IMG/VR virus record: IMGVR_UViG_3300021364_001752
Location: 1 to 64,000 of that record
Source of the DNA: a virus
Reading direction: 5' to 3' (one strand)
Length of the DNA stretch: 64,000 nt
Shown here: positions 1 through 64,000 of the stretch, piece after piece
Numbering within the stretch: position 1 is the stretch's first letter
How the letters are laid out: each line of letters begins with the position of its first letter
Translations under genes and position numbers: made by a program
Notes under the pieces: model-generated
Told to the model about the DNA's origin: nothing
What the model saw: only the letters and a program-made list of their open reading frames with translations
Database searches by the model: none

Positions 1-126
1 GTTCTATTTATTATGTTACAAAACATTTACAAAGTTTTTGATAGACAAAGAGTAAATAGATCTGTAGTATCTAAATTACTACATTTGTGAGCGACGGGGT
101 AAAGCCGTCAAGCAAAGGAGAAAAAA

Positions 127-1092
127 ATGGAAGCACTCACTTTATGGAGCCTGGTTGGGTTCCTTTTCGCTGCATATGCAGTTATAGCCAATGATAGTGT
201 GCAAACTCTCGGCACATGGATGGCATCAAACAACGAGAGATTTAATTGGAAAGTCATGTGGGCCGCAGCAAGTGCGGTTTTATTATGGGCAATTTGGTAT
301 GGATGGTATGTCTATGGTGGAGATATTTCCTATGGAAGACTTAATAAAATTCCATTCCAAGAAGTGCAATGGTATCATGCAATGGCGCCGGCTGTGTTGC
401 TGGTGCTGACTAGAGTCGGAGTGCCAGTGAGCACAAGTTTTCTAGTGTTAAGCGCATTCGCATCTACATTTGTATTAGAAAAGATGTTGATTAAATCAAT
501 GATGGGTTATGTGGTAGCAGCTACCGCGGCCTATGGTATTTGGTTTGCTGTATCACGACTGTTAGATGAAACCAAGCCAGTTCCTGAAGGACAAAAACGT
601 TGGTGGCGTATTGCACAATGGGTATCCACAGGAGGACTTTGGTGGACATGGCTGAGCCATGATATGGCCAACATCGCAGTGTTCTTGCCAAGAGAACTAT
701 CAGTTGATTTAATGATTCTTATCAGTGTAATCTTTGTAGGCGGCCTTTGGTTTATGTTTAGAGAGCGTGGAGGAAAGATCCAGAACATCGTTCTAGAAAA
801 ACACAACACAAGATATGTGCGCAGTGCAACACTGATTGACTTGTTCTATTGGCTGGTGCTTTGGTTCTTCAAAGAACTGAACGATATTCCAATGAGCACT
901 ACATGGGTCTTTGTTGGGTTACTTGCCGGACGTGAGTTTGCCATTGCAAGTTTTACAAACAAAAGAAAGACCAAAAGTGTATTTCCACTAGTAGGTCGAG
1001 ACTTTATGAAAATGATGATAGGACTGAGTGCTTCATTAGCAATTGTCCTGCTTATCCATTATGTTATTGTTCCTAACAATATAGGATTATAA
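127..1092 (+). CDS. Multi-pass membrane protein, PiT/PHO4-like inorganic phosphate transporter-related
   Basis: About 10 hydrophobic helices; duplicated PiT-like motifs ANDSVQT..GVPVSTS and HDMANIA..IPMSTT; AGGAG SD. Confidence 0.6.
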   Translation: MEALTLWSLVGFLFAAYAVIANDSVQTLGTWMASNNERFNWKVMWAAASAVLLWAIWYGWYVYGGDISYGRLNKIPFQEVQWYHAMAPAVLLVLTRVGVPVSTSFLVLSAFASTFVLEKMLIKSMMGYVVAATAAYGIWFAVSRLLDETKPVPEGQKRWWRIAQWVSTGGLWWTWLSHDMANIAVFLPRELSVDLMILISVIFVGGLWFMFRERGGKIQNIVLEKHNTRYVRSATLIDLFYWLVLWFFKELNDIPMSTTWVFVGLLAGREFAIASFTNKRKTKSVFPLVGRDFMKMMIGLSASLAIVLLIHYVIVPNNIGL

Positions 1093-1098
1093 TATAGG

Positions 1099-1127
1099 TT
1101 GACAATGCAATCCTACGATGCTATAAT
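1099..1127 (+). promoter_or_regulatory. sigma70-type (early) promoter embedded in an inverted repeat
   Basis: TTGACA-17nt-TATAAT; CAATCCTACGAT/ATCGTAGGATTG arms overlap the spacer and -10. Confidence 0.8.
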
Positions 1128-1172
1128 CGTAGGATTGTAGTCAACAGAACATTACAATGAGGAAATAAAACT

Positions 1173-1712
1173 ATGATTGAAGGATTTAGACCACCTTGCG
1201 TGGTTTTCCGCACACGGGTAAGAGATGAAAGTATCGAAGGACCTAATCCCTATCGTTGGCAAGATGTAACCAGCGATGAAATATTCAAAGGCAAACGTGT
1301 TGTGTTGTTTAGCCTGCCGGGTGCATTCACACCGACATGCTCAACATATCAACTACCCGGCTTTGAAGAAAACTACGATAGAATTCGTAACAATGACATA
1401 GATGAAGTGTATTGCATATCAGTCAATGATGCATTTGTTATGAACGCTTGGGCAAAGAACCAAGACATCCAGCACGTAAAAGTTATTCCAGATGGTTCTG
1501 GTAACTTTACTCGTTACATGGGTATGCTGATTGGAAAGAACCATTTGGGTTTTGGCATGCGCAGTTGGAGATACATGTGCATTATCAATGATGGTGTAGT
1601 TGAGAAGTGGTGGCAGGAGCCTGGCATCAACAACAACGGAGAGGACGATGATCCTTACGAACAAACTACGCCAGAAAATTGTTGTGCATATTTAGAAAAA
1701 GGGTTAACCTAA
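1173..1712 (+). CDS. Peroxiredoxin (Prx5/redoxin family)
   Basis: LPGAFTPTCS peroxidatic motif, SVNDAFVMNAW, GMRSWRY. Confidence 0.95.
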   Translation: MIEGFRPPCVVFRTRVRDESIEGPNPYRWQDVTSDEIFKGKRVVLFSLPGAFTPTCSTYQLPGFEENYDRIRNNDIDEVYCISVNDAFVMNAWAKNQDIQHVKVIPDGSGNFTRYMGMLIGKNHLGFGMRSWRYMCIINDGVVEKWWQEPGINNNGEDDDPYEQTTPENCCAYLEKGLT

Positions 1713-1723
1713 GTCAACCCTTT
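1696..1723. terminator. Bidirectional intrinsic terminator between convergent genes
   Basis: AAAAAGGGTTAAC-CTAA-GTCAACCCTTT; longer U-tract on the minus strand. Confidence 0.7.
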
Positions 1724-1787
1724 CAATTAAAACAGTCAGGTCATAGACCTCGTGTTGCGGCGGAATACGCACGAGCAGGGCCAATGG

Positions 1788-2549
1788 TTAGCCCTGCATG
1801 TTTTTTTCAATATTAGAAATGTAATCGCCTATGTTATGGTCTGAAAAACTGTCAATGCTCTTGTTTTTTAAACCCATCAAATAACCTTGAAACTTGTCTT
1901 TGATGCGTTGCATTGGAGTCATTGTTCTTTCTATTCCGTTGCAATCCATATAGTGCTCATGTCCGTCGTGGACGTATCCCATTATTCTCAGTGGCACAGT
2001 GGTTACAATATCATTGTTGTTTACCCAACGGTGATGTTTACAACCTAGATTTTTTACAAATTTGCGCCAACCAACACGTGGTGAACCGTATGTGTAAACT
2101 TCTTCGATGTTAGGCATCTCATTATCTGCTTCACAACGGCTTGCCATAATGGTTGTCATGGCTGCACCAAGGCTATGCCCAGTGAACCATACTGTGACAT
2201 GTGAATTATCCTTGTCAAGCAGATCTTCTTTGACCATAGGCCACAGTTCGTCTACTTCCTTTTTGAAACCCATATGCACTCTACCCACAGTCTCTGCTAT
2301 GACAGGAGCAGCCTTTAGGTCTGCTGCAATATCATTGAATTGTGTGGGTTCTGTTCCACGACATGCGATTACCATGTCTGTATCGTTTTGAAATCTATAT
2401 GCTTGAGCTCCTCCGAGATCGTAAAACTCACACTCTTTGAATCCTAATGCTTTACCATCTTTGGCAGCAGCCTTTGGACCTTTATAAGCAATTTGTGAAA
2501 GTTTTGCGAACAGCAGACTACGCTCATAAAAAGTCATGTCTTTGATCAT
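1788..2549 (-). CDS. Lipase class 3 (alpha/beta hydrolase)
   Basis: CRGTE, FTGHSLGAA nucleophile elbow, YTYGSPRVG, NNNDIV, DH. Confidence 0.9.
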   Translation of the reverse strand: MIKDMTFYERSLLFAKLSQIAYKGPKAAAKDGKALGFKECEFYDLGGAQAYRFQNDTDMVIACRGTEPTQFNDIAADLKAAPVIAETVGRVHMGFKKEVDELWPMVKEDLLDKDNSHVTVWFTGHSLGAAMTTIMASRCEADNEMPNIEEVYTYGSPRVGWRKFVKNLGCKHHRWVNNNDIVTTVPLRIMGYVHDGHEHYMDCNGIERTMTPMQRIKDKFQGYLMGLKNKSIDSFSDHNIGDYISNIEKNMQG

Positions 2550-2617
2550 ATATTTGCCCTTCAGTTGTAAAACTATTTAGTCTTTTGAATTACTAAATAC
2601 AAACAAGGAAAGACATT

Positions 2618-2869
2618 ATGAGAAAACGCACAAGAAGTATATTAGAAGAACTCAACAATCTGCATAGTGCAGATCGTGGCGATGACTTTATTCAAACAAC
2701 AGGCACTAATATTATTGAAAGTGCTGTTAATCTTATAGAAAAAATTTATAAAACCTATGATACCGAACAGGCAATAGATCTAGAACGTAGACTGCTCAAT
2801 AGTATTCGAGCAGGCAGCAGTAAAAAATTCAAAGTGGGCGTTGAAAAAATCAAAGAGAGTAAACGTTAA
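2618..2869 (+). CDS. Conserved phage hypothetical protein
   Basis: CTAAATA late promoter and AAGGA SD upstream; coupled to next ORF. Confidence 0.7.
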   Translation: MRKRTRSILEELNNLHSADRGDDFIQTTGTNIIESAVNLIEKIYKTYDTEQAIDLERRLLNSIRAGSSKKFKVGVEKIKESKR

Positions 2870-3738
2870 TGAACTTTATACAAGAGCTGCAAGAGGCTAG
2901 ATTAACACGCAACAGCAATAATCAACGTGAATTAACTTATACCGATTGCAAAGAGCGAGCATATCTGTTGATGCTGATGCTGCAAACCATGCGTCAATAT
3001 AGGCAATATCGTGGTGCAGCCGCAAGTTATGCCCAAAGAACAGTTATGTATCGCGATTATACAAGATTTAGAATCGACAGCACTGATCTATACAACTTCT
3101 TTTATTTTATAACTGGAGATAAAGACGCATTAAGCAAACTTAAAAATCCAGGTGCAGCTGAAAAAGAACGTAGAACAACTATTATCAGTCAAGGTAATTT
3201 AAACGGTTTGTTGAGAAGAATGGGCAGCAATGATTCGCCTTCCAAACAAGACACTGTTGATTTAAAACGATTAGAAGATGACTTGGGAATACGCAATGGA
3301 GATTATAAAACACTGCGTAGACGTCTTAGCACATTTTCAACTGATACACAAAGTGAACGCAAGACCACAGTCACCAGGCTGATATTTGCTGCAAGAGCAA
3401 AGCTCAGTGACAGTGACTTTATGCCTTTGTTTAGCAAGTTTGCATTGGATAAGAATTTAGAAGACTTTGATGCTACCAATCCAGAACCTACTATCAGCTC
3501 GCCTGATATCAAAAGCGACTTTGATGCAGTCAATTATAGATTCTTATTAAATCCTAGAGCTATACCATATGTGGCAAGGTTTTTAGAAATTGCTAGCAAG
3601 GGAGGAAGTATACCATCTACCTATGTAAGCACATACTTTCCTATTATAAAAATGGTGCATGACATTGTAAAAGCAGGTCCAGTGTATGTAGAACAGCTGA
3701 AAATGGTGCATTCTAGAGCAAAAAATAGCCGTAAGTAA
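2869..3738 (+). CDS. Hypothetical virion-associated protein
   Basis: N-terminus MNFIQELQEA resembles T4 capsid-targeting-like signal; late operon. Confidence 0.6.
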   Translation: MNFIQELQEARLTRNSNNQRELTYTDCKERAYLLMLMLQTMRQYRQYRGAAASYAQRTVMYRDYTRFRIDSTDLYNFFYFITGDKDALSKLKNPGAAEKERRTTIISQGNLNGLLRRMGSNDSPSKQDTVDLKRLEDDLGIRNGDYKTLRRRLSTFSTDTQSERKTTVTRLIFAARAKLSDSDFMPLFSKFALDKNLEDFDATNPEPTISSPDIKSDFDAVNYRFLLNPRAIPYVARFLEIASKGGSIPSTYVSTYFPIIKMVHDIVKAGPVYVEQLKMVHSRAKNSRK

Positions 3739-3822
3739 CCGTTTTTTTCCTAAAAGACTAAATACAATATACAAAAGTCCACAGAGTGTGGGCAGTCATT
3801 TAGAGATATTAAGGAGAAAAAA

Positions 3823-4188
3823 ATGGCAGAGGTAACAAGAGTAAATCCAACAGCAGTAGCTCGCGGAACAATCCAAAAAACACGTGAACTTAATATGTTC
3901 AAAGTCGTTCTAGCAGGCGGCAACGGTCTAGGTGCAATGGGCACAGACGCAGCCGCAGCTAAAGTAACAGATGCTTGTGGTTCATTCGCAGGTCTATTCC
4001 AAGTGAAATCAGACGGTAGCGAACTATACATGGTAGCAGACAACCATGGTGTTGATGCTGATGCAATTGCAACAACTATTGCACAGGTGCTAGACACAGG
4101 CGCATTTACAGTAACAGGTGGTGAAGCAACACTATCAGATGGCGACACTGTAACAGTTACAGAAGTAACAGACTTCGAAACTATCTAA
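3823..4188 (+). CDS. Small probable structural protein
   Basis: Own CTAAATA promoter (3758), 5' hairpin, strong SD TAAGGAG, biased codons, terminator after. Confidence 0.6.
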   Translation: MAEVTRVNPTAVARGTIQKTRELNMFKVVLAGGNGLGAMGTDAAAAKVTDACGSFAGLFQVKSDGSELYMVADNHGVDADAIATTIAQVLDTGAFTVTGGEATLSDGDTVTVTEVTDFETI

Positions 4189-4209
4189 GTTTAGATACTA
4201 TAAAAAATT

Positions 4210-4240
4210 AAAGCGTCACTTTTACAGTGGCGCTTTTTTT
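4210..4240 (+). terminator. Rho-independent terminator
   Basis: AAAGCGTCACT-TTTAC-AGTGGCGCTTTTTTT. Confidence 0.85.
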
Positions 4241-4257
4241 ATGGCTGTAAATAACAT

Positions 4258-4821
4258 ATGCGTTACTTGCCTGAACACAGTGTTACTTTTATACACAATC
4301 CTAAAACAGCCGGAACCAGTATCAGTCAGTGGCTGGATGATAACTTCAAAACTGTTGCAGGACGCAAGCATGGAAATTATGAGGAAGTTCAAAACTATTT
4401 TCCAGACACAGTTTACACTTTTGGCGTTGTGCGTAATCCTTGGAGCAGACTGGTAAGCTGGTATAAATTTAGAGGACAAGGAGCAGGCACATTTGAAGAA
4501 TGGTTTTGGGACAGATATTCAGCTGCTCAACACAATGCACTAGGTTTCAACAGCAATTTAATCTGGGCAAGGAATTGGTATACACTGATAACTCCACAAT
4601 GCAATTGGTTTGATGACGAAACAGTGGTGTTAAAATTTGAAGAATTAGAAACTGATTTTGGAATCATACAAGAAAAATTACAGTGTAAACTAGATCTACC
4701 AAATACAAATAACACTCCTGTTGATGATTATACACAATATTATAATAGAGACCTGGCCGAAACTGTAAGAGATATATATTTAGATGATGTAATAAAGTTT
4801 GGATATGAGTTTGGAATTTGA
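4258..4821 (+). CDS. Sulfotransferase family 2 protein
   Basis: FIHNPKTAGTSI (5'-PSB) and VRNPWSRLVSWY (3'-PB) PAPS-binding motifs. Confidence 0.85.
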   Translation: MRYLPEHSVTFIHNPKTAGTSISQWLDDNFKTVAGRKHGNYEEVQNYFPDTVYTFGVVRNPWSRLVSWYKFRGQGAGTFEEWFWDRYSAAQHNALGFNSNLIWARNWYTLITPQCNWFDDETVVLKFEELETDFGIIQEKLQCKLDLPNTNNTPVDDYTQYYNRDLAETVRDIYLDDVIKFGYEFGI

Positions 4822-5173
4822 ATTATATACCACAGTTGACATAACTAACACAAAAGCTCGTAAAGGAGCAGACCCTAAGGCATACAGGCAATACCAAAAC
4901 TATATGACTGTATTGCAAACAATAGGCATGCGCAGCAATCCTACGGTAACCAAAGACCCTGTTAAAACCACCCACAAAAACTTTCCTGATCAAAATGTAT
5001 GGTATTTAGGATTTAGCATTGAATACGAGCAAGGACACAGCCTTGATTTATTGAATAATGATTTTAATTTGGTTCCATTTATAAGTGGATTAGACGAAAC
5101 AGCTGAATTTAATGATACAGTGTTTATTACAAAAGGTGGTAAACAAAATATTCTTTTCATTGAAAAAGAATAA
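4805..5173 (+). CDS. Conserved phage hypothetical protein
   Basis: ORF overlapping the upstream stop; start uncertain (4799 or 4805). Confidence 0.6.
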   Translation: MSLEFELYTTVDITNTKARKGADPKAYRQYQNYMTVLQTIGMRSNPTVTKDPVKTTHKNFPDQNVWYLGFSIEYEQGHSLDLLNNDFNLVPFISGLDETAEFNDTVFITKGGKQNILFIEKE

Positions 5174-5254
5174 ATACAAGCAGCTCTATGAGCTTAGGCA
5201 TTTATTTTAGGTAACGAAAAGGCTATTTCCTGTCGTAAACAATTGGAGAAATAA

Positions 5255-5488
5255 ATGTCGACATCTGCATTAGAAAAAGAAAGTTTAGAAGCACACGTTG
5301 ATTTGTGTGCGTTACGTTATGAACAATTTGATAAACGTTTAACTTCGGTCGAATCCAAGTTAGATGATATTGCAGATCAAATGTCACAAGGACAAAGCAG
5401 CCTAGTAAAAGTCATTATTGGTGCAGCAGGAACAATTGTTGCAGGACTACTTTCAACTATTGTCGTTATTTTATTACAGGTTAACTAA
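5255..5488 (+). CDS. Coiled-coil protein with C-terminal TM helix (holin/XhlA-like topology)
   Basis: Heptad region RLTSVESKLDDI followed by hydrophobic C-terminus; GGAG SD. Confidence 0.55.
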   Translation: MSTSALEKESLEAHVDLCALRYEQFDKRLTSVESKLDDIADQMSQGQSSLVKVIIGAAGTIVAGLLSTIVVILLQVN

Positions 5489-5489
5489 C

Positions 5490-5774
5490 ATGAATTTAAG
5501 AGAGCTTTTTACTGATATCAATGATGATCTATACGAAAGACAAGTTTGGGGCAAAAGCGGCAACAAGGTTGTCCGTAAATTCCGCTGCACTAGCGGACCA
5601 AGAAAAGGCAGAGCAGTTGCACAAATGGCACAATGCTTTGCAGCACCTGATATTAAAAAACGTGTAAAATTAAAATTGACAAAAGCTCGCCTAGGTGCTA
5701 AAATGGCAAGAAAAGCCAAAAAGACCAAAAGAGTAAATCCAGCAAGCGTTAGAGTAAAGGCACTAAACAGATGA
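5490..5774 (+). CDS. Basic head/prohead-core-like protein
   Basis: Start re-called at MNLRELF; very K/R-rich C-terminal half; head-gene neighbourhood. Confidence 0.45.
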   Translation: MNLRELFTDINDDLYERQVWGKSGNKVVRKFRCTSGPRKGRAVAQMAQCFAAPDIKKRVKLKLTKARLGAKMARKAKKTKRVNPASVRVKALNR

Positions 5775-6598
5775 GATTCGAGGAGATAATGGAAAGGGGG
5801 CAAGACCCTGACCAGCAACGTCCGCCACGCCGTGGAATGGATCCATCTACCTACAACGATAAAGACACGAAGCCTGGTAACACTAGATCTATAGATGACA
5901 TACTTAGAGATTTAGAAGCAGAGTATGGAACAGGAGATGAATTTTTGCCTCCTGAGGCAGGTGATATCGGAGCAGCCACAGTGCCTAGCGAACCGAGCAC
6001 TCAAGGATTTCCAGGCGTTCCTTTTCCTGATCCAGAACCAAAAGATCCAGACCCTGCGCCTGATCCTAGTCAAACACCTCCGCCACCTGACCCAGCAATG
6101 GAACCAGATGATGGCGATATTCCCCCGGAGCCAGAGCCAGAACCACAGCCGCCTGAAATGCCGGATCCAATGGATGACTTGCTAGGTCCAGACGAACCAG
6201 ACGTTCCACCAGCACCAGAGCCCGATCCTGAACCAGATCCTGAACCAGGCAGTGACGAAGGTCCTACACCTGATCCATTAACACCAGGGGACGATGTGCA
6301 AGCTGAGCCAGAAGTTGATCCTGGCACACCCCCAGAAGATGTTGCAGCAGATGCAGTAGCCAAAGGCACAGGCGAGCAAGGGCAATCAGAAGTCAAAGGC
6401 GGAGAAGAAGCACCACCTTACACAAAGAAAAGAACGTTAAGCAGCACAGGCACTACCACAAACGTGGGTGTTAGCCGGGCAGAAAAAGGTAATCAAACTT
6501 ATGTAATTGCAGACGTTACTGGCGATTCTGCTAAAATCTATGGCGACGAAGAGGCCCTGCGCCAGTATTACCCAGATGCGGAGATATATCGTGACTAA
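5771..6598 (+). CDS. Pro/Asp/Glu-rich low-complexity protein
   Basis: PEPDP repeats; MRFEEIME N-terminus. Confidence 0.7.
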   Translation: MRFEEIMERGQDPDQQRPPRRGMDPSTYNDKDTKPGNTRSIDDILRDLEAEYGTGDEFLPPEAGDIGAATVPSEPSTQGFPGVPFPDPEPKDPDPAPDPSQTPPPPDPAMEPDDGDIPPEPEPEPQPPEMPDPMDDLLGPDEPDVPPAPEPDPEPDPEPGSDEGPTPDPLTPGDDVQAEPEVDPGTPPEDVAADAVAKGTGEQGQSEVKGGEEAPPYTKKRTLSSTGTTTNVGVSRAEKGNQTYVIADVTGDSAKIYGDEEALRQYYPDAEIYRD

Positions 6599-6905
6599 AT
6601 CAGCAACAGAACTTTTAAGAGCCTATTCAGACATACTAGCCGAACAGCCTACCATGCCAAATACTGGGCAACAAATGGGTGCCAAAGCAGATGCACAAAT
6701 TGCAGCTCAACAACAAGCAAATCCTAATCAACCTCAGTCACCTGAACAACAGCGTCAACAACAAATGCAACAACAGCAGGATGCTGAACAACAAAAAAGA
6801 GATCAGCAAACTAATTTAAGGATGCAAATCAAACAAGCACAGGATGCTGAAAGGCAAGCCCGTGAGCAAATAGCAGTATTACAAAAACAACTAGCAGAAT
6901 TGTAA
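6591..6905 (+). CDS. Gln-rich coiled-coil protein
   Basis: Probable GTG start after GGAG SD; poly-Q and heptad C-terminus. Confidence 0.6.
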   Translation: MTKSATELLRAYSDILAEQPTMPNTGQQMGAKADAQIAAQQQANPNQPQSPEQQRQQQMQQQQDAEQQKRDQQTNLRMQIKQAQDAERQAREQIAVLQKQLAEL

Positions 6906-6914
6906 GGAGTTGTT

Positions 6915-9788
6915 GTGCGTCTTCGTCAATTATATACAGAACAAACATTAACACTAAAACAAGCTCTCAAAGCATACGCCAAAGAAGTGTATGGATCTGG
7001 CATGATGACAATATATCCAGAAGCTCTAGTCGGCGGTTTGCTCTACAGTCTGGATCCTGTAGATTTTACTAGTAAATGGCAAGAAGGTATAAATGCAATG
7101 ACCTCTCTAGAAGACGGCAGATATATTTCAGATAAATTAGATGTTGACCGTATAGTTAAAATTTTGCAAGATGCAGATAACAAGCCAGGTTCTGATTTTC
7201 ATAGGTGGGCCAGCAGGTGGTATGCATTGGATGACCCTAGCAAAAACAAAGCAGTTGATAACTGGAAAAAAGCCATTAAAGACAAGACTGAGTTTGACTT
7301 AGATGCCTATAGAAAAGCTGGAATACGATCATATGGAGGAACATCTGGATCTGATGACTCAGATGAACCATCATCATCTGCACCTGATTATATTCCAATA
7401 AATCCTGATGCAGCAAAGTTTACTAAACCGGCATCGGAATATTCCAACAAGCCGCTAACTCCTCAAGTGATTGCAAACGGGACATGGACCCCTGACGAAA
7501 TTCCACCTCCGCAGCCAATTATTCCTGAACAAAAAACTGGCGAATTTTACTTTGGAGATGAGTTTGCGGGAGATTGGAAATATTCACAGTTTGCCAAGCT
7601 GGCTGTAGGTGTTGCCCTCACAGGTGACACTAGATTATTTAATCGCCAGACAAAGCAGGATTGGTATTTCGAAGATTTTCTTGCTTCATATCCAGGTAAT
7701 ATAGATATCAATCATGGCATTAACCAATACAACAGGACATCAAGATATGACGGCGGCGGATCTAAATGGGAAAATGGATTATTATATTATTTAAATGACC
7801 TGACTGATATCCCTAGGTATATGAGAATACTTCCTGATATGATACAAACCGTGAAGGAAAATTACAAAGCAGCACAAGAGGCTGCTGCTAGAGGCGACAA
7901 GTCTAAGATACAAAAACCCAAAAGATATGCTGCACCATCTAGACCAGGGGAAGTTTCGAATTTTGGTAAAGATCATTGGGTAACATTCAACATGAGTGTT
8001 TTTAAAGACAGCCTGCAATTGATGGCAGATCGTGGAATTGCCAGTAAATTGAATACACTAAAAGATCCTATCCTTACACTTGGATTGTTAGGCGATCCAA
8101 GAATGAAAGAAGATATAGACAAAGTTAAGATGATGTATGGTCCTATTGAGGAAATTGACTTTGATGCTATGCCTTATGGGTTTTTAGGTATTTACAGTAT
8201 TAAAAAACCAACACCTAAAGATGATGGCACGATTCCTGATATTGCAATAGGCGGAACACAAATGGGTTTGACCTTGCTTGACAGAGCTTTTGGACTGGAA
8301 CAAACCAGTATATCAAAAACATTAGCACACGAACTTAGACATAGAGCTTTCAATATTATAATGGATATTGAAGAGCTACGCAATATGATGCCAGCAGATC
8401 TTCGTGAAGGTGGAGACTGGTGGGGAAGCTGGGGAGGCTATTACGAGGATAGCAAAACTGATGAAGGTGCCACAGCAGAACATGCAATGCTTTATGCTAT
8501 GGATTGGGGTTTAAACCCCCCTTTAAGGCGAATGGGTTTCTTTGATAATCGTGTGTTTACTACTGAAACCCATCCTATACAGTATTGGCATGACCTTTAT
8601 GAAGAATGCTCTAAAGCTGTTGGGGAATATTTGAAAAAAGTAGGAGCCGGGTTAGTAGATGTGGAAGCCGTCACAATCAATCGTCCTGACACATTTGGCG
8701 ATGATGTCATTACACCGCAGGATACAAGAAATCAAGCATTGTTGAATCTTACTCCGGGCTTGCCCGAATTGTTTAGACATATAGTGCAAACTGATCAATT
8801 GGATGCACTAGAAGCTGTAGAAGATGCAGCCGGTTTTCTTGATATGCTGATAATCGGTTTTGGTGATATTCTTTGGGGCGAAGATGTCAAAGAATATTTA
8901 ATGCCAACTCTTAACAGTCTTGTAGCTGCTACAAAGTATGCAGATTTCAAAGTAGCACTTGCTCAAACAAAAAAATTAAAAAGAATTTTGAATTATGTGC
9001 AAATGTTAAAAGATAGAAATCCTGACTACGGCGGAAAATATTTCAAGCAAAAAGATATAGAAAGGCAGATAGAATTTATAGACAAACACCTTGAAGCATT
9101 GGGTAAATTCAAAGACATAAACAAACTATCTCCATCTTACTTTGCTGCACTGTTAGCGGCTGGAAAAATTGAACCAGCAACACTTGCCGAAGTAAGAGCA
9201 GCAATGCCTTACACCATGTGGGACCTGGCAGATTACAGTGGTTATGATAGAGAACAATTCAAAGATCCAGGTGCTCAGCCACCAGAAAATGTTGGGCTAC
9301 CTAATCCGTTAACACCGCCCGAACCTGATCCAGCCAGCGAACCAGATGACGGCGACTTTGGGCCAGCAGAACCAGAAAAACCAGAAGACACACCAGAACC
9401 CGAGGACGAACCAGAAGATACACCAGAACCCGAGGAGCCACAACGAGGAGACGATCCTGAAGATCTTCCTTACATCTATGATGGAATACCGTTATTTCAT
9501 GTCGGAGGTAAACCTTTGACAGGCAATGAACTCCTCACATCTCAAGCTATTCAAGAAGTTTTAGATTATTTGATAAACTCAGATCTCACAGATGAGTTTG
9601 ACGATTGGGCAGGCACACCATGGCCTGGCAATTATGATATGCGTAAAACAATTGATTACTACAATAAAAACATAGGCGGTAATTCAGATGCAGCCTATAG
9701 AGGCAGCATTGGAGAATATATAGATGACGAACTTGCTGCTAAAATTATACGTAGATACGAAAAAGAAAAAGCAACAAGAGATGTATAA
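6915..9788 (+). CDS. Large putative internal virion protein with HExxH zincin motif
   Basis: TLAHELRHRAF; Pro/acidic linkers; MRLRQLYTE N-terminus; TAAGGAG SD. Confidence 0.55.
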   Translation: MRLRQLYTEQTLTLKQALKAYAKEVYGSGMMTIYPEALVGGLLYSLDPVDFTSKWQEGINAMTSLEDGRYISDKLDVDRIVKILQDADNKPGSDFHRWASRWYALDDPSKNKAVDNWKKAIKDKTEFDLDAYRKAGIRSYGGTSGSDDSDEPSSSAPDYIPINPDAAKFTKPASEYSNKPLTPQVIANGTWTPDEIPPPQPIIPEQKTGEFYFGDEFAGDWKYSQFAKLAVGVALTGDTRLFNRQTKQDWYFEDFLASYPGNIDINHGINQYNRTSRYDGGGSKWENGLLYYLNDLTDIPRYMRILPDMIQTVKENYKAAQEAAARGDKSKIQKPKRYAAPSRPGEVSNFGKDHWVTFNMSVFKDSLQLMADRGIASKLNTLKDPILTLGLLGDPRMKEDIDKVKMMYGPIEEIDFDAMPYGFLGIYSIKKPTPKDDGTIPDIAIGGTQMGLTLLDRAFGLEQTSISKTLAHELRHRAFNIIMDIEELRNMMPADLREGGDWWGSWGGYYEDSKTDEGATAEHAMLYAMDWGLNPPLRRMGFFDNRVFTTETHPIQYWHDLYEECSKAVGEYLKKVGAGLVDVEAVTINRPDTFGDDVITPQDTRNQALLNLTPGLPELFRHIVQTDQLDALEAVEDAAGFLDMLIIGFGDILWGEDVKEYLMPTLNSLVAATKYADFKVALAQTKKLKRILNYVQMLKDRNPDYGGKYFKQKDIERQIEFIDKHLEALGKFKDINKLSPSYFAALLAAGKIEPATLAEVRAAMPYTMWDLADYSGYDREQFKDPGAQPPENVGLPNPLTPPEPDPASEPDDGDFGPAEPEKPEDTPEPEDEPEDTPEPEEPQRGDDPEDLPYIYDGIPLFHVGGKPLTGNELLTSQAIQEVLDYLINSDLTDEFDDWAGTPWPGNYDMRKTIDYYNKNIGGNSDAAYRGSIGEYIDDELAAKIIRRYEKEKATRDV
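9381..9436 (+). repeat. 30-bp tandem coding repeat (PEDTPEPED/E)
   Basis: CCAGAAGA(C/T)ACACCAGAACCCGAGGA twice. Confidence 0.8.
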
Positions 9789-9799
9789 CCTGGTGATTT

Positions 9800-10210
9800 A
9801 TGAACAAACTAGCAACTGAATTACAAAATCTGATAGAATCAGGCAGTAAAAAGTATCCTTTGCCTTATAAAAAAGGTAACAGTATACGTTTAGGTCACGT
9901 AATCATACGTGCAAAGAAAGACGGATTTATACTTTTTGACTGCAAAGAAGGCGCACAAATTTGTATGACAGCCAGCAAGCACGGAGCATTGGCCGCAGCA
10001 AAAACCTATCTTGCAAATCAAGACATAAACAAAGTTTTACGATTGGATCATAGTTACAGTAAACATGATAATGATTGTGCTTTTTATTCTCATACAATCA
10101 AAAAAGCAAAAGATGACTTTAAAAAAGAAATTGCACAAACCAGATTAGATATCAGCGAAGCCGAGCGCAGTGGCTTGGTAAATGATTTAGAGGCTATCAT
10201 CTTTAATTAA
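9800..10210 (+). CDS. Conserved phage hypothetical protein
   Basis: 136-aa ORF in operon. Confidence 0.65.
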   Translation: MNKLATELQNLIESGSKKYPLPYKKGNSIRLGHVIIRAKKDGFILFDCKEGAQICMTASKHGALAAAKTYLANQDINKVLRLDHSYSKHDNDCAFYSHTIKKAKDDFKKEIAQTRLDISEAERSGLVNDLEAIIFN

Positions 10211-10244
10211 ATGATAAATAACTTAAACAACCAGGAACAGATCA

Positions 10245-11426
10245 ATGCACATATCAGAATTTGCTAAACCGGTAACATCAAAGAGCTTGAACGAAAGTCT
10301 AGCTCGCCGTTTCGGTAATAAAATTAAATTAGAAACTTATACATTGGAGCAGCTACAAGATGCTCGCAATAAACTACGCACAAAACTTAGTCAAGTTGAA
10401 ATGACTGAAAACTTTAATACAGTCGTAGAAAGCGATAGTTACCAAAAAAGTAAACTAATGTTAGACATTCTAAATGCTGCTATTACAGAGCGTGGGGATA
10501 TCGAAGAAGCTGAAGCAAAGCCAGACTTCCGTGATGTTGATGGCGACGGCGATCGCGAAGAATCATGGAAAGATGCTGAAAAGGACAAAGAAGAACAAAC
10601 AGACGAAGGTGCATACGGTAAAAAGAAAAAGAAGCGCAAAATGTCTGAAGGTGCTGAAGATCAGGCAGAGATTGTTATGGCAGCAAAAGAAATGGTTGAC
10701 CGTCTTACTGGTTGGATGGAAGACACAGCTGAAATGCAAACTGAATCTATGCTAGAACTTGCAGATGCTATTCGTGATGAAATGGGTTCACAACAAAGCC
10801 AAGCATATGTAGACAGCATCAAGCCTGCTCTACAAGATCTTTACAGTGCAATGGAGGTCACACGTGGTGCATTAAGTTCAGGTGTTGGCATGCTCACTGG
10901 TGAAGAACAACCAGCAGCACCAATGGGTGCAGAAGAACCAATGCCAGCAGGTGACGAAATGGCAATGGAACCAACAGTAGATATGGAAGCACCAGTTGAT
11001 GATGGCGAAGGCTTTGCTGTCGCTGGCGCAGCAGCTGGAGGAGATGAAGCAGCAGGTAGAGCACGTAGAGAGTCTATACAGTTTAACGAAGACAACGCTG
11101 GCGCTGATATTGAAGATGCCTGGAAAGGACATCTAAGCGCGGAATTGGTTGGCCCAGAAGCTCGTGAAGAAGTTAAAAAATTAATACTTGCATATCGTCA
11201 CCAAATGAAGATTGGTAACAAAGCCGGAGCAATGTTAATTCTTGATACTATTAAGAAAAAGCATGATTGGGCGATGTATATAATAAAAGGTGACAATTTG
11301 CTTGACATCGCACCACAATCGAACATACCGCCTAACCAGTCACGACCAATGTCGACTCCTAACCAAAGAGAAAGTGTTGATCCACGCAAGCTGGCCAACA
11401 AACTTGCTAGCTCAAAAAAAAAGTAA
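10245..11426 (+). CDS. Acidic prohead scaffold/core-like protein
   Basis: GATAAATA promoter (10213); helical acidic protein with L/I-x-E sites (LNES, RESI) and DxDxDG loop KPDFRDVDGDGD. Confidence 0.55.
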   Translation: MHISEFAKPVTSKSLNESLARRFGNKIKLETYTLEQLQDARNKLRTKLSQVEMTENFNTVVESDSYQKSKLMLDILNAAITERGDIEEAEAKPDFRDVDGDGDREESWKDAEKDKEEQTDEGAYGKKKKKRKMSEGAEDQAEIVMAAKEMVDRLTGWMEDTAEMQTESMLELADAIRDEMGSQQSQAYVDSIKPALQDLYSAMEVTRGALSSGVGMLTGEEQPAAPMGAEEPMPAGDEMAMEPTVDMEAPVDDGEGFAVAGAAAGGDEAAGRARRESIQFNEDNAGADIEDAWKGHLSAELVGPEAREEVKKLILAYRHQMKIGNKAGAMLILDTIKKKHDWAMYIIKGDNLLDIAPQSNIPPNQSRPMSTPNQRESVDPRKLANKLASSKKK

Positions 11427-11740
11427 TTGAAGCCATAGACACTGATACGCTGTTTGCAACCCTTAGACATCTTAAGAACAAAGGTGTAGAAAGCCTATCG
11501 TTCAAGCAGTTGGATAAGTTTATGGCTAACAGCGATAGACAACAGTTTGATTTTGAAACTTTCAAAGCAGCATTTGATACAGATCCACGTATAAAAAATG
11601 TTGTCACAAACTTTGACCAAGACAAAATAGATTTTAAACAAAGTGAAGTCGACGACTTAGGTGCAGCAAGTGCTCCTGGTGGTGATGCAGTTGGCAAGAT
11701 GGCATCTAAGGCAACTGATCTTGGTGCAAGTTTAACTTGA
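11417..11740 (+). CDS. -1 frame extension of the 10245 ORF (probable frameshift product, about 105 extra aa)
   Basis: A AAA AAG heptamer 11417-11423 directly before TAA; -1 frame open 11411-11740 with no ATG/GTG/TTG start until TTG 11510, which lacks an SD. Confidence 0.6.
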   Translation, partial: KKVIEAIDTDTLFATLRHLKNKGVESLSFKQLDKFMANSDRQQFDFETFKAAFDTDPRIKNVVTNFDQDKIDFKQSEVDDLGAASAPGGDAVGKMASKATDLGASLT

Positions 11741-11765
11741 CAACAAAATTACAATAAGTTATAAT
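11737..11765 (+). promoter_or_regulatory. sigma70-type promoter
   Basis: TTGACA-17-TATAAT. Confidence 0.8.
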
Positions 11766-11787
11766 ACAAATATTAATAGGAGGTCTT

Positions 11788-12105
11788 ATGACTGAAAGAA
11801 CACAAGAGCAGATTGTGGAGCATATCCAGTTGGTGCTGGAGACATATGTTGCACCCGCAGTAGCAGGACACGGCGGAGAAGTAAATTTTGTAGAATACAA
11901 CAATGGCAAGGTATTGCTTGAACTTAGTGGTGCATGTAGTGGTTGCGCAGGCAGCACTATGACACTTAAATTTGGTGTTGAAAACATGCTACGAGATATG
12001 ATTCCTGAAGTAGAAGAAGTTGAAGGAATGGACGATCCATTTAGCACTGTAGATCCTTTCTACTCAAGTGCTCCTCATTGGATGTATGAAGACGAGACTC
12101 CTTAG
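11788..12105 (+). CDS. NifU C-terminal/NfuA-like Fe-S cluster carrier
   Basis: HGG, LSGACSGC, TLKFGVE..IPEV. Confidence 0.9.
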   Translation: MTERTQEQIVEHIQLVLETYVAPAVAGHGGEVNFVEYNNGKVLLELSGACSGCAGSTMTLKFGVENMLRDMIPEVEEVEGMDDPFSTVDPFYSSAPHWMYEDETP

Positions 12106-12785
12106 TGTCCCTTATTGTAGAAAAGTATAGTTACGAAAAATTAAAGCGTGTAGAAGTTGACGGTAAGAGACGTTACGCTGCCCCCGGCGGTGCTCCTGTA
12201 GCAAGCGTTACAACTATCTTAGGCGAAACAAAAGATAAGACACATTTAATTGAATGGCGTAAACGTGTAGGTGAAAAGAAAGCACAAGAGATTACAACTG
12301 AAGCAGCAGGTGTAGGCACAAGGATGCACCACTATTTAGAGAAGTATGTTGAAACTGGGGAATGGCCTAGTGCAGGTAGTAATCCTTATGCACAGCAAGC
12401 ACACATGATGGCAACAAAGATTAAAGTCCATGCAATGGATGATGTAGATGAAATTTGGGGCAGCGAAGTTCCGCTTTATGTTCCTAATATCTACGCTGGC
12501 ACAACTGACCTTGTAGGTGTTTACAAAGGCAATCCTTGCATAATGGATTTTAAACAAACCAACAAGCCCAAGAAACTTGAATGGGTAGAAGATTATTTCT
12601 TACAACTTACAGCATACGCAATTGCGCACAATGAAGTTCATGGCACAGACATACGTGAAGGACATATCTTTATGTGCAGTCGTGCAGGCGAATACCAACA
12701 GTTTGATTTATGGCCAGATGAATTTGCAGAGTGGGAACAAGAATGGTGGAATAGGTGTAAGCAGTATTACGAGAAGTTCGGCTAA
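12105..12785 (+). CDS. PD-(D/E)xK exonuclease (phage RecB-family nuclease)
   Basis: SVTTIL, GTRMH, AGTTDL..MDFKQ, YFLQLTAYA. Confidence 0.85.
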   Translation: MSLIVEKYSYEKLKRVEVDGKRRYAAPGGAPVASVTTILGETKDKTHLIEWRKRVGEKKAQEITTEAAGVGTRMHHYLEKYVETGEWPSAGSNPYAQQAHMMATKIKVHAMDDVDEIWGSEVPLYVPNIYAGTTDLVGVYKGNPCIMDFKQTNKPKKLEWVEDYFLQLTAYAIAHNEVHGTDIREGHIFMCSRAGEYQQFDLWPDEFAEWEQEWWNRCKQYYEKFG

Positions 12786-12813
12786 ATACTAGTAATAATA
12801 CTAGGAGCATAGA

Positions 12814-14565
12814 ATGGCAGTCGTTCAGATTTCGAGGATACAACTTAGAAGAGGTAGAGTAGGTGATAGCAGTCCTCCTATTCTTGCTTCTGGCGAAATG
12901 GGTTGGGCAATTGATACCCAGGAGTTGTTTATTGGTAATGGTGCTGTATCAGAAGGCGCACCCGAAGTTGGTAATACTAAAATCCTTACCGAACGAGATA
13001 ATCTATTTGACTTAATAGGCGAATACTCACTAGGTAAAAGCGGCGATACTTTTTCAGTTACCACAGGCATTTCCCCAGCACAACCTATACAACGTCCTTT
13101 ACAATCAAAGTTAGACGACTTTGTTACAGTAAGAGATTTTGGTGCAGATGGTGATGGAGACGACGGCGGCGGCATACAAAGAGCTATCTATGAATTGTTT
13201 CTAAATCAAAGAGCAGGTTTTGAAAATGTAGAACTACGCATACCTGCAGGAACCTATTTGTTATCTGCTCCTCTTTTTGTTCCTCCGGGAGCAAAGATCG
13301 TAGGCGATGGCAAAGGCGTTACAACTCTACAATTAGAAAATGGAATCAATACTCCTATTTTCCAAATGGTAAATTCCACATGGGATCCTAACACACAGCT
13401 ACAAGATACTACCACCGTAGATAACCAGTCAAAAAATGTTATAATCAAAGATATGTCTTTAGATAACACTACAAACTTTGGCGGTTGTATTTTGTTATCC
13501 AGCACTATAAACAGTGTGTTTGAAAATTTACATCTAACAACAGCACATGATTTTGCAATTGACGGATTATATACAGATGGTGTAACTGAATTGTCTATTA
13601 CCGATCAGGGCGGTATTAAATTTGATTACAATGCAGGCAACGCATACCCAAGTGAAAATAATAAGTTTATCAATATAGAATTTGAAAACATGGTTTATGG
13701 TGTTGATGCTCCAAAGAATGCTAACTATAATTTGTTTGAAGGATGTTCATTTAACAATGTAGGTTATGGGATAATGTTTGGTGAAGTAGACGGAGTATCT
13801 ACTAGAGTAATACCTACTGCGGATTATGCATTTGCACCAAAATACAACACAGTTACTAATAGTTATTTCAACGATGTAAGAAGAGAAGCATGGCGTATTT
13901 CCAAAGGACAATACAATAGAAGCAGCAGCAACACATTTTTACGTGTAGGAAATAATGGCGGTAGCAGCGCAGGAAATGCATGGCCAGTGCTTACTTTTGA
14001 TGATTTACATAACAAAAGTGATAATGACTATTTCCAAAGAACATTTGATCTAGCTCTTAATTATGATGTGTTTAATACTTCAGACGAAGATACCATTATT
14101 GATAACTTTGCTGACTATAATTATTATCCTGAGATATCAGGCAGTTTTGATTATGTTAATAGTTTTCCAATTGAAAAGGGCATCGGCAACAATGACTCTC
14201 CATTGCCCTCTGAAAGTAGTTTAGAAACATCATTTATGTATTTGCCAGCACCAGCATTCCAAGGTATTATACAGCTAGACTATACTTATAATGTTCAATT
14301 AGCATCAACACAATTAATACGCAACGGAAAAATTGAAATAATATATGACCAACGAGAAGGCAGTATTACACTAAGCGACGATTATGTTTTTGTAGGTGAC
14401 GAGTCAAGAGATGACTTGCTTACCTTTACTGCTAGTTATGCAAATGGCCGCAATGATGTTATCAGTATTAAGGTAGTAAACGAAACTTTGCTGGATGGCG
14501 AATCATATACAGATTTGTTTACTACAACCATTAGACAAAAATCAACTTATCTGCAGGCTCCGTAA
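12814..14565 (+). CDS. Tail-associated beta-helix (pectate-lyase-like) protein
   Basis: RIQLRRG..LASGEMGW N-terminal tail-fibre motif; VRDFGADGDG, IPAGTY, GDG; CTAAATA promoter 12782. Confidence 0.75.
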   Translation: MAVVQISRIQLRRGRVGDSSPPILASGEMGWAIDTQELFIGNGAVSEGAPEVGNTKILTERDNLFDLIGEYSLGKSGDTFSVTTGISPAQPIQRPLQSKLDDFVTVRDFGADGDGDDGGGIQRAIYELFLNQRAGFENVELRIPAGTYLLSAPLFVPPGAKIVGDGKGVTTLQLENGINTPIFQMVNSTWDPNTQLQDTTTVDNQSKNVIIKDMSLDNTTNFGGCILLSSTINSVFENLHLTTAHDFAIDGLYTDGVTELSITDQGGIKFDYNAGNAYPSENNKFINIEFENMVYGVDAPKNANYNLFEGCSFNNVGYGIMFGEVDGVSTRVIPTADYAFAPKYNTVTNSYFNDVRREAWRISKGQYNRSSSNTFLRVGNNGGSSAGNAWPVLTFDDLHNKSDNDYFQRTFDLALNYDVFNTSDEDTIIDNFADYNYYPEISGSFDYVNSFPIEKGIGNNDSPLPSESSLETSFMYLPAPAFQGIIQLDYTYNVQLASTQLIRNGKIEIIYDQREGSITLSDDYVFVGDESRDDLLTFTASYANGRNDVISIKVVNETLLDGESYTDLFTTTIRQKSTYLQAP

Positions 14566-14595
14566 ATTGTCCATAAATATTTCAACGGTATTTTA

Positions 14596-15018
14596 ATGTT
14601 TGACAAACCATTTTACGATAGATTAAAGTGCTGGAAAGAATTAAGATATGAAATTGAAACAGCCAAGGATCCTTTTTCCTTGGTGCTTGATTTTTGGCGT
14701 TCTGCTCCAGCAACCAAAATTGCCACTGATCCATACGACAGTGAGACATGGCCAGATCCCTGGGCAATGATAGAAGAAAATCAATACTGTGACTTTATGA
14801 AAATTCTAGCAATTTTCTATACTTTACAGTTAACAGAACGTTTTTCGGAGAGTGAATTTGAGATACATATATTTTTAGACCAGAAAGAATGTTCAACAAT
14901 TTACCTTCTTTCAGTTGACAAAAAATCAATAGGATATTACAATGAAAGTTATATTGCAAGAGTTACAACTACCTTTAAACCGCAAGCGCATTATAACTCT
15001 TTACCAACATATACATAA
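14596..15018 (+). CDS. Conserved phage hypothetical protein
   Basis: WPDPW motif; ATAAATA upstream. Confidence 0.65.
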   Translation: MFDKPFYDRLKCWKELRYEIETAKDPFSLVLDFWRSAPATKIATDPYDSETWPDPWAMIEENQYCDFMKILAIFYTLQLTERFSESEFEIHIFLDQKECSTIYLLSVDKKSIGYYNESYIARVTTTFKPQAHYNSLPTYT

Positions 15019-15037
15019 CAAATAATAAGGAGCAAAA

Positions 15038-17344
15038 ATGTCCAATGGAACTATGATAGTGAAACGTAGTGGCGCGAAGGAGCCTCTAAACATCGACAAA
15101 ATACATTTTGTTGTTGAAGAAGCATGTAAAAATTTGGCAGGCGTAAGCAGTAGCCAAATTGAGATGAACGCCAATCTACAGTTTTACGATGGCATGACCA
15201 CAAAGGATATACAGGAAATTCTAGTGCGCAGTGCTAATGATTTAATTTCCTTGGACAATCCAAACTATCAAACAGCAGCAGCACGGCTTCTCAGCTATGG
15301 TATCAATAAAGAAGTTTTTGGTCGCTATGAGCCAATAAGCCTGCGTGAAATGATTGACCTAAATATCAAGCGTGGTGTTTATGATGATGAAATACTAGAC
15401 TGGTATACAGACGAAGAAATTGAACGTATGGATAGTTATATTCATCACAAGCGTGATGAAAACTTTACCTATGCAGGATTACGTCAAGTGGTAGACAAAT
15501 ATCTATGTCAGGATAGATCTACTAACCAATTATTCGAAACTCCTCAGTTCATGTATATGATGATTGCTGCCACGTTGTTTGCAAATTATCCTAAAGAAAC
15601 ACGTATGCACTATGTAAGGAGATACTACGATGCGACCTCTCTTTTTAGAATCAATATCCCAACGCCAGTCATGGCAGGAGTCAGAACACCTATACGACAA
15701 TTTGCAAGCTGCGTTCTTGTTGACAGCGATGATACCCTTGATAGCATCTTTGCCAGCGATATGTCTATTGGACGCTATACTGCGCAAAGAGCAGGAATTG
15801 GAATCAACTCGGGACGCATCAGAGCAGTAAACTCAAAAATACGTGGAGGTGAGGTAGCACACACAGGGATCATTCCATTTCTTAAAAAGTTTGAATCAAC
15901 TGTAAGATGTTGCACACAAAATGGAGTGCGTGGTGGTAGTGCGACTGTGCATTTTCCTCTTTGGCATTATGAAATCGAAGACATCCTTGTGCTGAAGAAC
16001 AACAAGGGCACTGAGGATAATCGTGTGCGCAAGTTAGACTACAGTATACAGTTGAACAAACTCATGTATGAGCGTCTACTACAAGACGGTGAAATTACAC
16101 TGTTCTCACCGCAAGACGTTCCTGGACTTTATGATGCGTTCTACAGCGACCAAGACAAGTTCAAAGAACTTTACGAAATGTATGAACGTAAAACCAGCAT
16201 CCGTAAAAAGAAAATTAGTGCAATGGAACTGTTCAGCGATCTTATCAAAGAACGTGCAGAAACAGGACGCATTTATATTATGAATGTAGATCATGCTAAT
16301 ACACACAGTTCATTCAAAGACACTGTTTACATGAGTAACCTGTGCCAAGAAATCACATTGCCCACAAAGCCACTACAGCACATTGATGATCCAGATGGCG
16401 AGATTGCTCTGTGTATCCTAAGTGCAATCAATGTAGGTATTATCAAAGACTTGGACGATCTAGAAGAGCTTTGCGATTTAGCTGTAAGAGCATTAGAAGA
16501 AATTATTGATTATCAGCGTTACCCAATTGTTGCTGCTGAGAAATCAACCAAGGCTAGACGTTCGTTAGGCATAGGTTATATCGGACTTGCTCACTATTTG
16601 GCAAAGAACAAAGTTCAATATAACGACCCAGAAGCATGGAAGGTTGTGCATGATCTTACTGAAGCGTTCCAATACTATCTACTCAAAGCCAGCAACAAAT
16701 TAGCGCAGGAGCGTGGTGCATGTGATTACTTTGACCGCACTAAATACAGCGACGGCATTCTTCCAATTGACACATACAAGAAGGATGTAGACGCAATAGT
16801 GGAGAACAAGTTAAACTATGATTGGGATAGTTTACGCAATGATATCAGAGAGCACGGGCTACGACATTCAACGTTGTCCGCACAGATGCCATCGGAGAGT
16901 AGCTCTGTTGTGTCGAACGCTACCAATGGAATCGAACCACCCCGCGGTTACCTGTCCGTTAAGAAGTCAAAGAAAGGGCCTCTTAAGCAGATTGTTCCGC
17001 AATATCAAAGTCTAAAACAATACTACACATTGTTGTGGGACATGCCTAGCAACGAAGGTTATATCAATGTAGTTGCAGTAATGCAAAAGTTCTTTGATCA
17101 GGCTATCAGCGGTAACTGGAGTTACAATCCAACACACTATCCAGATAATGAAGTGCCTATGAGTCAGATGATCAACGATTTGTTAATGACTTACAAACTG
17201 GGTTGGAAAACAAGTTACTATCAGAACACATACGATTATAAAACTGATCCTAGCGAAATTGAAGAAGAAAAACCGCAGACAGAATTAGCACCATCAGAAC
17301 TTGATCTCAGTGAAGATGAAATGTGCGAAGCCTGCGCTATATAA
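15038..17344 (+). CDS. nrdA: Ribonucleoside-diphosphate reductase class Ia alpha subunit
   Basis: ATP cone, QFASCVL, SNLCQEI, MPSESSS, C-terminal CEACAI; no intein or intron seen. Confidence 0.98.
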   Translation: MSNGTMIVKRSGAKEPLNIDKIHFVVEEACKNLAGVSSSQIEMNANLQFYDGMTTKDIQEILVRSANDLISLDNPNYQTAAARLLSYGINKEVFGRYEPISLREMIDLNIKRGVYDDEILDWYTDEEIERMDSYIHHKRDENFTYAGLRQVVDKYLCQDRSTNQLFETPQFMYMMIAATLFANYPKETRMHYVRRYYDATSLFRINIPTPVMAGVRTPIRQFASCVLVDSDDTLDSIFASDMSIGRYTAQRAGIGINSGRIRAVNSKIRGGEVAHTGIIPFLKKFESTVRCCTQNGVRGGSATVHFPLWHYEIEDILVLKNNKGTEDNRVRKLDYSIQLNKLMYERLLQDGEITLFSPQDVPGLYDAFYSDQDKFKELYEMYERKTSIRKKKISAMELFSDLIKERAETGRIYIMNVDHANTHSSFKDTVYMSNLCQEITLPTKPLQHIDDPDGEIALCILSAINVGIIKDLDDLEELCDLAVRALEEIIDYQRYPIVAAEKSTKARRSLGIGYIGLAHYLAKNKVQYNDPEAWKVVHDLTEAFQYYLLKASNKLAQERGACDYFDRTKYSDGILPIDTYKKDVDAIVENKLNYDWDSLRNDIREHGLRHSTLSAQMPSESSSVVSNATNGIEPPRGYLSVKKSKKGPLKQIVPQYQSLKQYYTLLWDMPSNEGYINVVAVMQKFFDQAISGNWSYNPTHYPDNEVPMSQMINDLLMTYKLGWKTSYYQNTYDYKTDPSEIEEEKPQTELAPSELDLSEDEMCEACAI

Positions 17345-17353
17345 ATATAACAC

Positions 17354-17383
17354 TTGACATACAGCCCTCATGGGCTGTATACT
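17354..17383 (+). promoter_or_regulatory. sigma70-type promoter with hairpin in spacer
   Basis: TTGACA-18-TATACT; ATACAGCCC-TCAT-GGGCTGTAT. Confidence 0.7.
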
Positions 17384-17413
17384 CTATACAGACACAATTA
17401 AAAAGGAATAACA

Positions 17414-18517
17414 ATGTCGAAGACTGTTTTTAATCAAGAAAAAGTTGACTTTACAAAACAAAACATGTTCTTTGGCGAAGACCAAAACACACAGCGTTAT
17501 GATACATTTCGCTTTCCTGTCTTCGACAAGTTGAACCAAACCATGCTAGGTTACTTCTGGCGTCCGGAGGAAGTGAGTCTGCAAAAAGATCGTGCTGACT
17601 TTGCTAACTTCCGTCCAGAACAAAAACATATTTTTACAAGTAACCTAAAATATCAAACATTGCTAGACAGTGTGCAAGGACGTGGCCCGTGCCTAGCATT
17701 TTTGCCACACGTAAGTTTGCCTGAGCTCGAAGGTTGCATTGTCACTTGGGACTTCTTTGAAACTATCCACTCACGTTCATATACACACATTATGAAAAAC
17801 GTGTATGCAGATCCTGCAGAGGTTTTTGATACTATCCTCGACGATGAAAAGATTATTGCTCGTGCAACCAGTGTAACCAAACACTACGATGCATTCAATG
17901 AAGCAGCTGATGCATACTTCCATAGAGGTGAAGGCTCTTTGTATGATGTAAAGAAAAAACTATATCTTGCAATGATGACAGTTAACATCTTAGAAGGGTT
18001 GCGTTTCTATGTAAGTTTTGCTTGCACGTTCGGCTTTGGAGAACTCAAGCTAATGGAAGGTAGTGCAAAGATTATTAGTCTTATCGCACGTGATGAAGCA
18101 CAGCACCTGGCACTAAGCACACACGTTCTTAAACTTTGGGCACAGGGCAAAGACGATCCAGAGATGGCCAAGGTTGCTAAAGAGTGTGAAGAAGATGTTT
18201 ATGACCTGTGGCGTGAATGTGTTGCAGAAGAAAAAGATTGGGCAGAGTATCTATTCAAAGACGGCTCAATGATTGGACTTAACACAAACCTATTGAATCA
18301 ATATGTTGAATATATTGCAAACAGACGTCTAAAAGCCCTTGGCTTCAATGCTATTTTTGATGCACCAGTGAACACCAATCCACTACCGTGGACACAGCAC
18401 TGGCTTTCAAGTTCAGGCTTGCAAGTTGCTCCACAGGAAACAGAAGTAGAAAGTTATATTATTGGCGGCATCAAACAAGATGTTGATAAAGACAAATTAA
18501 AAGGATTTTCACTATGA
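17414..18517 (+). CDS. nrdB: Ribonucleotide reductase class Ia beta subunit
   Basis: FWRPEEV, ETIHSRSY, EGLRFY, DEAQH, QVAPQETEVESY. Confidence 0.98.
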   Translation: MSKTVFNQEKVDFTKQNMFFGEDQNTQRYDTFRFPVFDKLNQTMLGYFWRPEEVSLQKDRADFANFRPEQKHIFTSNLKYQTLLDSVQGRGPCLAFLPHVSLPELEGCIVTWDFFETIHSRSYTHIMKNVYADPAEVFDTILDDEKIIARATSVTKHYDAFNEAADAYFHRGEGSLYDVKKKLYLAMMTVNILEGLRFYVSFACTFGFGELKLMEGSAKIISLIARDEAQHLALSTHVLKLWAQGKDDPEMAKVAKECEEDVYDLWRECVAEEKDWAEYLFKDGSMIGLNTNLLNQYVEYIANRRLKALGFNAIFDAPVNTNPLPWTQHWLSSSGLQVAPQETEVESYIIGGIKQDVDKDKLKGFSL

Positions 18518-18765
18518 TACACATTTGGGGTAAACCAGCATGTCCATCATGCACTAAAGCAAAAGCACTTTGCGAGTCAAATAGTTTTCAATACGAGTAT
18601 CTTGAATTAGGTAAAGATTTTGATAGAGAAGCAGTATTAGCAGAATTTCCAGAAGCAAGAACGTTTCCGCAGATTGTGATTAACGGACAAAAAATTGGCG
18701 GGTATGAACAGATGCTTAAATACATTGAAGACACAGGTTACACAGGAACAGGACACACTTTATGA
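18514..18765 (+). CDS. Glutaredoxin
   Basis: CPSC, RTFPQI, IGGY. Confidence 0.92.
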   Translation: MIHIWGKPACPSCTKAKALCESNSFQYEYLELGKDFDREAVLAEFPEARTFPQIVINGQKIGGYEQMLKYIEDTGYTGTGHTL

Positions 18766-19055
18766 TTATTGAAACACCTTACAAACAAAACGACACAGTA
18801 TCAATAAAAACCAACGCTGGTGACGAAGTTGTTGCACGTTTTGTTGAAGAGGACAAAGATACAATTACAGTTCAGAAGCCTCTTGCATTGATGGCAACAC
18901 CTCAAGGCGGTGTAGGACTAGGCAACTTTGCGTTTACTATTCCACAAGATACAAAATTAAAGTTAAATAAAAGTGGTATATTATTTGTGCATAAAACAGA
19001 AGCTGAGATGGCTAAACAATATGTTAATAGCACAAGTTCTATACAAATGGTTTAG
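18762..19055 (+). CDS. Small beta-barrel (Sm-like) phage protein
   Basis: VSIKTNAGDEVVARF pattern typical of T4-like marine phages. Confidence 0.5.
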   Translation: MIIETPYKQNDTVSIKTNAGDEVVARFVEEDKDTITVQKPLALMATPQGGVGLGNFAFTIPQDTKLKLNKSGILFVHKTEAEMAKQYVNSTSSIQMV

Positions 19056-19063
19056 GAGTTAAA

Positions 19064-19372
19064 ATGCCAGGGGTGGTTAGAGAAATAGTTGATACAAATA
19101 TTGGACATGCAAAGCCACCACCTGATCCAGAACCATTTCACCAGTTTCCTTTTGTAAGAAATCAAAGCACAGTTTTTGTAGACACCTATGCAGTTATTAC
19201 AGATGGCGGATCAACACAGTGCGGCGATGGTGTAAATGTCCCAAGTAGTAGAAATGTCTATGTAGAGAATCAACGGGTTGCTATTATAGGTGATCCAACA
19301 GGCGGCCATGGCGGGTTTGGAGGCAACAGTGTTGCCAGTGGAAGCGGAGATGTTTTTATAAATGGCCTTTAA
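19064..19372 (+). CDS. PAAR-like spike-tip protein (T4 gp5.4-like)
   Basis: VFVD..V..DG..CG, NVYVENQRVAIIGD, VASGSGDVFING. Confidence 0.75.
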   Translation: MPGVVREIVDTNIGHAKPPPDPEPFHQFPFVRNQSTVFVDTYAVITDGGSTQCGDGVNVPSSRNVYVENQRVAIIGDPTGGHGGFGGNSVASGSGDVFINGL

Positions 19373-19631
19373 CGTAAGCTATGGTAGTTTTGATTTTCCT
19401 CCTAATCCTGATATTGCAGGGTTACTGGCTCAAGCAGCGGCAGAAACTGATCCTGTATTACAGGCACAACTTTATCAACAGGCTTATAGTTTTTCAGCAC
19501 CCTTGACAAACGAAGAAAAAACTTTGTTTTCTTATATGCAAGATGATTACATAGAAAACAATCCAGGACTGGTAGGCAATCGACAAACCAGTTATGTAGG
19601 AGCAAGAACGTTAGACGACCTTACAGAATAA
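19362..19631 (+). CDS. Hypothetical protein
   Basis: Overlapping ORF in operon. Confidence 0.6.
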   Translation: MAFNVSYGSFDFPPNPDIAGLLAQAAAETDPVLQAQLYQQAYSFSAPLTNEEKTLFSYMQDDYIENNPGLVGNRQTSYVGARTLDDLTE

Positions 19632-19638
19632 ATACTGT

Positions 19639-21117
19639 ATGGCAATAACGAAAAGAGCAGACAAAGGTGCTGCATTATCATATGAAGAAATGGATGCAAA
19701 CTTTGACGCAGTTGCTCCTCGTGACAGCGCAACCGGTGCAATAGAAATACCTACAGGCACCACTGGAGAACAGCCTGCTTCTCCTGTAGTTGGACAACTT
19801 AGATTTAACACACAATTAAATTTGTTTGAAGGTTACTTTGATACATTAGGATGGAGTGCCTTAGCAGCTTCTGGTGTATCAGGCGAAGTAAACCAAAATG
19901 CTTGGGCTGAAATAGCAGTGGCAGGACAAACAAACGTTGCCGCAGATCAAAAGTCAGATGTGTTAACATTTGTTGCCGGCACTGATATTAGTATTACTAC
20001 CAACGCTACAGCTGATAGCATAACAATCAACAGCACATATACACCACCGAGTAACGTGAGCGCATTTACAAACGATTCGGGTTACTTGACTAGCGAAACT
20101 ACAACCACGCTTACCGCAGACAGTGTCAACACAAAACTTGTCTTTACAGACGAAACTGGCACAGCAAACGATATCGATCTCAGTTGGACCATTGATGACA
20201 CAAATCTAGCACGTATCACCAGCGGCACTGTAGATGGTGCAACAGGCATTGCAACATTCACAAGAGATGATGCTACAACTTTTACAACAGACTTTAGTGC
20301 TTTATTTGATGATACAAACCTTACAAGAATAACCAGTGGTAGTTTTAACAGCGGCACTGGTGACCTTACACTCACTCGCAGTGATGCAACTACAGCGGCG
20401 ACTATAAGTCTAGACGGAAGATACCTTACCAGTTACACAGTTACAGAATCAGATGTGACACAGCACCAAGCAGCATTAAGTATAACACAAAGTCAGATAA
20501 GTGATTTAGCACATTATTCTAATAGCGATGTTGATTCACATTTAAATACAGGAACTGCATTAGGAAGTCAAATTTTAAGTTGGACTGGCACTGATTATGA
20601 CTGGGTAGCACAGCCTAGTGGCGGACTTGCAAATGTTGTTGAAGACACAACTCCACAACTTGGCGGCAACTTGGATGTTAATAGCAACTCTATTACAGGC
20701 ACCACAGTGAATATTACAACTACAACAAATGGTGATGTTGTGATTCAGCCTTCTGGAACAGGTGGAATATCTTTACGCAAAAGCTACGATGAACACTTTG
20801 TATCACTTGGAACCTTGTTTGGCACAGAACAAATTGATGTAGGAACAGCAAGTCATTTTTATGGCTCAATACAAAGCAACGTTACATTTCAGTTTATAGG
20901 GGAGACTGCTACAACTAACCAAGTAGATAGTTTTACTTTGTATCTTTATAGAGCAACCAGTTTTAGTATTACACTAACATGGCCTGCTGAAGTTCAATGG
21001 AGTAACGGAACAGCACCGGCTCTACCTGGTGTAGGCGAAATGGATATCTATGTATTTACTACTATCAATAACGGAACATCGTGGTTTGGCTTCCAAGCCG
21101 GAGATGCTATGGCATGA
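19639..21117 (+). CDS. Tail fibre protein
   Basis: IPTGTTGEQP..GQLRFNTQLNLFEGY, DDTNLxRITSG repeats, DTTPQLGGNLD, C-terminal WP..W..GTAP module. Confidence 0.8.
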   Translation: MAITKRADKGAALSYEEMDANFDAVAPRDSATGAIEIPTGTTGEQPASPVVGQLRFNTQLNLFEGYFDTLGWSALAASGVSGEVNQNAWAEIAVAGQTNVAADQKSDVLTFVAGTDISITTNATADSITINSTYTPPSNVSAFTNDSGYLTSETTTTLTADSVNTKLVFTDETGTANDIDLSWTIDDTNLARITSGTVDGATGIATFTRDDATTFTTDFSALFDDTNLTRITSGSFNSGTGDLTLTRSDATTAATISLDGRYLTSYTVTESDVTQHQAALSITQSQISDLAHYSNSDVDSHLNTGTALGSQILSWTGTDYDWVAQPSGGLANVVEDTTPQLGGNLDVNSNSITGTTVNITTTTNGDVVIQPSGTGGISLRKSYDEHFVSLGTLFGTEQIDVGTASHFYGSIQSNVTFQFIGETATTNQVDSFTLYLYRATSFSITLTWPAEVQWSNGTAPALPGVGEMDIYVFTTINNGTSWFGFQAGDAMA

Positions 21118-23000
21118 TACATAAAATGCTTATGGCTGCTGCCGGTGCAGGCGGCGCCCCTGACACTTCATATCATATAACCAATATAGCATACAGTGGG
21201 ACAGATACACCTAACGTTCAAACGATAGAAGCTCAGCGTGATACAAGGAAAGGAGGAAGTAAAATATTATACAATTTTGACTTCTTCAATAATGGGCAAG
21301 GTATAATCACATCCAGTGGTGCTAATAGTGATTTTTGTGCATACACAGTTGAGTTTGGCGGAGGCGCATATACAAAAGGCACAGAATTATTTGATTCTTC
21401 CACAAGTGTAAGCATGCCAACAAATGACAGATGTGATTTTTTAACTTTTATTGACAGCACAAATTTAGTTGGCGCATATGGTAATACATTAAAAAAATTC
21501 ACATGTTCAACACCCTGGGACATAAGCACTTTAAGCAATAACACCTACTTTACCAGTTCTTTTGCCAGTCCTCCGTTTTCGGGTCTTATAAAATATTTTA
21601 AGTTTAACTCTACTGGAACTGAAATAATAATAGTTACCCCAGGTCAGTCTCCTAATGGCTTGTTTAAATTTACTTTGTCAACGCCATATGATATAGCAAC
21701 TATATCGTCCAGTCCGACACAGTCCGATGCTACTCATCCTAGAGGCGTTGTTCATATAAACGATGCAGGCACAGTCATAACATACCAAAACGGTGGTGTG
21801 GATTGGAACTACAGGCAACAAACAATGAGCACACCATTTGACCTATCTACACTGAGCACAGAAACTGTTTACACATTTAACTTTTCGGACGGCTACGGAA
21901 CTCAATATAATGAAGGATTAGGTTTTGCCGAAGCACATGGATCTTTTGCAGCAGGAGAAGTATTCTTTTTTAACAAGGGTCCAAACGTTATCGGTAGAGG
22001 TGTTTGCTCTACAGCATACGACCTAAGCACTATCACATGGGATACAGATATTCCTAGCGGATCAAAAGCTACAACAATATTCCAAGCAAGCGGAAATGCA
22101 GATATAGCTTCTACCAACAGAATGTGGTATTTAGAAAATTATCCTGATAATTTTAATCGTAATGGCCAATTTTATGTAGGATTTGATAGGTATCCAGGGC
22201 AAGGCGATAAATGGGTTTGGCAACTTAGTTTTCCATATACAATAGAAAATTTAAGTGTTTATGGGGACGGAAGTGCAATAAATCTTACCAATACCTCAAA
22301 ACAAAGAAGGACATTCTGTAGAACTAGAACCAACTATTATGCATTTATCAGCACTGAGTATGTTAATAATGCTTATGCATTTTATCTTGACTATGTGCCT
22401 CAAGTTTTCGGCGGCGGTATAGATTCTACCAATGCAGTCGACTATGGGTCCGAGATTACAGTAGATATTACTAGTTGGATATCAGATGGTGGGTTAAATT
22501 TGAACACAATTTATCCAAAAAGAATACAAATGAGACAAGAGCATGAGTATACCAGCGGTTTGAACGAATATCGTTGTTGGGTATTGTTAGCAACACAATC
22601 AACCAGTGCGACACCACAGGTAGATATAATTAGACAAATGACAGCAACAACTAGCCCTCAGAGTGATCCTACAGTATGGTCTCTTGACACAGGAGCCAAT
22701 GCAACATGGCAAATACCAAGAGGAGGAACTTATGAACCTGCTACAGATGAACTCATATCTGATTTCCAAGTTAGTCATGATGGAAGATATATTTTAATTT
22801 GCACTTGGCGAGGTAAACTTTACCTTTTTGAAAATGACGATCCTTGGAACTTGAGTGGTAATATCACAGCAATTCAGGAAGCTACTATACCATTAGAGGG
22901 AAATAAAAGACCAGAACAAATACATTTTAACAGCGACGGAACCAAACTTTTTGTGCATGATACGAGTGCAATTATATATGAATACGATATTGGCACTTAA
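21114..23000 (+). CDS. Beta-propeller tail-fibre-associated/receptor-binding protein
   Basis: Repeated STP(W/Y/F)DxST blades; start re-called at MIHKML (ATGA coupling). Confidence 0.65.
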   Translation: MIHKMLMAAAGAGGAPDTSYHITNIAYSGTDTPNVQTIEAQRDTRKGGSKILYNFDFFNNGQGIITSSGANSDFCAYTVEFGGGAYTKGTELFDSSTSVSMPTNDRCDFLTFIDSTNLVGAYGNTLKKFTCSTPWDISTLSNNTYFTSSFASPPFSGLIKYFKFNSTGTEIIIVTPGQSPNGLFKFTLSTPYDIATISSSPTQSDATHPRGVVHINDAGTVITYQNGGVDWNYRQQTMSTPFDLSTLSTETVYTFNFSDGYGTQYNEGLGFAEAHGSFAAGEVFFFNKGPNVIGRGVCSTAYDLSTITWDTDIPSGSKATTIFQASGNADIASTNRMWYLENYPDNFNRNGQFYVGFDRYPGQGDKWVWQLSFPYTIENLSVYGDGSAINLTNTSKQRRTFCRTRTNYYAFISTEYVNNAYAFYLDYVPQVFGGGIDSTNAVDYGSEITVDITSWISDGGLNLNTIYPKRIQMRQEHEYTSGLNEYRCWVLLATQSTSATPQVDIIRQMTATTSPQSDPTVWSLDTGANATWQIPRGGTYEPATDELISDFQVSHDGRYILICTWRGKLYLFENDDPWNLSGNITAIQEATIPLEGNKRPEQIHFNSDGTKLFVHDTSAIIYEYDIGT

Positions 23001-23003
23001 TGG

Positions 23004-23032
23004 TTGACAGAGGTTGTAGGTAAAGTTATTAT
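23004..23032 (+). promoter_or_regulatory. sigma70-type promoter
   Basis: TTGACA-17-TATTAT. Confidence 0.7.
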
Positions 23033-23069
23033 TAATCATAGGCGATGTTGCCTATTGAACGGAGATCTT

Positions 23070-23588
23070 ATGTTTAAAATTATCGCGGGTGTCGCAGTAG
23101 CAGGCGCCCTCACTGGTTGTGCTATTGGTGCAGAACCACAGGCGTTTGGTGTTGTCCGCAGCATTGAACCACATTACGAAACAGTTAGTTTCTTTCCTCC
23201 TGATGCAAACTGCACAGTGTATCCTCATTACCAGCAAGAACTTAGCCCTAGTGGTGCTCTAGTTGGTGCTGCTGCCGGATACGTTCTATCTGGTGGATTG
23301 TTGGTTCCGACTCTTGCAGTCGGCGGCGCAGGTGCAGTAGCATTTGGTAATGTTGAAAACTACTCAAATGTTGTATGCGAAAATGATTATTTGCCACCTG
23401 TAGAGCAAGAGGTAATTTCACACTTCAATGTCACTTACGAATACAAGGGTTATGAAGGCCGTGGCACTACCCAAACACAATACCAGGTTGGAGATAGTAT
23501 TCCGCTATCCCATACACAAACTTATGCTCGTGAACTTACAGAATTTTTCACTGATGCACCTTATATCAATCCTGTATTAGAAAAGTAG
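23070..23588 (+). CDS. Glycine-zipper (YcfJ-like) lipoprotein
   Basis: LTGC lipobox, GALVGAAAG zipper, NVTYEYKG..YQVGD. Confidence 0.6.
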   Translation: MFKIIAGVAVAGALTGCAIGAEPQAFGVVRSIEPHYETVSFFPPDANCTVYPHYQQELSPSGALVGAAAGYVLSGGLLVPTLAVGGAGAVAFGNVENYSNVVCENDYLPPVEQEVISHFNVTYEYKGYEGRGTTQTQYQVGDSIPLSHTQTYARELTEFFTDAPYINPVLEK

Positions 23589-23646
23589 GTTGACAAATAC
23601 TTGCAAATCTACTAAAATATGATATAGGCAAAACAGAAAGGCAAAC

Positions 23647-24246
23647 ATGAACAAGATTATACTTACAGACTGTGACGGAGTGCTACTTAATTGGGAGTAT
23701 GCTTTTTGTGTATGGATGGAACAACATGGCCATGCACAGATAGAAAATGGCAACGAAGAATATAACATCGCAAAACGATTTAATATTACTGAAGATGCAG
23801 GCAAAAAACTGGTAAAACAGTTTAATGAAAGTGCTGCAATGGGCTTTCTACCTGCACTGCGTGATGCACGTTATTATGTAAAACGGCTACACGAAGAACA
23901 TGGATACGAGTTTCATTGTATTACTAGCATGAGCTTGGATCCTAATGCTAAAAAACTACGTCAAATGAATCTTGATAAGATGTTTGGTCCAACAGCATTT
24001 CCGGTTTTGCACTGTTTAGATACTGGTGCAGATAAAGATGAATTCTTAGATGAACACTATAGCGATAGTGGTCTATATTGGATTGAAGACAAAATGTCTA
24101 ATGCTATTGCTGGACTTAACGTAGGATTGAATCCTATATTGATTGAGCATGGTTGGAACATGAACGATAGCGTTCCAGTAGGTATGCGTAAATGTGTCAA
24201 CTGGAAAGAAGTATATGAGCTTATCGTAAATGACAGAGTTACATGA
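23647..24246 (+). CDS. HAD-superfamily 5'-nucleotidase-like phosphatase
   Basis: LTDCDGVL motif I, ITS, K, WIEDK motif IV; promoter TTGACA 23590. Confidence 0.8.
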   Translation: MNKIILTDCDGVLLNWEYAFCVWMEQHGHAQIENGNEEYNIAKRFNITEDAGKKLVKQFNESAAMGFLPALRDARYYVKRLHEEHGYEFHCITSMSLDPNAKKLRQMNLDKMFGPTAFPVLHCLDTGADKDEFLDEHYSDSGLYWIEDKMSNAIAGLNVGLNPILIEHGWNMNDSVPVGMRKCVNWKEVYELIVNDRVT

Positions 24247-24409
24247 ACAATTAAAACTGGCTTTCGCAGTTTACGTTAGAGAAAGCGAAAAATTTGAAAA
24301 TGAAGGTGTCAAGGTGAGTGCAGTAAGAGCTCGCCAGGCACTTTCTGATATCAACAAATTGATTGCTGCTCGTAGAAAAGAAATTCAAACATTAAAAGAT
24401 AATACATGA
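24230..24409 (+). CDS. Histone H1-like Hc1-type small DNA-binding protein (not in ORF track)
   Basis: 59 aa MTELHEQLKLAFAVYVRESEKFENEGVKVSAVRARQALSDINKLIAARRKEIQTLKDNT; resembles the G-K-A--RARKA Hc1 motif. Confidence 0.6.
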   Translation: MTELHEQLKLAFAVYVRESEKFENEGVKVSAVRARQALSDINKLIAARRKEIQTLKDNT

Positions 24410-24720
24410 TTAGTAATTACTTGGATAACATAGCACATCGTGTGCAACGATTAAATGATGCAAAAGAAACCACAGTCAAGTATCTGATTAAAGAAGAAGT
24501 AAAAGACAAAGACAAAATTGAAAATTGTGTGGTGATGAGTCAAATTTGGGCTGCGCATCAATTGGGTGAGCGCATGACAATGACAGACTTGAATATTGCT
24601 TTAGGTGGTCATGAAGATGTGATTGACCATCGAGAGCTATCACTTGATCCCGAATATGAAGATTATACCCTAATCGAAATGCTAGACGAGCTTTTACACA
24701 ATGATGACAATAAGAATTAA
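24406..24720 (+). CDS. Hypothetical protein
   Basis: ATGA-coupled ORF. Confidence 0.6.
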   Translation: MISNYLDNIAHRVQRLNDAKETTVKYLIKEEVKDKDKIENCVVMSQIWAAHQLGERMTMTDLNIALGGHEDVIDHRELSLDPEYEDYTLIEMLDELLHNDDNKN

Positions 24721-24946
24721 TAAATCAGAATTAAAAGTTTGCGAGAGCACTGCTAAAGTAGCAGTTTTAAATGCTACAGAAACTGATGTTAATGATATAG
24801 CAGAGTTGATCACCAGCAGGAACTATACTTGTGCTGTGATATATACCAAAGATCAAACAGCAGCACAAAAGTTATTTGAACAGGTAGGTGGCGAAACTAC
24901 AAATTCTTACGACCGTCTGTATGCTTATGTAAGCAGTTTCACTTGA
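24701..24946 (+). CDS. Hypothetical protein
   Basis: Overlapping ORF. Confidence 0.5.
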   Translation: MMTIRINKSELKVCESTAKVAVLNATETDVNDIAELITSRNYTCAVIYTKDQTAAQKLFEQVGGETTNSYDRLYAYVSSFT

Positions 24947-24983
24947 TGTTAGCGCCAGCATTTTTAAAAAATGTAAATACAGT

Positions 24984-25205
24984 ATGTTGAGAAACGACCT
25001 TAAAGAATACTACAAAGTTTTCTACATGGTGAAAGGTCACCTCGACGCATCACCTCAGACAGTTATAGATAGTTACAACGGATACTTTCGTCGACTATGG
25101 ATCGATGGAAGTAACGGCGCTCCTCTGTATGACTATGAAGAACAGTTCGAACAAGCATGGGAAGACATACAAAATGGTTTCAAAGAAAATACAAGAACTC
25201 AGTAA
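24984..25205 (+). CDS. Hypothetical protein (probably leaderless)
   Basis: GTAAATA-4nt-ATG. Confidence 0.6.
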   Translation: MLRNDLKEYYKVFYMVKGHLDASPQTVIDSYNGYFRRLWIDGSNGAPLYDYEEQFEQAWEDIQNGFKENTRTQ

Positions 25206-25392
25206 CGACGACTTGTCGTATTTAGAAAAACTATTAGGCGAGCAATTTGCCAAAGAACTTGAAAGAGACAAAACCTGGGTCCAAAAAAATAACTATCATC
25301 GCCCAGGTGAAAAGAAAAGCAGAATACTTCGCCTTATGAATGCCATCCGTGCTCAACAAGATATCAAAAAACGCACAGCAGAAAAGTGGTAA
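25174..25392 (+). CDS. Hypothetical protein
   Basis: Start re-called at MVSKKIQ. Confidence 0.55.
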   Translation: MVSKKIQELSNDDLSYLEKLLGEQFAKELERDKTWVQKNNYHRPGEKKSRILRLMNAIRAQQDIKKRTAEKW

Positions 25393-25418
25393 TGCATATC
25401 TGATATGCACCAAAAAGG

Positions 25419-25449
25419 TTGACCTCATTTACATAACATGTTATAAATA
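25419..25449 (+). promoter_or_regulatory. Overlapping sigma70-type and T4-late-type promoter of tmRNA
   Basis: TTGACC-17-TATAAA and TATAAATA 25442-25449. Confidence 0.7.
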
Positions 25450-25454
25450 GCTTT

Positions 25455-25838
25455 GTTAGCGTTGAAGCAACGTGGACACATACTGGACCCGGGTGCGATT
25501 CCCGGCAGCTCCACCATAAGGACACTATAATGGCATTGATTTGGACAGGAATACAATACACAAGTTTAGCCGCACTACTGGGAATGTGTGTGACGAAATG
25601 GGTTATTGATTTCCGTGCTTGGAGAGCAGGCAGACAAAAGCCAAAATGCTGCGGATAGTGTTTTTATGATGGGGCTGATCAGGATCGACAGGTGTGAAAG
25701 TGAAGTGGAGTTAACCGGATGACTGCGTAATAAGTCAATCAAACTAGATGCAAACGATAATTTTGCACCATCTGAGTTCGCTCTAGCAGCGTAACCACAG
25801 GGGGTATGGGCTCCACCTAGCAACAGAACGGGCCTCCA
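25455..25838 (+). ncRNA. ssrA: Circularly permuted two-piece tmRNA (alphaproteobacterial type); outer ends approximate
   Basis: Acceptor piece with T-arm CCGGG-TGCGATT-CCCGG and CAGCTCCACCA (ends 25516) precedes the coding piece starting GGGGCTGA at 25671 (G3:U70 Ala pair); tag GCA AAC GAT..GCA GCG TAA 25750-25794 = ANDNFAPSEFALAA. Confidence 0.93.
25530..25658 (+). CDS. 42-aa single-TM peptide encoded inside the tmRNA intervening segment
   Basis: TAAGGA SD 7 nt before ATG; MALIWTGIQYTSLAALLGMCVTKWVIDFRAWRAGRQKPKCCG. Confidence 0.55.
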   Translation: MALIWTGIQYTSLAALLGMCVTKWVIDFRAWRAGRQKPKCCG

Positions 25839-25880
25839 AGATGAAACATAGGTTATAGCACATCTGAAAGGAAACCCAAA

Positions 25881-27008
25881 ATGTTTAAAACAATCGCCGC
25901 ATCGATGATGCGGTTTTCAGCGTTAGCAGCGTTGGCATTGACTATTCTCACTCCATCACAAGCAGCAGCAGAAACCAAAGTAGGTTTTGTTTACGTAGGT
26001 CCAGTTGGCGACCTTGGTTGGACATACCGCCATGACATTGGACGTCAAGCTGTAGAACAAGCATACGGTGATGAAGTTTCTACTACCTACCTAGAAAACG
26101 TGCCAGAAGGTCCTGAAGCAGTTGAAGCAATTACTCAACTTGCAGAAGCTGGACACGATATTATCTTTACGACCTCTTTTGGATTCATGGATGCAACCAA
26201 CGAAGTTGCTTCTAGATATCCAGACATTGCATTTGAACATGCAACTGGTTATATTCGCGAAACTGAAAACATGGCTACCTTTGGAGCACGTTTTTATGAA
26301 GGGCGTGTTGTAGAAGGCATGCTTGCAGCGGAAATGACCAAAACCAACAAGATTGGTTACATCGCATCATTCCCTATTCCAGAAGTGGTGCGCGGTATCA
26401 ACGCATTTATGTTGGAAGCACAAAAGCACAATCCAGATGTTGAAGTTGACATTGTTTGGGTTTACACCTGGTTCAACCCAGCAGTTGAAGCATCAGCAGC
26501 ACAGGCATTGATTGATGAAGGTGCTGATATCATTGTGCAGCATACAGACTCGCCAGCGCCATTAAGTATTGCAGAAAAAGCTGGTGTATACGGATTCGGA
26601 CAAGCGTCAAACATGAGCCGCTTTGGTCCTAGTGCGCATCTTGTGAGTATTGTAGATGATTGGGATAGTTACTATGTTGACCGTGTAGGTGAAGTTATCA
26701 ACGGCACCTGGGAAGGCGGAGACACCTGGTGGGGTCTTACCAAAGACGGTCAAGGTGGCGAAAAGGGTATGGTAGCCCTTGAGAGCTACAATGTCGAAGT
26801 GCTTGGACAGGATCTAGTCGATCGTGCCATTGCACTTGAAGAGTCACTTGCTAATGGTGAGCGTCACGCATTTCCATGTGAAGGATTGTTTATGCAAGAC
26901 GGTTCGGTTCCAGAGGACTGTGCAAATGGCGAAGAGCATCTTACAGATGGAACTTTGCTTGGTATGAATTGGTATGTAAAAGGAATTGACGCATCCCTTC
27001 CAAACTAA
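25881..27008 (+). CDS. BMP-family ABC transporter substrate-binding protein (purine/nucleoside-binding type)
   Basis: Signal peptide; VGFVYVGPVGDLGWTYRH, TTSFGF, FEHATG, FPIPEVVRGINAF, QHTDS. Confidence 0.92.
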   Translation: MFKTIAASMMRFSALAALALTILTPSQAAAETKVGFVYVGPVGDLGWTYRHDIGRQAVEQAYGDEVSTTYLENVPEGPEAVEAITQLAEAGHDIIFTTSFGFMDATNEVASRYPDIAFEHATGYIRETENMATFGARFYEGRVVEGMLAAEMTKTNKIGYIASFPIPEVVRGINAFMLEAQKHNPDVEVDIVWVYTWFNPAVEASAAQALIDEGADIIVQHTDSPAPLSIAEKAGVYGFGQASNMSRFGPSAHLVSIVDDWDSYYVDRVGEVINGTWEGGDTWWGLTKDGQGGEKGMVALESYNVEVLGQDLVDRAIALEESLANGERHAFPCEGLFMQDGSVPEDCANGEEHLTDGTLLGMNWYVKGIDASLPN

Positions 27009-27190
27009 CCAATTTATATGTTGTCATCCATTATGATGATAGAGACTGGTGGGCACCGCCTAAAACGGTGTCTGCTAGACTGCCCTACGAAAATGCAATG
27101 GATGAGCTCGCTAGGTTAAATGCAATGGCTGGTCCACCGGACAAATATCAAGTTATGATGATTGAATGCCATCGGCCTGGTAAGAAATAA

Positions 27191-27220
27191 AAAAGGGGGA
27201 GTGTAAAAACTCCCCTTTAG
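27191..27220. terminator. Bidirectional intrinsic terminator
   Basis: AAAAGGGGGAGT-GTAAAA-ACTCCCCTTT between convergent genes. Confidence 0.8.
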
Positions 27221-27233
27221 TTTTGCGCTTTTT

Positions 27234-28241
27234 TTAAAAAGTTTTACCTATTTTTTCTTCGTCGTGGTCAGCGCCGAAAAACTCTTTGTAGGTATCAGGA
27301 TTTATAATGACCTTAAGTTTATCTTCAAGGTTTAATGATTTATACCATTCTTTGAAATTGTTGCCAAATGTGTCTACGTCATCACCAATTTCAACAGTTG
27401 CATTTACCCAGCCAGTGTTTCTTTTCCTGTCCGGATCTACGTAATATTTTACTTCAGGCCAACGGCTTGCCATATCGTCAAGAAAGTCTTTTTTGTTGAT
27501 AAGTGCATAAAGTTTTTTTAGCTTTTCAACATCATCGTTTTGATGGAACGCTATAAGTATACCCTGTAACACTATATCATCTTGTGGATTTTTAATGTAT
27601 TTAGAAAGTTTTTCTACTCTGTAGTGTGCCAATCTACGTAGTTCAATAGCTGATTCAATAGATAACTTGCTACGTAGAGCAAAGGTGGTTGCTACAGCGT
27701 CAAGTTTATCTTGATCGTCCATTTGCGCTAAAGTCATATCCCAATCTCTGTTGGCTCGAACTTCCTTATACATCGGAATATTGTAAGCATCGTATCGTTG
27801 ACTGCCTTGCGATCTTCGGCGTGGAGGAGTTGTAGTAGATCTGCCTTGATCAAAACCTGATGCATCTCTATCGCCTCTAGCTCTACGTCTTCCTTTACCA
27901 GGATTCATCCATTGATAATGTTGACCAGCAATTGCAACCATACCAGTGACTAGATTGCCTAATTTATCTAATAGTTGCTTAGTTTTAGATGAAGGACCAG
28001 CTGCCCGTCTTGAACCTCTAGGCGAATCAAATTCATCTCCATATGCTCTTGGTGGTGCATCAAATTCGTCGCCGTAGTTTGCACCTGGTGGTGCATCAAA
28101 TTCATCTCCATATGTTGCACCTGGACCTGCTGAAAATTCATCACCGTATGTAGCAGGTGTTCTTGCTGACATCATACGGTCAAATGCATCTCTCGAGGAT
28201 GGCATGCGTGGATCTTCACTAAGGATATCAATAATTTTCAT
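27234..28241 (-). CDS. Putative internal virion protein with YGDEF repeats
   Basis: Start re-called at MKIIDILSE (GGAG SD, GTAAATA promoter just upstream). Confidence 0.65.
   Translation of the reverse strand: MKIIDILSEDPRMPSSRDAFDRMMSARTPATYGDEFSAGPGATYGDEFDAPPGANYGDEFDAPPRAYGDEFDSPRGSRRAAGPSSKTKQLLDKLGNLVTGMVAIAGQHYQWMNPGKGRRRARGDRDASGFDQGRSTTTPPRRRSQGSQRYDAYNIPMYKEVRANRDWDMTLAQMDDQDKLDAVATTFALRSKLSIESAIELRRLAHYRVEKLSKYIKNPQDDIVLQGILIAFHQNDDVEKLKKLYALINKKDFLDDMASRWPEVKYYVDPDRKRNTGWVNATVEIGDDVDTFGNNFKEWYKSLNLEDKLKVIINPDTYKEFFGADHDEEKIGKTF
28021..28160 (-). repeat. Four approximately 36-bp tandem coding repeats
   Basis: ATYGDEFSAGPG/ATYGDEFDAPPG/ANYGDEFDAPPR/AYGDEFDSPRG. Confidence 0.85.
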
Positions 28242-28448
28242 TGTGTTCTCCGTGTTACAGTATTTACCTTGCCTATCAAAACCATGCATGCCTTTAAATG
28301 GGTAATATTTGCAAGAAAACCTATTGCTCCAAGCGAAGGTATATAAACGCATTGTTTACCATGCCTGCTACACTTTAGCGCAGTTCTACAACTTGACATT
28401 GTAAAATTTGTATGCTATATATTAATACTTAGACACACGGAGATTAAT

Positions 28449-28652
28449 ATGAGTGATACTGTAAGAGCAGCAGCACAAAAGCAAGCCGAAGAAGCAATGG
28501 ATGGATTTATCCTATGGAGCAAACGAGTCACACTGTGGAGCGCATTCTTTTTATGTGTTGTTGTATTTGCTTGTAACTCAGGCGTAGACGGCAGTGGCAG
28601 TGGTTATAACGGAGAACAATATTCTCCTAGCAACTTGAATGTTAAAAAATGA
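28449..28652 (+). CDS. Single-TM protein resembling aa3-type cytochrome c oxidase subunit IV
   Basis: E-A-M-DGFI-W-S-RV followed by a TM ending in N, as in Rhodobacter/Paracoccus subunit IV; promoter TTGACA 28393. Confidence 0.4.
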   Translation: MSDTVRAAAQKQAEEAMDGFILWSKRVTLWSAFFLCVVVFACNSGVDGSGSGYNGEQYSPSNLNVKK

Positions 28653-28885
28653 AGTGGTTAATCGTATTTGCAATGTTGGAAGCAGATCCATTTGCAATAA
28701 AAAGTTTACAATTTGACACACAAAACGAATGCAAAGCATATATCAATGATCCTGCTAACAGCAGCAGACTTGCAATAGAAGTGATTGATGTGGCAGGATT
28801 TAACGATACAATATTAAATGTGGCTTGTATGCCCGCAAACAAAATTACGAGGGAGATGTTGAATGAAACCGAACAAGAAGTTTGA
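28649..28885 (+). CDS. Small exported hypothetical protein
   Basis: MKWLIVF, F-T-ECK..C pattern. Confidence 0.55.
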   Translation: MKWLIVFAMLEADPFAIKSLQFDTQNECKAYINDPANSSRLAIEVIDVAGFNDTILNVACMPANKITREMLNETEQEV

Positions 28886-29027
28886 GTTATCAGTAAAAGA
28901 TTTAGAACTTATCGAGAATGCACTGCACAGACTAGAACCAACTCGAGAAGTTCAGGAACTTTTAGGACGACTACACAATCAAAAGAATTGGTATCGTCCA
29001 AAAGACGCAATCTATGTAGGAGGATAA
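28863..29027 (+). CDS. Small protein of a type recalled from Rhodobacteraceae (not in ORF track)
   Basis: 54 aa MKPNKKFELSVKDLELIENAL..LLGRLHNQKNWYRPKDAIYVGG. Confidence 0.6.
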   Translation: MKPNKKFELSVKDLELIENALHRLEPTREVQELLGRLHNQKNWYRPKDAIYVGG

Positions 29028-29029
29028 AG

Positions 29030-29464
29030 ATGCGGATTTTAACTACACTAGGACTACTGTTAGTAATGGCAACAAGTGCCTTTGCTGAATCAAGGACAGT
29101 TGAAATGTGGAACAAGGACCCAGAAGACAAAAAGCGTAAGATGGTGTTCTCAGAAGAAATCGTCGTTATTGAACCAGGCGAATCAGTTACTTGGTTAGCA
29201 ACAGACAAAGGTCACAATGTGCAATTTATTGACGGTCCAGATGGCTACGAACTGCCAAAGAAATCAAAGATTTCAAAAGACGTTACAATTACATTTGATA
29301 CTCCAGGTGTTTATGTTTATGTTTGCACACCACACGCAACAATGGGCATGATTGGAATGATCATAGTAGGAGATTTAACTCAAGAAGGAGTTGATGCAAT
29401 ACGTGACGCAAAGTTACGTGGAAAAAGCAAAAAGAAGTTTAAACAACTTTTGAGCGAACTGTAA
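29030..29464 (+). CDS. Pseudoazurin (type 1 blue copper protein)
   Basis: Signal peptide; KGHNV..YVCTPHATMGM copper ligands H-C-H-M; AGGAGG SD. Confidence 0.92.
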   Translation: MRILTTLGLLLVMATSAFAESRTVEMWNKDPEDKKRKMVFSEEIVVIEPGESVTWLATDKGHNVQFIDGPDGYELPKKSKISKDVTITFDTPGVYVYVCTPHATMGMIGMIIVGDLTQEGVDAIRDAKLRGKSKKKFKQLLSEL

Positions 29465-29569
29465 ACACATTTTGCTTTAAAGTGTTGTTTTTAAGCAACA
29501 CTCACTGGTTTTATAATACTATCCACAGGGTAATATGCTCATAAAACTTACAAAGCAAAATTAGTGTGT

Positions 29570-29614
29570 TATAAATAAAGAGTAATTTGAAAGGGCACCT
29601 TTTGCGCCCTTTCA
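29570..29614 (+). promoter_or_regulatory. T4-late-type promoter with 5' hairpin
   Basis: TATAAATA 29570-29577; TGAAAGGGC..GCCCTTTCA. Confidence 0.7.
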
Positions 29615-29647
29615 TTTTGCCTCATAATAAAAAGAAGGAAAAATATT

Positions 29648-30499
29648 ATGCGCAAGGTATTTACCATTTTAGCGGCTACCATGGTAGCTGGTGTAGCTTC
29701 AGCACAAGAAGCACCAGCACCGACAGTCGTAATGCCAGTTGTAAGTGGCGAAGTTTCACTAGATTTTGCTGAAACTGCAGGCGGTTCAATTGGCGGCACT
29801 ATGGGTCTTGATTTAGGTATTGATGCAGGCGATATTGCTTACATCGATCTTGGTCTAAGTGCAACCGACGGAAATGCAGTTACACTAGATAACTGGGAAG
29901 TCGGAACCGAACTAGGCGGTGTAGGCGTTGCATTAGGTGACGACATTAACCTATTCTCAGAAGCAGAAGATGGTTCAACACTTTCTGCACCAGGCGGCGC
30001 CGAGTCAGTTAAAGTTACTGTAGGCGGTGCAGCAGTTGCAGTTGGTCTAACTGACTGGACAACCGACGTTACTGATTTTAGCAATGTTCAGGGTTCATAC
30101 ACCATCGGTGATGTATCAGAACTATCAGCTATAACAGTAGCAGGTGAAATGGATCTAGCAGACGATACACTATTGCTAGGTGCAAGTGCTGGTTATGGCT
30201 TCAATGACATTGGCCTTACTGGACATCTTACTTGGGAAGAAGCAGGTTATGTATCAGACACAGTAGCTGGAACTTCAAGTGACCTAATTGGTTACGAAGT
30301 TGTTGCTAGCCTTGGTTCACTAACTGCTTATGCCAACGGCAACAACCAGTCAATTGACGAGGCTGACGTTGAGTGGATCCAAAACATTGGTGCTTCATAT
30401 GAGTATGGACTAGGTGGTGCAACATTCACTGCCGGTGCAAACTACGATATGGTTGCACAAGAACTTGCTCCAACAGCAGGTATCAGCTTCAGCTTCTAA
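29648..30499 (+). CDS. Outer-membrane porin, Rhodobacter-like
   Basis: Signal peptide, amphipathic beta-strands, C-terminal AGISFSF beta-signal. Confidence 0.8.
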   Translation: MRKVFTILAATMVAGVASAQEAPAPTVVMPVVSGEVSLDFAETAGGSIGGTMGLDLGIDAGDIAYIDLGLSATDGNAVTLDNWEVGTELGGVGVALGDDINLFSEAEDGSTLSAPGGAESVKVTVGGAAVAVGLTDWTTDVTDFSNVQGSYTIGDVSELSAITVAGEMDLADDTLLLGASAGYGFNDIGLTGHLTWEEAGYVSDTVAGTSSDLIGYEVVASLGSLTAYANGNNQSIDEADVEWIQNIGASYEYGLGGATFTAGANYDMVAQELAPTAGISFSF

Positions 30500-30522
30500 G
30501 CAATAGAAGAAAAACAAGTATC

Positions 30523-30549
30523 AAGGGGCGTTTCGGCGCCCCTTTATTT
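30523..30549 (+). terminator. Intrinsic terminator
   Basis: AAGGGGCG-TTTCGG-CGCCCCTTTATTT. Confidence 0.85.
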
Positions 30550-30590
30550 GTGACTAAATAATACGGGCATATTACTTTAGGAGGGCAGAA

Positions 30591-31073
30591 ATGCAACAAA
30601 ACGAATATGATGTAGTGCTACTCAAATGTGTAGATGGAGATACAGTTGATGTAGATATTGACCTAGGCTTTGGCGTATGGTTAAAAGATGAACGTGTTAG
30701 AATAATGGGTATTGATACACCAGAATCACGCACAAGAGACAAAGTAGAAAAACTTTTTGGCACAGCAGCAAAAGAAAGACTCAAAGAATTATTAGCAGAA
30801 GGCGGCAAACTAATCACTACAGAAAACAAAGACGGTGAAGATATGAAAGGCAAGTTCGGACGTATCCTAGGCGACTTTTATGTAGAGCGTTACGAAGGAC
30901 AGCGTGAAAAAGTAACAGACATTATGATCGAAGAAGGACATTGTGTTGCTTACTTCGGCGGTAGCAAAGAAGAAATTGCAATGAAGCACATGGCCAATAG
31001 AGAGAAGTTATTACGTGAAGGTGTGGTAAGTAGAGAAGCATATGAAGAAGCTCAAAACCTAATGGAGGACTGA
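30591..31073 (+). CDS. Thermonuclease (SNase-like)
   Basis: VDGDT, RIMGIDTPE, GKFGRILG. Confidence 0.9.
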   Translation: MQQNEYDVVLLKCVDGDTVDVDIDLGFGVWLKDERVRIMGIDTPESRTRDKVEKLFGTAAKERLKELLAEGGKLITTENKDGEDMKGKFGRILGDFYVERYEGQREKVTDIMIEEGHCVAYFGGSKEEIAMKHMANREKLLREGVVSREAYEEAQNLMED

Positions 31074-31074
31074 A

Positions 31075-31329
31075 TTGTTCAATACCAGACCGTCAACTAT
31101 ACGAGAAATACAAAGTTGGATTCACGGAAGAAAAAGTGCTGCAAGAGCAGAGCTTAAAAACACAGAGCCAGGCACCGAAAAGTATGATTACCTACTAGGT
31201 CGCTTGGCTTACTACGATGAATGGTCACAAAAATATGGATCTTTAATAGGAAAAAAGATGCCACCTAAGCGTGATCGTAGTAATGAAAAAAACCTGCCAG
31301 AACATTTGAAAACCAAAAAAAGAACTTGA
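31075..31329 (+). CDS. Hypothetical basic protein
   Basis: GGAGG SD, TTG start. Confidence 0.55.
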   Translation: MFNTRPSTIREIQSWIHGRKSAARAELKNTEPGTEKYDYLLGRLAYYDEWSQKYGSLIGKKMPPKRDRSNEKNLPEHLKTKKRT

Positions 31330-31383
31330 CAAACACTGACTATCTGCTATAATGAAAGAACAGTAACAACGCAGGAGTCTAAT

Positions 31384-31746
31384 ATGAGTATGCATCTTGT
31401 AGGTCCACATATGACCACAACCAATTACAAGAAACGCAAACAGAAAGGTCTTACAAAAAGAGATCGTCAAGCTCAAGTTGAACACGAAGCATGGCTTAAG
31501 AAGATGGGTGTGCATCCAACACAGATCAAACCCAAGAGTCAGCCGTTGCAAACAAAAAACAATTACCAGCGTAATCCTGACATTCCTAGTTGCAGCGATA
31601 AGATTGATGGCTATGCACCTAAGAAAGAGTCACAACAGTATACAGGCACGTATATCACTGGTATTGCAACCATGCATAAATCTAACATGGTTCCTATTAG
31701 CAATAAGAAAGATGCTATTGAAGTTGCTAGAATGCGCAGAGGTTAA
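31384..31746 (+). CDS. Conserved T4-like phage hypothetical protein
   Basis: YTG..I.GIATMHKSN.VP..ARMRR; promoter TTGACA-16-TATAAT at 31326. Confidence 0.7.
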   Translation: MSMHLVGPHMTTTNYKKRKQKGLTKRDRQAQVEHEAWLKKMGVHPTQIKPKSQPLQTKNNYQRNPDIPSCSDKIDGYAPKKESQQYTGTYITGIATMHKSNMVPISNKKDAIEVARMRRG

Positions 31747-31800
31747 ACTGCGCATTTATAACCATATTACTTAACCGTAAATAATATATGAGGTATAATA

Positions 31801-32292
31801 ATGAAAACTCTAATCTTAGTGTTGGCAGGTGTTTTGATGGCTAGCCAAGTTGTAGCAGAAAGTTTGTTTGACAAAGATGCACATCCAGATGCCTTTTGTC
31901 TTGCACAAAATATATACTACGAAGCACGTGGTAGTAATCTAGCTGACCGAGCAGCAGTTGCAGATGTAGTTATTAACCGTGTAGAAGATACACGTTATCC
32001 TAATACAGTGTGCGAAGTAGTAAAACAAGGACGTAAAGATTCAAACGGAAATATGATTAGAAACCAATGCCAATTCAGTTGGTATTGTGATGGAAAAAGT
32101 GATAACCCTCAGGATGCCGATCTATGGGCGGATGCACAAATGTTGGCATGGAATGTGTTTTATTTCGATAAGTATAATGGACTGACCGAAGGTGCAACAC
32201 ACTATCATGCAACTTATGTTTCGCCGAGTTGGGCAAAAGAATTACAATTGGTAGGAAGAATCGGAGGACATATCTTCTACCGTTGGGAATAG
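31801..32292 (+). CDS. Cell wall hydrolase SleB/Hydrolase_2
   Basis: CLAQNIYYEARG, VINRV, CQFSW, GATHYHA, IGGHIFY. Confidence 0.93.
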   Translation: MKTLILVLAGVLMASQVVAESLFDKDAHPDAFCLAQNIYYEARGSNLADRAAVADVVINRVEDTRYPNTVCEVVKQGRKDSNGNMIRNQCQFSWYCDGKSDNPQDADLWADAQMLAWNVFYFDKYNGLTEGATHYHATYVSPSWAKELQLVGRIGGHIFYRWE

Positions 32293-32304
32293 GAATTTCA
32301 ATAA

Positions 32305-34230
32305 ATGTTTTTAGGTTTACTAGTTTTAATCACGGCCCTATCTATCTCTGCCGTTGCAATTTATTACAGTGTTAGCGGTCTGGTAGCAATCTTTGCTGCC
32401 GCCGCTATACCAATTCTAATCATGGGAGGAGTATTAGAAATAGGAAAACTTGTGACTGCTGTTTGGTTGCATAGGTATTGGCGTGAAGCCAAGTGGTGGC
32501 TTAAAACTTATCTCAGTATCAGTGTCCTTGTGCTCATGTTTATTACAAGTATGGGTATTTTTGGTTTCCTATCAAAAGCACACATTGAGCAAACGGCTGC
32601 CGCAGAGGAAGGTATTGCTCAATTACAGATTATTGACACAGAAATTGCAAGATCACAAGCAATCATTGAAAGAGCAGAAATAAAGATAGAAGAAGCTCTT
32701 GCCAGTGTAGGACAAGGCAACGATGCAATACAAGCTCAAATTGACAAAGAGCAAGAGCGAATTGATACAGCATACGATCGCATTCAGCCTGCTATTGATG
32801 AACAAAATGCCATTATAGCCAATGCAAGACAAGACGATGCAAAAAGAACCGAACCTTATGAGCAACAGCTGGCGTCTTTAGATGTTGAGCTACGCAGTCT
32901 AGCAGAGCAAGCCAATCAATATGAAGAACGTATAAGTGCCTTGGTTGTGGATAACAGTGCAAGTAATCCGCTATTAGATAATATTGCTCTTATACGTGAA
33001 AGTATAACTAGAGTAAACGCACAACTTGCCAGTAGAGAACGTGAGCAAATACGACAGGCACAAAGAACTATTGGTGCTAATCCTGATGGATGGGCAGGAC
33101 AAAATACAAGAAACGCAGCCGATGCATGGATCAATCAACAAAATCTAGTAATTGAAGATTTACAAGAACAAGTTAGTATTCTAAGAGAAGAAGCACAAAC
33201 TGAAGTTAACAATGAACGAACAAGGTTGAGCAATCTTGTTGCATCATTGCGAGGGCAAAAGACAGACGAAATTAAAAGTAGACAACTTGAAATTCTTGCT
33301 ACCATAGATCAAGTTAGGGGAACAGAATCTCCTATAATTGTTTCAGCAAGAAAAGAAATATCTAGGCTACGAGAAAGTGCAGATACACAAATTACACAAT
33401 CAAATGATCTTATACAAAGACTACGTGATAGTCTTACAGTAGGCGTTGATGAAGAAGTAGAAGCAGAAGTAGAACAGCAACAACAAAAAATTATAGAAGC
33501 AAACAATTCTATTGACACACTTACAGAACAAAAGTATACTCTTCAAGCAGAGTATAGAAAACTAGAAGCAGAAGTAGGACCAGTAAAATATCTTGCAGAG
33601 TTTGTTTACGGAGAAACCGCTAACCAAGATTTACTAGAAGAGGCAGTAAGATGGGTCATTATTATGATTATTTTTGTATTTGATCCCCTGGCAGTCCTTC
33701 TGTTGATAGCAAGCCAGACAACATTCGAAATGCGCCGAGCCAATAAGATGGCTAATAAGGAGTATCTTCGGCAAAAAGAGTGGAAAAACTATGAGCAAGC
33801 AAGGGCACAAGCTATAGTCAATAATCCTGGCTTCACAGTAGGAGATAAAGATGACAATGAAAGCATTGATAATAAGCATGATGAACATGCACAATCCAGA
33901 AGTGTCGACAGAGGATCTAGTGACACCAACGGAGCCACCCATGAAGACGGAGCCGGACCAGGAGAAGATATCCTCGCCTATGCCGAAATGTATCACGATA
34001 CTGGAACCAACGATAATGGAGGAAGCACTACCGTCGGACTTTCTGACTCCCAAAAACAAGAACGAATAAGTGAATTAGAAGAAAAAGAACAGGATCTAAA
34101 TTATACAGAGCTGAAAAGAAAATGGAAATTGAAATATCCAGATCAGACCGCAAAGTTTTGGAAAGAGCAATATATACTTGGTAAAATTAACAGTCTTCCT
34201 TGGGAAGATTTTGAAAACACATCTGATTAA
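32305..34230 (+). CDS. Membrane-anchored long coiled-coil protein with PG-binding-like insert
   Basis: Three N-terminal TMs, IFGFLSKAH, EVGPVKY, IFVFDPLAV; QRTIGANPDGWAGQNT. Confidence 0.65.
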   Translation: MFLGLLVLITALSISAVAIYYSVSGLVAIFAAAAIPILIMGGVLEIGKLVTAVWLHRYWREAKWWLKTYLSISVLVLMFITSMGIFGFLSKAHIEQTAAAEEGIAQLQIIDTEIARSQAIIERAEIKIEEALASVGQGNDAIQAQIDKEQERIDTAYDRIQPAIDEQNAIIANARQDDAKRTEPYEQQLASLDVELRSLAEQANQYEERISALVVDNSASNPLLDNIALIRESITRVNAQLASREREQIRQAQRTIGANPDGWAGQNTRNAADAWINQQNLVIEDLQEQVSILREEAQTEVNNERTRLSNLVASLRGQKTDEIKSRQLEILATIDQVRGTESPIIVSARKEISRLRESADTQITQSNDLIQRLRDSLTVGVDEEVEAEVEQQQQKIIEANNSIDTLTEQKYTLQAEYRKLEAEVGPVKYLAEFVYGETANQDLLEEAVRWVIIMIIFVFDPLAVLLLIASQTTFEMRRANKMANKEYLRQKEWKNYEQARAQAIVNNPGFTVGDKDDNESIDNKHDEHAQSRSVDRGSSDTNGATHEDGAGPGEDILAYAEMYHDTGTNDNGGSTTVGLSDSQKQERISELEEKEQDLNYTELKRKWKLKYPDQTAKFWKEQYILGKINSLPWEDFENTSD

Positions 34231-34235
34231 AACAT

Positions 34236-34628
34236 ATGGCTCACATAAACGTTATTACTCCTCCTGACATGTTGCACAATGCTGCATTGACATTTTGTTT
34301 GATACAACCTAGCGACAGTATCAAAGAACAGACGCAAAAACTTATAGAAAATTTTGATGATCCTGTGAACATTTATATCTACGACCCAGAAGCCGAGCAA
34401 GACAGAGATTGGGACTGGCTTATCAACACAGCTAGGTTAGCTGATTATACCATATTAGATATTGATAATTTAGATGTAATCACACGTAATTTTGCAAGCT
34501 ATTTCGTCAGCTTGCCAAATGTTTTTTACTTGACAAATGACGAAAACACCCCTTATAATAAATTAAGTTTGAACAGAGTTTACAACTTAGATTGGCTTTA
34601 CGATAAAATCTTAGAGAGGAAAACATGA
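34236..34628 (+). CDS. Hypothetical protein
   Basis: ORF in operon. Confidence 0.6.
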   Translation: MAHINVITPPDMLHNAALTFCLIQPSDSIKEQTQKLIENFDDPVNIYIYDPEAEQDRDWDWLINTARLADYTILDIDNLDVITRNFASYFVSLPNVFYLTNDENTPYNKLSLNRVYNLDWLYDKILERKT

Positions 34629-34873
34629 GCAGATACAATCGCAAACAAAAAAACTTTGAAGAAGGCATCAAAGGCCTTGCTGTAGAAGTTTACAACAACG
34701 ACATCAACAAAGCACTTCGCAAGTTCAAAAAGAAAGTGCAAGAGGATGGAATTTTACAAGAGCTTCGTAAGCGTGAATATTACGAAAGCAAAGGCACAAA
34801 GAAACGTAAAGCCAAAGAAGCTGCAATCCGTCGTCATCGCAAGCAGCGTCTCAAAGAAGCAGCTAACTGGTAA
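34625..34873 (+). CDS. rpsU: 30S ribosomal protein S21
   Basis: V.NNDINKALRKFKKK..GILQELRKREYYE..KRK. Confidence 0.88.
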   Translation: MSRYNRKQKNFEEGIKGLAVEVYNNDINKALRKFKKKVQEDGILQELRKREYYESKGTKKRKAKEAAIRRHRKQRLKEAANW

Positions 34874-34882
34874 GAGGTAATT

Positions 34883-36019
34883 ATGCGTCTCGAAGAAGAC
34901 CTTAAACTAGACTACAAGGACGTCCTAATTCGTCCCAAGCGTAGCACTCTCAAAAGTCGTTCTGAAGTTAGTCTCGAACGTAAAACAAACTTTCGTAACT
35001 ATGAACCAGACTTTGATATTGGAGACTACCATTACCGTGGTATTCCAATTATGGCAAGTAATATGGATGGTGTTGGCACATTTGAAATGGCTGACAAACT
35101 TGCCGAAGGCGATATATTCACCTGTCTAGTAAAGACCTATAGCGTAGAGGAACTAGTTGAATATTTCAATGGTCCTATTGAACGCACTGAATGTGTTGCA
35201 ATGAGTATTGGCACAGGTGATAGTGATTATAATAAACTTATCCAAGTTAAGAAAGAATGTGATAACAAATTAAAATATGTTTGTATGGACATTGCAAATG
35301 GATACAGTGAACATTTTGCTGACCATGTAAGAAAGGTCCGCGAAGATTTTCCTGATCTTGTGATTATTGCTGGTAATGTTGTCACTAGAGAAATGACGGA
35401 GGAATTGATTCTTGCTGGAGCCGACATTGTTAAAGTGGGCATTGGCCCTGGTAGTGTTTGCACTACTCGTATTCAAACTGGTGTGGGTTATCCACAACTT
35501 TCGGCTGTTATTGAGTGTGCTGATGCTGCTCATGGTCTCGGCGGTCACATTATTGCTGATGGCGGGTGTTCGACGCCTGGAGATGTCGCAAAAGCCTTTG
35601 CCGCAGGAGCCGACTTCGTCATGCTTGGAGGAATGCTTGCAGGACACGATGAAGGCGGAGGAGAATCCATTTTCAAATATGAAGGAACTGGTGAGTTCTA
35701 TTTTATGAAAGAGGACGAAATTTACAAGCCGGTTATCAACAGAAAAGAATATCGTAAGTTTTACGGTATGAGTAGCGAAACAGCTAATGAAAAACATTTT
35801 GGCGGACTTAAAGACTATCGTTCGTCGGAAGGTCGCACAGTGCTTGTGCCATACAGAGGACCTGTAGCTAAAACAGTGCAGGAAATCATGGGTGGTGTGC
35901 GTAGCACCTGCACCTATACGGGTGCAAAGAAAATCAAGCAGTTGCCCAAGTGTGCAACTTTTATACGTTGTTCACAAACACATAATTCAGTGTATGAAGG
36001 AAGCACAATTGGTAAATAA
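34883..36019 (+). CDS. guaC: GMP reductase
   Basis: [44 protein letters not shown]. Confidence 0.95.
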
Positions 36020-36020
36020 A

Positions 36021-36073
36021 CATGAGCGCCGAAAGGGCTCAACATATCTTGCTTAAAAAGGAGAAATGACATG
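36021..36073 (+). promoter_or_regulatory. ROSE-like RNA thermometer
   Basis: 5' GAAA-loop hairpin, then UCUUGCU pairing with AGGAGA SD with a bulged G, upstream of small HSP. Confidence 0.7.
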
Positions 36074-36517
36074 ACAAGATTAACAACTCTAGACTTACCT
36101 ACATTCGCTCGTGCCACAATTGGCTTTGATAGAATGTTTGAGCAACTCGATAGAGAGTTTTCAAATTCAAAAAGCTCAGGATATCCTCCATACAATGTTG
36201 TCCAAGAAAACGACGATGAGTATACTATCTCATTGGCTATTGCTGGATTTTCTATGAACGACCTTGACATCACTTTGGAGAAAAATGTCCTAACAATCGA
36301 AGGCACATCGCCCGAAGTTCCAGAAGGTAAAAATTACCTACATAAAGGCATTGGCAACAGAAACTTCCGTAGACAGTTTACACTAGCTGAACACATTGAA
36401 GTTGAAGATGCTGAACTAGAAAACGGTATGCTACATATCAATTTGGTGCGTAATGTGCCAGAAGCACAGAAGCCAAAGAAGATTAATATCCGTGAAGTTG
36501 GAATGATCGAAGGCTAA
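36071..36517 (+). CDS. Small heat-shock protein Hsp20 (IbpA-like)
   Basis: IGFDRMF, YPPYN, YLHKGI..R.F.R.FTLA, LENGML. Confidence 0.95.
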   Translation: MTRLTTLDLPTFARATIGFDRMFEQLDREFSNSKSSGYPPYNVVQENDDEYTISLAIAGFSMNDLDITLEKNVLTIEGTSPEVPEGKNYLHKGIGNRNFRRQFTLAEHIEVEDAELENGMLHINLVRNVPEAQKPKKINIREVGMIEG

Positions 36518-36566
36518 AAAGTCTAGGGGGAGTGAAATACCTCCCCCAATTATAGGAGATGAATGA

Positions 36567-36872
36567 ATGAGTGTTGATACAGAAGTTGTATTAGACGAAA
36601 AAATTAAAATCAAACAGAAACAGCCAAAAAAATATAAAGTTGTTTTCCTAAACGATGATACTACGCCTATGGAGTTTGTTGTAGGTGTGTTAATGGAAAT
36701 ATTCAAACACTCTGCCGCTACAGCAGAAAAAATTACAATGACTATACACAACGAAGGCAGTGGTGTCGTTGGTGTTTACAGTTACGAAATTGCAGAACAA
36801 AAAAGTATCGAAACTACACAAGCTGCAAGAAACAATGGTTTTCATTTACAGGTTAGATTAGAAGAAGAATGA
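36567..36872 (+). CDS. clpS: ATP-dependent Clp protease adaptor ClpS
   Basis: YKVVFLNDDTTPMEFV, IH.EG, EIAE.K. Confidence 0.93.
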   Translation: MSVDTEVVLDEKIKIKQKQPKKYKVVFLNDDTTPMEFVVGVLMEIFKHSAATAEKITMTIHNEGSGVVGVYSYEIAEQKSIETTQAARNNGFHLQVRLEEE

Positions 36873-37405
36873 GCAAACTCAAAGAACTTACTTGGGCAAA
36901 TCATCAAAAAGCAGAACGCACAGAACATGCCCGTAAACTGCTAAAAGGAATGACTCCTGAAGAGTATCACAGATACATTTATAATCAATATGTGCAATAC
37001 GCAGTTTTAGAAAGTAGAGCAAAAGATGTTTCTGCTCTTGCTGGTATAGAAACTATATGTAGAGCAAAAAATATATTAGAAGACTTGGAAGAATTAGAAT
37101 CAGAATTTGATATTCAACGCAATGTCGACTTGCTTTGTCCGGTGGTTGCTCAATATACAGGACATGTAATGAGTCTAACTGAAATTGATGACTTGCTTGC
37201 ACACATTTACGTAAGACATTTTGGTGATATGTATGGCGGACAAATGATCAACAAACGCAACCCCGGCTCGGGTAAAATGTATGAGTTTGAAGATGTAGAA
37301 GGTTTGAAACTTACGGTAAGAGCAAGGCTAAAAGACTCAATGGCAGACGAAGCCAATCGCTGCTTCGAGTTTGCAATGCAATTATTCGAAGAACTTGATG
37401 GTTAA
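36869..37405 (+). CDS. hemO: Heme oxygenase
   Basis: LKELTWANHQKAE proximal His, AHIYVRHFGDMYGGQMI, EANRCF. Confidence 0.9.
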   Translation: MSKLKELTWANHQKAERTEHARKLLKGMTPEEYHRYIYNQYVQYAVLESRAKDVSALAGIETICRAKNILEDLEELESEFDIQRNVDLLCPVVAQYTGHVMSLTEIDDLLAHIYVRHFGDMYGGQMINKRNPGSGKMYEFEDVEGLKLTVRARLKDSMADEANRCFEFAMQLFEELDG

Positions 37406-38096
37406 AACTGTATATTCAATAGGGTGCAGTCATACTAATGGCTGCATGATTGACGGTATAAACGGAACAAGTAAAGTTAATAAACAAAATAGCTTTGCAG
37501 GACAAATTGCAAAAAGGCTTAAAGCAACACATTATAATCTGTCTTTAAACGGCGCAAGTAACCAGTATATATTTCGCATAGCTAACCAAGTTGTAGCGCA
37601 GGTCACTGACTCTGATGACACATTGTTTATAATAGGGTGGACTAGTCCTACTAGATTAGAGTTAAGAGAAGATAATAAAATTTTTCCAGGCCATCCTGAG
37701 GGATATGACAATAACTATATTCCTTTTAGTGTTGGGGCTAATAAAGACAACTTTTCTAAAGAGTATAAAAGGCTATTAAATGATGCACCTGCATTGTGTA
37801 ATATAACAATGTTAATTGATCACTGGACTTGCTACATCATTGCACTTCAAAATTTATTTGCACAGCATAAAATAAGATATATAATGTGTAATACAATGCA
37901 GCCCATTGAGCAAACAAGCAATAATAGTGACATGATTAAAATGATAGATACATCAAATTATTATAAACCTTTTGATGTTGATGAAAGTTTTTATAATTGG
38001 GCAAACCTTAATTATGAAAGAACACCATGTCATCACTTCCCCTTAAAAGCACATAAAGATTTTGCTGTAAAAATTATGAAAGAGATGAAATTATGA
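37398..38096 (+). CDS. SGNH/GDSL-like hydrolase-fold protein
   Basis: GCSHT, NLSLNGASN, IIGWT, C-terminal HHFP..H. Confidence 0.6.
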   Translation: MVKTVYSIGCSHTNGCMIDGINGTSKVNKQNSFAGQIAKRLKATHYNLSLNGASNQYIFRIANQVVAQVTDSDDTLFIIGWTSPTRLELREDNKIFPGHPEGYDNNYIPFSVGANKDNFSKEYKRLLNDAPALCNITMLIDHWTCYIIALQNLFAQHKIRYIMCNTMQPIEQTSNNSDMIKMIDTSNYYKPFDVDESFYNWANLNYERTPCHHFPLKAHKDFAVKIMKEMKL

Positions 38097-38779
38097 GTGA
38101 AGTTTGGAATACACTGATTAAAATTCAAGATAGACTAATTGAACGTTTTGATGATACTGGCAAAGAAATAGAAGAACCAGGAATGAATAGATTCAATCAA
38201 CCAGGCTGGATTAATAGAGTTTGGAGCAGTGAAGCCTATCGTCGAGCTCACGTAGATGTTGTCGATGCAAGAGACACTAAAGGTCTATGGATGATGCATT
38301 GTTGTGTGTTTCCACACTTGCACAACGATGGTCCTATCTTTGGATTAGATGTTATTGCAGGTAAAAATAAAATTACAGGTTACTTTCATGATTACTCACC
38401 GACTAGCAATCCTGCAAATGAAATGATTGAGGCGTTTGGAGATGAAGTTGCAAAACTAGAATGGCGCAAACCTCGCGAGCTACCAGATTGGGCCAAAGCA
38501 ATATTTACAGAACATATGGTAGCAGCAGGAAATGTTAACAGCGAAGAAGAATTACAGCAGTTGCTTGATCTTAGTTTTGAAAGCATAGATAACTATCTAG
38601 AATACATTAGTGCATACAATAACGTAGCCAACGAGCAAGCAGGTAAAGATGCACAAAATCGCTATGCTCATTATCAAAAACAAAATCCGCATACGCCACG
38701 CACAATGACCAGTTTAGGACTTGATGAAGAAGATGTGCAAGTATTTGTGCAGGAGTGTCTTTTTCCCGACATTGAATAA
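38093..38779 (+). CDS. pcyX: Ferredoxin-dependent bilin reductase, PcyX type
   Basis: YRRAHVD, WMMHCCVFP, PIFGLDVIAG, HDYSP, ELPDWA, QKQNPHT; D55/H69/D86 pattern. Confidence 0.85.
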   Translation: MSEVWNTLIKIQDRLIERFDDTGKEIEEPGMNRFNQPGWINRVWSSEAYRRAHVDVVDARDTKGLWMMHCCVFPHLHNDGPIFGLDVIAGKNKITGYFHDYSPTSNPANEMIEAFGDEVAKLEWRKPRELPDWAKAIFTEHMVAAGNVNSEEELQQLLDLSFESIDNYLEYISAYNNVANEQAGKDAQNRYAHYQKQNPHTPRTMTSLGLDEEDVQVFVQECLFPDIE

Positions 38780-39804
38780 TGCCACAATGCAAAGCTCTAA
38801 CAAACCAACTTCATATTAATGTAGACGGGGAATATAAGCCCTGTTGTGCCTATAGTGGTGATACAGGTTACAAGGTAGCTAACACCGATCATAAAGATTT
38901 TTTGTCCAGCCCGTTGATGCAAACCATTAAGCAAGAAATGGAACAAGGATGGCATGACGGGTGTCTTGGGTGCAAACACGCAGAAGAAAGTGGACAAATG
39001 AGTGCTCGCAATGCATTTAATATGTGGTGCAAACAGCAACCTGGTGTGTTAGAATATCTTGATATAAGTTTAAGCAATCAATGCAATCTAGCCTGTAGAA
39101 TGTGCAATGAGATAAGCAGTAGTCGTTGGGAAAAATTATTAGACTGTAAAACTGCTCCTAAAAATAATTTAGATAGCATAATAAAAGACCTAGATTTAAA
39201 TCTATTAAATCACATAAAGTATCAAGGCGGCGAGCCTTTTATAACTCCTGAAATAATAGATGTGTTAAAATTAGTTGCTTCGCAAAAAACTTTCTTTACA
39301 TTCAGCACCAACTTGACGCTGTATCCTAAAAAGTATGAAAGCCTACTAATGCAAGCCAAAGGAATATATGCAAACTTTAGTTTGGACGGATACAAGCATG
39401 TAAACAATTATATAAGAAGTTGTGCTTGGGATACTATAGATTCTAATCTAGATCGTTGGCTTAAATTTTTTAAAAAATACAATATCAAAGGTATGCAAAA
39501 TGTTAGCACAGTGGTTCAAGCTCTAAATTTTCACGACCTTCAAAATATAAAAAATTATGTAAACGGAAAAAATATAATTTGGATAGCACAAGAAATAGTA
39601 GATCCTGATTATATGAGTATAAATGCTTTACCTGAATCTTATATAGAGCAAGTTATAGACGATGTAAATTCAAAATTTTTACACTCATACAAATTTGATC
39701 AACAACTTTTTAAAGATTTTAAACAAAACATTTTGGCACAAGATAAGTTGTTAGGCACAACATTGCAAACAGTAAATCCGTTGCTGTATTCTTATTTAGA
39801 ATAA
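38779..39804 (+). CDS. Radical SAM protein with SPASM/twitch-like N-terminal domain
   Basis: CNLACRMC, GGEP, PCC..CxxC. Confidence 0.85.
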   Translation: MPQCKALTNQLHINVDGEYKPCCAYSGDTGYKVANTDHKDFLSSPLMQTIKQEMEQGWHDGCLGCKHAEESGQMSARNAFNMWCKQQPGVLEYLDISLSNQCNLACRMCNEISSSRWEKLLDCKTAPKNNLDSIIKDLDLNLLNHIKYQGGEPFITPEIIDVLKLVASQKTFFTFSTNLTLYPKKYESLLMQAKGIYANFSLDGYKHVNNYIRSCAWDTIDSNLDRWLKFFKKYNIKGMQNVSTVVQALNFHDLQNIKNYVNGKNIIWIAQEIVDPDYMSINALPESYIEQVIDDVNSKFLHSYKFDQQLFKDFKQNILAQDKLLGTTLQTVNPLLYSYLE

Positions 39805-39811
39805 ATACTGT

Positions 39812-40594
39812 ATGCGTTATAAAGAAGTTATACCAGAACAAGATAGAATCGTGTCTGTCGGCGGCGACAAATTGCTATATCATTCAACCAGCTATGCGCA
39901 TGCCGCTGCCATACTAAGCGATGATGGATTCAAGCCCGGAGTATCAGATGGCGGGCAACCTGTAAAAAAGGACAGTTTTATCAGTTTTAGTAGAACACCC
40001 GGAAACACATATGCAGGGTCATCTATGACTGTTACATTTGAAATTGATGAAGAAAAATTACAAAGACATTTGAATAGCCAGGCAAGAAAATTTGACATGG
40101 AGCCGCATAGATTTGCAAGATTTTATCACGGAGAGCGTGAAACAAGATTGAACCTAGGCGGTGCTGACAAAATTACAAACTTAAAAAAATTTGTAAGAGC
40201 AATTCATGTATGGCCTGTCAAAGATATACAAGATGTAGCATCATGGGAAATTGAAGCAGACAAAATGCCTGCTATGGTAGGAGGTTTAGACAGTGATCCT
40301 AATCGTGTTGATCCAGCTGATCCTAATGCTAGAACACCCAAAGGCGAAGCACAATATAGAAAAATAGTTACAGGCCATGCAAAAACAGAAGCAGAACCGT
40401 TGGATGTGATGCTTAAACTTGCAAAACAAAAAGGCATACGCACTCATATCTATTTAGACAGAACAGACTTTTTGTCTAAGCGCATAGACCGTAGTGCAAG
40501 GGTAACAAATAGGCCTGCAATTTTTCCAATTGTTAAGGCATTACTACAGCGCAAATTTGTAAAAGCAGCAAGGTTAATAGGCGGAGATAAATAG
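39812..40594 (+). CDS. Putative ADP-ribosyltransferase-fold virion protein
   Basis: LYHSTS..AILSDDGF, FISFSR, ExE (ERETR). Confidence 0.45.
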   Translation: MRYKEVIPEQDRIVSVGGDKLLYHSTSYAHAAAILSDDGFKPGVSDGGQPVKKDSFISFSRTPGNTYAGSSMTVTFEIDEEKLQRHLNSQARKFDMEPHRFARFYHGERETRLNLGGADKITNLKKFVRAIHVWPVKDIQDVASWEIEADKMPAMVGGLDSDPNRVDPADPNARTPKGEAQYRKIVTGHAKTEAEPLDVMLKLAKQKGIRTHIYLDRTDFLSKRIDRSARVTNRPAIFPIVKALLQRKFVKAARLIGGDK

Positions 40595-40597
40595 TAT

Positions 40598-41695
40598 ATG
40601 CGTTACAATGATTTTAAATTAGTTGAATATGTAGATCCAGAAGAAGCCAAGCGTGAAATCTTGACAAAAGTTCAACAACTAGATGTAAATACAGAAGAAA
40701 ACCAAGCTCTGCTTGACAGAGTTTACAGCATTGTGCATCAGACAGGTGTTACTGATAGACTTATGCCCAGCCTAGAAGGTGCTCTTAAAGACGAGTATAA
40801 CGATGCTGCAATCAAAATGATAGCAGAAAAAATTGTAATAGCAAATAGTTTAAATTTAGCGCAAAAGAAAAAATTCTTACAAAACTTAGAAAATAACAAG
40901 TGTGTAAATCACAAGTTATTTCTTCAAAATGGCCATTTCAATTTAGACGAATTGTTCTACAACGACCCTATTAACAAACAGATGTTTTTAGAATTTATAA
41001 ACTTTGGTGCTGGCCAAAAACGTGCAGGTAAAGGTGAACATGCATTTGCTATTCTAAGTCAGAATATTACACAAAAAGGCTTAGGCGATCTTGATGTTGA
41101 TGGTGCACCAGTTGAGTTAAAAGTTGCAACTACAAAAGGTAGCGGTAGACTAGGCGAAGGCGGAGTTAACCCAGAAAAAGCAAGACAAATAATTGCACAA
41201 TTTGAAGAACTAACGGATGCACTAAATGGATACTCCAAAGGTGGACACCAAGGTGATAGTGAATTTATTAAAAGTCGCGGCACTCCAGACAAACCACAAA
41301 AAAGTGTAAACCTAGTAGACTTTACTCGTATATGTAATGCATTGAGATTAGACGAGCAGCGCAGACAAGCCATAGGCAAAGCAGTATTCAATGATAGGTT
41401 TGGAAAGTTTGGCGATACTATTACAGCAGTATTCCAAAAACCTGGTGCAGCACCAACAGCAGTGCTTGATGCTTATATTGAAGCAAACTTTGAATTCTAC
41501 AAAGCAAGTGAAGGTGGCGGCGCATGGCAAACATTAACTAGTATTGCATTAGGATCAAACAGTGGTGTGACAGCTGATACTGGCAAAGCATTAGCTCAAC
41601 TTTTTGCAGATGGCGCTCTTGCTAGCAGTATTCCTGCTGTAATTCCTACACAAGATCCTGAAGTTTTCTATCAAGTTAACCCAGCCGTAAAGTAA
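40598..41695 (+). CDS. Putative virion protein with PD-(D/E)xK-like motif
   Basis: GKGE..GDLDVDG..VELK..GRL; MRYNDFKLVE N-terminus. Confidence 0.45.
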   Translation: MRYNDFKLVEYVDPEEAKREILTKVQQLDVNTEENQALLDRVYSIVHQTGVTDRLMPSLEGALKDEYNDAAIKMIAEKIVIANSLNLAQKKKFLQNLENNKCVNHKLFLQNGHFNLDELFYNDPINKQMFLEFINFGAGQKRAGKGEHAFAILSQNITQKGLGDLDVDGAPVELKVATTKGSGRLGEGGVNPEKARQIIAQFEELTDALNGYSKGGHQGDSEFIKSRGTPDKPQKSVNLVDFTRICNALRLDEQRRQAIGKAVFNDRFGKFGDTITAVFQKPGAAPTAVLDAYIEANFEFYKASEGGGAWQTLTSIALGSNSGVTADTGKALAQLFADGALASSIPAVIPTQDPEVFYQVNPAVK

Positions 41696-41742
41696 GCAGT
41701 TATAAAAGAACTGTTTCGATAAATATACATGGAGGGCCATGT

Positions 41743-42225
41743 ATGAAAAGAATAGCGAACATCGCCATGTTGCTGCCTATGTTTGTGTCACTGTCAGTGT
41801 CACATGCAGGAGCAGATCTAGTTCATCAGTTTAAAAATCCCAGTTTTAGTGGTATTGGGTATAGCACCCATGTTTTGAGTTTAGAACAATTACAATTTAA
41901 CAGAACAGAGGACATTGCAAAGGCAGCTGAAGCAGAAGAGCGTAGGCTAGAGCGCGAGCTAGAAAATTCAACATTAAACAAATTTATTAAAAATGTAGAG
42001 TCTCGCATATATGCAACATTGAGCAAGCAAATGGTAGACGCTATGTTTGAATCATGCACTGATGACACTGGGCTTACCTGTCCTACAAGCGGAACTACTG
42101 AAATTGAGGATAGCACCATTACTTGGAGCAAAGATACAACCACAGGAGAAATTACAATTGTTGTTGATGGTCCTGACGGTTATACTGAAATCAGCATACC
42201 GGGATCAGGGGAGTTTGCCTTTTGA
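41743..42225 (+). CDS. csgF: Curli assembly protein CsgF-like
   Basis: Signal peptide then DLVHQFKNPSFSG; F..NVESRI..LS; TEISIP. Confidence 0.85.
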   Translation: MKRIANIAMLLPMFVSLSVSHAGADLVHQFKNPSFSGIGYSTHVLSLEQLQFNRTEDIAKAAEAEERRLERELENSTLNKFIKNVESRIYATLSKQMVDAMFESCTDDTGLTCPTSGTTEIEDSTITWSKDTTTGEITIVVDGPDGYTEISIPGSGEFAF

Positions 42226-43001
42226 AGTATTTAATGATACTTGGAATTTTATTTTTAACAGGTTGCACGGTGCCACAAAGCGTTCAAGAAGCAATGGATA
42301 GCGAACCTGAAGTCCAAGTAAATCCTATGCAAGCTGAGTTGAGAGCACTACCTGGACCAGATGGCGATCCAGTGCCAATAGGTGTTTACAGTTTTTCAGA
42401 CAAAACTGGACAGCGTAAGCCTGCTGACAGTGTAGCAAATCTAAGTTCAGCTGTTACACAAGGCGCAGAAGTATGGCTTATTGATGCACTACTGGAGGCA
42501 GGCGAAGGCGAATGGTTTAATGTTGTCGAGCGTGTTAGTTTAGACAACATTATAAGAGAAAGACAACTTATACGAAGCACAAGGGAAAATTATGATGATC
42601 CAAGTCCTTTAGAGCCAATGCTCTTCGCAGGAGTGGTTTTAGAAGGCGGAATTATAGGATATGACAGCAACCAGACCACAGGAGGGTATGGTGCAAGATA
42701 TTTTGGAATAGGCGCTGCTACTGAATACAGAGTAGATACTGTGACAGTTGGCATGCGTTTAGTGAGCGTTGGCACTGGAAGAGTGTTAATGAGCGTGGCA
42801 GCAGAGAAGACTATAGCTAGCCATAGGAGTGGGGCAGATGTTTTTAAGTTCTTAGACATGAGCACCAAGGCACTGGAAATAGAGAGCGGATACAGTGTCA
42901 ATGAGCCTACCAATTATGCTGTGAGGGCAGCAATAGAGGCAGGAGTAATAGAACTAATTTATGAAGGAAATCGAAAAGGTTTTTGGACATTTAAACAATG
43001 A
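42222..43001 (+). CDS. csgG: Curli secretion channel CsgG (lipoprotein)
   Basis: LTGC lipobox; VYSFSDKTGQRKP, SSAVTQGA, WF.VVER..L, EGGIIGYD, NEP..AVR.AIE. Confidence 0.95.
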   Translation: MKYLMILGILFLTGCTVPQSVQEAMDSEPEVQVNPMQAELRALPGPDGDPVPIGVYSFSDKTGQRKPADSVANLSSAVTQGAEVWLIDALLEAGEGEWFNVVERVSLDNIIRERQLIRSTRENYDDPSPLEPMLFAGVVLEGGIIGYDSNQTTGGYGARYFGIGAATEYRVDTVTVGMRLVSVGTGRVLMSVAAEKTIASHRSGADVFKFLDMSTKALEIESGYSVNEPTNYAVRAAIEAGVIELIYEGNRKGFWTFKQ

Positions 43002-43013
43002 GGGCAACGATAA

Positions 43014-43721
43014 ATGAAAAAAATAATATATGCCGCCTTATTTGGTCTTATTAGTTCGGTTGCATTAGCAAATGAAATTTATATCAGTCAAATAGGTGAC
43101 ACATTAGACTTAGACATTACCCAAAGCGGTGATAACAACAAAATAGGAACCAGTTTAGCCGATATGGTTATTCAAGGTGACGACATGACATTCAGTATTA
43201 CACAAACTGGAGATAGCAATACGATTGATGCAACTATAAAAGGAGCCAATTATACAGGCACATGGGATTTTACAGGAAGCAATAACGATGTTGATCTTTT
43301 ATGTAGTTCAACTACCGCAGGCAATTGTGATACTGTAACCCTTAACATAGATACCACTGGCGGATACAACAATTTCACATTTGCTATTGGCGAAACCGCT
43401 TCGGCTGACAGCAGTATTATTAACTTTACTGTGACAGGGGATAGTCAAGTATTTGATGTTACTGTAGATGGCGAAGCAATTGATGTAACAGTTGTAATTG
43501 ATGATGGCACAAGCGGTCTTACAAACACAGCGGGCAACACTAACAATTTAACAATTGATACAAGTGGCAATGGCGGAACCAACGGTAACACAGTTGACTT
43601 GAACATTACAGGTTCGGGTGGGACATACAACGTTACACAAACAGGAACGCTAATTGATCAGACCATTGATGCAACATTCAGTGGCGATGACGCAACAGTT
43701 GATATCACACAGAGCGACTGA
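43014..43721 (+). CDS. Curlin-like secreted beta-solenoid protein 1
   Basis: Signal peptide ALA/NEIYISQ; repeated I-T-Q-x-G-D-x-N beta-arc motifs. Confidence 0.75.
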   Translation: MKKIIYAALFGLISSVALANEIYISQIGDTLDLDITQSGDNNKIGTSLADMVIQGDDMTFSITQTGDSNTIDATIKGANYTGTWDFTGSNNDVDLLCSSTTAGNCDTVTLNIDTTGGYNNFTFAIGETASADSSIINFTVTGDSQVFDVTVDGEAIDVTVVIDDGTSGLTNTAGNTNNLTIDTSGNGGTNGNTVDLNITGSGGTYNVTQTGTLIDQTIDATFSGDDATVDITQSD

Positions 43722-44812
43722 TGTGGAGATTGTTATTTGTGCTGCTGTTTTTTGCCAGCAGTGCTATAGCTCAAATAGGCGAAATCGCTGACATAGAAGG
43801 CAGCGGCATTGTTAAGCGTGACAGTGAAAAGATAAAAGGTGAACTGGGCATTGGTGTTCAAATGGCCGACAAAATTATTACGGCCAAAGGACGTATGCAA
43901 TTACACTTCTCTGACGAAACTCGTGTAGACGTAACTGAGCATAGTGCAATGGTGATCGATGAGTTTATATATGATCCTGCACAAGGCACAGGTGCATTAA
44001 AAATGCGAGCTACATTGGGTGCAGTAAGATATGCCAGCGGACAGATAGCCAAAACCAGCAGACAAAGAGTTAGTATCAGAACACCTAGTGCAACTATCGG
44101 TGTTCGCGGCACAGACTTTATAATGATTGTTGATGAAATAGGCGGCAGCATGGTTACCCTCTTACCTAGCTGTGATGACAGAGGCTTTTGTATGGTTGGT
44201 GAAATTACTGTAGAGAGCGATGCAGGTATTGTAATAATGAATCAAGCCTATCAAACAACAATAGTTAAACACAGTGCTGCTCCTCCTGCGCCACCTAAGA
44301 TATTAGACTTACCAGACGATCTTTTACGTGCAATGTTGATAGTAAGAAAGACTTCTCCTTACGATGAAATTAATGAAGAGGCTGTAGCTGCAACAGATAT
44401 TTTAAAATTTGATTTTCTAGCATTTGATGGTTTAGATGAGGATTTACTTAATGCAGATGAGCTATGGGTAACTGATTTAGACAATGAATCTTATTTAAAC
44501 CAAATGTTTGTAGATCAGTTAACCCAGGCACTGAAAGAATTGTTCGCATTACTTACAAGTCTATTGGATTTACAAGCAGAAGAATTTATGCGTATACAAG
44601 TATTTGGATACGATCCCGAAACTGGTATAACCTTAGAAGACCAGCCACCAAATTATGTATTCACACGAACAGAAAATACACACCATGTGAGATTAACATT
44701 GAATGAAAATTATGGTTATAATATTGATTTAATTCAAAACGATTTTTCAATATTTGATTACAGTATAGGAGTAGGAGCAAATGACATTTACATCAATCAG
44801 CAAGAAAATTAA
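43721..44812 (+). CDS. Exported FecR-domain protein with acidic linker and curlin-like C-terminus
   Basis: Signal peptide; F.DET....EHS...IDEFIYDP, IRTPSATIGVRGTDF; ends GANDIYINQQEN. Confidence 0.85.
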   Translation: MWRLLFVLLFFASSAIAQIGEIADIEGSGIVKRDSEKIKGELGIGVQMADKIITAKGRMQLHFSDETRVDVTEHSAMVIDEFIYDPAQGTGALKMRATLGAVRYASGQIAKTSRQRVSIRTPSATIGVRGTDFIMIVDEIGGSMVTLLPSCDDRGFCMVGEITVESDAGIVIMNQAYQTTIVKHSAAPPAPPKILDLPDDLLRAMLIVRKTSPYDEINEEAVAATDILKFDFLAFDGLDEDLLNADELWVTDLDNESYLNQMFVDQLTQALKELFALLTSLLDLQAEEFMRIQVFGYDPETGITLEDQPPNYVFTRTENTHHVRLTLNENYGYNIDLIQNDFSIFDYSIGVGANDIYINQQEN

Positions 44813-45473
44813 ATTGCTGGTATTATTTGCAGCATTTCCTGCCCATGCTAACGAAATTTATATTACGCAAACCGGTGATAGCCTTGCCTTGCGTGTTGAG
44901 CAGCGAAGTGCAGACAATTATGTCAATCTAAGCAGCACTGGTAATACAAACGACATAAGCATTACACAAGGCATGCATTACGATGGCTCTACATATTGGG
45001 TAGACACAGACGAGACTGGTGGACACGAAGCATACTGGACCATTACTGGTGCAAACAATACCGTGTGGAGTAGTCAAACAGATGTCAACAGAGGTGGTGG
45101 TGGAGGATCTCCGCACCATTTGGCAAACATAGTAAATGGAGATTACAATACAATTGCACATACACAAATGGGAAAAGCAGGACACGATGGCTTTGTAGAA
45201 ATACAAGGTGACAACAATGATGTTACACTTTATCAGAGAGGTAATGGTGGTGCAAAGTGGGCAGATGTTGTGCTCAACGGTGATGGACATAGTGTAGACG
45301 TTAACCAAAGAGGAAGCCAAAGTGCTAATGCTACTGTAGATTTAACCAATAGTGGCGGTGCATATGATTTTATACTCACACAGAATGTTACTACTAGTGC
45401 TGATACATATAGTATAACTGGCATTTGCACAAACAGTGCAGGTTGCGCATTGTCTGTTGATCGCAACAACTAA
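44781..45473 (+). CDS. Curlin-like secreted beta-solenoid protein 2
   Basis: AHA/NEIYITQ; QGDNNDVTLYQRG, NGDGHSVDVNQRG; C-terminal Cys pair. Confidence 0.75.
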   Translation: MTFTSISKKIKLLVLFAAFPAHANEIYITQTGDSLALRVEQRSADNYVNLSSTGNTNDISITQGMHYDGSTYWVDTDETGGHEAYWTITGANNTVWSSQTDVNRGGGGGSPHHLANIVNGDYNTIAHTQMGKAGHDGFVEIQGDNNDVTLYQRGNGGAKWADVVLNGDGHSVDVNQRGSQSANATVDLTNSGGAYDFILTQNVTTSADTYSITGICTNSAGCALSVDRNN

Positions 45474-45492
45474 ATATATGTGAGGGCATACA

Positions 45493-45633
45493 ATGGGCGA
45501 AAGTATCATAGCATTCTTTGTAGCAGGATTTTTCACCGCATTTGGCTGGTGGGCTGCCGGCAAGGTTACCACACAGATTGACTCTCACATAGAGGAGCAG
45601 CACAATGGATCTAATTTGGGCACTGGCGATTAG
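45493..45633 (+). CDS. 46-aa single-TM peptide (not in ORF track)
   Basis: MGESIIAFFVAGFFTAFGWWAAGKV..; CTAAATA promoter and GAGG SD. Confidence 0.55.
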   Translation: MGESIIAFFVAGFFTAFGWWAAGKVTTQIDSHIEEQHNGSNLGTGD

Positions 45634-45952
45634 CACACATCTAGGAATGGAAGGCGATTACAACAGCATTCATCCACACGTAAGGATAGAAGATGGAGGA
45701 GCAATAGCAGGAGCCTATTACAACAGCATGGACCGCATAAGTTTATATGCGGGGCACAGATTAGAATCGGGTAACGCAGGCTTAGAGTTTGCGTTGGTCA
45801 CAGGATACGATGAATGGATGCCCGTAGCACCATACATTAGAGGCACATATGACTTAGGCAATGTTAGAGCGTTTGCATCACCAACAGGGGAAGTATGGAA
45901 CGGCGAAACCAATATAGGCGTGGTTTTTGGAATTGAATACACGTTTAAATAG
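45605..45952 (+). CDS. Small outer-membrane beta-barrel-like protein
   Basis: Alternating beta-strands, GAYYNS..S.YAG, LVTGY, C-terminal GIEYTFK; no clear signal peptide. Confidence 0.5.
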   Translation: MDLIWALAISTHLGMEGDYNSIHPHVRIEDGGAIAGAYYNSMDRISLYAGHRLESGNAGLEFALVTGYDEWMPVAPYIRGTYDLGNVRAFASPTGEVWNGETNIGVVFGIEYTFK

Positions 45953-46018
45953 TATGTGGACCGCGGCGTGAGGGCGCAACCGGCATAACAAGAAGTCTTC
46001 AATCAAGGAGAACATTAA

Positions 46019-47518
46019 ATGAGGGCAATCAAAAATACGTTAGGCGGAGCCATTGTCGCCTCTTTATTATCAACAACAGCAATGGCACACACAAATTCAG
46101 TTGGTTATGTTGGTGACGGTAACGGAAACATTACTGTATGGTATGGTTCATGGCACGACGGCACAACATTTAACGAAGCAGAACTAAAAGTATTAGATTC
46201 TAATGATGCTAAAATTACACAAACACAGTTTAACTTACTGTCGCAGGATTCACCAGCAGGACTTATCTCAGGTGTAAACTACTTTGGTAGTGATGGTATA
46301 CAGTTGATTGATTATGATGTAAACACGGGTGGTGGCGAGTCATACACTTGGCAAGGTGCAACATTTACACTGGCACCAGGTGACTACACATTTGTATACA
46401 TTCCATTACAGGATGCAGAAAGCACACTATGTCCGGCTGGCACATCAGGATGCGGTCCAACACAAGACTGGGTTCCAATGGACGAAATTATTCGCAGTTT
46501 AAGTATTACACTTACACAAAATGATATCGATGGTGATGCTAACGCAAACGGAATCCTTGATACAACTGAAGTTGCTGTAGGTGATGCGGCGGCCGCGGCA
46601 AGTGGTCCAACAGTAGTAAGCCAGGGTTCAAGCACAGTAATTGGATATGTTGCGGCAAGCGGCGGCGTTATACAGATTGTTCAAAGAACAAGCACAACAA
46701 CTATGTGGAATAATATGAGTGACGGATCTATAGATGGACTACACACAATGGCTCCTGTTACACTCGATCCGTTCGAAGGACGCATTGATCAGGTGGATCA
46801 AATGTTAAATTTAAATTTACATAGAAGCACACCTATTGCAGATGGTATTCAAAGCGGACGTATCAGTCACGAAATGGGCGACGGATATGACGCAGATACA
46901 AGAACCTATAGTTTAGGACACACTGTATTCACAGAAGAAGGTATGAGTATACAAGGTGGAATAACAAAAGGATCAACTACCTTTACAGGAAGCGATAGCA
47001 CAGGATCAATGGAATCTATGATGTTGCAAGGAAGAGTAGGTAAAGCCTTAGATGATAGAGATATTACAATAGGCGTAGGTGCGCATGTGCATAACAGCGA
47101 TATTGAATATTCTAGAACAATAGGAGATTTCAGTGCTGCTGGTTCAACCAGTGCAAGTGACATCGGAGCTAACATTACTTTTGAAAAATCAACTGGTAAC
47201 GTTCGTCCTTTTGTAGGATATACAATTGGAAAGCAGTCAACAGATGCTTATGATGAGACAGGAGATGCACAAGTAGCTCTATCACGTGATGCAGCAGAAG
47301 AGACTTACAACTTTGCAACAATTGGTATCAACATTGATGCAGGAATGTTTACAGCAAATTTTGCTAGAGATTTCGACGATGTAGGAACTACCAGAATAGG
47401 GCTGGGCATTGATAAGCACATAAATGATAGAATATCTATAGGTGCAAGTGCTAATCGTTCTATGAGTGGTGACAACACAAGCACATACCTAAGTGCAGGA
47501 TTTAAAATTAAATTTTAA
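46019..47518 (+). CDS. Autotransporter-like protein (passenger plus C-terminal beta-barrel)
   Basis: Signal peptide, DxDxDxN loop, RPFVGYT, terminal AGFKIKF. Confidence 0.7.
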   Translation: MRAIKNTLGGAIVASLLSTTAMAHTNSVGYVGDGNGNITVWYGSWHDGTTFNEAELKVLDSNDAKITQTQFNLLSQDSPAGLISGVNYFGSDGIQLIDYDVNTGGGESYTWQGATFTLAPGDYTFVYIPLQDAESTLCPAGTSGCGPTQDWVPMDEIIRSLSITLTQNDIDGDANANGILDTTEVAVGDAAAAASGPTVVSQGSSTVIGYVAASGGVIQIVQRTSTTTMWNNMSDGSIDGLHTMAPVTLDPFEGRIDQVDQMLNLNLHRSTPIADGIQSGRISHEMGDGYDADTRTYSLGHTVFTEEGMSIQGGITKGSTTFTGSDSTGSMESMMLQGRVGKALDDRDITIGVGAHVHNSDIEYSRTIGDFSAAGSTSASDIGANITFEKSTGNVRPFVGYTIGKQSTDAYDETGDAQVALSRDAAEETYNFATIGINIDAGMFTANFARDFDDVGTTRIGLGIDKHINDRISIGASANRSMSGDNTSTYLSAGFKIKF

Positions 47519-47564
47519 GTGATAGTTTTATTGCCCTCATTGGATAAATACCTTTGAGGGCAAT

Positions 47565-47960
47565 ATGAGAATAATAATTTTATTATGTATACTGGCGGGA
47601 CCAGTATGGGCTGACTCCAATCACGATAGCAAACTCTGCTTGGAGCGGTATGGGTATTCTGTAGAAAATTTTGATAGGTTTGACTGGAACAAAGCAGCAG
47701 CATGTGCAAGTAAACTAAGACAAAAACAAAATGCAGAAGAATTAGCAGAACTAAGAGACTTTCTCAAACATAATCCAAGATACAGAGTGCCAGGACAGAG
47801 TTTAAATCGTTGCTGGGGCAAGCCACGTGAAATGCCGTTTGAAAGTGTAACAGCAAGTGCCAGTGCAGATGGCAGTTGGCATGTGGGTGTAAATTATAAA
47901 GATAAACTGCCAGCAGGATGCTATGAAAATGCTCCGTGGGATAATAGGGACTCAAAATAA
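47565..47960 (+). CDS. Exported Cys-containing hypothetical protein
   Basis: Signal peptide VWA/D, four Cys in the mature part. Confidence 0.65.
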   Translation: MRIIILLCILAGPVWADSNHDSKLCLERYGYSVENFDRFDWNKAAACASKLRQKQNAEELAELRDFLKHNPRYRVPGQSLNRCWGKPREMPFESVTASASADGSWHVGVNYKDKLPAGCYENAPWDNRDSK

Positions 47961-48118
47961 TGTGGAAAACATCATTAGCAATACTTTTAATCATACTAGG
48001 CGTAACTTGGTGGAGGTATGGAGAGCAAAGTCAAACATATTGGCAGAACGTAGGACCTTCTTGGGACAAGATGTTAAACCCGAATAAATACACGGAGCAA
48101 CACAATGAAGGACAATAA
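47960..48118 (+). CDS. 52-aa single-TM peptide (not in ORF track)
   Basis: TAATG coupling; MWKTSLAILLIILGVTWWRYG.. Confidence 0.55.
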   Translation: MWKTSLAILLIILGVTWWRYGEQSQTYWQNVGPSWDKMLNPNKYTEQHNEGQ

Positions 48119-48120
48119 TA

Positions 48121-50169
48121 ATGACCAAAAAAATTCTTCTGTCACCACTGTGGAGCGTTCTGCTTTTAGGCCTCTTAGCCTACGTGATATCGCTGTCGCC
48201 CAGCTTCCTGCAGAGCATCCAACTAAGATACTTCGACCAACTTATAATCAATCAACCAAAAGTTGAAAACAATATCTACACTGTAGACATTGACGAAGAT
48301 ACAATCAACGCATATGGACAATGGCCATTTCCAAGGGGCGATTATGCAATGCTTATTGATGATCTTTATGCTAGGGGTGCAGGTTTGGTTGTGTTCAATG
48401 TTTTAATGAGTGAGCCTGATAGGTCTGGTCAGGACGATATACTTGCAGATACAATGGAACAGTTTCCTGTTATTTTAACCATGCTAGGAGCAGCAGAAGG
48501 TAAAAATGAACCTATCAATCCAGGTGCAACCATTGTTAACAGTGACTTCTTACACACAATTCCCAGTGTTCCAGGCATAATTGCCAATGTGCCTGAAATT
48601 GAAAATGTAGCAGTTGGAAGTGGAATAATCAACTCATGGGCAGAAATAGACGGCGTTACTAGACGCATACCACTGGTTGTTATGGCTGATGGCACATTGT
48701 ATCCTAATGTAACAATGGAAGTGTTACGTGTGTTAGCAGGTGATCCCTCGTTCCAAATCAAACTAAATGCACTAGGTGTAGACAAACTACGCATACCACA
48801 GTTTGGCTTTTTACAAACAAATCCAGATGGTGAAGTATGGATTGACTGGAGTCAAGGATATAAACGTTATAGTGCAGTAGACTTGCCAGACGACTTTGCG
48901 GGTGGTATTGTATTTGTAGGTCCAACAGCAGCTGGTGTAACACAACCTATAGCTACTGCAATGGGCAGTGTATTTCCGCATCAAATACAAGCAGCATTGC
49001 TTGGCACAGTTTTTAACGAATCAAACATAAGCAGACATCCTGACGCAGAAGCATGGGGCGAATTAGCCGCCTTTGTTGTTGCAGGCTTGCTGTTAATCGC
49101 ACTCGCCCGATGGACATATGTTGGCATAGCCTTTTACATTATGTCAGTAGGCGGCTTTATTGGAGTTAGTATATATGTATTTAATACGCAAAACATTCTT
49201 ATTGATGGCGCTACTATCAGTGCTTTCCTCTTGCTCGTGGGCCTTCAACGATACGTGCTCAAGTTCATCGACGAGTTCTTGCAAAAGCAAGCCATTAAAA
49301 AACAATTCGAAGGATACGCCAGCCCAGCAGTTGTTAAATTACTACAACAATCTCCAGAGCTTGTTAAGCAGGGTATAAAGAAAGATGTAAGCATCGTGTT
49401 CTCAGACTTACGTGGCTTTACACCATTAGGTGAAAGTTTTGGTGATGATGTGCAAGGACTTACAAGAATAATGAATGGCTATATGGATGCCATTACACAA
49501 CCTGTGCTAGACGCAGACGGGATGATTATAAAATATATTGGTGATGCAAGTATGCATATACACAACGCACCTATAGACGATGCTAACCACGCTAGAACAG
49601 CAGTGCAGTGTGGCTTAGACATGTTAAGAGCAGTGGAGAAATTCAATGACGAAGTTATTATTCCAGAAGGTCGCCCTCCTGTTGGGATGGGTGCTGGGAT
49701 TAATACTGGCCTTGGCTACATTGGCGAAATGGGCAGTAGTAAGCGGCATAGTTACGATGTGCTTGGAGACGCCGTCTCAACGGCTGCTAGGGTTGAATCT
49801 AAATGTAAAGAATACGGTTGTTTGTTATTGGTGGGAGAAGCCACCTATGAAGCAACTAAGGATGATTTCTTCTATTTAAAAATTGACGACTTGCAAGTTA
49901 AAGGCAAAAGTGTAGGATTAGGCATTTATACAGTTTTAGACGACACAAAGGCACACTTTACAGTTAGCAAAAAGTATCACGATCAAATGCACAAACAATA
50001 TAGAGATCAAGACTTTGACGGTGCTATAGAAACAATAAAGAAAATATACAGTGGATTTGATGGCAGGATGCAAGGGTATTATGATATGTGGATAGAACGT
50101 TGTGAGTATATGAAGAAGCAAGAATTGCCTTCAAATTGGAATGGCACATTTATAGCAACGTCTAAATAG
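48121..50169 (+). CDS. CHASE2-domain class III adenylate cyclase
   Basis: N-terminal TM, CHASE2 (VDID..GQWPFPR, DGVTRR.PL), 3 TMs, cyclase FSDLRGFT / KYIGDA / GINTG / YDVLGDAVSTAARVE. Confidence 0.93.
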   Translation: MTKKILLSPLWSVLLLGLLAYVISLSPSFLQSIQLRYFDQLIINQPKVENNIYTVDIDEDTINAYGQWPFPRGDYAMLIDDLYARGAGLVVFNVLMSEPDRSGQDDILADTMEQFPVILTMLGAAEGKNEPINPGATIVNSDFLHTIPSVPGIIANVPEIENVAVGSGIINSWAEIDGVTRRIPLVVMADGTLYPNVTMEVLRVLAGDPSFQIKLNALGVDKLRIPQFGFLQTNPDGEVWIDWSQGYKRYSAVDLPDDFAGGIVFVGPTAAGVTQPIATAMGSVFPHQIQAALLGTVFNESNISRHPDAEAWGELAAFVVAGLLLIALARWTYVGIAFYIMSVGGFIGVSIYVFNTQNILIDGATISAFLLLVGLQRYVLKFIDEFLQKQAIKKQFEGYASPAVVKLLQQSPELVKQGIKKDVSIVFSDLRGFTPLGESFGDDVQGLTRIMNGYMDAITQPVLDADGMIIKYIGDASMHIHNAPIDDANHARTAVQCGLDMLRAVEKFNDEVIIPEGRPPVGMGAGINTGLGYIGEMGSSKRHSYDVLGDAVSTAARVESKCKEYGCLLLVGEATYEATKDDFFYLKIDDLQVKGKSVGLGIYTVLDDTKAHFTVSKKYHDQMHKQYRDQDFDGAIETIKKIYSGFDGRMQGYYDMWIERCEYMKKQELPSNWNGTFIATSK

Positions 50170-50173
50170 TATT

Positions 50174-50818
50174 ATGCTGAACTACATAAGAAATTTATTC
50201 GGTAATCATACCGAAGAAAAACGCACTACAGATGATATAAATGTTATATGGCTACATGGCGCAAATCAGTCAAGTCTAAGTTTCAAATATCTACAAACCA
50301 AAACACAATTTTCAAATGAAATATTGCCTAACTATAGCAGTATGAATCGCTTCTATGATAATCTTGAAATGATTGCAGATTCATGCCAAGGCAAAGGTCC
50401 TCATTTTGTTATAGGTCATTCTATGGGCGGTCTATATGCACTGCATTTAACTAGATATGTTAGGGTAATTGGAGGAGTAAGCATAGGAACTCCCTTTGCA
50501 GGCAGTAGCACAGCAGATTGGGCAAAATATATAGTGCCAAACTATCAATTGTTTAGAGACATAGGACGTAAAAGCGACCCTGTAAAAGAATCACAACAAA
50601 TAGAATTAGAAATACCTTGGACTCAGATAGTAAGCACTCACGGAAGCGTTCCTTATCACGGTGGACCAAATGATGGTGTAGTGACAATTGCTAGCATGAA
50701 GTATAGAAAAGATATGAAAATTATTGAAGTTCCACATACACACCATGAAGTTATGGTTAGTGATAAAGTAGGCGAAATAATTTTAGATTCTTACAACGCT
50801 ATTGTAAATCCTTCTTGA
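50174..50818 (+). CDS. Alpha/beta hydrolase
   Basis: LHGAN, GHSMGG, GTPFAGS, NDGVV, HHEV. Confidence 0.85.
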   Translation: MLNYIRNLFGNHTEEKRTTDDINVIWLHGANQSSLSFKYLQTKTQFSNEILPNYSSMNRFYDNLEMIADSCQGKGPHFVIGHSMGGLYALHLTRYVRVIGGVSIGTPFAGSSTADWAKYIVPNYQLFRDIGRKSDPVKESQQIELEIPWTQIVSTHGSVPYHGGPNDGVVTIASMKYRKDMKIIEVPHTHHEVMVSDKVGEIILDSYNAIVNPS

Positions 50819-51197
50819 TTTCTTTTAGATCGTCTTTGCTAAAACTTTCTTTATTTAAATCTGGCTTAGGCTTTGGTGCTTCCTCTATGCCTGTGCTGTT
50901 GAAAACTTCGCTAGTGCTTTGGTAACGAGCAACAATATCATTTAGTTCGTCCTGTCTTTCTTTGTCTAACATGGCACGATGTTCTAGAACCATACTTAGT
51001 TTACTATTAAGTCTAATCATATCATTGTCAAGCATACGAATACGATCAACAAGTTTTATTAATGTTCCCATTGTTTCACCTAGCACAGGATCAATGGTTT
51101 CAGTTACCCATTTCCATATAAAGAATATAAAATACCCCATACCCATTGCGGCAATAATAGGAAATCCGTATTCTGCTACTGCTGCTCCGATATCCAT
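50799..51197 (-). CDS. TM plus coiled-coil protein (YvrJ/holin-like topology)
   Basis: YGFPI TM; LVDRIRMLDNDMIRL. Confidence 0.6.
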   Translation of the reverse strand: MDIGAAVAEYGFPIIAAMGMGYFIFFIWKWVTETIDPVLGETMGTLIKLVDRIRMLDNDMIRLNSKLSMVLEHRAMLDKERQDELNDIVARYQSTSEVFNSTGIEEAPKPKPDLNKESFSKDDLKEIKKDLQ

Positions 51198-51476
51198 TTA
51201 GTCTCTCCTAGCATCATTTTTGCCTTCGTTGGCTGCAATACGGTCTATATTTGGTTTTACATTGAGTGCGTAACTAAGTAGTGCATCTATCTTAACAAGG
51301 TCATTGTTCATCGTTTGAACACGGTTGTCCAATTGACCAATGATGTTCTTAAGAGTCGTTACACTACCTGTTACACCAGCTAATATGAATTTTAGTGTGA
51401 GAAATACAAAGCCACCTGCGGCTAATGCTCCAGCTATTGGAAACCCTACATCGCCCACTAAACTTAAAAAATCCAT
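51198..51476 (-). CDS. TM plus coiled-coil protein, paralog of downstream gene
   Basis: VGFPI TM; LDNRVQTMNNDLVKI. Confidence 0.6.
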   Translation of the reverse strand: MDFLSLVGDVGFPIAGALAAGGFVFLTLKFILAGVTGSVTTLKNIIGQLDNRVQTMNNDLVKIDALLSYALNVKPNIDRIAANEGKNDARRD

Positions 51477-51570
51477 TTGCCCTCCTGGTAGAACGCCCTC
51501 ACGCTCTGCACTTGTATTTAGTAGTTGACAACCGTAAATGATATGTTATACTACAACAAAGGAGTAAAAA

Positions 51571-52296
51571 ATGGCTACTAAAGAAGAAAAGCAAGAAACG
51601 GTTGATGTTCTAAAAGGTCCGCGATACTATCGTATCTATTTGAATGGATATGGTGGCGAAGCAGCATACATCAACATTTCAAAAGAAGCATATGAATTTT
51701 GGAAAGATGTTACTGAAGAAAATGGCGACAGCGATCTTGTAAATTATATGGTAGAAGCAGAGAACGGCGATTTAGATGATCTAGAAGTTATCGTTCCGCC
51801 TGAAGCAATGTTTATGCAGGAAGAAGACGATGGGGAAGTATATGCTTATCCTTGGTATGAATCACCACATGAATTTGTGCATCAATACGGTGTAGAATAT
51901 GGTAGTGCTAGGCTTGTAGTTGAGGAAGTTGATTCAGATGACTATATGAGCAAAACAATTGCAGATGTAATTGATGGCGAAGATCTACAAGAGTATATGG
52001 ACAATGTAATGGAGAAAAACAATTACGAATTTGATCTAGTTGAAGCAGATGAGGACTTTGGCGAAGAAGGCGATTATGTTGTTCAATTCTACAGTAGTGA
52101 AAAAGGCTGCTTTTTTGATGGCATCATCGACACTCACGGCGAGTTTGATCCTACAAAATTAAAAGTCATTTATACAGAATATCCTAATGGCGAAGATGTT
52201 GTAACCAGTATTGAATACGACGGTGTTGAGATTGATAATCAAGGTGGCGATACAAACGGCAAAGGATATTCAGCTCACCTTTGGAAAAATGTATAA
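51571..52296 (+). CDS. Acidic hypothetical protein
   Basis: TTGACA-16-TATACT at 51525; AGGAG SD. Confidence 0.7.
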   Translation: MATKEEKQETVDVLKGPRYYRIYLNGYGGEAAYINISKEAYEFWKDVTEENGDSDLVNYMVEAENGDLDDLEVIVPPEAMFMQEEDDGEVYAYPWYESPHEFVHQYGVEYGSARLVVEEVDSDDYMSKTIADVIDGEDLQEYMDNVMEKNNYEFDLVEADEDFGEEGDYVVQFYSSEKGCFFDGIIDTHGEFDPTKLKVIYTEYPNGEDVVTSIEYDGVEIDNQGGDTNGKGYSAHLWKNV

Positions 52297-52327
52297 AATA
52301 TTTTGCTAAATTATATATAACCAGGAG

Positions 52328-52564
52328 TTGTATATGATTTGGGTAGATTATATTGTAGAAAGTGCTGGAGGTAAAGGCCAAGCATTTCGTGTAAAAGGTG
52401 ATTGGGAAGGTGAAGTTATGGGTGTCGGTAAAGATGGCACTCCTAAAGATAGCTGGTTATACAAACCAGGAGATGTGTTTATTGTGAATGAACACGGATG
52501 GCTGGTAAAAACAGACGAAGTAAATATGCTGTTAACAAAGTATGAACAAGGAAAGAAAAAATGA
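52328..52564 (+). CDS. Hypothetical protein
   Basis: AGGAG SD. Confidence 0.55.
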   Translation: MYMIWVDYIVESAGGKGQAFRVKGDWEGEVMGVGKDGTPKDSWLYKPGDVFIVNEHGWLVKTDEVNMLLTKYEQGKKK

Positions 52565-52752
52565 TTGTGGTAGGATACAGATCAACTGCAAATTTTATAG
52601 AAGCAACCAATGTGATTAGAAAGCACACAGAATTTAGTCTAAATGATACGAAAACTATCATTGAAAACATTAAATCAGGTAAGGGTGTAAAGCTGCCCGA
52701 TGACTTTGTGCTTAGAGCAGACTTAGAAGACCTTGATTTTTTGGTGCAGTAG
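52561..52752 (+). CDS. Ribosomal L7/L12 C-terminal-domain-like small protein
   Basis: IEATNVIRKHTEFSLNDTKTIIE matches the I.AIK.IRE.TG.SLKEAK.IV pattern. Confidence 0.45.
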   Translation: MIVVGYRSTANFIEATNVIRKHTEFSLNDTKTIIENIKSGKGVKLPDDFVLRADLEDLDFLVQ

Positions 52753-52753
52753 C

Positions 52754-52945
52754 ATGGTAAATAATACTTACACATACAAAGTTGAAGAAATATTTGAAGA
52801 TATCCCTGGAGATCCAGATAATGTTAATATGAACATTCCTAATGAGATTATGGAATCTCAAGGCTGGAAAGAAGGGGATATTTTAAAAATTAAAATAGAA
52901 GAAGGATTAATAACAATAGTGAAAGCAAATAATGGCGAAGAGTGA
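52754..52945 (+). CDS. AbrB/MazE-like swapped-hairpin protein
   Basis: [30 protein letters not shown]. Confidence 0.6.
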
Positions 52946-53150
52946 AGACCTGCTCGAGTTTGAAGGCGATATAATAGAAGTGTTGCCTAATCAAATGTTT
53001 AAGGTCAAACTGGATAACGAACATGTAGTCACATGTTATACCGGCGGAAAGATGCGCCAGTTTAAGATAAGACTAGTAGCAGGCGACAGGGTGCGCATAG
53101 AAATGACGCCTTATGATTTAGAAAAAGGCCGTATAGTTCGTAGATTATAG
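52932..53150 (+). CDS. infA: Translation initiation factor IF-1
   Basis: [23 protein letters not shown]...GDRV.IE.TPYDL.KGRI. Confidence 0.95.
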
Positions 53151-53200
53151 TTGACAGCCATTTTGCCTTGTGCTATAAAATAGTATACACGGAGGGTAAC

Positions 53201-53503
53201 ATGGCGTTATTAGAATTAGCAAGTTTTGAAATGATTGAAGAGCATGACATACTGGGTAAACAACAGTGTGTGCTTGCGTTTGGCGATGAATATGAACTCA
53301 GCATTATTTCTGGCGAAGGAGCATACAGCACCAAAGATGCTCCATATGAAATTGGTGTTTTCAAAAACGGTGACTTTGTGCATATGCCTGGTATTACAGA
53401 TGATGGTGATACTGTAAAAGGTTACCTTACCGAAACTGAAGTCAACGGTATAATCAAAAAAATGTTTTTGGTTAGCGGCTTCAAAAATCCGGTGCAAGTA
53501 TGA
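53201..53503 (+). CDS. Conserved phage hypothetical protein
   Basis: Start re-called after promoter TTGACA 53151; YELSII..PYEIGV..VKGYLT. Confidence 0.65.
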   Translation: MALLELASFEMIEEHDILGKQQCVLAFGDEYELSIISGEGAYSTKDAPYEIGVFKNGDFVHMPGITDDGDTVKGYLTETEVNGIIKKMFLVSGFKNPVQV

Positions 53504-53892
53504 AAGACAAAATAAAAGAAAGCATTAATAAGATTGTTACCCTATATGATATATGGGGCAATATACAATTTGATCAATGGAGTTCTAAACCCAACATTGA
53601 AAATAAAAGAGCACGTGGTGTCTACGTTATCTATGATAATGAACGTGTTTATTATGTCGGAAAGGGATTTATACGAGATCGTCAAGACAAACACAAAGAA
53701 AAGTTTTTAGGCGAATTCCGTAATGCAAGAGACACTAGAGGTTTTAAAGCCTTTAGAGACAAATTTGGCATTTTAGACTTGACACAGCTGGATTTCTGCT
53801 ATATAACTTTAGATGAGGAAACAGCAATAGGTGCTGTTGAAACAGGGCTAATTCACTTACTTCAGCCTTTAGCAAATGATGAGACACAATGA
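53500..53892 (+). CDS. GIY-YIG nuclease
   Basis: GVYVIY..YYVGKG..R...H..E..I...P..N. Confidence 0.75.
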   Translation: MKDKIKESINKIVTLYDIWGNIQFDQWSSKPNIENKRARGVYVIYDNERVYYVGKGFIRDRQDKHKEKFLGEFRNARDTRGFKAFRDKFGILDLTQLDFCYITLDEETAIGAVETGLIHLLQPLANDETQ

Positions 53893-54287
53893 TTTATGTA
53901 GAGGGCGGCACAAAGTCACAAAAGACATATGCATACAGCATGGCAGACTTTGTATGCAATAAATTTAATATCGATGCAGATATAGAAATCTACTTTCGCA
54001 GCATGACTAATGATAGGAGTTTAGGTGGGTGTGTTCAAGTAGATCAGCATGAATATGAGATTGATATTAAGCGTGGTATGAAACTGCGTGATATGCTTAC
54101 AACACTTGCGCATGAACTGGTTCATGTTAAACAATATGAAGCAGGCGAACTTGATCACGATGCAGAACGTGATATTGAATACTGGGACAAGCCCAGTGAA
54201 ATCGAAGCACATGGACGTGAAGTTGGACTGTTTGTTCGGTGGGCAGAACAGCACAATCACGCACACAAAAAATGGACTCAGGTATAA
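53889..54287 (+). CDS. HExxH metallopeptidase-like protein
   Basis: TLAHELVHVKQY..PSEIEA. Confidence 0.75.
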   Translation: MIYVEGGTKSQKTYAYSMADFVCNKFNIDADIEIYFRSMTNDRSLGGCVQVDQHEYEIDIKRGMKLRDMLTTLAHELVHVKQYEAGELDHDAERDIEYWDKPSEIEAHGREVGLFVRWAEQHNHAHKKWTQV

Positions 54288-54895
54288 TGTGGACACAGGA
54301 TAACGTTGACTTCTTACGAGGATTAGGAAAAAGAAGTATCACACTCAATGACTATGTAAAGGCATATTATGATGTAGAAATTTTGCCTTACGATACAGCT
54401 CTCAATAATACACTACAAAAAGTTATAGATCGTGTATATGAGATTACAAAAGAAGCATATGACAATCCTAGTCATGAATATTACTATGCTCCTAACAGAC
54501 GCATTAATGAATACGGAAACCACGTGGAAGATGTATTGTGTCAGGCAATTGAAGATGTAGATGGCACAGAAGCAAAAAACCTTGGTGTTGGTTATCCGGA
54601 TGTGCGGACAAAACTAGGCGGCACGTTTTTATATCCAGAATGTAAAATCAGCAGCAACATAGACGAAGTGGGTTCTATGCGCAGTTTTTATACCAGTGTT
54701 CCTGCTGAACGCACAAAGAAGATTAAAAACCTGCAAGATGGTATGCATATCCTATTCAAGTTTCAACACAATGGACCAGGTGTGCTTACGGGGCGCCACA
54801 AGGTGTTTGATCTAAACGGAATGGAGTATGTAAGCGAAGCATTGCAGCAGGGCAATGACAAAAATGTTTATGCTTGTAAAATGCTTTTCGGTTGA
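54287..54895 (+). CDS. Restriction-endonuclease-like PD-(D/E)xK protein
   Basis: NEYGNHVE..GYPDV..YPECK; start re-called at MWTQD. Confidence 0.55.
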   Translation: MWTQDNVDFLRGLGKRSITLNDYVKAYYDVEILPYDTALNNTLQKVIDRVYEITKEAYDNPSHEYYYAPNRRINEYGNHVEDVLCQAIEDVDGTEAKNLGVGYPDVRTKLGGTFLYPECKISSNIDEVGSMRSFYTSVPAERTKKIKNLQDGMHILFKFQHNGPGVLTGRHKVFDLNGMEYVSEALQQGNDKNVYACKMLFG

Positions 54896-54954
54896 CATTG
54901 GGCAAAAGACTCGTTATATTACACTTACACAAAGGCAAAACAAAGGCACAACAA

Positions 54955-55635
54955 ATGGAATATCCTACTCAACAACTCCTCGAAATGTCATATGCTGCTT
55001 ATCGTATTAACAAGGGCTATGTAAAACAAACACGCCGTTACAGCGAAGGCCAGCCCACAACATTCAGCAACAAAGAAATGATTACATACACCGCACATGG
55101 TGAATGGAAGCCAGAAGACTTTGTCCCAATTGAGATTACTGACGAAGATCGTGAAGCAAAGGTTAAAGGCGACAAGCATATGCGCCGTTATACTCTTTTG
55201 GCAATGGGCGATTTGCCGCAGTTTGAATCAGATCTTTTTGCTGCTTACAGCAGTGATAAAATGCCAATTGGTCGTGTTGGCTTAATTGCATATTTACCTG
55301 CATTTGTTGACCGTGAACTACAGGATAAAATCTATAAGCAGCGTCTTAAGACTGAATTTAGTGATAGTCAATATCTCAATGACAATATCACCGAGGCAAC
55401 CGATGTTGAAATATTGAAAGTCATTCCACTTAACAATGACTGGATGTCGGAACCTGCTTACATGCACTTTGGTGCAATTGGCAAAGATTTGGTTTGCTTT
55501 ACAAAGAAAGAAATGTTTGCAGTTGGAGAGACATATGACCTTATTGGTCGTATCAAAGGGGTGGACACAGAACGTGACAGCGGATTGCCGCTAACACGTC
55601 TTAACTATGTTAAAATTCGTAAACAAGAGGTATGA
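54955..55635 (+). CDS. Hypothetical early protein (possible C-terminal OB fold)
   Basis: Start re-called at MEYP; TRLNYVK end; promoter TTGACA 54892. Confidence 0.6.
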   Translation: MEYPTQQLLEMSYAAYRINKGYVKQTRRYSEGQPTTFSNKEMITYTAHGEWKPEDFVPIEITDEDREAKVKGDKHMRRYTLLAMGDLPQFESDLFAAYSSDKMPIGRVGLIAYLPAFVDRELQDKIYKQRLKTEFSDSQYLNDNITEATDVEILKVIPLNNDWMSEPAYMHFGAIGKDLVCFTKKEMFAVGETYDLIGRIKGVDTERDSGLPLTRLNYVKIRKQEV

Positions 55636-55636
55636 T

Positions 55637-55879
55637 ATGAATCGAGTTACAAAAAAGTTTCTAAACAAAATATGGCCGCCGTTTGCAGTAATGGCGTATG
55701 TGTTTGTAGTTTTCTATGTCGCAACAATGGCAAAGGATCCGCTAACCATGGCATTGATCATAGGAAGTTGTTTGGCTGTTCCTATATTGTATGTTTTCTT
55801 TAGAGATTCATACAAAGATGCTAAATGGGAAGTAGAACAAGAAAACCAAATAATGTTGAGTAAAATTAAAGGTGAATAA
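55637..55879 (+). CDS. Two-TM hypothetical protein
   Basis: GAGG SD; hydrophobic helices. Confidence 0.55.
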   Translation: MNRVTKKFLNKIWPPFAVMAYVFVVFYVATMAKDPLTMALIIGSCLAVPILYVFFRDSYKDAKWEVEQENQIMLSKIKGE

Positions 55880-56055
55880 TGTTCAACTACTATAATGTAT
55901 GGTTAGTTGATGCAAATGGCAAAAAAATCAAACACATTGATACTGTCAAATGTATTAGCAAAAGCACAGCAGAACAACGCTGTTTCATGGCATATGGTTC
56001 AGCAAGTAAATACACTGGCTGGGGCCGAGATAATTTTGTAGCGGAGGTAGCATGA
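55879..56055 (+). CDS. 58-aa hypothetical protein (not in ORF track)
   Basis: TAATG/ATGA coupled; MFNYYNVWLVDANG.. Confidence 0.55.
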   Translation: MFNYYNVWLVDANGKKIKHIDTVKCISKSTAEQRCFMAYGSASKYTGWGRDNFVAEVA

Positions 56056-56273
56056 TTACAGATATTATTACAGATCCATTAACCTATTGGTTTTTGCTAA
56101 CAGCAGTTATTTTTACTCTGCTCGGACGTTGGATGGCATACCATGACATTATCCATAATGCCGTAGAAGCAACACTTGACAGTCTTATCAAACAAGGTTA
56201 TATTAAAACCAAAGGTGTTGGTGAAGATATGGAAATTCTTAAAGTTTCGGAGTGGTGCAGCAAAGATGATTAA
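56052..56273 (+). CDS. Single-TM hypothetical protein
   Basis: GGAGG SD. Confidence 0.55.
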   Translation: MITDIITDPLTYWFLLTAVIFTLLGRWMAYHDIIHNAVEATLDSLIKQGYIKTKGVGEDMEILKVSEWCSKDD

Positions 56274-56886
56274 ACTACAGGGCAAACTGCCTAGACGGGT
56301 TTATCTTGCATGTAGCGGTGGAGTAGATTCAATGGCAGCATTGGATTTTCTTCGCCGTAATCATGACATCCATGTGTTACATTTTAATCATGGAACAGCA
56401 CACGGTGAAAAAGCACAAGCGTTTATGGAACGCTATTGCACCGAAAAGCAAATTCCTCTTACCATCGGAGAAGTCAGTGGCACTATTCCTCCTGGCCCAA
56501 TCAGTAGAGAAGCATGGTGGCGTGAACAGCGTTATGCTTTTCTTGACAAGTTTTTTACTGTTCCTGTTATTACCTGTCATCATTTAGACGATTGTGTTGA
56601 AACTTGGGTAATGAGCAGTATGCACGGAACAGGTAAATGGATTCCGTATCGTAGACGTCATGTAATTCGTCCCTTCCGTCTTACTCGTAAGAGAGATCTT
56701 ACTTTATGGTGTGAACTAAATAATGTGCCATGGATTGAAGACGGAACAAACGAAGATATTCATTATACCCGTAATTATGTGCGGCATGAGATGATGCCAC
56801 ATGTATTGCAAGTAAATCCAGGCATCCATAAAACGATTGCAAAAAAGGTTAAAAAAGATGTCGAAGGCATCGAAAGAACAGAGTAA
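56266..56886 (+). CDS. tilS: tRNA(Ile)-lysidine synthetase-like PP-loop ATPase (short form)
   Basis: ACSGGVDS, HFNHG, R..RY.FL, HHLDD..ET, IRP, ED.TN..Y.RN.VRH. Confidence 0.8.
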   Translation: MIKLQGKLPRRVYLACSGGVDSMAALDFLRRNHDIHVLHFNHGTAHGEKAQAFMERYCTEKQIPLTIGEVSGTIPPGPISREAWWREQRYAFLDKFFTVPVITCHHLDDCVETWVMSSMHGTGKWIPYRRRHVIRPFRLTRKRDLTLWCELNNVPWIEDGTNEDIHYTRNYVRHEMMPHVLQVNPGIHKTIAKKVKKDVEGIERTE

Positions 56887-56990
56887 AAAGTTGTTGAAGG
56901 AATGGAAGCAGCATCTAGCACAAACAAGGCTCACACCTCAACAACAAAATAAAAGGGCACGTGAGTTTACAAGGAAAGGAATGCGACCTA

Positions 56991-57194
56991 ATGAGTCATG
57001 ATTATCTAGGGTTAGAAGATAGTTTAGAAGAAGATGATTACGGATTCATCTTGGATAAAGAAGGCAATCTCAAAGGCATGTGGATACCACAAAGCCAAGA
57101 AGATGAACCTGTGCCAGAAGCCATAGTTGCCTTGTTAAAAGCTCACTGGGGAGTTGACTTAACAGATCCTACGGAATATGGAACAATCCATTGA
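56991..57194 (+). CDS. Acidic hypothetical protein
   Basis: Start probably MSHDYL; C-terminal TIH. Confidence 0.55.
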   Translation: MSHDYLGLEDSLEEDDYGFILDKEGNLKGMWIPQSQEDEPVPEAIVALLKAHWGVDLTDPTEYGTIH

Positions 57195-57303
57195 AACTGT
57201 ATTGGGTGTTCCTTTTCTGTATTTCTGTAGCATTTGGAGTTGCTGTTTATTTTTGGTTATGGCAATTCCTACTTTTAGCCTATCTTAATATTGGATTAAA
57301 ATC

Positions 57304-57534
57304 ATGACACCACAAGAGATATTTGAATACAAACAACGTTGGAAACCAGGTCATACTGTAAGACTTCACAGCGATGTAGTTGACTTGGGCAAGACATGGT
57401 GTAAACGGCAATGTGAAAAACACGAATGGAGTTGCACCACATGGACTGGCCCTTACGAACATACATTCCATTTTGAAAATATTTTAGCAGCACAAAATTT
57501 TGCAATGGAAATGGGAAGGTATGCAAATCAATGA
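57304..57534 (+). CDS. Hypothetical protein
   Basis: ORF in operon. Confidence 0.6.
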   Translation: MTPQEIFEYKQRWKPGHTVRLHSDVVDLGKTWCKRQCEKHEWSCTTWTGPYEHTFHFENILAAQNFAMEMGRYANQ

Positions 57535-58001
57535 AAATACATATTCCAAGTTACGACGAAAGAGATGATATAGGCACAGAAATTATAATCCATTCTTGGG
57601 ATACCTGGAATATGGATCATACCTTAGCTTTGATTATTCTGCCTATGCTGAAGCAACTGAAAAAAACAAAGCATGGGTCGCCAAATGTGAAGGACGAAGA
57701 TGTGCCTAAAGAATTACAGTCAACCAATGCTGCGCCTAAAGAGAACACTTGGGATATTGACGAGTTATGGCACCAAAGGTGGGACTATGTTCTTGATGAA
57801 ATGATTTGGACTTTTGAACAAATGCACATAGAACAAGGTTGGGAAGACCAATATTATGGACCATATATCAAGGGGCCAGAAGGCGGCGTCAAAGATGGAC
57901 ATTTTGAATGGATAGATGACAAAGGTTTGAAAGCACACCAAAAACGTATGGATAATGGATTTCTGTTGTTTGGAAAATATTATCAAAACCTTTGGGATTA
58001 A
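57531..58001 (+). CDS. Conserved T4-like phage hypothetical protein
   Basis: DTWNMDHTLA.II.PML..LFGKYYQNLWD. Confidence 0.7.
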   Translation: MKIHIPSYDERDDIGTEIIIHSWDTWNMDHTLALIILPMLKQLKKTKHGSPNVKDEDVPKELQSTNAAPKENTWDIDELWHQRWDYVLDEMIWTFEQMHIEQGWEDQYYGPYIKGPEGGVKDGHFEWIDDKGLKAHQKRMDNGFLLFGKYYQNLWD

Positions 58002-58056
58002 CTTATTGACATTAATAGTATTTTATATTATAATGAACAAATAGTTTGGAGATAAA

Positions 58057-58335
58057 ATGACTGAATTACTAACTAGAACTGAAGCAGTTGGAAGGCTTAT
58101 AGAGCTTGCCAGAGAAATGGAAATAAAAACCTTTGATGTAGTTCCAAGCGAAATCAATATTGATCATGCATATGAAATGTGTGCAAATAACGTGCTTACA
58201 CAACTATATGCAGTTCCTGAAGACCATAAAGAAACTGTTTCGCTGGCAACTATTACTAAACTGCTGGTAGAAAACATGATGTTACATATTAAATTAAACG
58301 AGGTAAAAAATGTATCTAATTCCAACAGTGATTGA
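58057..58335 (+). CDS. Hypothetical protein
   Basis: TTGACA-17-TATAAT at 58006; GGAG SD. Confidence 0.65.
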
Positions 58336-58927
58336 AAAAACAAGTAAAGGCGAACGTGCTTACGATATCTACAGTCGCTTGCTTAAAGATCGTATTGTAA
58401 TGCTGAATGGTCCTGTAGAGGACGGAATGGCAAACAGTATTGTATCGCAATTGCTTTTCTTAGAAGCAGAAAATCCTGACAAAGAAATTAATTTGTATAT
58501 TAACTCTCCAGGTGGCGCTGTAACTGCTGGACTTAGTATCTATGACACCATGCAATTTATCAAGTGTGATGTTAGAACAATTGTTTTAGGTCAAGCAGCA
58601 AGCATGGGTAGCTTCTTAGCACAAGCAGGCACAAAAGGTAAACGAGTAGTGCTACCAGAAAGCCGCACAATGATTCATAGAGTATCAAGTGGAACACGAG
58701 GCACCAGTGGTAGTGTCCATGTTCAAGAACTTGAGTTTGAAGATGCTCGTAGACACTTTGAAGAAAGTAAACGCCTTAATCAACGTTTGACTGAACTTTA
58801 TGTAAAACACAATTCAGTAGGCAAATCTTATGAAGAACTTTTTGAAACTATGAAGTTTGACACATTCTTGAGTGCTGAGGAGGCAGTGGAAAATGGATTC
58901 GCAGACAGAGTCATCGAAAGTCGCTGA
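58310..58927 (+). CDS. clpP: ATP-dependent Clp protease proteolytic subunit
   Basis: [28 protein letters not shown] (Ser), MIH (His), D.FLSA (Asp). Confidence 0.95.
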
Positions 58928-59252
58928 AACAGTAGCAGCTCTTAAAGGCATACCCACAAGAGAAGAGCTGCTAAAGTTACTCAGTGAAGAAATTTGTTAT
59001 GTAACATTTAAAAAACTAAGTGGCGATGAACGTAAGATGCGCTGCACTTTGATTCCGAGTATGTTGCCGCCGGCTCAGCGTGATGACAAATTAAGTCAAA
59101 CAAAAATACGCAACCTGGAAGACAAAGTTTTTGTTGTATGGGCAATTGACATTGATCCTAGTGCATGGCGCAGTTTCAGATATGATAGAGTTACTGATGT
59201 AGAGGTTGATAAGTATTATGGTAATGGACATGAAGATGGAGCAAACTATTGA
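58893..59252 (+). CDS. WYL-like/SH3 phage protein
   Basis: [23 protein letters not shown]. Confidence 0.75.
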
Positions 59253-59788
59253 TACTTGAAACAAAACTTAACTATGATTTATCTGTATTTCTATCAGCTG
59301 ATTACGAGCAACACAAAGGTAGCTGTATCAGCTATCAGGTTCGTGAGCAGGAAGACATTCATAAAACATTTGGAGGTTTTCCGCCTAGTTACAGTGAAGA
59401 AAATACAAAGATACAGCAGTTATGGTTTGATGACGGTGATATAGATTATGCTGCTCTAGGCAAAGAGCTTGACATTGAAATTGTAACAGTGAGCAGCATA
59501 TTACAGCCCCCTGGTAATACTATAACCATGCACAGGGATACATTTTTTAAGATTAACAATATGTATCCAGATGACCAACGTAAAAAAGTTCGTGCAAACA
59601 TTTATTTGGAAGATTGGGCACCAGGTCATTTTATAAACTATCAAGATTCTAACAAACAATGGCAAACCAGCACACACTGGCATGCAGGTGATGGATTTAT
59701 TTGGGATAGTGACCATTTGCATTTGAGTGCAAATGCAGGACTCACTCCAAAATATACATTACAAATTTCAGGTTTTTGGCAAAAATAG
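59249..59788 (+). CDS. 2OG-Fe(II)/cupin oxygenase-like protein
   Basis: QPPG..HRD..W.AGD..H..ANAG..KYTLQISG. Confidence 0.7.
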   Translation: MILETKLNYDLSVFLSADYEQHKGSCISYQVREQEDIHKTFGGFPPSYSEENTKIQQLWFDDGDIDYAALGKELDIEIVTVSSILQPPGNTITMHRDTFFKINNMYPDDQRKKVRANIYLEDWAPGHFINYQDSNKQWQTSTHWHAGDGFIWDSDHLHLSANAGLTPKYTLQISGFWQK

Positions 59789-59850
59789 GTTGACCTTGCT
59801 GCATAAGTCGTATATGTTATTTGCATAGGCAATAACAAAAGGCTAAAGGA

Positions 59851-60438
59851 ATGGCAACTGTATTAACCGAGAACTGTCAAAAAGGTGATAACCTTATTTT
59901 TGACCAAATTATCAATTATGCTTACCAAGGCATTACAAAAGACACTTATAATGTTTTGAGACGTATGGTAGACGACGGTGTTTTGCAAATAGAAACACTG
60001 GTAGAACAAGCAATCAGCAAGGCAGGCCAATTAGAACGTGAAAGTATTGAAGGCCGTGACTTTGTAGACGGCTCAGATGCCAAAAAGGCTATCACAACCG
60101 AATGTGTAGAACCTAGTAAAAACACTTATAGACGTGTTGCACATATCAGTAATATCAAAGGCAAACAAGGTATTTTGCGTATTGTTGTCAGCGAAACTGT
60201 AAACAATAAGCTTCATTATTTTGCTATTCCAAAATATGCATACGAAGGACTACAAAGTATCCGTATCTATTTTAATTGGGATGGAACCCCTAAGCTAGGT
60301 GGTAAATGGTTTGTTTACCGCTGCAAATCTTTTGAACAGATGGCAAATATAAAAGATGAAGATATCAATCAATTAATGGTTGACAATAACCCTATGTTGC
60401 GCTATATTATAAATACAGGCACAAACTTGGAAGGCTAA
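59851..60438 (+). CDS. Hypothetical protein, possible restriction-endonuclease-like fold
   Basis: E..RDFVDGSDAK. Confidence 0.4.
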   Translation: MATVLTENCQKGDNLIFDQIINYAYQGITKDTYNVLRRMVDDGVLQIETLVEQAISKAGQLERESIEGRDFVDGSDAKKAITTECVEPSKNTYRRVAHISNIKGKQGILRIVVSETVNNKLHYFAIPKYAYEGLQSIRIYFNWDGTPKLGGKWFVYRCKSFEQMANIKDEDINQLMVDNNPMLRYIINTGTNLEG

Positions 60439-60442
60439 AACT

Positions 60443-60952
60443 ATGAAAAACATTATTGCAGGTGCAATCATCTCATCATCTGTCTTTGCAACCACTGCAA
60501 TGGCAGAAACCGTTACGGCTACTGTAACATACGTAGAACCTCGTTATGAAACTATCTATCAAAATGTTCCATCAACGCACTGTCAAAATGTGCAAGTTCC
60601 GATTTATGGAACTGTGCAAGGCGGCGGAGCAACCGGTGGCGATGTATTAGGTGGAATGATTATCGGCGGTTTGCTTGGTAAAGGTGTAACTGGCAAAGAC
60701 AACGGTGCAGCAGCTGGTGCTGTTATTGGCGGTATCATTGCTGCTGATCAAGGTAACCGTAGTCAGCAAGTTATTACAGGCTACAGAAATGAACGTCAGT
60801 GCAGCGAAGTTATTAATCGTGAACAAGTGCGTCAGCTAAAAAACTATTACATTGAGTTTGATTGGAACGGTGTTGAAGGAAGTGCATACACTTACAATAA
60901 TTACCGTATCGGCGATCAACTTTATGCAACAGTTTCTATTGTGGCACAATGA
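60443..60952 (+). CDS. Glycine-zipper 2TM (YcfJ-like) exported protein
   Basis: Signal peptide, GGMIIGGLLG..AGAVIGG, Cys pair. Confidence 0.8.
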   Translation: MKNIIAGAIISSSVFATTAMAETVTATVTYVEPRYETIYQNVPSTHCQNVQVPIYGTVQGGGATGGDVLGGMIIGGLLGKGVTGKDNGAAAGAVIGGIIAADQGNRSQQVITGYRNERQCSEVINREQVRQLKNYYIEFDWNGVEGSAYTYNNYRIGDQLYATVSIVAQ

Positions 60953-61095
60953 ACGATAACCGTGAAATTCTAGCCTTCCTACAAGAAATTTTAGCAAGGC
61001 TAGAAAAGATTGAACAGCAGTTGAAATCCCCTAAAGCTGCCAATGTAAATCGTTTGGCTCCAAAATTACGATTGATTACAGACGAAGACGAATAA
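60949..61095 (+). CDS. 48-aa coiled-coil peptide (not in ORF track)
   Basis: ATGA coupling; LQEILARLEKIEQQL. Confidence 0.5.
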   Translation: MNDNREILAFLQEILARLEKIEQQLKSPKAANVNRLAPKLRLITDEDE

Positions 61096-61102
61096 CTATA
61101 AT

Positions 61103-61363
61103 ATGGACATCAAAGATATTATACCTGGCAACAGTTATGGTTGCAAATTTAGAATAACAACAATGCTCAATGAGCTAGGTCATCCTGTAGCAGAAGATGA
61201 GAAACTTGCTATCAAAGGACCAGGACGTTATGAAGCGTTTGGTATTTTAGTAAGACGTGATTCAACAAATCAACTTGTAGAAGTCTATGACGATGATATA
61301 AAACGTAATTTTGTTGTGCATTGGGATGACATTTGGGACGTAGATGATATAGAATGGATATAG
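61103..61363 (+). CDS. Hypothetical SH3-like protein
   Basis: ORF after ATAACTA promoter variant. Confidence 0.6.
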   Translation: MDIKDIIPGNSYGCKFRITTMLNELGHPVAEDEKLAIKGPGRYEAFGILVRRDSTNQLVEVYDDDIKRNFVVHWDDIWDVDDIEWI

Positions 61364-62031
61364 AAAAATTACTGTATCTACCAATTGAAATTGAAAAACC
61401 GCCTACAGATTTTCTGGATCATCTGAATAATTTAAAATTAGAAAAGTTATACGACGATGAATACAGGCAATGTTATCATGTGCCTATCATGTATGACTTT
61501 AAGCCTGGCAACTTTACTTGGACACCTTATGCCTTGCCTTATCCTTCATTGAGAGAATGGGCAGAAGATGTTTTACTACCTGCATTTGGAAAAAGTCGTA
61601 TTATGATTATAACAACTCCGGCAGGTATAACAAATCCTCCACACATTGATTGTGATAGGAAAAAATTTCACACTACATTACAACACAAGTTTAGATATGT
61701 GTTGCAAGGCAATATAGATGATTTGTATTTTATGTCCGACAAAGGCGATGTTAGAGCACCTCACGGTCCAGACAAGCCATTTATTATGAGTGGCAAATGG
61801 CCTCACTATATGACCAATACCAGCAGCGATACAAAATTCACATTGGCGCTTGGAGCACCTTGGGATGGTAGTATAGACGATAAAGCATATGTTGATTTGC
61901 TAACAAACAGTCATAAGGTGAATAAAAAATATTACCTAGAAGCAGATTTTGATTTACCAAATGACTATGATAACCTGTTTGAAGAATCTTATGATTTTAG
62001 AGAACGTGCAAAAAAGTTTATCAAACACTGA
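61354..62031 (+). CDS. Cupin/2OG-Fe(II) oxygenase-like protein
   Basis: PPHIDC (HxD), WPH.M.N...KFTL. Confidence 0.6.
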   Translation: MDIEKLLYLPIEIEKPPTDFLDHLNNLKLEKLYDDEYRQCYHVPIMYDFKPGNFTWTPYALPYPSLREWAEDVLLPAFGKSRIMIITTPAGITNPPHIDCDRKKFHTTLQHKFRYVLQGNIDDLYFMSDKGDVRAPHGPDKPFIMSGKWPHYMTNTSSDTKFTLALGAPWDGSIDDKAYVDLLTNSHKVNKKYYLEADFDLPNDYDNLFEESYDFRERAKKFIKH

Positions 62032-62842
62032 GAAGGTTAGATAAGCACATACGATTGATAATCGTTCTTTCAAATTTATCCCATTTAGCGTCATTACTGG
62101 TTCCAAATATCACAGTATTGGTAGTATCAATGTTGTGTTCATTGCAAATTTCTACACTGCGTGATTTGTATTTGTCAACGATGTAATTAGAACTAAATTC
62201 TCTCATTAGATATTGATGTATCAAAGAACCTAATTGATTATTGTATGCCCAAAGATTTTGATGTAACAAAGGTGTGTTGTATTTTTCTCTAGTATATAAA
62301 AAGCCAGTCCTATAGGAGCCTGTATTAAATGCTTTGCTAAAACTAAAAGCGCAGTGAGTTACACATTTAGGAATACTCAATTCTAAATCGTATGCAACAC
62401 CAAATAGGCACAAGTCAAGAAACACACTTATGTTCAAGGACTCGCATACATTGATTATGTTTTGCCAGTCTGGATGCACTGTGCCTGTTGCGCTGAATGG
62501 AAAGCTGATAATCAATGCACTGTTTGGCTCTATCTCTCCAATGCGACTTATTTGTTTTATGCCTATGTCTCTATGATAATTGTATTCTCCTTCGAGAACA
62601 AATATATTTTTATGCAAGAAATAAAAATCGTTAAAAGCATCTGTGACGCCGTGCGTAACATTACAATATTCAAAATCCAAGTCTATTTTAAAATTTTTAG
62701 ATTTTGCTATCCATTGCCTGTGTTGTTTTACAATGGTATCTGGTAACACAAGTTTGTTATAGTTTCTAGCAAAATCAAAATTTAGTATTGCATCATCTAC
62801 ATCATTGTCTTTGATAGCAAATGCTTTACGAACTAGAGCCAT
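62021..62842 (-). CDS. PLP-dependent aminotransferase-fold protein
   Basis: HGVTDAF, IISFPFS.TG, VFLD, FSFSK, RTG. Confidence 0.65.
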   Translation of the reverse strand: MALVRKAFAIKDNDVDDAILNFDFARNYNKLVLPDTIVKQHRQWIAKSKNFKIDLDFEYCNVTHGVTDAFNDFYFLHKNIFVLEGEYNYHRDIGIKQISRIGEIEPNSALIISFPFSATGTVHPDWQNIINVCESLNISVFLDLCLFGVAYDLELSIPKCVTHCAFSFSKAFNTGSYRTGFLYTREKYNTPLLHQNLWAYNNQLGSLIHQYLMREFSSNYIVDKYKSRSVEICNEHNIDTTNTVIFGTSNDAKWDKFERTIINRMCLSNLLSV

Positions 62843-63551
62843 TGTTCTTTACCACGTTTTGTGAAAACACATTGTAAAATCCTGTAAGTGTCACTCTCAT
62901 ATTTTGTCCTGCGTCTGGATCTACTCTAGTGATACCATGCACAGTGCCGCCATTTATAAGCACAAGTCTATTTGGTTTAGGACTTACAAATGTTCCTAAC
63001 CCATGTTGTATTAAATTTTTATTCTTTTCTTTTTGTTCAAATAATTCTAAACTGACTAAATCTTTATAAGAATCATATTGCACAGTCCCAGGTAGCAATG
63101 GCATTTTTTGTTTAAAATTGACACTGCCTTTTGGTAATACCAATAGTGTGCTATCCCAGTTGATTTCCCATTCCTTATGAAGATAGTAGGTATATGTTGT
63201 AGCACCTAAATCCATATGCCACGGGTTCTTAGAACCTACAGGATAGGCATGGCACCGCATGGCTATGTCTGTGTATTTTTTTACATATGGCTGTGCTGCT
63301 TCACACTTGCTGCTAAATTCGTGTATCGCTTGAAACCAAAGATCAAAATTATCATTGTATGGTGCCTGTTTAAGAAAACGTTTGATACCTTTGTAATTAG
63401 GACCATCTGTGATGTGCCAATATCTATCATCTGTTTCGGTTTGTGTCCATGCATCTACCTGAGCTTGGTTGAGTATTTTATCCCATGTGGTTTCGTCAAG
63501 AAAGTCATCAACAACCAACAGCTCTGGTGTTTGCATTACAATATTATACAT
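62826..63551 (-). CDS. 2OG-Fe(II) oxygenase (prolyl-hydroxylase-like)
   Basis: VVDDFL, WHMD, YLH..W, PKPNRLV..H.I..R.TL.GF. Confidence 0.8.
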   Translation of the reverse strand: MYNIVMQTPELLVVDDFLDETTWDKILNQAQVDAWTQTETDDRYWHITDGPNYKGIKRFLKQAPYNDNFDLWFQAIHEFSSKCEAAQPYVKKYTDIAMRCHAYPVGSKNPWHMDLGATTYTYYLHKEWEINWDSTLLVLPKGSVNFKQKMPLLPGTVQYDSYKDLVSLELFEQKEKNKNLIQHGLGTFVSPKPNRLVLINGGTVHGITRVDPDAGQNMRVTLTGFYNVFSQNVVKNNGSSS

Positions 63552-64000
63552 AACTCTCGCAAGTTCCTTCTCTTGTCAAATCAAGTGTTACACAGTGCAA
63601 GCCTCCGTCCCAGAAAAATTTATGTCTAAAATCAAAAGGCACCATTTCTACACCATAGCGTTTTAATTGTGCAGCAATGTCTTTGTCGTATCCATTGGTG
63701 ACAACAAGTTCTGGTGAAACACTGACTATATTTACATCAAATATTGTTTCGTCTACATGCCCTATCCAACTGTCTAACCAACGTGCTACATTTTTTGCTT
63801 TGATAGGTTGTATTTTACTTTGCCAAAATTGCTCTGGCACAGGTTGCTTGGGCACCTGTATGTAATCCCATGACTTTAATTCTTCTGGAATCATGTCAGG
63901 TGTCCAACACATCAACAAGCCCGGTTTGATTAGTGCTAACTTTCCATCTGCATGTCCGCTTTCGTGCAAACCAATCCATTTAGCATCTATGGTGTCTTGC
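63544..64000 (-). CDS. Amidinotransferase (glycine/inosamine amidinotransferase-like), 5' end outside window
   Basis: GHADG, FDVN, GGLHCVTLD catalytic His/Cys; frame open to the window edge. Confidence 0.8.
   Translation of the reverse strand, partial: QDTIDAKWIGLHESGHADGKLALIKPGLLMCWTPDMIPEELKSWDYIQVPKQPVPEQFWQSKIQPIKAKNVARWLDSWIGHVDETIFDVNIVSVSPELVVTNGYDKDIAAQLKRYGVEMVPFDFRHKFFWDGGLHCVTLDLTREGTCESYV

Follow-up and report, generated by a model that had tools for sequence, protein, structure and literature searches.

The intervening sequences of two-piece tmRNA genes are treated as disposable linkers and are masked by annotation, and small genes lying within them are therefore systematically missed. 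The locus described here raises the question of whether such a spacer can house a genuine protein gene and, if it does, whether that gene is tied to the tmRNA by function or only by position. The window, that is, the whole stretch of DNA analysed, comprises the first 64 kb (64,000 nt) of an 80,455-base IMG/VR virus record (IMGVR_UViG_3300021364_001752) with an estimated completeness of about 25%, whose phage character is backed by two genes, one for a tail fibre and the other for a class I ribonucleotide reductase. No SmpB gene was found in the 80-kb record, which represents about 25% of the genome.

ARAGORN predicted one permuted tmRNA (positions 25423-25885) with the tag ANDNFAPSEFALAA, and the region matched the Rfam models tmRNA_permuted (RF04321; 108.4 bits for a cut-off of 47, model positions 1-213) and alpha_tmRNA (RF01849; 97.9 bits for a cut-off of 50, model positions 1-355); by these matches it is a phage-borne, alpha-type tmRNA encoded in two permuted pieces. 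The acceptor piece (25455..25516, plus strand), delimited by both Rfam alignments and by ARAGORN, contains the 3' half of the tRNA-like domain, with the T-arm, the acceptor strand CAGCUCC, the discriminator A and an encoded CCA whose last base is 25516. The coding piece (25671..25837, plus strand; ARAGORN and Rfam) begins at 25671 with the mature 5' end GGGGCTGA (GGGGCUG), and the sequence CAGCUCC-A-CCA (25506-25516) pairs with GGGGCUG (25671-25677) such that G25673 lies opposite U25510, forming the G3-U70 pair. The tag reading frame located by ARAGORN (25750-25794, plus strand) has an alanine resume codon and encodes ANDNFAPSEFALAA, with a ClpXP-type LAA degron, followed by a stop codon. Processing sites are taken here from the known maturation of bacterial two-piece tmRNA, by which the RNase P cut would fall between 25670 and 25671.

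The only promoter-like site recognized by eye is situated upstream of the acceptor piece (25419..25449, plus strand); it consists of TTGACC (25419-25424) and TATAAA (25442-25447) separated by a 17-nt spacer, and the motif GTTATAAATA is conserved in relatives. The -10 element overlaps a T4-late-type sequence, TATAAATA (25442-25449), and the promoter of the tmRNA unit appears to be of early type with a T4-late-like component. This site was missed by a consensus scanner because the sixth base of its -10 element is an A; the only site that the scanner listed, a 9-of-12 promoter match inside the open reading frame (ORF) described below, was not credited.

The two pieces are separated by an intervening sequence of 154 nt (25517..25670, plus strand), which forms the insert region of both Rfam alignments. 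A sequence-only reading of this DNA had placed the CCA end at 25516, the 5' end at 25671 and, between them, a spacer of about 154 nt closed by a 14-bp stem with two G-U pairs, and all of these coordinates hold. The 5' arm of the stem, CAUAAGGACACUAU (25515..25528), and its 3' arm, AUAGUGUUUUUAUG (25655..25668), both on the plus strand, were defined from folds and duplex energy; the G-U pairs involve G25520 and G25521, the first two pairs are formed by the C and the A of the CCA end, and the 3' arm is followed by AU, the end of the UGAU leader. The stem has a duplex energy of -14.2 kcal/mol and is recovered in the minimum-free-energy folds of both the spacer (z = -3.9 versus shuffles) and the whole precursor; in the latter, the arms are predicted to prolong the acceptor helix. 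A comparable hairpin, running from right after the CCA to 4 nt (UGAU) before GGGG, occurs in the short spacers without ORF of other contigs retrieved in our scans, and the closing stem thus looks like a property of the spacer and not of the gene. The 5' arm of these empty spacers is purine-rich (UAAACAC or UAAGCAC), and one or two changes are enough to give UAAGGA.

The loop contains a 42-codon ORF, MALIW...KCCG (25530..25658, plus strand), supported by the ORF list, by allele variation and by AlphaFold2. As had been proposed from the sequence, its Shine-Dalgarno (SD) motif UAAGGA (25518-25523) lies in the 5' arm, about 6-7 nt ahead of the AUG at 25530, and its stop codon UAG (25656-25658) lies inside the 3' arm. 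AAGGA/GGAG-type sites precede 17 of the 27 window ORFs checked, this one included, and its ribosome-binding site resembles those of many other window genes in both motif and spacing. Among 20000 shuffled spacers, an ORF of equal coverage appeared in 398 and an ORF of equal coverage preceded by an SD in 21. An ORF of this kind is uncommon by chance but not rare (about 2% of shuffles), and the verdict on whether it is a gene has therefore to rest on comparison with relatives.

Relatives were sought with a back-translated pattern for WVIDFRAWRAG in viral and metagenome contigs, which retrieved 14 loci with 11 distinct alleles. Sequence variation among the alleles was distributed according to codon position, with 5, 0 and 19 variable sites at the first, second and third positions, respectively; the test rests on these 19 third-position differences only, given that spacers are 94-97% identical. 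Half of the codons vary (21/42) and only five of them alter the residue (L13F, M19L, Q36K, K37Q and P38S), Nei-Gojobori pN/pS is 0-0.28 for every pair of alleles, and the window and L047 alleles differ by nine synonymous and three non-synonymous changes. None of the 11 alleles is broken. The retention of the ORF in relatives, which the sequence-only reading had put forward as a check, is thus borne out, and the pattern of substitutions identifies the 42-codon ORF as a genuine gene under strong purifying selection.

AlphaFold2 modelled the product as a single helix spanning residues 3-36 (mean pLDDT 76.5), followed by a basic tail, RAWRAGRQKPKCCG, that ends in an invariant KCCG. The hydrophobic segment and basic tail that had been anticipated are therefore present; the accompanying label of membrane peptide is plausible but not secure, as the maximum Kyte-Doolittle mean over 17 residues is 1.46, a moderate value that falls below the usual threshold of 1.6 and is borderline for a membrane helix. 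Searches for homologs of the 42-residue peptide gave no match in Pfam, no family in the ESM Atlas and no family in PHROGs, where the single weak match was phrog_19977 (function unknown, E = 0.003). A profile search over 1.8 billion representatives retrieved none beyond the peptide's own cluster and a sole relative, P0001, a 90% identical protein from a collection of 5.8 billion proteins whose gene call is over-extended upstream through the tRNA-like domain; the arms of its spacer are known only through this over-extended translation. A second candidate, P0002, was discarded as a repeat artefact. Comparison by tblastn with 50,697 phage records yielded chance matches only, indicating that no cultured phage carries the peptide. 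We favour, with low confidence, a role for the peptide at the inner membrane of the host or close to it.

In all 14 loci the gene is found at one of two places, within the spacer of the tmRNA or directly behind the tmRNA, and the allele comparison shows it to be obligatorily linked to the tmRNA unit. It occupies the spacer of four tmRNA backbones (window/L293; L046/L294; L048/L049/L292, with the tag ANENFALAA; and L291) and follows the 3' end of the coding piece directly in three variants (L044/L045, L047/L296 and L290/L295). The spacer of the window is 94-97% identical to those from L046, L048 and L049, whereas in the same comparison identity is only 66-71% for the acceptor pieces and 55-78% for the coding pieces, and the T-arm shows compensatory changes; such near-identical spacers within diverged tmRNA genes indicate that the spacer cassette has been exchanged between them. 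L044, L045 and L047, which carry the gene after the tmRNA, are syntenic with the window, with flanking genes 69-82% identical and ORFs 90-94% identical. The tmRNA backbones of L291 and L047 are nearly the same and their ORF alleles are 1 nt apart, but the ORF is located in the spacer in L291 and behind the tmRNA in L047, whose spacer contains a 113-nt insert with no ORF noted; the gene has therefore changed place between these sites, either in the recent past or repeatedly. Additionally, locus L073 has near-identical arms (the first 11 bases of the 5' arm are the same) around a different ORF of 55 codons. Taken across alleles, the sequences show the gene behaving as cargo in a slot, with the spacer loop and the position 3' of the tmRNA serving as alternative docking places for small phage genes.

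To place this arrangement among other two-piece tmRNA genes, we surveyed viral contigs and bacterial and archaeal genome assemblies with a single pattern anchored where the coding piece begins, at its 5' end. The survey yielded 119 loci with 94 unique spacers from viral contigs and 120 loci with 90 unique spacers from genome assemblies. Spacer length ranged from 29 to 266 nt in the former, whereas 86 of the 90 spacers from assemblies measured 26-82 nt; spacers of at least 100 nt numbered 43 of 94 in viral contigs and four of 90 in assemblies (100, 184, 260 and 266 nt). An ORF covered at least 70% of these long spacers in 39 of the 43 viral cases, some of them short read-through frames that are not credited individually, and in all four cases from assemblies, three of which have convincing ORFs, either led by an SD or conserved. 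Two of these three belong to families also found on viral contigs and one is in a metagenome-assembled genome (MAG) labelled archaeal; these long spacers probably stem from contigs of phages that were binned into MAGs. Across the survey, short frames with the ending ...MMG.. result from read-through of AUGAUGGGG and were not counted as genes unless the family was conserved. Using the T-arm of the window as anchor, an SD-led ORF was found in every spacer of at least 104 nt, and none that was convincing in spacers of 97 nt or less. The survey shows ORF-filled spacers to be a habit of viral contigs and not of the genome assemblies sampled.

Other families of spacer ORFs also bear the mark of purifying selection, with pN/pS values of 0.11-0.45, and their cargo is diverse: 18 of 47 are clearly hydrophobic, while the others are basic, cysteine-rich or acidic, and most spacer ORFs in other phages do not encode membrane proteins. 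One family, represented by L128, is homologous to a gene of the window itself that lies upstream (24984-25205; E = 1e-11). In other phages, the start codon of many spacer ORFs falls 13-24 nt past the CCA and the stop codon within the 3' arm or close to it, although the position of the stop varies widely across families, lying beyond the cut in 17 spacers, on the leader UGA in nine and elsewhere in 21. Among cultured phages, Melnitz provides an example of a missed spacer gene: its spacer holds an unannotated, SD-led ORF, at L042:1389-1553, that runs past the RNase P site, whereas the paper describing this OM43 phage reports its tmRNA along with a glnA riboswitch and mentions no ORF in the spacer (PMC9004378). 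The spacer of Sinorhizobium phage Phosso, of about 400 nt, has no ORF filling it.

By the layout of the locus, the ORF must be transcribed together with the tmRNA precursor. Contigs assembled from RNA libraries, of depth 3-4, with possible DNA carry-over and informative on neither ends, strand, abundance nor translation, offer weak evidence that fits such a precursor. One of 78 nt, from a marsh metatranscriptome treated with DNase, matches positions 25633-25710 without a difference and bridges the RNase P site. Another, of 181 nt and from seawater, spans 25471-25644, bridging the CCA end into the ORF, with 11 differences that indicate that it derives from a relative; in a third, a tRNA-like domain is continuous with the spacer ORF of a different family (MEVIWHILL...). 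Contig depth over 25455-25516 and 25681-25740 comes mostly from the conserved tmRNA parts of other organisms. Likewise, contigs that appear to skip 25488-25681 or 25516-25669 correspond to other tmRNAs with shorter spacers and were not taken as evidence of excision. Stretches with no contig coverage, the neighbouring genes among them, carry no weight in either direction.

The two docking places differ in the predicted accessibility of the SD. In the window, the predicted probability that the SD is unpaired is 0.71 in nascent RNA before the 3' arm is made and drops to 0.00-0.01 in the complete precursor and in the excised spacer; across alleles it is 0-0.21 for genes in the spacer and 0.83-0.94 for those after the tmRNA. 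Two docking sites within one phage lineage, and this contrast in SD accessibility between them, are established for this locus. Given its paired SD in the models, output of the peptide from the spacer location may be low, and SD occlusion may confine initiation to a co-transcriptional window. Elsewhere the same gene is maintained with its SD open, and the locked SD is therefore probably a consequence of lodging in the spacer, with its stem, instead of something that the gene requires.

We propose that, in either docking place, the promoter of the tmRNA would drive the gene, which would be transcribed within the tmRNA precursor. From the spacer location, cleavage by RNase P at 25670/25671, together with trimming of the 3' end back to the CCA at 25516, would yield the two tmRNA pieces and a stem-closed RNA of 154 nt. 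Translation would most likely start on the nascent precursor, ahead of synthesis of the 3' arm, or alternatively upon transient opening of the A/U-rich stem of -14 kcal/mol, and the occlusion of the SD would be a side effect of the 5' arm doubling as stem and ribosome-binding site. We consider it quite probable that this model is correct as a whole, that is, that a real gene resides in the spacer as slot cargo, is transcribed in the tmRNA precursor and is initiated mostly on nascent RNA.

Several other readings of the locus have to be weighed against this model. The stability of the spacer fold and the share of shuffles that give an equally long ORF would agree with a structured non-coding RNA in which the open frame is accidental; however, variation tracks codon position, the same ORF is conserved in another RNA context that lacks the arms, and a canonical ribosome-binding site is present, so that the absence of a gene is scarcely credible. 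The sequence-only reading had suggested that maturation excises a mini-mRNA or, in a stronger form, that translation competes with the folding of the precursor. Under such a regulatory coupling, ribosomes translating the ORF would part the arms and compete with tmRNA folding or processing, and the phage would set the ratio of peptide to mature tmRNA or sense ribosome supply. The location of both SD and stop codon within arms that prolong the acceptor helix in the predicted precursor, the predicted opening of the SD only before the 3' arm is made, and the similar start and stop positions of many spacer ORFs from other phages speak for it. Yet syntenic relatives with nearly the same tmRNA keep the gene outside the spacer with its SD unpaired, which goes against a coupling with precursor folding, and spacers that are short and have no ORF carry closing stems of the same kind and register, which goes against a coupling through the stem; moreover, L046 tolerates a G-G mismatch opposite the SD, and in other families the stop is not kept in place (17, nine and 21 spacers, as above). 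We hold regulatory coupling to be unlikely, and very improbable its most elaborate version, in which the spacer would be both a plug-in slot and a rescue feedback device. There, the SD would be free on the nascent precursor for only about 125 nt of synthesis, and a ribosome loaded during this interval would keep the arms apart until termination in the 3' arm, delaying the acceptor helix and RNase P; when free ribosomes are scarce, with many of them stalled, the stem would shut at once and the tmRNA would mature faster.

Two further readings concern the peptide itself. Its small size, with one hydrophobic helix and a basic tail, and the sequestration of its SD by pairing of two RNA ends, reminiscent of hok fold-back inhibition, could be those of a membrane-disrupting peptide, either a type I toxin akin to Hok or TisB or a holin or pinholin, whose translation would be blocked by 5'-3' pairing until the RNA is processed; the clearly hydrophobic nature of 18 of 47 other spacer ORFs points the same way. 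Against it, the peptide belongs to no described toxin family in Pfam, PHROGs or the profile search, its SD is open in the after-tmRNA alleles, its hydropathy reaches only 1.46 and the cargo of most other phage spacers is not membrane protein. Nor did we see an antisense RNA or a lysis gene nearby: the promoter scanner listed no antisense promoter in 25200-26000, and Pfam revealed no lysozyme or spanin family among the scanned neighbours, which include one Bmp/PnrA-like binding protein and one plastocyanin-like protein, the rest being without a Pfam match. A toxin or holin is consequently a rather improbable identity for the peptide. Distinctly unlikely as well is that the stem-closed cassette is a selfish or neutral passenger that spreads between phage tmRNA genes through recombination in the conserved sequences on either side (CCA-UAA... 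and ...UAUGAU-GGGG), where its insertion does no harm, with a peptide of little or no use. Near-identical spacers in strongly diverged tmRNA backbones and interchangeable cargo at the same arms (L073, L128) fit such a passenger, for which the ORF of the Coxiella 23S rRNA intervening sequence (IVS), apparently unexpressed and decaying, is an analogue (PMC4990558). The strong purifying selection on the peptide (5:0:19; pN/pS up to 0.28), the lack of a broken allele among the 11 and the maintenance of the gene outside the spacer too are nevertheless at odds with dispensable cargo, and a 42-residue helix has no obvious means to promote its own transfer.

Should the spacer be a working expression slot, as our model holds, one transcript would be both the precursor of a stable RNA and a messenger, and tRNA-processing enzymes would set the ends of that messenger inside a single tRNA-like domain. 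The slot would also offer phages a recombination-friendly place in which to swap small genes. The locus provides a testable system in which translation meets RNA folding and processing on one molecule, and spacers of this kind add a pool of unannotated small phage proteins.

Several known systems share parts of this arrangement. In tRNA-punctuated transcripts and co-transcripts, such as those of mitochondria (tRNA punctuation) and the E. coli tufB and tyrT-tpr units, messenger ends are made by RNase P and 3' tRNA processing, and the after-tmRNA alleles look just like these; in the window, unlike in tRNA punctuation, the messenger is enclosed by the two halves of a single tRNA-like domain, within its extended acceptor helix. 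The hok mRNA encodes a small hydrophobic peptide and is subject to fold-back inhibition, its SD being masked where the 5' end of the RNA pairs with the 3' end. Unlike in type I toxin mRNAs (hok/sok), here no antisense RNA was seen, the peptide has no family match and the SD is open outside the spacer.

Homing-endonuclease genes in the group I introns of tmRNA genes (PMC11915505), and free-standing nuclease genes in phage tRNA clusters, are likewise protein genes placed in or between stable RNAs and removed at the RNA level, which leaves the RNA able to mature, but the locus in the window has no intron, self-splicing or nuclease, and relies on the end-processing of a permuted gene with a 42-residue helix as cargo. 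The nearest analogue described, the IVS of the Coxiella burnetii 23S rRNA, is, as here, a stem-closed, horizontally acquired segment of a stable-RNA precursor that contains an ORF; it is excised by RNase III, and its S23p ORF is apparently untranslated in vivo and decaying (PMC4990558). In contrast, the host RNA is here a tmRNA, the insert is bordered by the CCA end and the RNase P site of the tRNA-like domain, and the 42-codon ORF has a canonical ribosome-binding site and evolves under strong purifying selection.

The literature searched does not report protein genes within the intervening sequences of tmRNA, and the 2025 paper on the tmRNA database names no contents of such spacers other than a tRNA-Ala gene and a repetitive element (PMC11915505). 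Circularly permuted two-piece tmRNA genes are described from Alphaproteobacteria and marine myophages (Keiler et al., 2000, as cited in PMC9004378; PMC11915505). The tmRNA of the window agrees with these in the order of acceptor piece with CCA, intervening sequence and coding piece, in the G3-U70 pair, in a tag ending in LAA and in a spacer hairpin that runs from the CCA to the UGAU before GGGG; it departs from them in that the loop of this hairpin houses a protein gene that, judging from its pattern of variation, is under selection.

Among the 47 tmRNA spacers that bear an ORF, in nine the ORF stops at the UGA within the conserved UGAU leader (the last four nucleotides of the spacer), a stop codon 1 nt 5′ of the inferred RNase P cut, and in 17 the reading frame extends beyond this cut; spacers named for these two patterns are those of loci L002/L007, L018, L073, L070/L102, L076, and L128, all on other contigs. 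Once processed, the messages from such spacers would have their 3′ end at or before their own stop codon and would thereby become natural substrates of tmRNA. The phage also encodes ClpP (58,346–58,921; 218 bits) and ClpS (36,618–36,854; 102 bits), and the tag of its tmRNA ends in LAA, a ClpXP degron; no SmpB gene was found in the 80-kb record, which represents only about one quarter of the genome. Together, ClpP, ClpS and the LAA-tag tmRNA look like a phage-run tagging-and-proteolysis kit.

The T4-late-type motif TATAAATA (25,442–25,449) overlaps the −10 element of the putative tmRNA promoter and is kept in all relatives, which suggests that the tmRNA unit is expressed both early and late.

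The content of the spacer varies among loci. In L047, from a phage syntenic with the window, and in L290 the 42-codon gene lies 3′ of the tmRNA, yet the spacer still contains a stem-closed insert, of 113 nt (oriented positions 9,405–9,517) and 72 nt, respectively, with no ORF noted in either insert. The spacer of L128 contains a homolog (blastp E = 1e-11) of the small gene found immediately 5′ of the tmRNA in the window (24,984–25,205; motif YMVKG..SY.GY..RLW). Further homologs of this gene occur in L158 and L163, apparently without a canonical start codon.

Downstream, the tmRNA is adjoined by a gene for a Bmp/PnrA-like ABC-transporter substrate-binding lipoprotein (25,881–27,008; Pfam PF02608, E = 4e-52) that, together with a minus-strand gene (27,234–28,352), constitutes an insertion when compared with L044 and L045, two syntenic phages. 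The latter, the only minus-strand gene in the tmRNA neighborhood, encodes 372 residues, carries YGDEFDAPPGA-like tandem repeats close to the N-terminus, and has no Pfam or PHROG family. Beyond them lies a phage-borne gene for a copper protein of the plastocyanin/azurin family (28,988–29,464; PF00127, E = 2.5e-15).

In two genome contigs within MAGs (L198 and L263), one of these MAGs labeled as a Methanobacteriota archaeon, two-piece tmRNA genes of the alpha type have spacer ORFs of the phage type; both contigs probably come from phages and were binned into the MAGs. Among cultured phages, the tmRNA spacer of Methylophilales phage Melnitz contains an unannotated ORF preceded by a Shine-Dalgarno sequence (L042:1389–1553; MFKWLSKTRLVVITRDYF...KIPKYLSG...), with relatives in L112, L144, and L075, and Melnitz is a possible laboratory model.

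Follow-up and report, generated by a model that had tools for sequence, protein, structure and literature searches.

Why does a phage carry the genes of a curli secretion pore and of curlin-like fibre subunits together with a FecR-fold protein and a receptor-type nucleotide cyclase, and do their products act as one system? The question is raised by a locus in the window, i.e. the whole stretch of 64,000 nucleotides analysed here, which is taken from an 80-kb virus contig of IMG/VR (completeness about 25%, with RNR and tail-fibre genes aboard). The phage is an uncultured marine T4-like virus bearing the published 'viral curli' gene block and added outer-membrane cargo genes. An earlier note proposed that the fibre is coupled through the FecR protein to cAMP synthesis in the infected cell; by analogy with bacterial systems, we also infer that such coupling may exist, and the evidence bearing on it is presented below.

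Gene content and transcription units

All genes of the locus lie on the + strand in the order csgF, csgG, curlin 1, FecR-fold gene, curlin 2, three cargo genes and CHASE2 class III cyclase, and the nine co-oriented genes are found at the coordinates given in the earlier note. The csgF gene (41743..42225; PF10614 CsgF, 1.4e-12; phrog_35372, 5.5e-45) encodes a signal peptide followed by a mature N-terminus with an FKNPSFSG-type motif, and its product is predicted to be the T8SS pore adaptor. The csgG gene (42222..43001; PF03783 CsgG, 2.3e-51), with a TTG start and the lipobox LTGC, encodes the predicted outer-membrane curli secretion channel lipoprotein, 46–53% identical to alphaproteobacterial CsgG. 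Both curlin-like subunits, encoded at 43014..43721 (subunit 1, Curlin_rpt 8e-5) and 44781..45473 (subunit 2, Curlin_rpt 1.8e-7), have signal peptides and exceed the Pfam gathering score for the repeat. Their mature N-termini are NEIYISQ and NEIYITQ, respectively; the strands of curlin 1 repeat x-I-x-I-x-Q-x-G-D/N, curlin 2 has a conserved C-terminal CxNxxGCxVxVxQ, and the two family profiles match one another (hhalign, 98.7%). The FecR-fold exported protein is encoded between them (43721..44812; PF04773 FecR, 6e-9; phrog_37870, 2e-94).

Between curlin 2 and the cyclase lies a slot that varies in content among related loci and holds outer-membrane-type cargo genes. Cargo gene 1 (45605..45952) encodes a beta-rich, possibly barrel-like protein of 115 aa that lacks a signal peptide. 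Its earlier description as a small barrel is weakly supported by phrog_3600 ('PagP', 2.6e-10) and by OMP_b-brl matches in 3/17 homologues, at E 0.002 or weaker, but a signal peptide is absent from all homologues; the gene is found in 33 of the first 84 loci. The label 'autotransporter' for cargo gene 2 (46019..47518) is better described as autotransporter-like: the window's protein has a signal peptide and the C-terminus ...GFKIKF but no direct Pfam match, PF03797 is found in 2/12 homologues (best 1e-11), its Atlas neighbours (0.97/0.91) are clusters carrying PF03797, and in the homologue alignment the passenger varies while the C-terminal barrel is conserved. Cargo gene 3 (47565..47960; 131 aa, Cys-containing) has no Pfam match, and its designation as an exported protein agrees with a signal-peptide-like N-terminus; the protein is conserved in 12 loci. 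The receptor-type cyclase follows (48121..50169; PF05226 CHASE2, 2e-36; PF00211 Guanylate_cyc, 1.5e-17; phrog_35576, 6e-166). An alpha/beta-hydrolase-like gene (50174..50818, + strand) starts 4 nt past it, with a GHSMGG elbow, no signal peptide and Abhydrolase_6/11 matches (1.6e-5 to 2.7e-5) just under the cut-offs. It trails the cyclase in 24 related loci (66–79% identity) and is possibly a member of the cyclase unit in the window's sub-clade.

The locus is made of two units, one in which FecR belongs with the csg genes and a separate one, beyond the variable cargo slot, with the cyclase. From csgF to curlin 2 the genes are tightly coupled (gaps of -4, +12, -1 and -32 nt). The FecR gene shares 1 nt with the curlin 1 stop and 32 nt with the beginning of curlin 2, the latter overlap also occurring in Melnitz and HTVC008M; from this arrangement, FecR is read as translationally coupled to the csg genes. 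The FecR and cyclase genes are 3.3 kb apart, probably with a promoter in between. For the 'late-type promoters' previously noted at TAAATA motifs, the evidence is mixed: 6 of the 8 + strand hexamers in 40500–51600 are found no more than 75 nt before a start codon, and (G/A)ATAAATA is present at -23 of csgF, -20 of cargo gene 3 (p131) and -36 of the cyclase, whereas the canonical T4 late box TATAAATA shows no enrichment (4 occurrences versus 5.6 expected) and does not occur in the locus. Putative late-type promoters are thus plausible here. Contigs of DNase-treated marsh metatranscriptomes, in which DNA carry-over is possible, contain pieces of the locus with 100% identity; expression of the viral module in Pacific metatranscriptomes was reported by Wittmers et al. 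(PMC9599517).

Linkage of the cyclase to the curli genes

The claim that no description of the combined module existed is wrong, since T8SS, FecR and adenylate cyclase genes of pelagiphages were already published: Wittmers et al. (2022) described csgF-csgG-csgA/B-FecR-csgA/B-AC as a co-selected module of pelagiphage myo- and podoviruses (PMC9599517). CHASE2, the NsrA/CyaK parallel, a curlin-like FecR tail and the Asn-to-Ser active site are not mentioned in their text (PMC9599517). In podovirus modules, FecR is kept while the cyclase and the second curlin are often missing (PMC9599517), which suggests that the primary partner of FecR is the T8SS.

The locus is a conserved, phage-borne unit, as the earlier note held, with the gene order conserved in related viral loci. 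On the cyclase side, 234 IMG/VR relatives were identified and 80 of them fetched, and csgF-csgG-cur1-FecR-cur2-[cargo]-AC is the order in every fetched locus with enough flank to be judged. Starting from FecR, the cyclase is present in 60 loci and missing from one, and 17 are too short to tell, so that linkage holds in 60/61 informative loci; the synteny search proposed in the earlier note therefore finds the cyclase linked from both sides. Linkage outlasts inversion or relocation of the cyclase gene (L075, L148, L151, L164 and L170). It also persisted through at least two swaps of cyclase type, the DS/SN active-site type requiring one change on the cyclase tree and three on the CsgF+CsgG+FecR tree. 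Within the window's 14-member csg/FecR clade, only two changes are counted on each cyclase tree versus about 13 with shuffled labels, and the cyclase is therefore mostly co-inherited with csg/FecR. At the level of protein distances, FecR co-varies with the csg genes (rho 0.8–0.9; FecR_N versus CsgG, rho 0.88). The value for FecR_N versus CHASE2 (rho 0.25) is close to that for CsgG versus CHASE2 (0.18), so there is no specific FecR–CHASE2 co-variation signal.

The FecR-fold protein, the cyclase and their possible coupling

The FecR-fold protein (363 aa) consists of a cleavable signal peptide, a FecR/PupR-type beta-sandwich with two invariant Cys (about residues 16–207), a conserved acidic low-confidence linker (206–256), a helix (258–289) and a small beta domain closing in a curlin-like strand with the invariant Gln360. 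The motif x-I-x-I-x-Q terminates every FecR homologue, its Gln being the sole invariant residue in the C-terminal half. In the AF2 model (pLDDT 80), residues 47–207 match the C-terminal cell-surface signalling domain of FecR/PupR (6ovk_R; VIA Z 15.2, rmsd 2.8 Å, 135 aligned), which confirms the fold as modelled, and residues 16–110 match the N-terminal anchoring domain of the RTX adhesin MpIBP (5ix9; Z 9.4, rmsd 2.3 Å, 73/76 aligned), in both cases with a sequence identity of only 12–20%. In contrast to 6ovk, the phage protein has neither an anti-sigma part nor a transmembrane segment, nor a TonB-dependent transducer as partner; in contrast to 5ix9, it lacks the RTX adhesin body. The C-terminal domain is not demonstrably of curlin fold: comparison with the curlins by hhalign gives P of about 1e-3 and probabilities of 22–28% (CsgF control, 5e-3), and the domain modelled alone (pLDDT 66) has no PDB match at E <= 0.001.

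The cyclase comprises, according to a TM scan, a TM segment, about 290 periplasmic residues (CHASE2), a TM cluster and the cyclase domain, followed by a conserved C-terminal stretch of ~80 aa. PDB alignments and motif comparison place D429, D475, K471, D546 and R557 in the active site, where Ser553, invariant across the window's cyclase clade, replaces the catalytic Asn. This membrane cyclase is predicted to make cAMP. Mammalian N1025S work reportedly indicates that Ser for the catalytic Asn could lower activity. No cNMP-binding protein or cAMP receptor is encoded in the contig or in five related phage genomes.

The best explanation, in which we place about even confidence, is that the block is a phage-specific composite of two bacterial cassettes in which FecR links the state of the T8SS and its fibre to the CHASE2 cyclase. 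With the first cassette, the infected cell would gain an outer-membrane pore of CsgG/CsgF and would secrete curlin-like fibre subunits. The FecR gene would have been relocated into the csg operon between both curlins, its protein having shed any barrel to become an accessory of the phage T8SS, located in the periplasm or at the pore. The C-terminal end of FecR may touch curlin or CsgG/CsgF, and its FecR domain may modulate the CHASE2 domain, so that production of cAMP or a related cyclic nucleotide would follow the secretion or fibre state, a signal that a host factor would read. The cyclase, with or without the hydrolase, would form its own transcription unit, upstream of which the slot would gather variable outer-membrane cargo. 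Lysis timing or aggregation as outputs are speculation.

A possible, although rather doubtful, alternative is that two independent functions travel together in the phage's hypervariable island of envelope-modifying genes, FecR being purely a T8SS accessory (a CsgE/CsgH-like periplasmic chaperone, a gate or a fibre anchor) and the CHASE2 cyclase sensing an unrelated periplasmic cue. It draws on the coupling and co-variation of FecR with the csg genes and not with CHASE2, on the variable cargo slot and promoter-like ATAAATA that part curlin 2 from the cyclase, on the swapping of the cyclase type at least twice, on the podovirus modules with FecR and without cyclase (PMC9599517), and on a vacant accessory role, csgE/C/H being missing from the phage. 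However, it fits less well with a cyclase kept beside the module in 60/61 informative loci despite inversion, relocation and replacement, with the two versus about 13 changes that indicate co-inheritance in the 14-member clade, and with FecR plus CHASE2 cyclase being an established bacterial pair (PMC9239204). That the CsgG/CsgF pore sets the timing of lysis as a repurposed gated channel, pinholin or secretin, with no fibres made and with cyclase and FecR regulating or gating the pore, is unlikely. It was proposed for Melnitz on the basis of structure modelling and synteny, culture clumping not being seen (Buchholz et al. 2022, PMC9004378), and the late-promoter-like boxes ahead of csgF and the cyclase are in line with it; yet that proposal assumed no fibre genes (PMC9004378), whereas two conserved signal-peptide curlin-repeat genes are present here, in Melnitz and in HTVC008M, and CsgF retains its N-terminal pore-binding motif. 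Very improbable is a role in uptake or iron sensing, one reading in PMC9599517, with an ungated CsgG pore importing cofactors or siderophores and FecR acting as an iron-citrate-type regulator: the family name and the missing csgE gate speak for it, but only the periplasmic FecR sandwich is present, a FecI or FecA-type partner was not found in the locus, and in bacteria its counterparts are paired with CHASE2 cyclases rather than with sigma factors.

Comparison with known systems

The closest systems are viral. The window has the same genes, order and single-strand arrangement as the T8SS region of pelagiphages and methylophages (PMC9599517; Zaragoza-Solas et al. 2020, PMC7029224; PMC9004378), including HTVC008M (KC465899) and Melnitz (MZ577097), its cyclase being 49% identical to that of Melnitz and 34% to that of HTVC008M. 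It differs in three exported or outer-membrane-type genes before the cyclase and the hydrolase after it, all four common only to a sub-clade of uncultured relatives, and is another member of the published viral curli block with extra cargo genes.

Among bacteria, the analogy with NsrA/CyaK drawn in the earlier note is valid. On S. meliloti pSymB, the gene immediately 5′ of cyaK encodes a 1190-aa FecR-domain protein, and a co-oriented FecR gene directly upstream of a CHASE2 cyclase gene is found in 5/5 alphaproteobacterial replicons examined, including NsrA-cyaK. NsrA, an envelope protein whose FecR domain is periplasmic, is needed for CyaK/CyaD CHASE2-cyclase activation and signalling (PMC7529298, PMC13001267), and clusters of this type occur in Campylobacterota too (PMC9239204). 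As with NsrA-CyaK (CyaD1/D2), the phage has an exported protein with an N-terminal FecR domain upstream, on the same strand, of a TM-CHASE2-TM-class III cyclase, which is 27–29% identical to the bacterial FecR-paired enzymes over >90% of its length. Unlike NsrA, its FecR protein is devoid of TPR and outer-membrane barrel, its FecR gene sits inside the curli operon and does not adjoin the cyclase, its cyclase clade has Asp/Ser where the CyaK type has Ser-Thr/Asn, and no Clr/CRP-type receptor was found in the phage. The csg part resembles alphaproteobacterial curli operons, with csgF-csgG followed by two curlin-repeat genes as in Azospirillum and Sphingobium. Neither the bacterial operons nor the phage block have csgE, csgC or csgD; csgH, present in some of these operons (Dueholm et al. 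2012, as cited in PMC7029224), was not found in the phage block. FecR/CHASE2 genes are found at 0/10 bacterial curli loci (within about 9 kb) and csgG/F at 0/5 FecR-CHASE2 loci, the absence of a combined bacterial locus agreeing with PMC9599517. As read from these sequence comparisons, the block joins two bacterial cassettes, an alphaproteobacterial csgF-csgG-curlin-curlin operon and an NsrA-CyaK-type FecR/CHASE2-cyclase pair.

Gene content and layout of the curli-cyclase block

Nine co-oriented ORFs occupy positions 41743-50169 (+), as the earlier note had claimed, within a linear record of 80 kb (~25% complete according to CheckV) that also carries ribonucleotide reductase and tail-fibre genes, and among isolates is closest to Melnitz and HTVC008M, both phages of the Kyanoviridae. 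Gene identities were assigned by Pfam and PHROG matches; megablast found no counterpart of the locus in the phage collection. CsgG (PF03783, 2.3e-51) bears the lipobox LTGC of an outer-membrane lipoprotein channel and is preceded by CsgF (PF10614, 1.4e-12), while the curlin-like subunits cur1 (43014..43721) and cur2 (44781..45473) both exceed the gathering score of Curlin_rpt (8e-5 and 1.8e-7, respectively) and start with N-terminal signal peptides. The locus has the CsgG channel, the adjoining CsgF adaptor and the signal-peptide-bearing curlin-repeat subunits of a type VIII (curli) secretion system; clumping was not seen in Melnitz culture by Buchholz et al. (PMC9004378). Between the curlins lies the FecR protein (43721..44812, 363 aa), with a signal peptide and an N-terminal FecR domain (PF04773, 6e-9; phrog_37870, 2e-94). 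The block ends with the cyclase (48121..50169), which combines CHASE2 (PF05226, 2e-36) and Guanylate_cyc (PF00211, 1.5e-17) domains (phrog_35576, 6e-166) in the layout TM-CHASE2-TM-class III catalytic domain, as found by Pfam and a TM scan.

Three additional genes, referred to here as cargo, stand between cur2 and the cyclase. The first (45605..45952) encodes a 115-aa protein that had been labelled a small barrel, a label only partly confirmed: the protein is beta-rich with weak PagP/OMP-barrel signals, but none of its homologues has a signal peptide, and a longer ORF is excluded by an in-frame stop 15 nt 5′ of the gene. Its family conserves H12, H23-P24-H25 and N40-S41 and never has a signal peptide, though its neighbours are exported. 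The second product, p499 (46019..47518, 499 aa), is a candidate type Va autotransporter. It starts with a signal peptide; its N-terminal part varies, whereas the C-terminal region, with Phe as last residue, is conserved. It does not itself match the autotransporter beta-domain PF03797, which is matched by 2 of 12 homologues (best 1e-11) and carried by its Atlas neighbours. Profile searches of solved structures with the autotransporter-like and 115-aa families gave nothing usable. The third product, p131 (47565..47960, 131 aa), has a signal peptide and is without a family match. Directly 3′ of the cyclase, an alpha/beta-hydrolase-like gene (50174-50818) with a GHSMGG elbow and no signal peptide was noticed; it holds the same place in 24 related loci, at 66-79% identity.

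The spacing of the genes is uneven. Overlaps of 4 nt (csgF/csgG), 1 nt (cur1/FecR) and 32 nt (FecR/cur2) and a gap of 12 nt (csgG/cur1) are followed by gaps of 131 nt (cur2/115-aa gene), 66 nt (115-aa/p499), 46 nt (p499/p131) and 160 nt (p131/cyclase), and then by 4 nt between the cyclase and the hydrolase-like gene. The FecR/cur2 overlap is kept in Melnitz and HTVC008M, at 29 nt in both. The block consists of two units rather than one, FecR being tightly coupled to the csg operon and not to the cyclase. The late promoters proposed for the locus are only partly confirmed: (G/A)ATAAATA occurs at -20 to -36 before csgF, the p131 gene and the cyclase, and of the 8 TAAATA hexamers on the plus strand of an 11-kb region, 6 have a start codon no more than 75 nt downstream; however, the canonical T4 late box TATAAATA has no exact copy in the locus and is not enriched in the window. 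A further motif, (U)GAGGGC, recurs at 41725-41740, 42996-43010, 45970-45985 and 47530-47562, its distance to the start being 5-12 nt for csgF, cur1 and p131 and ~40 nt for p499; 5′ of p131 it pairs with GCCCTCA in a hairpin, and its main resemblance is to a ribosome-binding site of the GAGG type.

Several studies of seawater and marsh yielded metagenomes that contain the phage. Stretches of cur1, cur2, the cargo genes and the cyclase recur, with 100% identity, in marsh metatranscriptome contigs; this is consistent with transcription of the locus, these libraries being DNase-treated with DNA carry-over uncontrolled and the uncovered parts of the locus uninformative. Upstream of the module, positions 38093-39804 hold a ferredoxin-dependent bilin-reductase-like gene (PF05996, 9e-18) and a radical SAM/SPASM gene, which are auxiliary and bear no relation to the curli-cyclase block. 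For the ORF at 40598-41695, 5′ of csgF, identity as a histidine kinase was rejected and no family was found; such a kinase is described in podovirus modules, whereas it is absent from the window locus.

Linkage and inheritance among related phages

The gene order csgF-csgG-curlin-FecR-curlin-cyclase is identical in Melnitz and HTVC008M. Among the 234 IMG/VR contigs that encode a relative of the cyclase, 80 were fetched, and every fetched locus with enough upstream DNA has the order csgF-csgG-cur1-FecR-cur2-[0 to 3 cargo genes]-cyclase. Approached from the FecR side, the best 80 of 551 viral loci include 60 with the cyclase and 17 too short to judge; in four loci of this survey the cyclase is inverted or relocated upstream yet adjacent. 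The one exception, L161, has FecR and a curlin with at least 6 kb of downstream DNA and no cyclase within 10 kb downstream, and is a possible natural variant having FecR without cyclase. The earlier note had named a cyclase unlinked to csg/FecR genes in related genomes as what would speak against its proposal; since linkage is kept from both the cyclase and the FecR sides, this objection does not apply.

The same note had held the combined module to be undescribed, which is wrong, since Wittmers et al. 2022 (PMC9599517) describe it for both myo- and podoviruses among the pelagiphages and report that it is expressed in metatranscriptomes, has affinities to Alphaproteobacteria and is lacking from the curli operons of bacteria; the csgF/csgG part is discussed by Zaragoza-Solas et al. 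2020 (PMC7029224) and Buchholz et al. 2022 (PMC9004378). As a further instance of an already published module, the window locus has little practical value. CHASE2, NsrA, autotransporters and the hydrolase go unmentioned in the text of Wittmers et al. (PMC9599517), and the useful additions made here are the two-cassette origin, the coupling of FecR to csg, the variable outer-membrane cargo slot and the Ser-for-Asn clade of cyclases.

How far the two parts travel together was assessed by pairwise distances in 72 non-redundant loci. Among CsgF, CsgG, cur1 and the two halves of FecR, rho is 0.76-0.88, while the N-terminal half of FecR and CHASE2 reach only 0.25, about level with CsgG versus CHASE2. 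Within the cyclase itself, CHASE2 plus TM segments and the catalytic half give only 0.14-0.42 (0.14 among 60 loci), which suggests either that the gene recombined close to the membrane/catalytic junction or that its halves are under very different selection. A strongly mosaic reading of these correlations was dropped after a clade-level test: the window's 14-member csg/FecR clade requires 2 changes on either cyclase tree versus ~13 with shuffled labels, so that inheritance of csg/FecR and cyclase is mostly shared with occasional exchange, the only claim made here. The active-site type of the cyclase requires 3 changes on the csg/FecR tree and 1 on the cyclase tree, and these types were swapped between csg/FecR lineages at least twice.

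In a collection of genome contigs, relatives of the cyclase were found only in MAG contigs resembling mis-binned phage. The MAG 'Rhodobacteraceae bacterium Water_Bin34' (L085, L086, L179-L183; G004) contains phage-type csgG on five distinct small contigs and the phage cyclase on two; these are probably phage sequences mis-binned into the MAG and give at best a weak hint to the host.

The FecR protein, the cyclase and a possible relay

In the AF2 model of FecR (26-row alignment, pLDDT 80), a beta-sandwich predicted with confidence (residues 16-207) is followed by an acidic segment that is conserved but of low confidence (206-256), a helix (258-289) and a small beta domain (296-360). In a structure search the sandwich matches the cell-surface signalling domain of PupR (6ovk_R, Z 15.2), and its first half the anchoring domain of the RTX adhesin MpIBP (Z 9.4). 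All homologues, those of Melnitz and HTVC008M included, end in x-I-x-I-x-Q, which resembles the strand opening both mature curlins (NEIYI[ST]Q) and whose Gln is the sole invariant residue in the C-terminal half of FecR. A curlin fold for the whole C-terminal domain was rejected: the hhalign signal is weak beyond the terminal motif, and the domain alone (pLDDT 66) has no PDB match at E <= 0.001, the best being a p32-like sheet at E 0.26. Only the terminal strand is therefore called curlin-like.

The cyclase has most, but not all, of the active-site residues of a class III adenylate cyclase. Two metal-binding Asp (D429, D475), the substrate Lys and Asp of an ATP-type pair (K471, D546) and the transition-state Arg (R557) align to solved cyclases and are invariant in 26 sequences. 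The transition-state Asn of the GDxVN motif is absent, Ser553 (GDAVSTAAR; codon at 49777-49779) aligning with the Asn of solved, CyaK-type and HTVC008M enzymes. The window and Melnitz share the Asp546/Ser553 type, which is present in 60 of 72 viral loci, whereas HTVC008M-type phage enzymes and bacterial CyaK-type enzymes have Ser or Thr at 546 and Asn at 553 (Ser/Asn type, 12/72 loci). In mammalian N1025S work the Asn is reported to be important for kcat, and by this analogy the Ser553 enzyme may be slower or differently tuned. As for the product, a cNMP-binding domain is encoded neither in the contig nor in Melnitz, HTVC008M or three large relatives, so any protein that reads the cyclic nucleotide would belong to the host or be non-canonical.

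On this evidence FecR is likely to be primarily a component of the curli operon; the fibre-to-cAMP relay proposed in the earlier note is an inference. In an extended form of the relay, considered improbable, FecR would be a trans-outer-membrane tether and the module a phage-built surface-to-cytoplasm mechanosensor. The N-terminal sandwich would remain in the periplasm as a plug and contact CHASE2, the acidic linker would thread the CsgG/CsgF channel, the lining of which carries a predicted positive charge in Melnitz (PMC9004378), the curlin-like C-terminal strand would serve outside the cell as nucleus or anchor of the fibre, and fibre pull or occupancy would be passed mechanically to the Ser-for-Asn cyclase. 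Complex prediction with FecR 20-200 and CHASE2 28-320 (26-row alignment each) scored 0.15 versus a mark of 0.32, which speaks neither for nor against binding. If FecR/CHASE2 reads a phage-made surface fibre, the virus would install an envelope sensor altering host second-messenger levels during infection, with a bearing on aggregation, superinfection and ocean carbon export, the block being widespread in phages that infect SAR11, OM43 and relatives, the most abundant heterotrophs in the sea.

Bacterial counterparts of the two cassettes

Searches by tblastn against plasmids and chromids retrieved bacterial CHASE2 cyclases with 27-29% identity over >90% of the length, and the phage enzyme is 27% identical to CyaK over 94% of its length. 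In 5/5 replicons examined, namely S. meliloti pSymB, Paracoccus, two Ruegeria and Shinella, a FecR-domain gene lies directly 5′ of the CHASE2 cyclase on the same strand; in pSymB it encodes the 1190-aa FecR+TPR protein adjoining cyaK, i.e. NsrA. Similar clustering of FecR and CHASE2 cyclases is reported in Campylobacterota (PMC9239204), and NsrA-dependent activation of CHASE2 cyclases is published (PMC7529298, PMC13001267). In Paracoccus, the pair adjoins a gene for a cNMP-binding patatin-like phospholipase, and a role as lipase-type effector is therefore conceivable, by analogy, for the hydrolase-like gene of the phage.

The parallel with NsrA/CyaK drawn in the earlier note holds, since the phage has an exported FecR-domain protein and a TM-CHASE2-TM-class III cyclase, a pair also seen in these five replicons. 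As in the bacteria, FecR and cyclase share a strand and their linkage is conserved; in contrast to the direct adjacency in bacteria, cur2 and three cargo genes (3.3 kb) intervene in the phage. NsrA has an outer-membrane barrel whereas the 363-aa model of the phage protein has none, but the FecR partners of Ruegeria are short as well (313 aa), so the barrel is not universal. Longer bacterial proteins with a phage-type FecR domain number two matches only, both adhesin-like.

The best bacterial matches of CsgG (46-53% identity) belong to loci of the type csgF-csgG-curlin-curlin or curlin-csgH-x-csgF-csgG. Profile HMMs built for the FecR sandwich, CHASE2 and the catalytic domain, which detect bacterial controls at 1e-22 to 1e-87, gave no match within ~9 kb of csgG when applied to curli loci from chromosomes (7) and plasmids (3), and the five bacterial FecR-CHASE2 loci have neither csgG nor csgF. 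Among the sampled loci, the composite of curli genes and FecR/CHASE2-cyclase genes, each with its own bacterial counterpart, is phage-specific.
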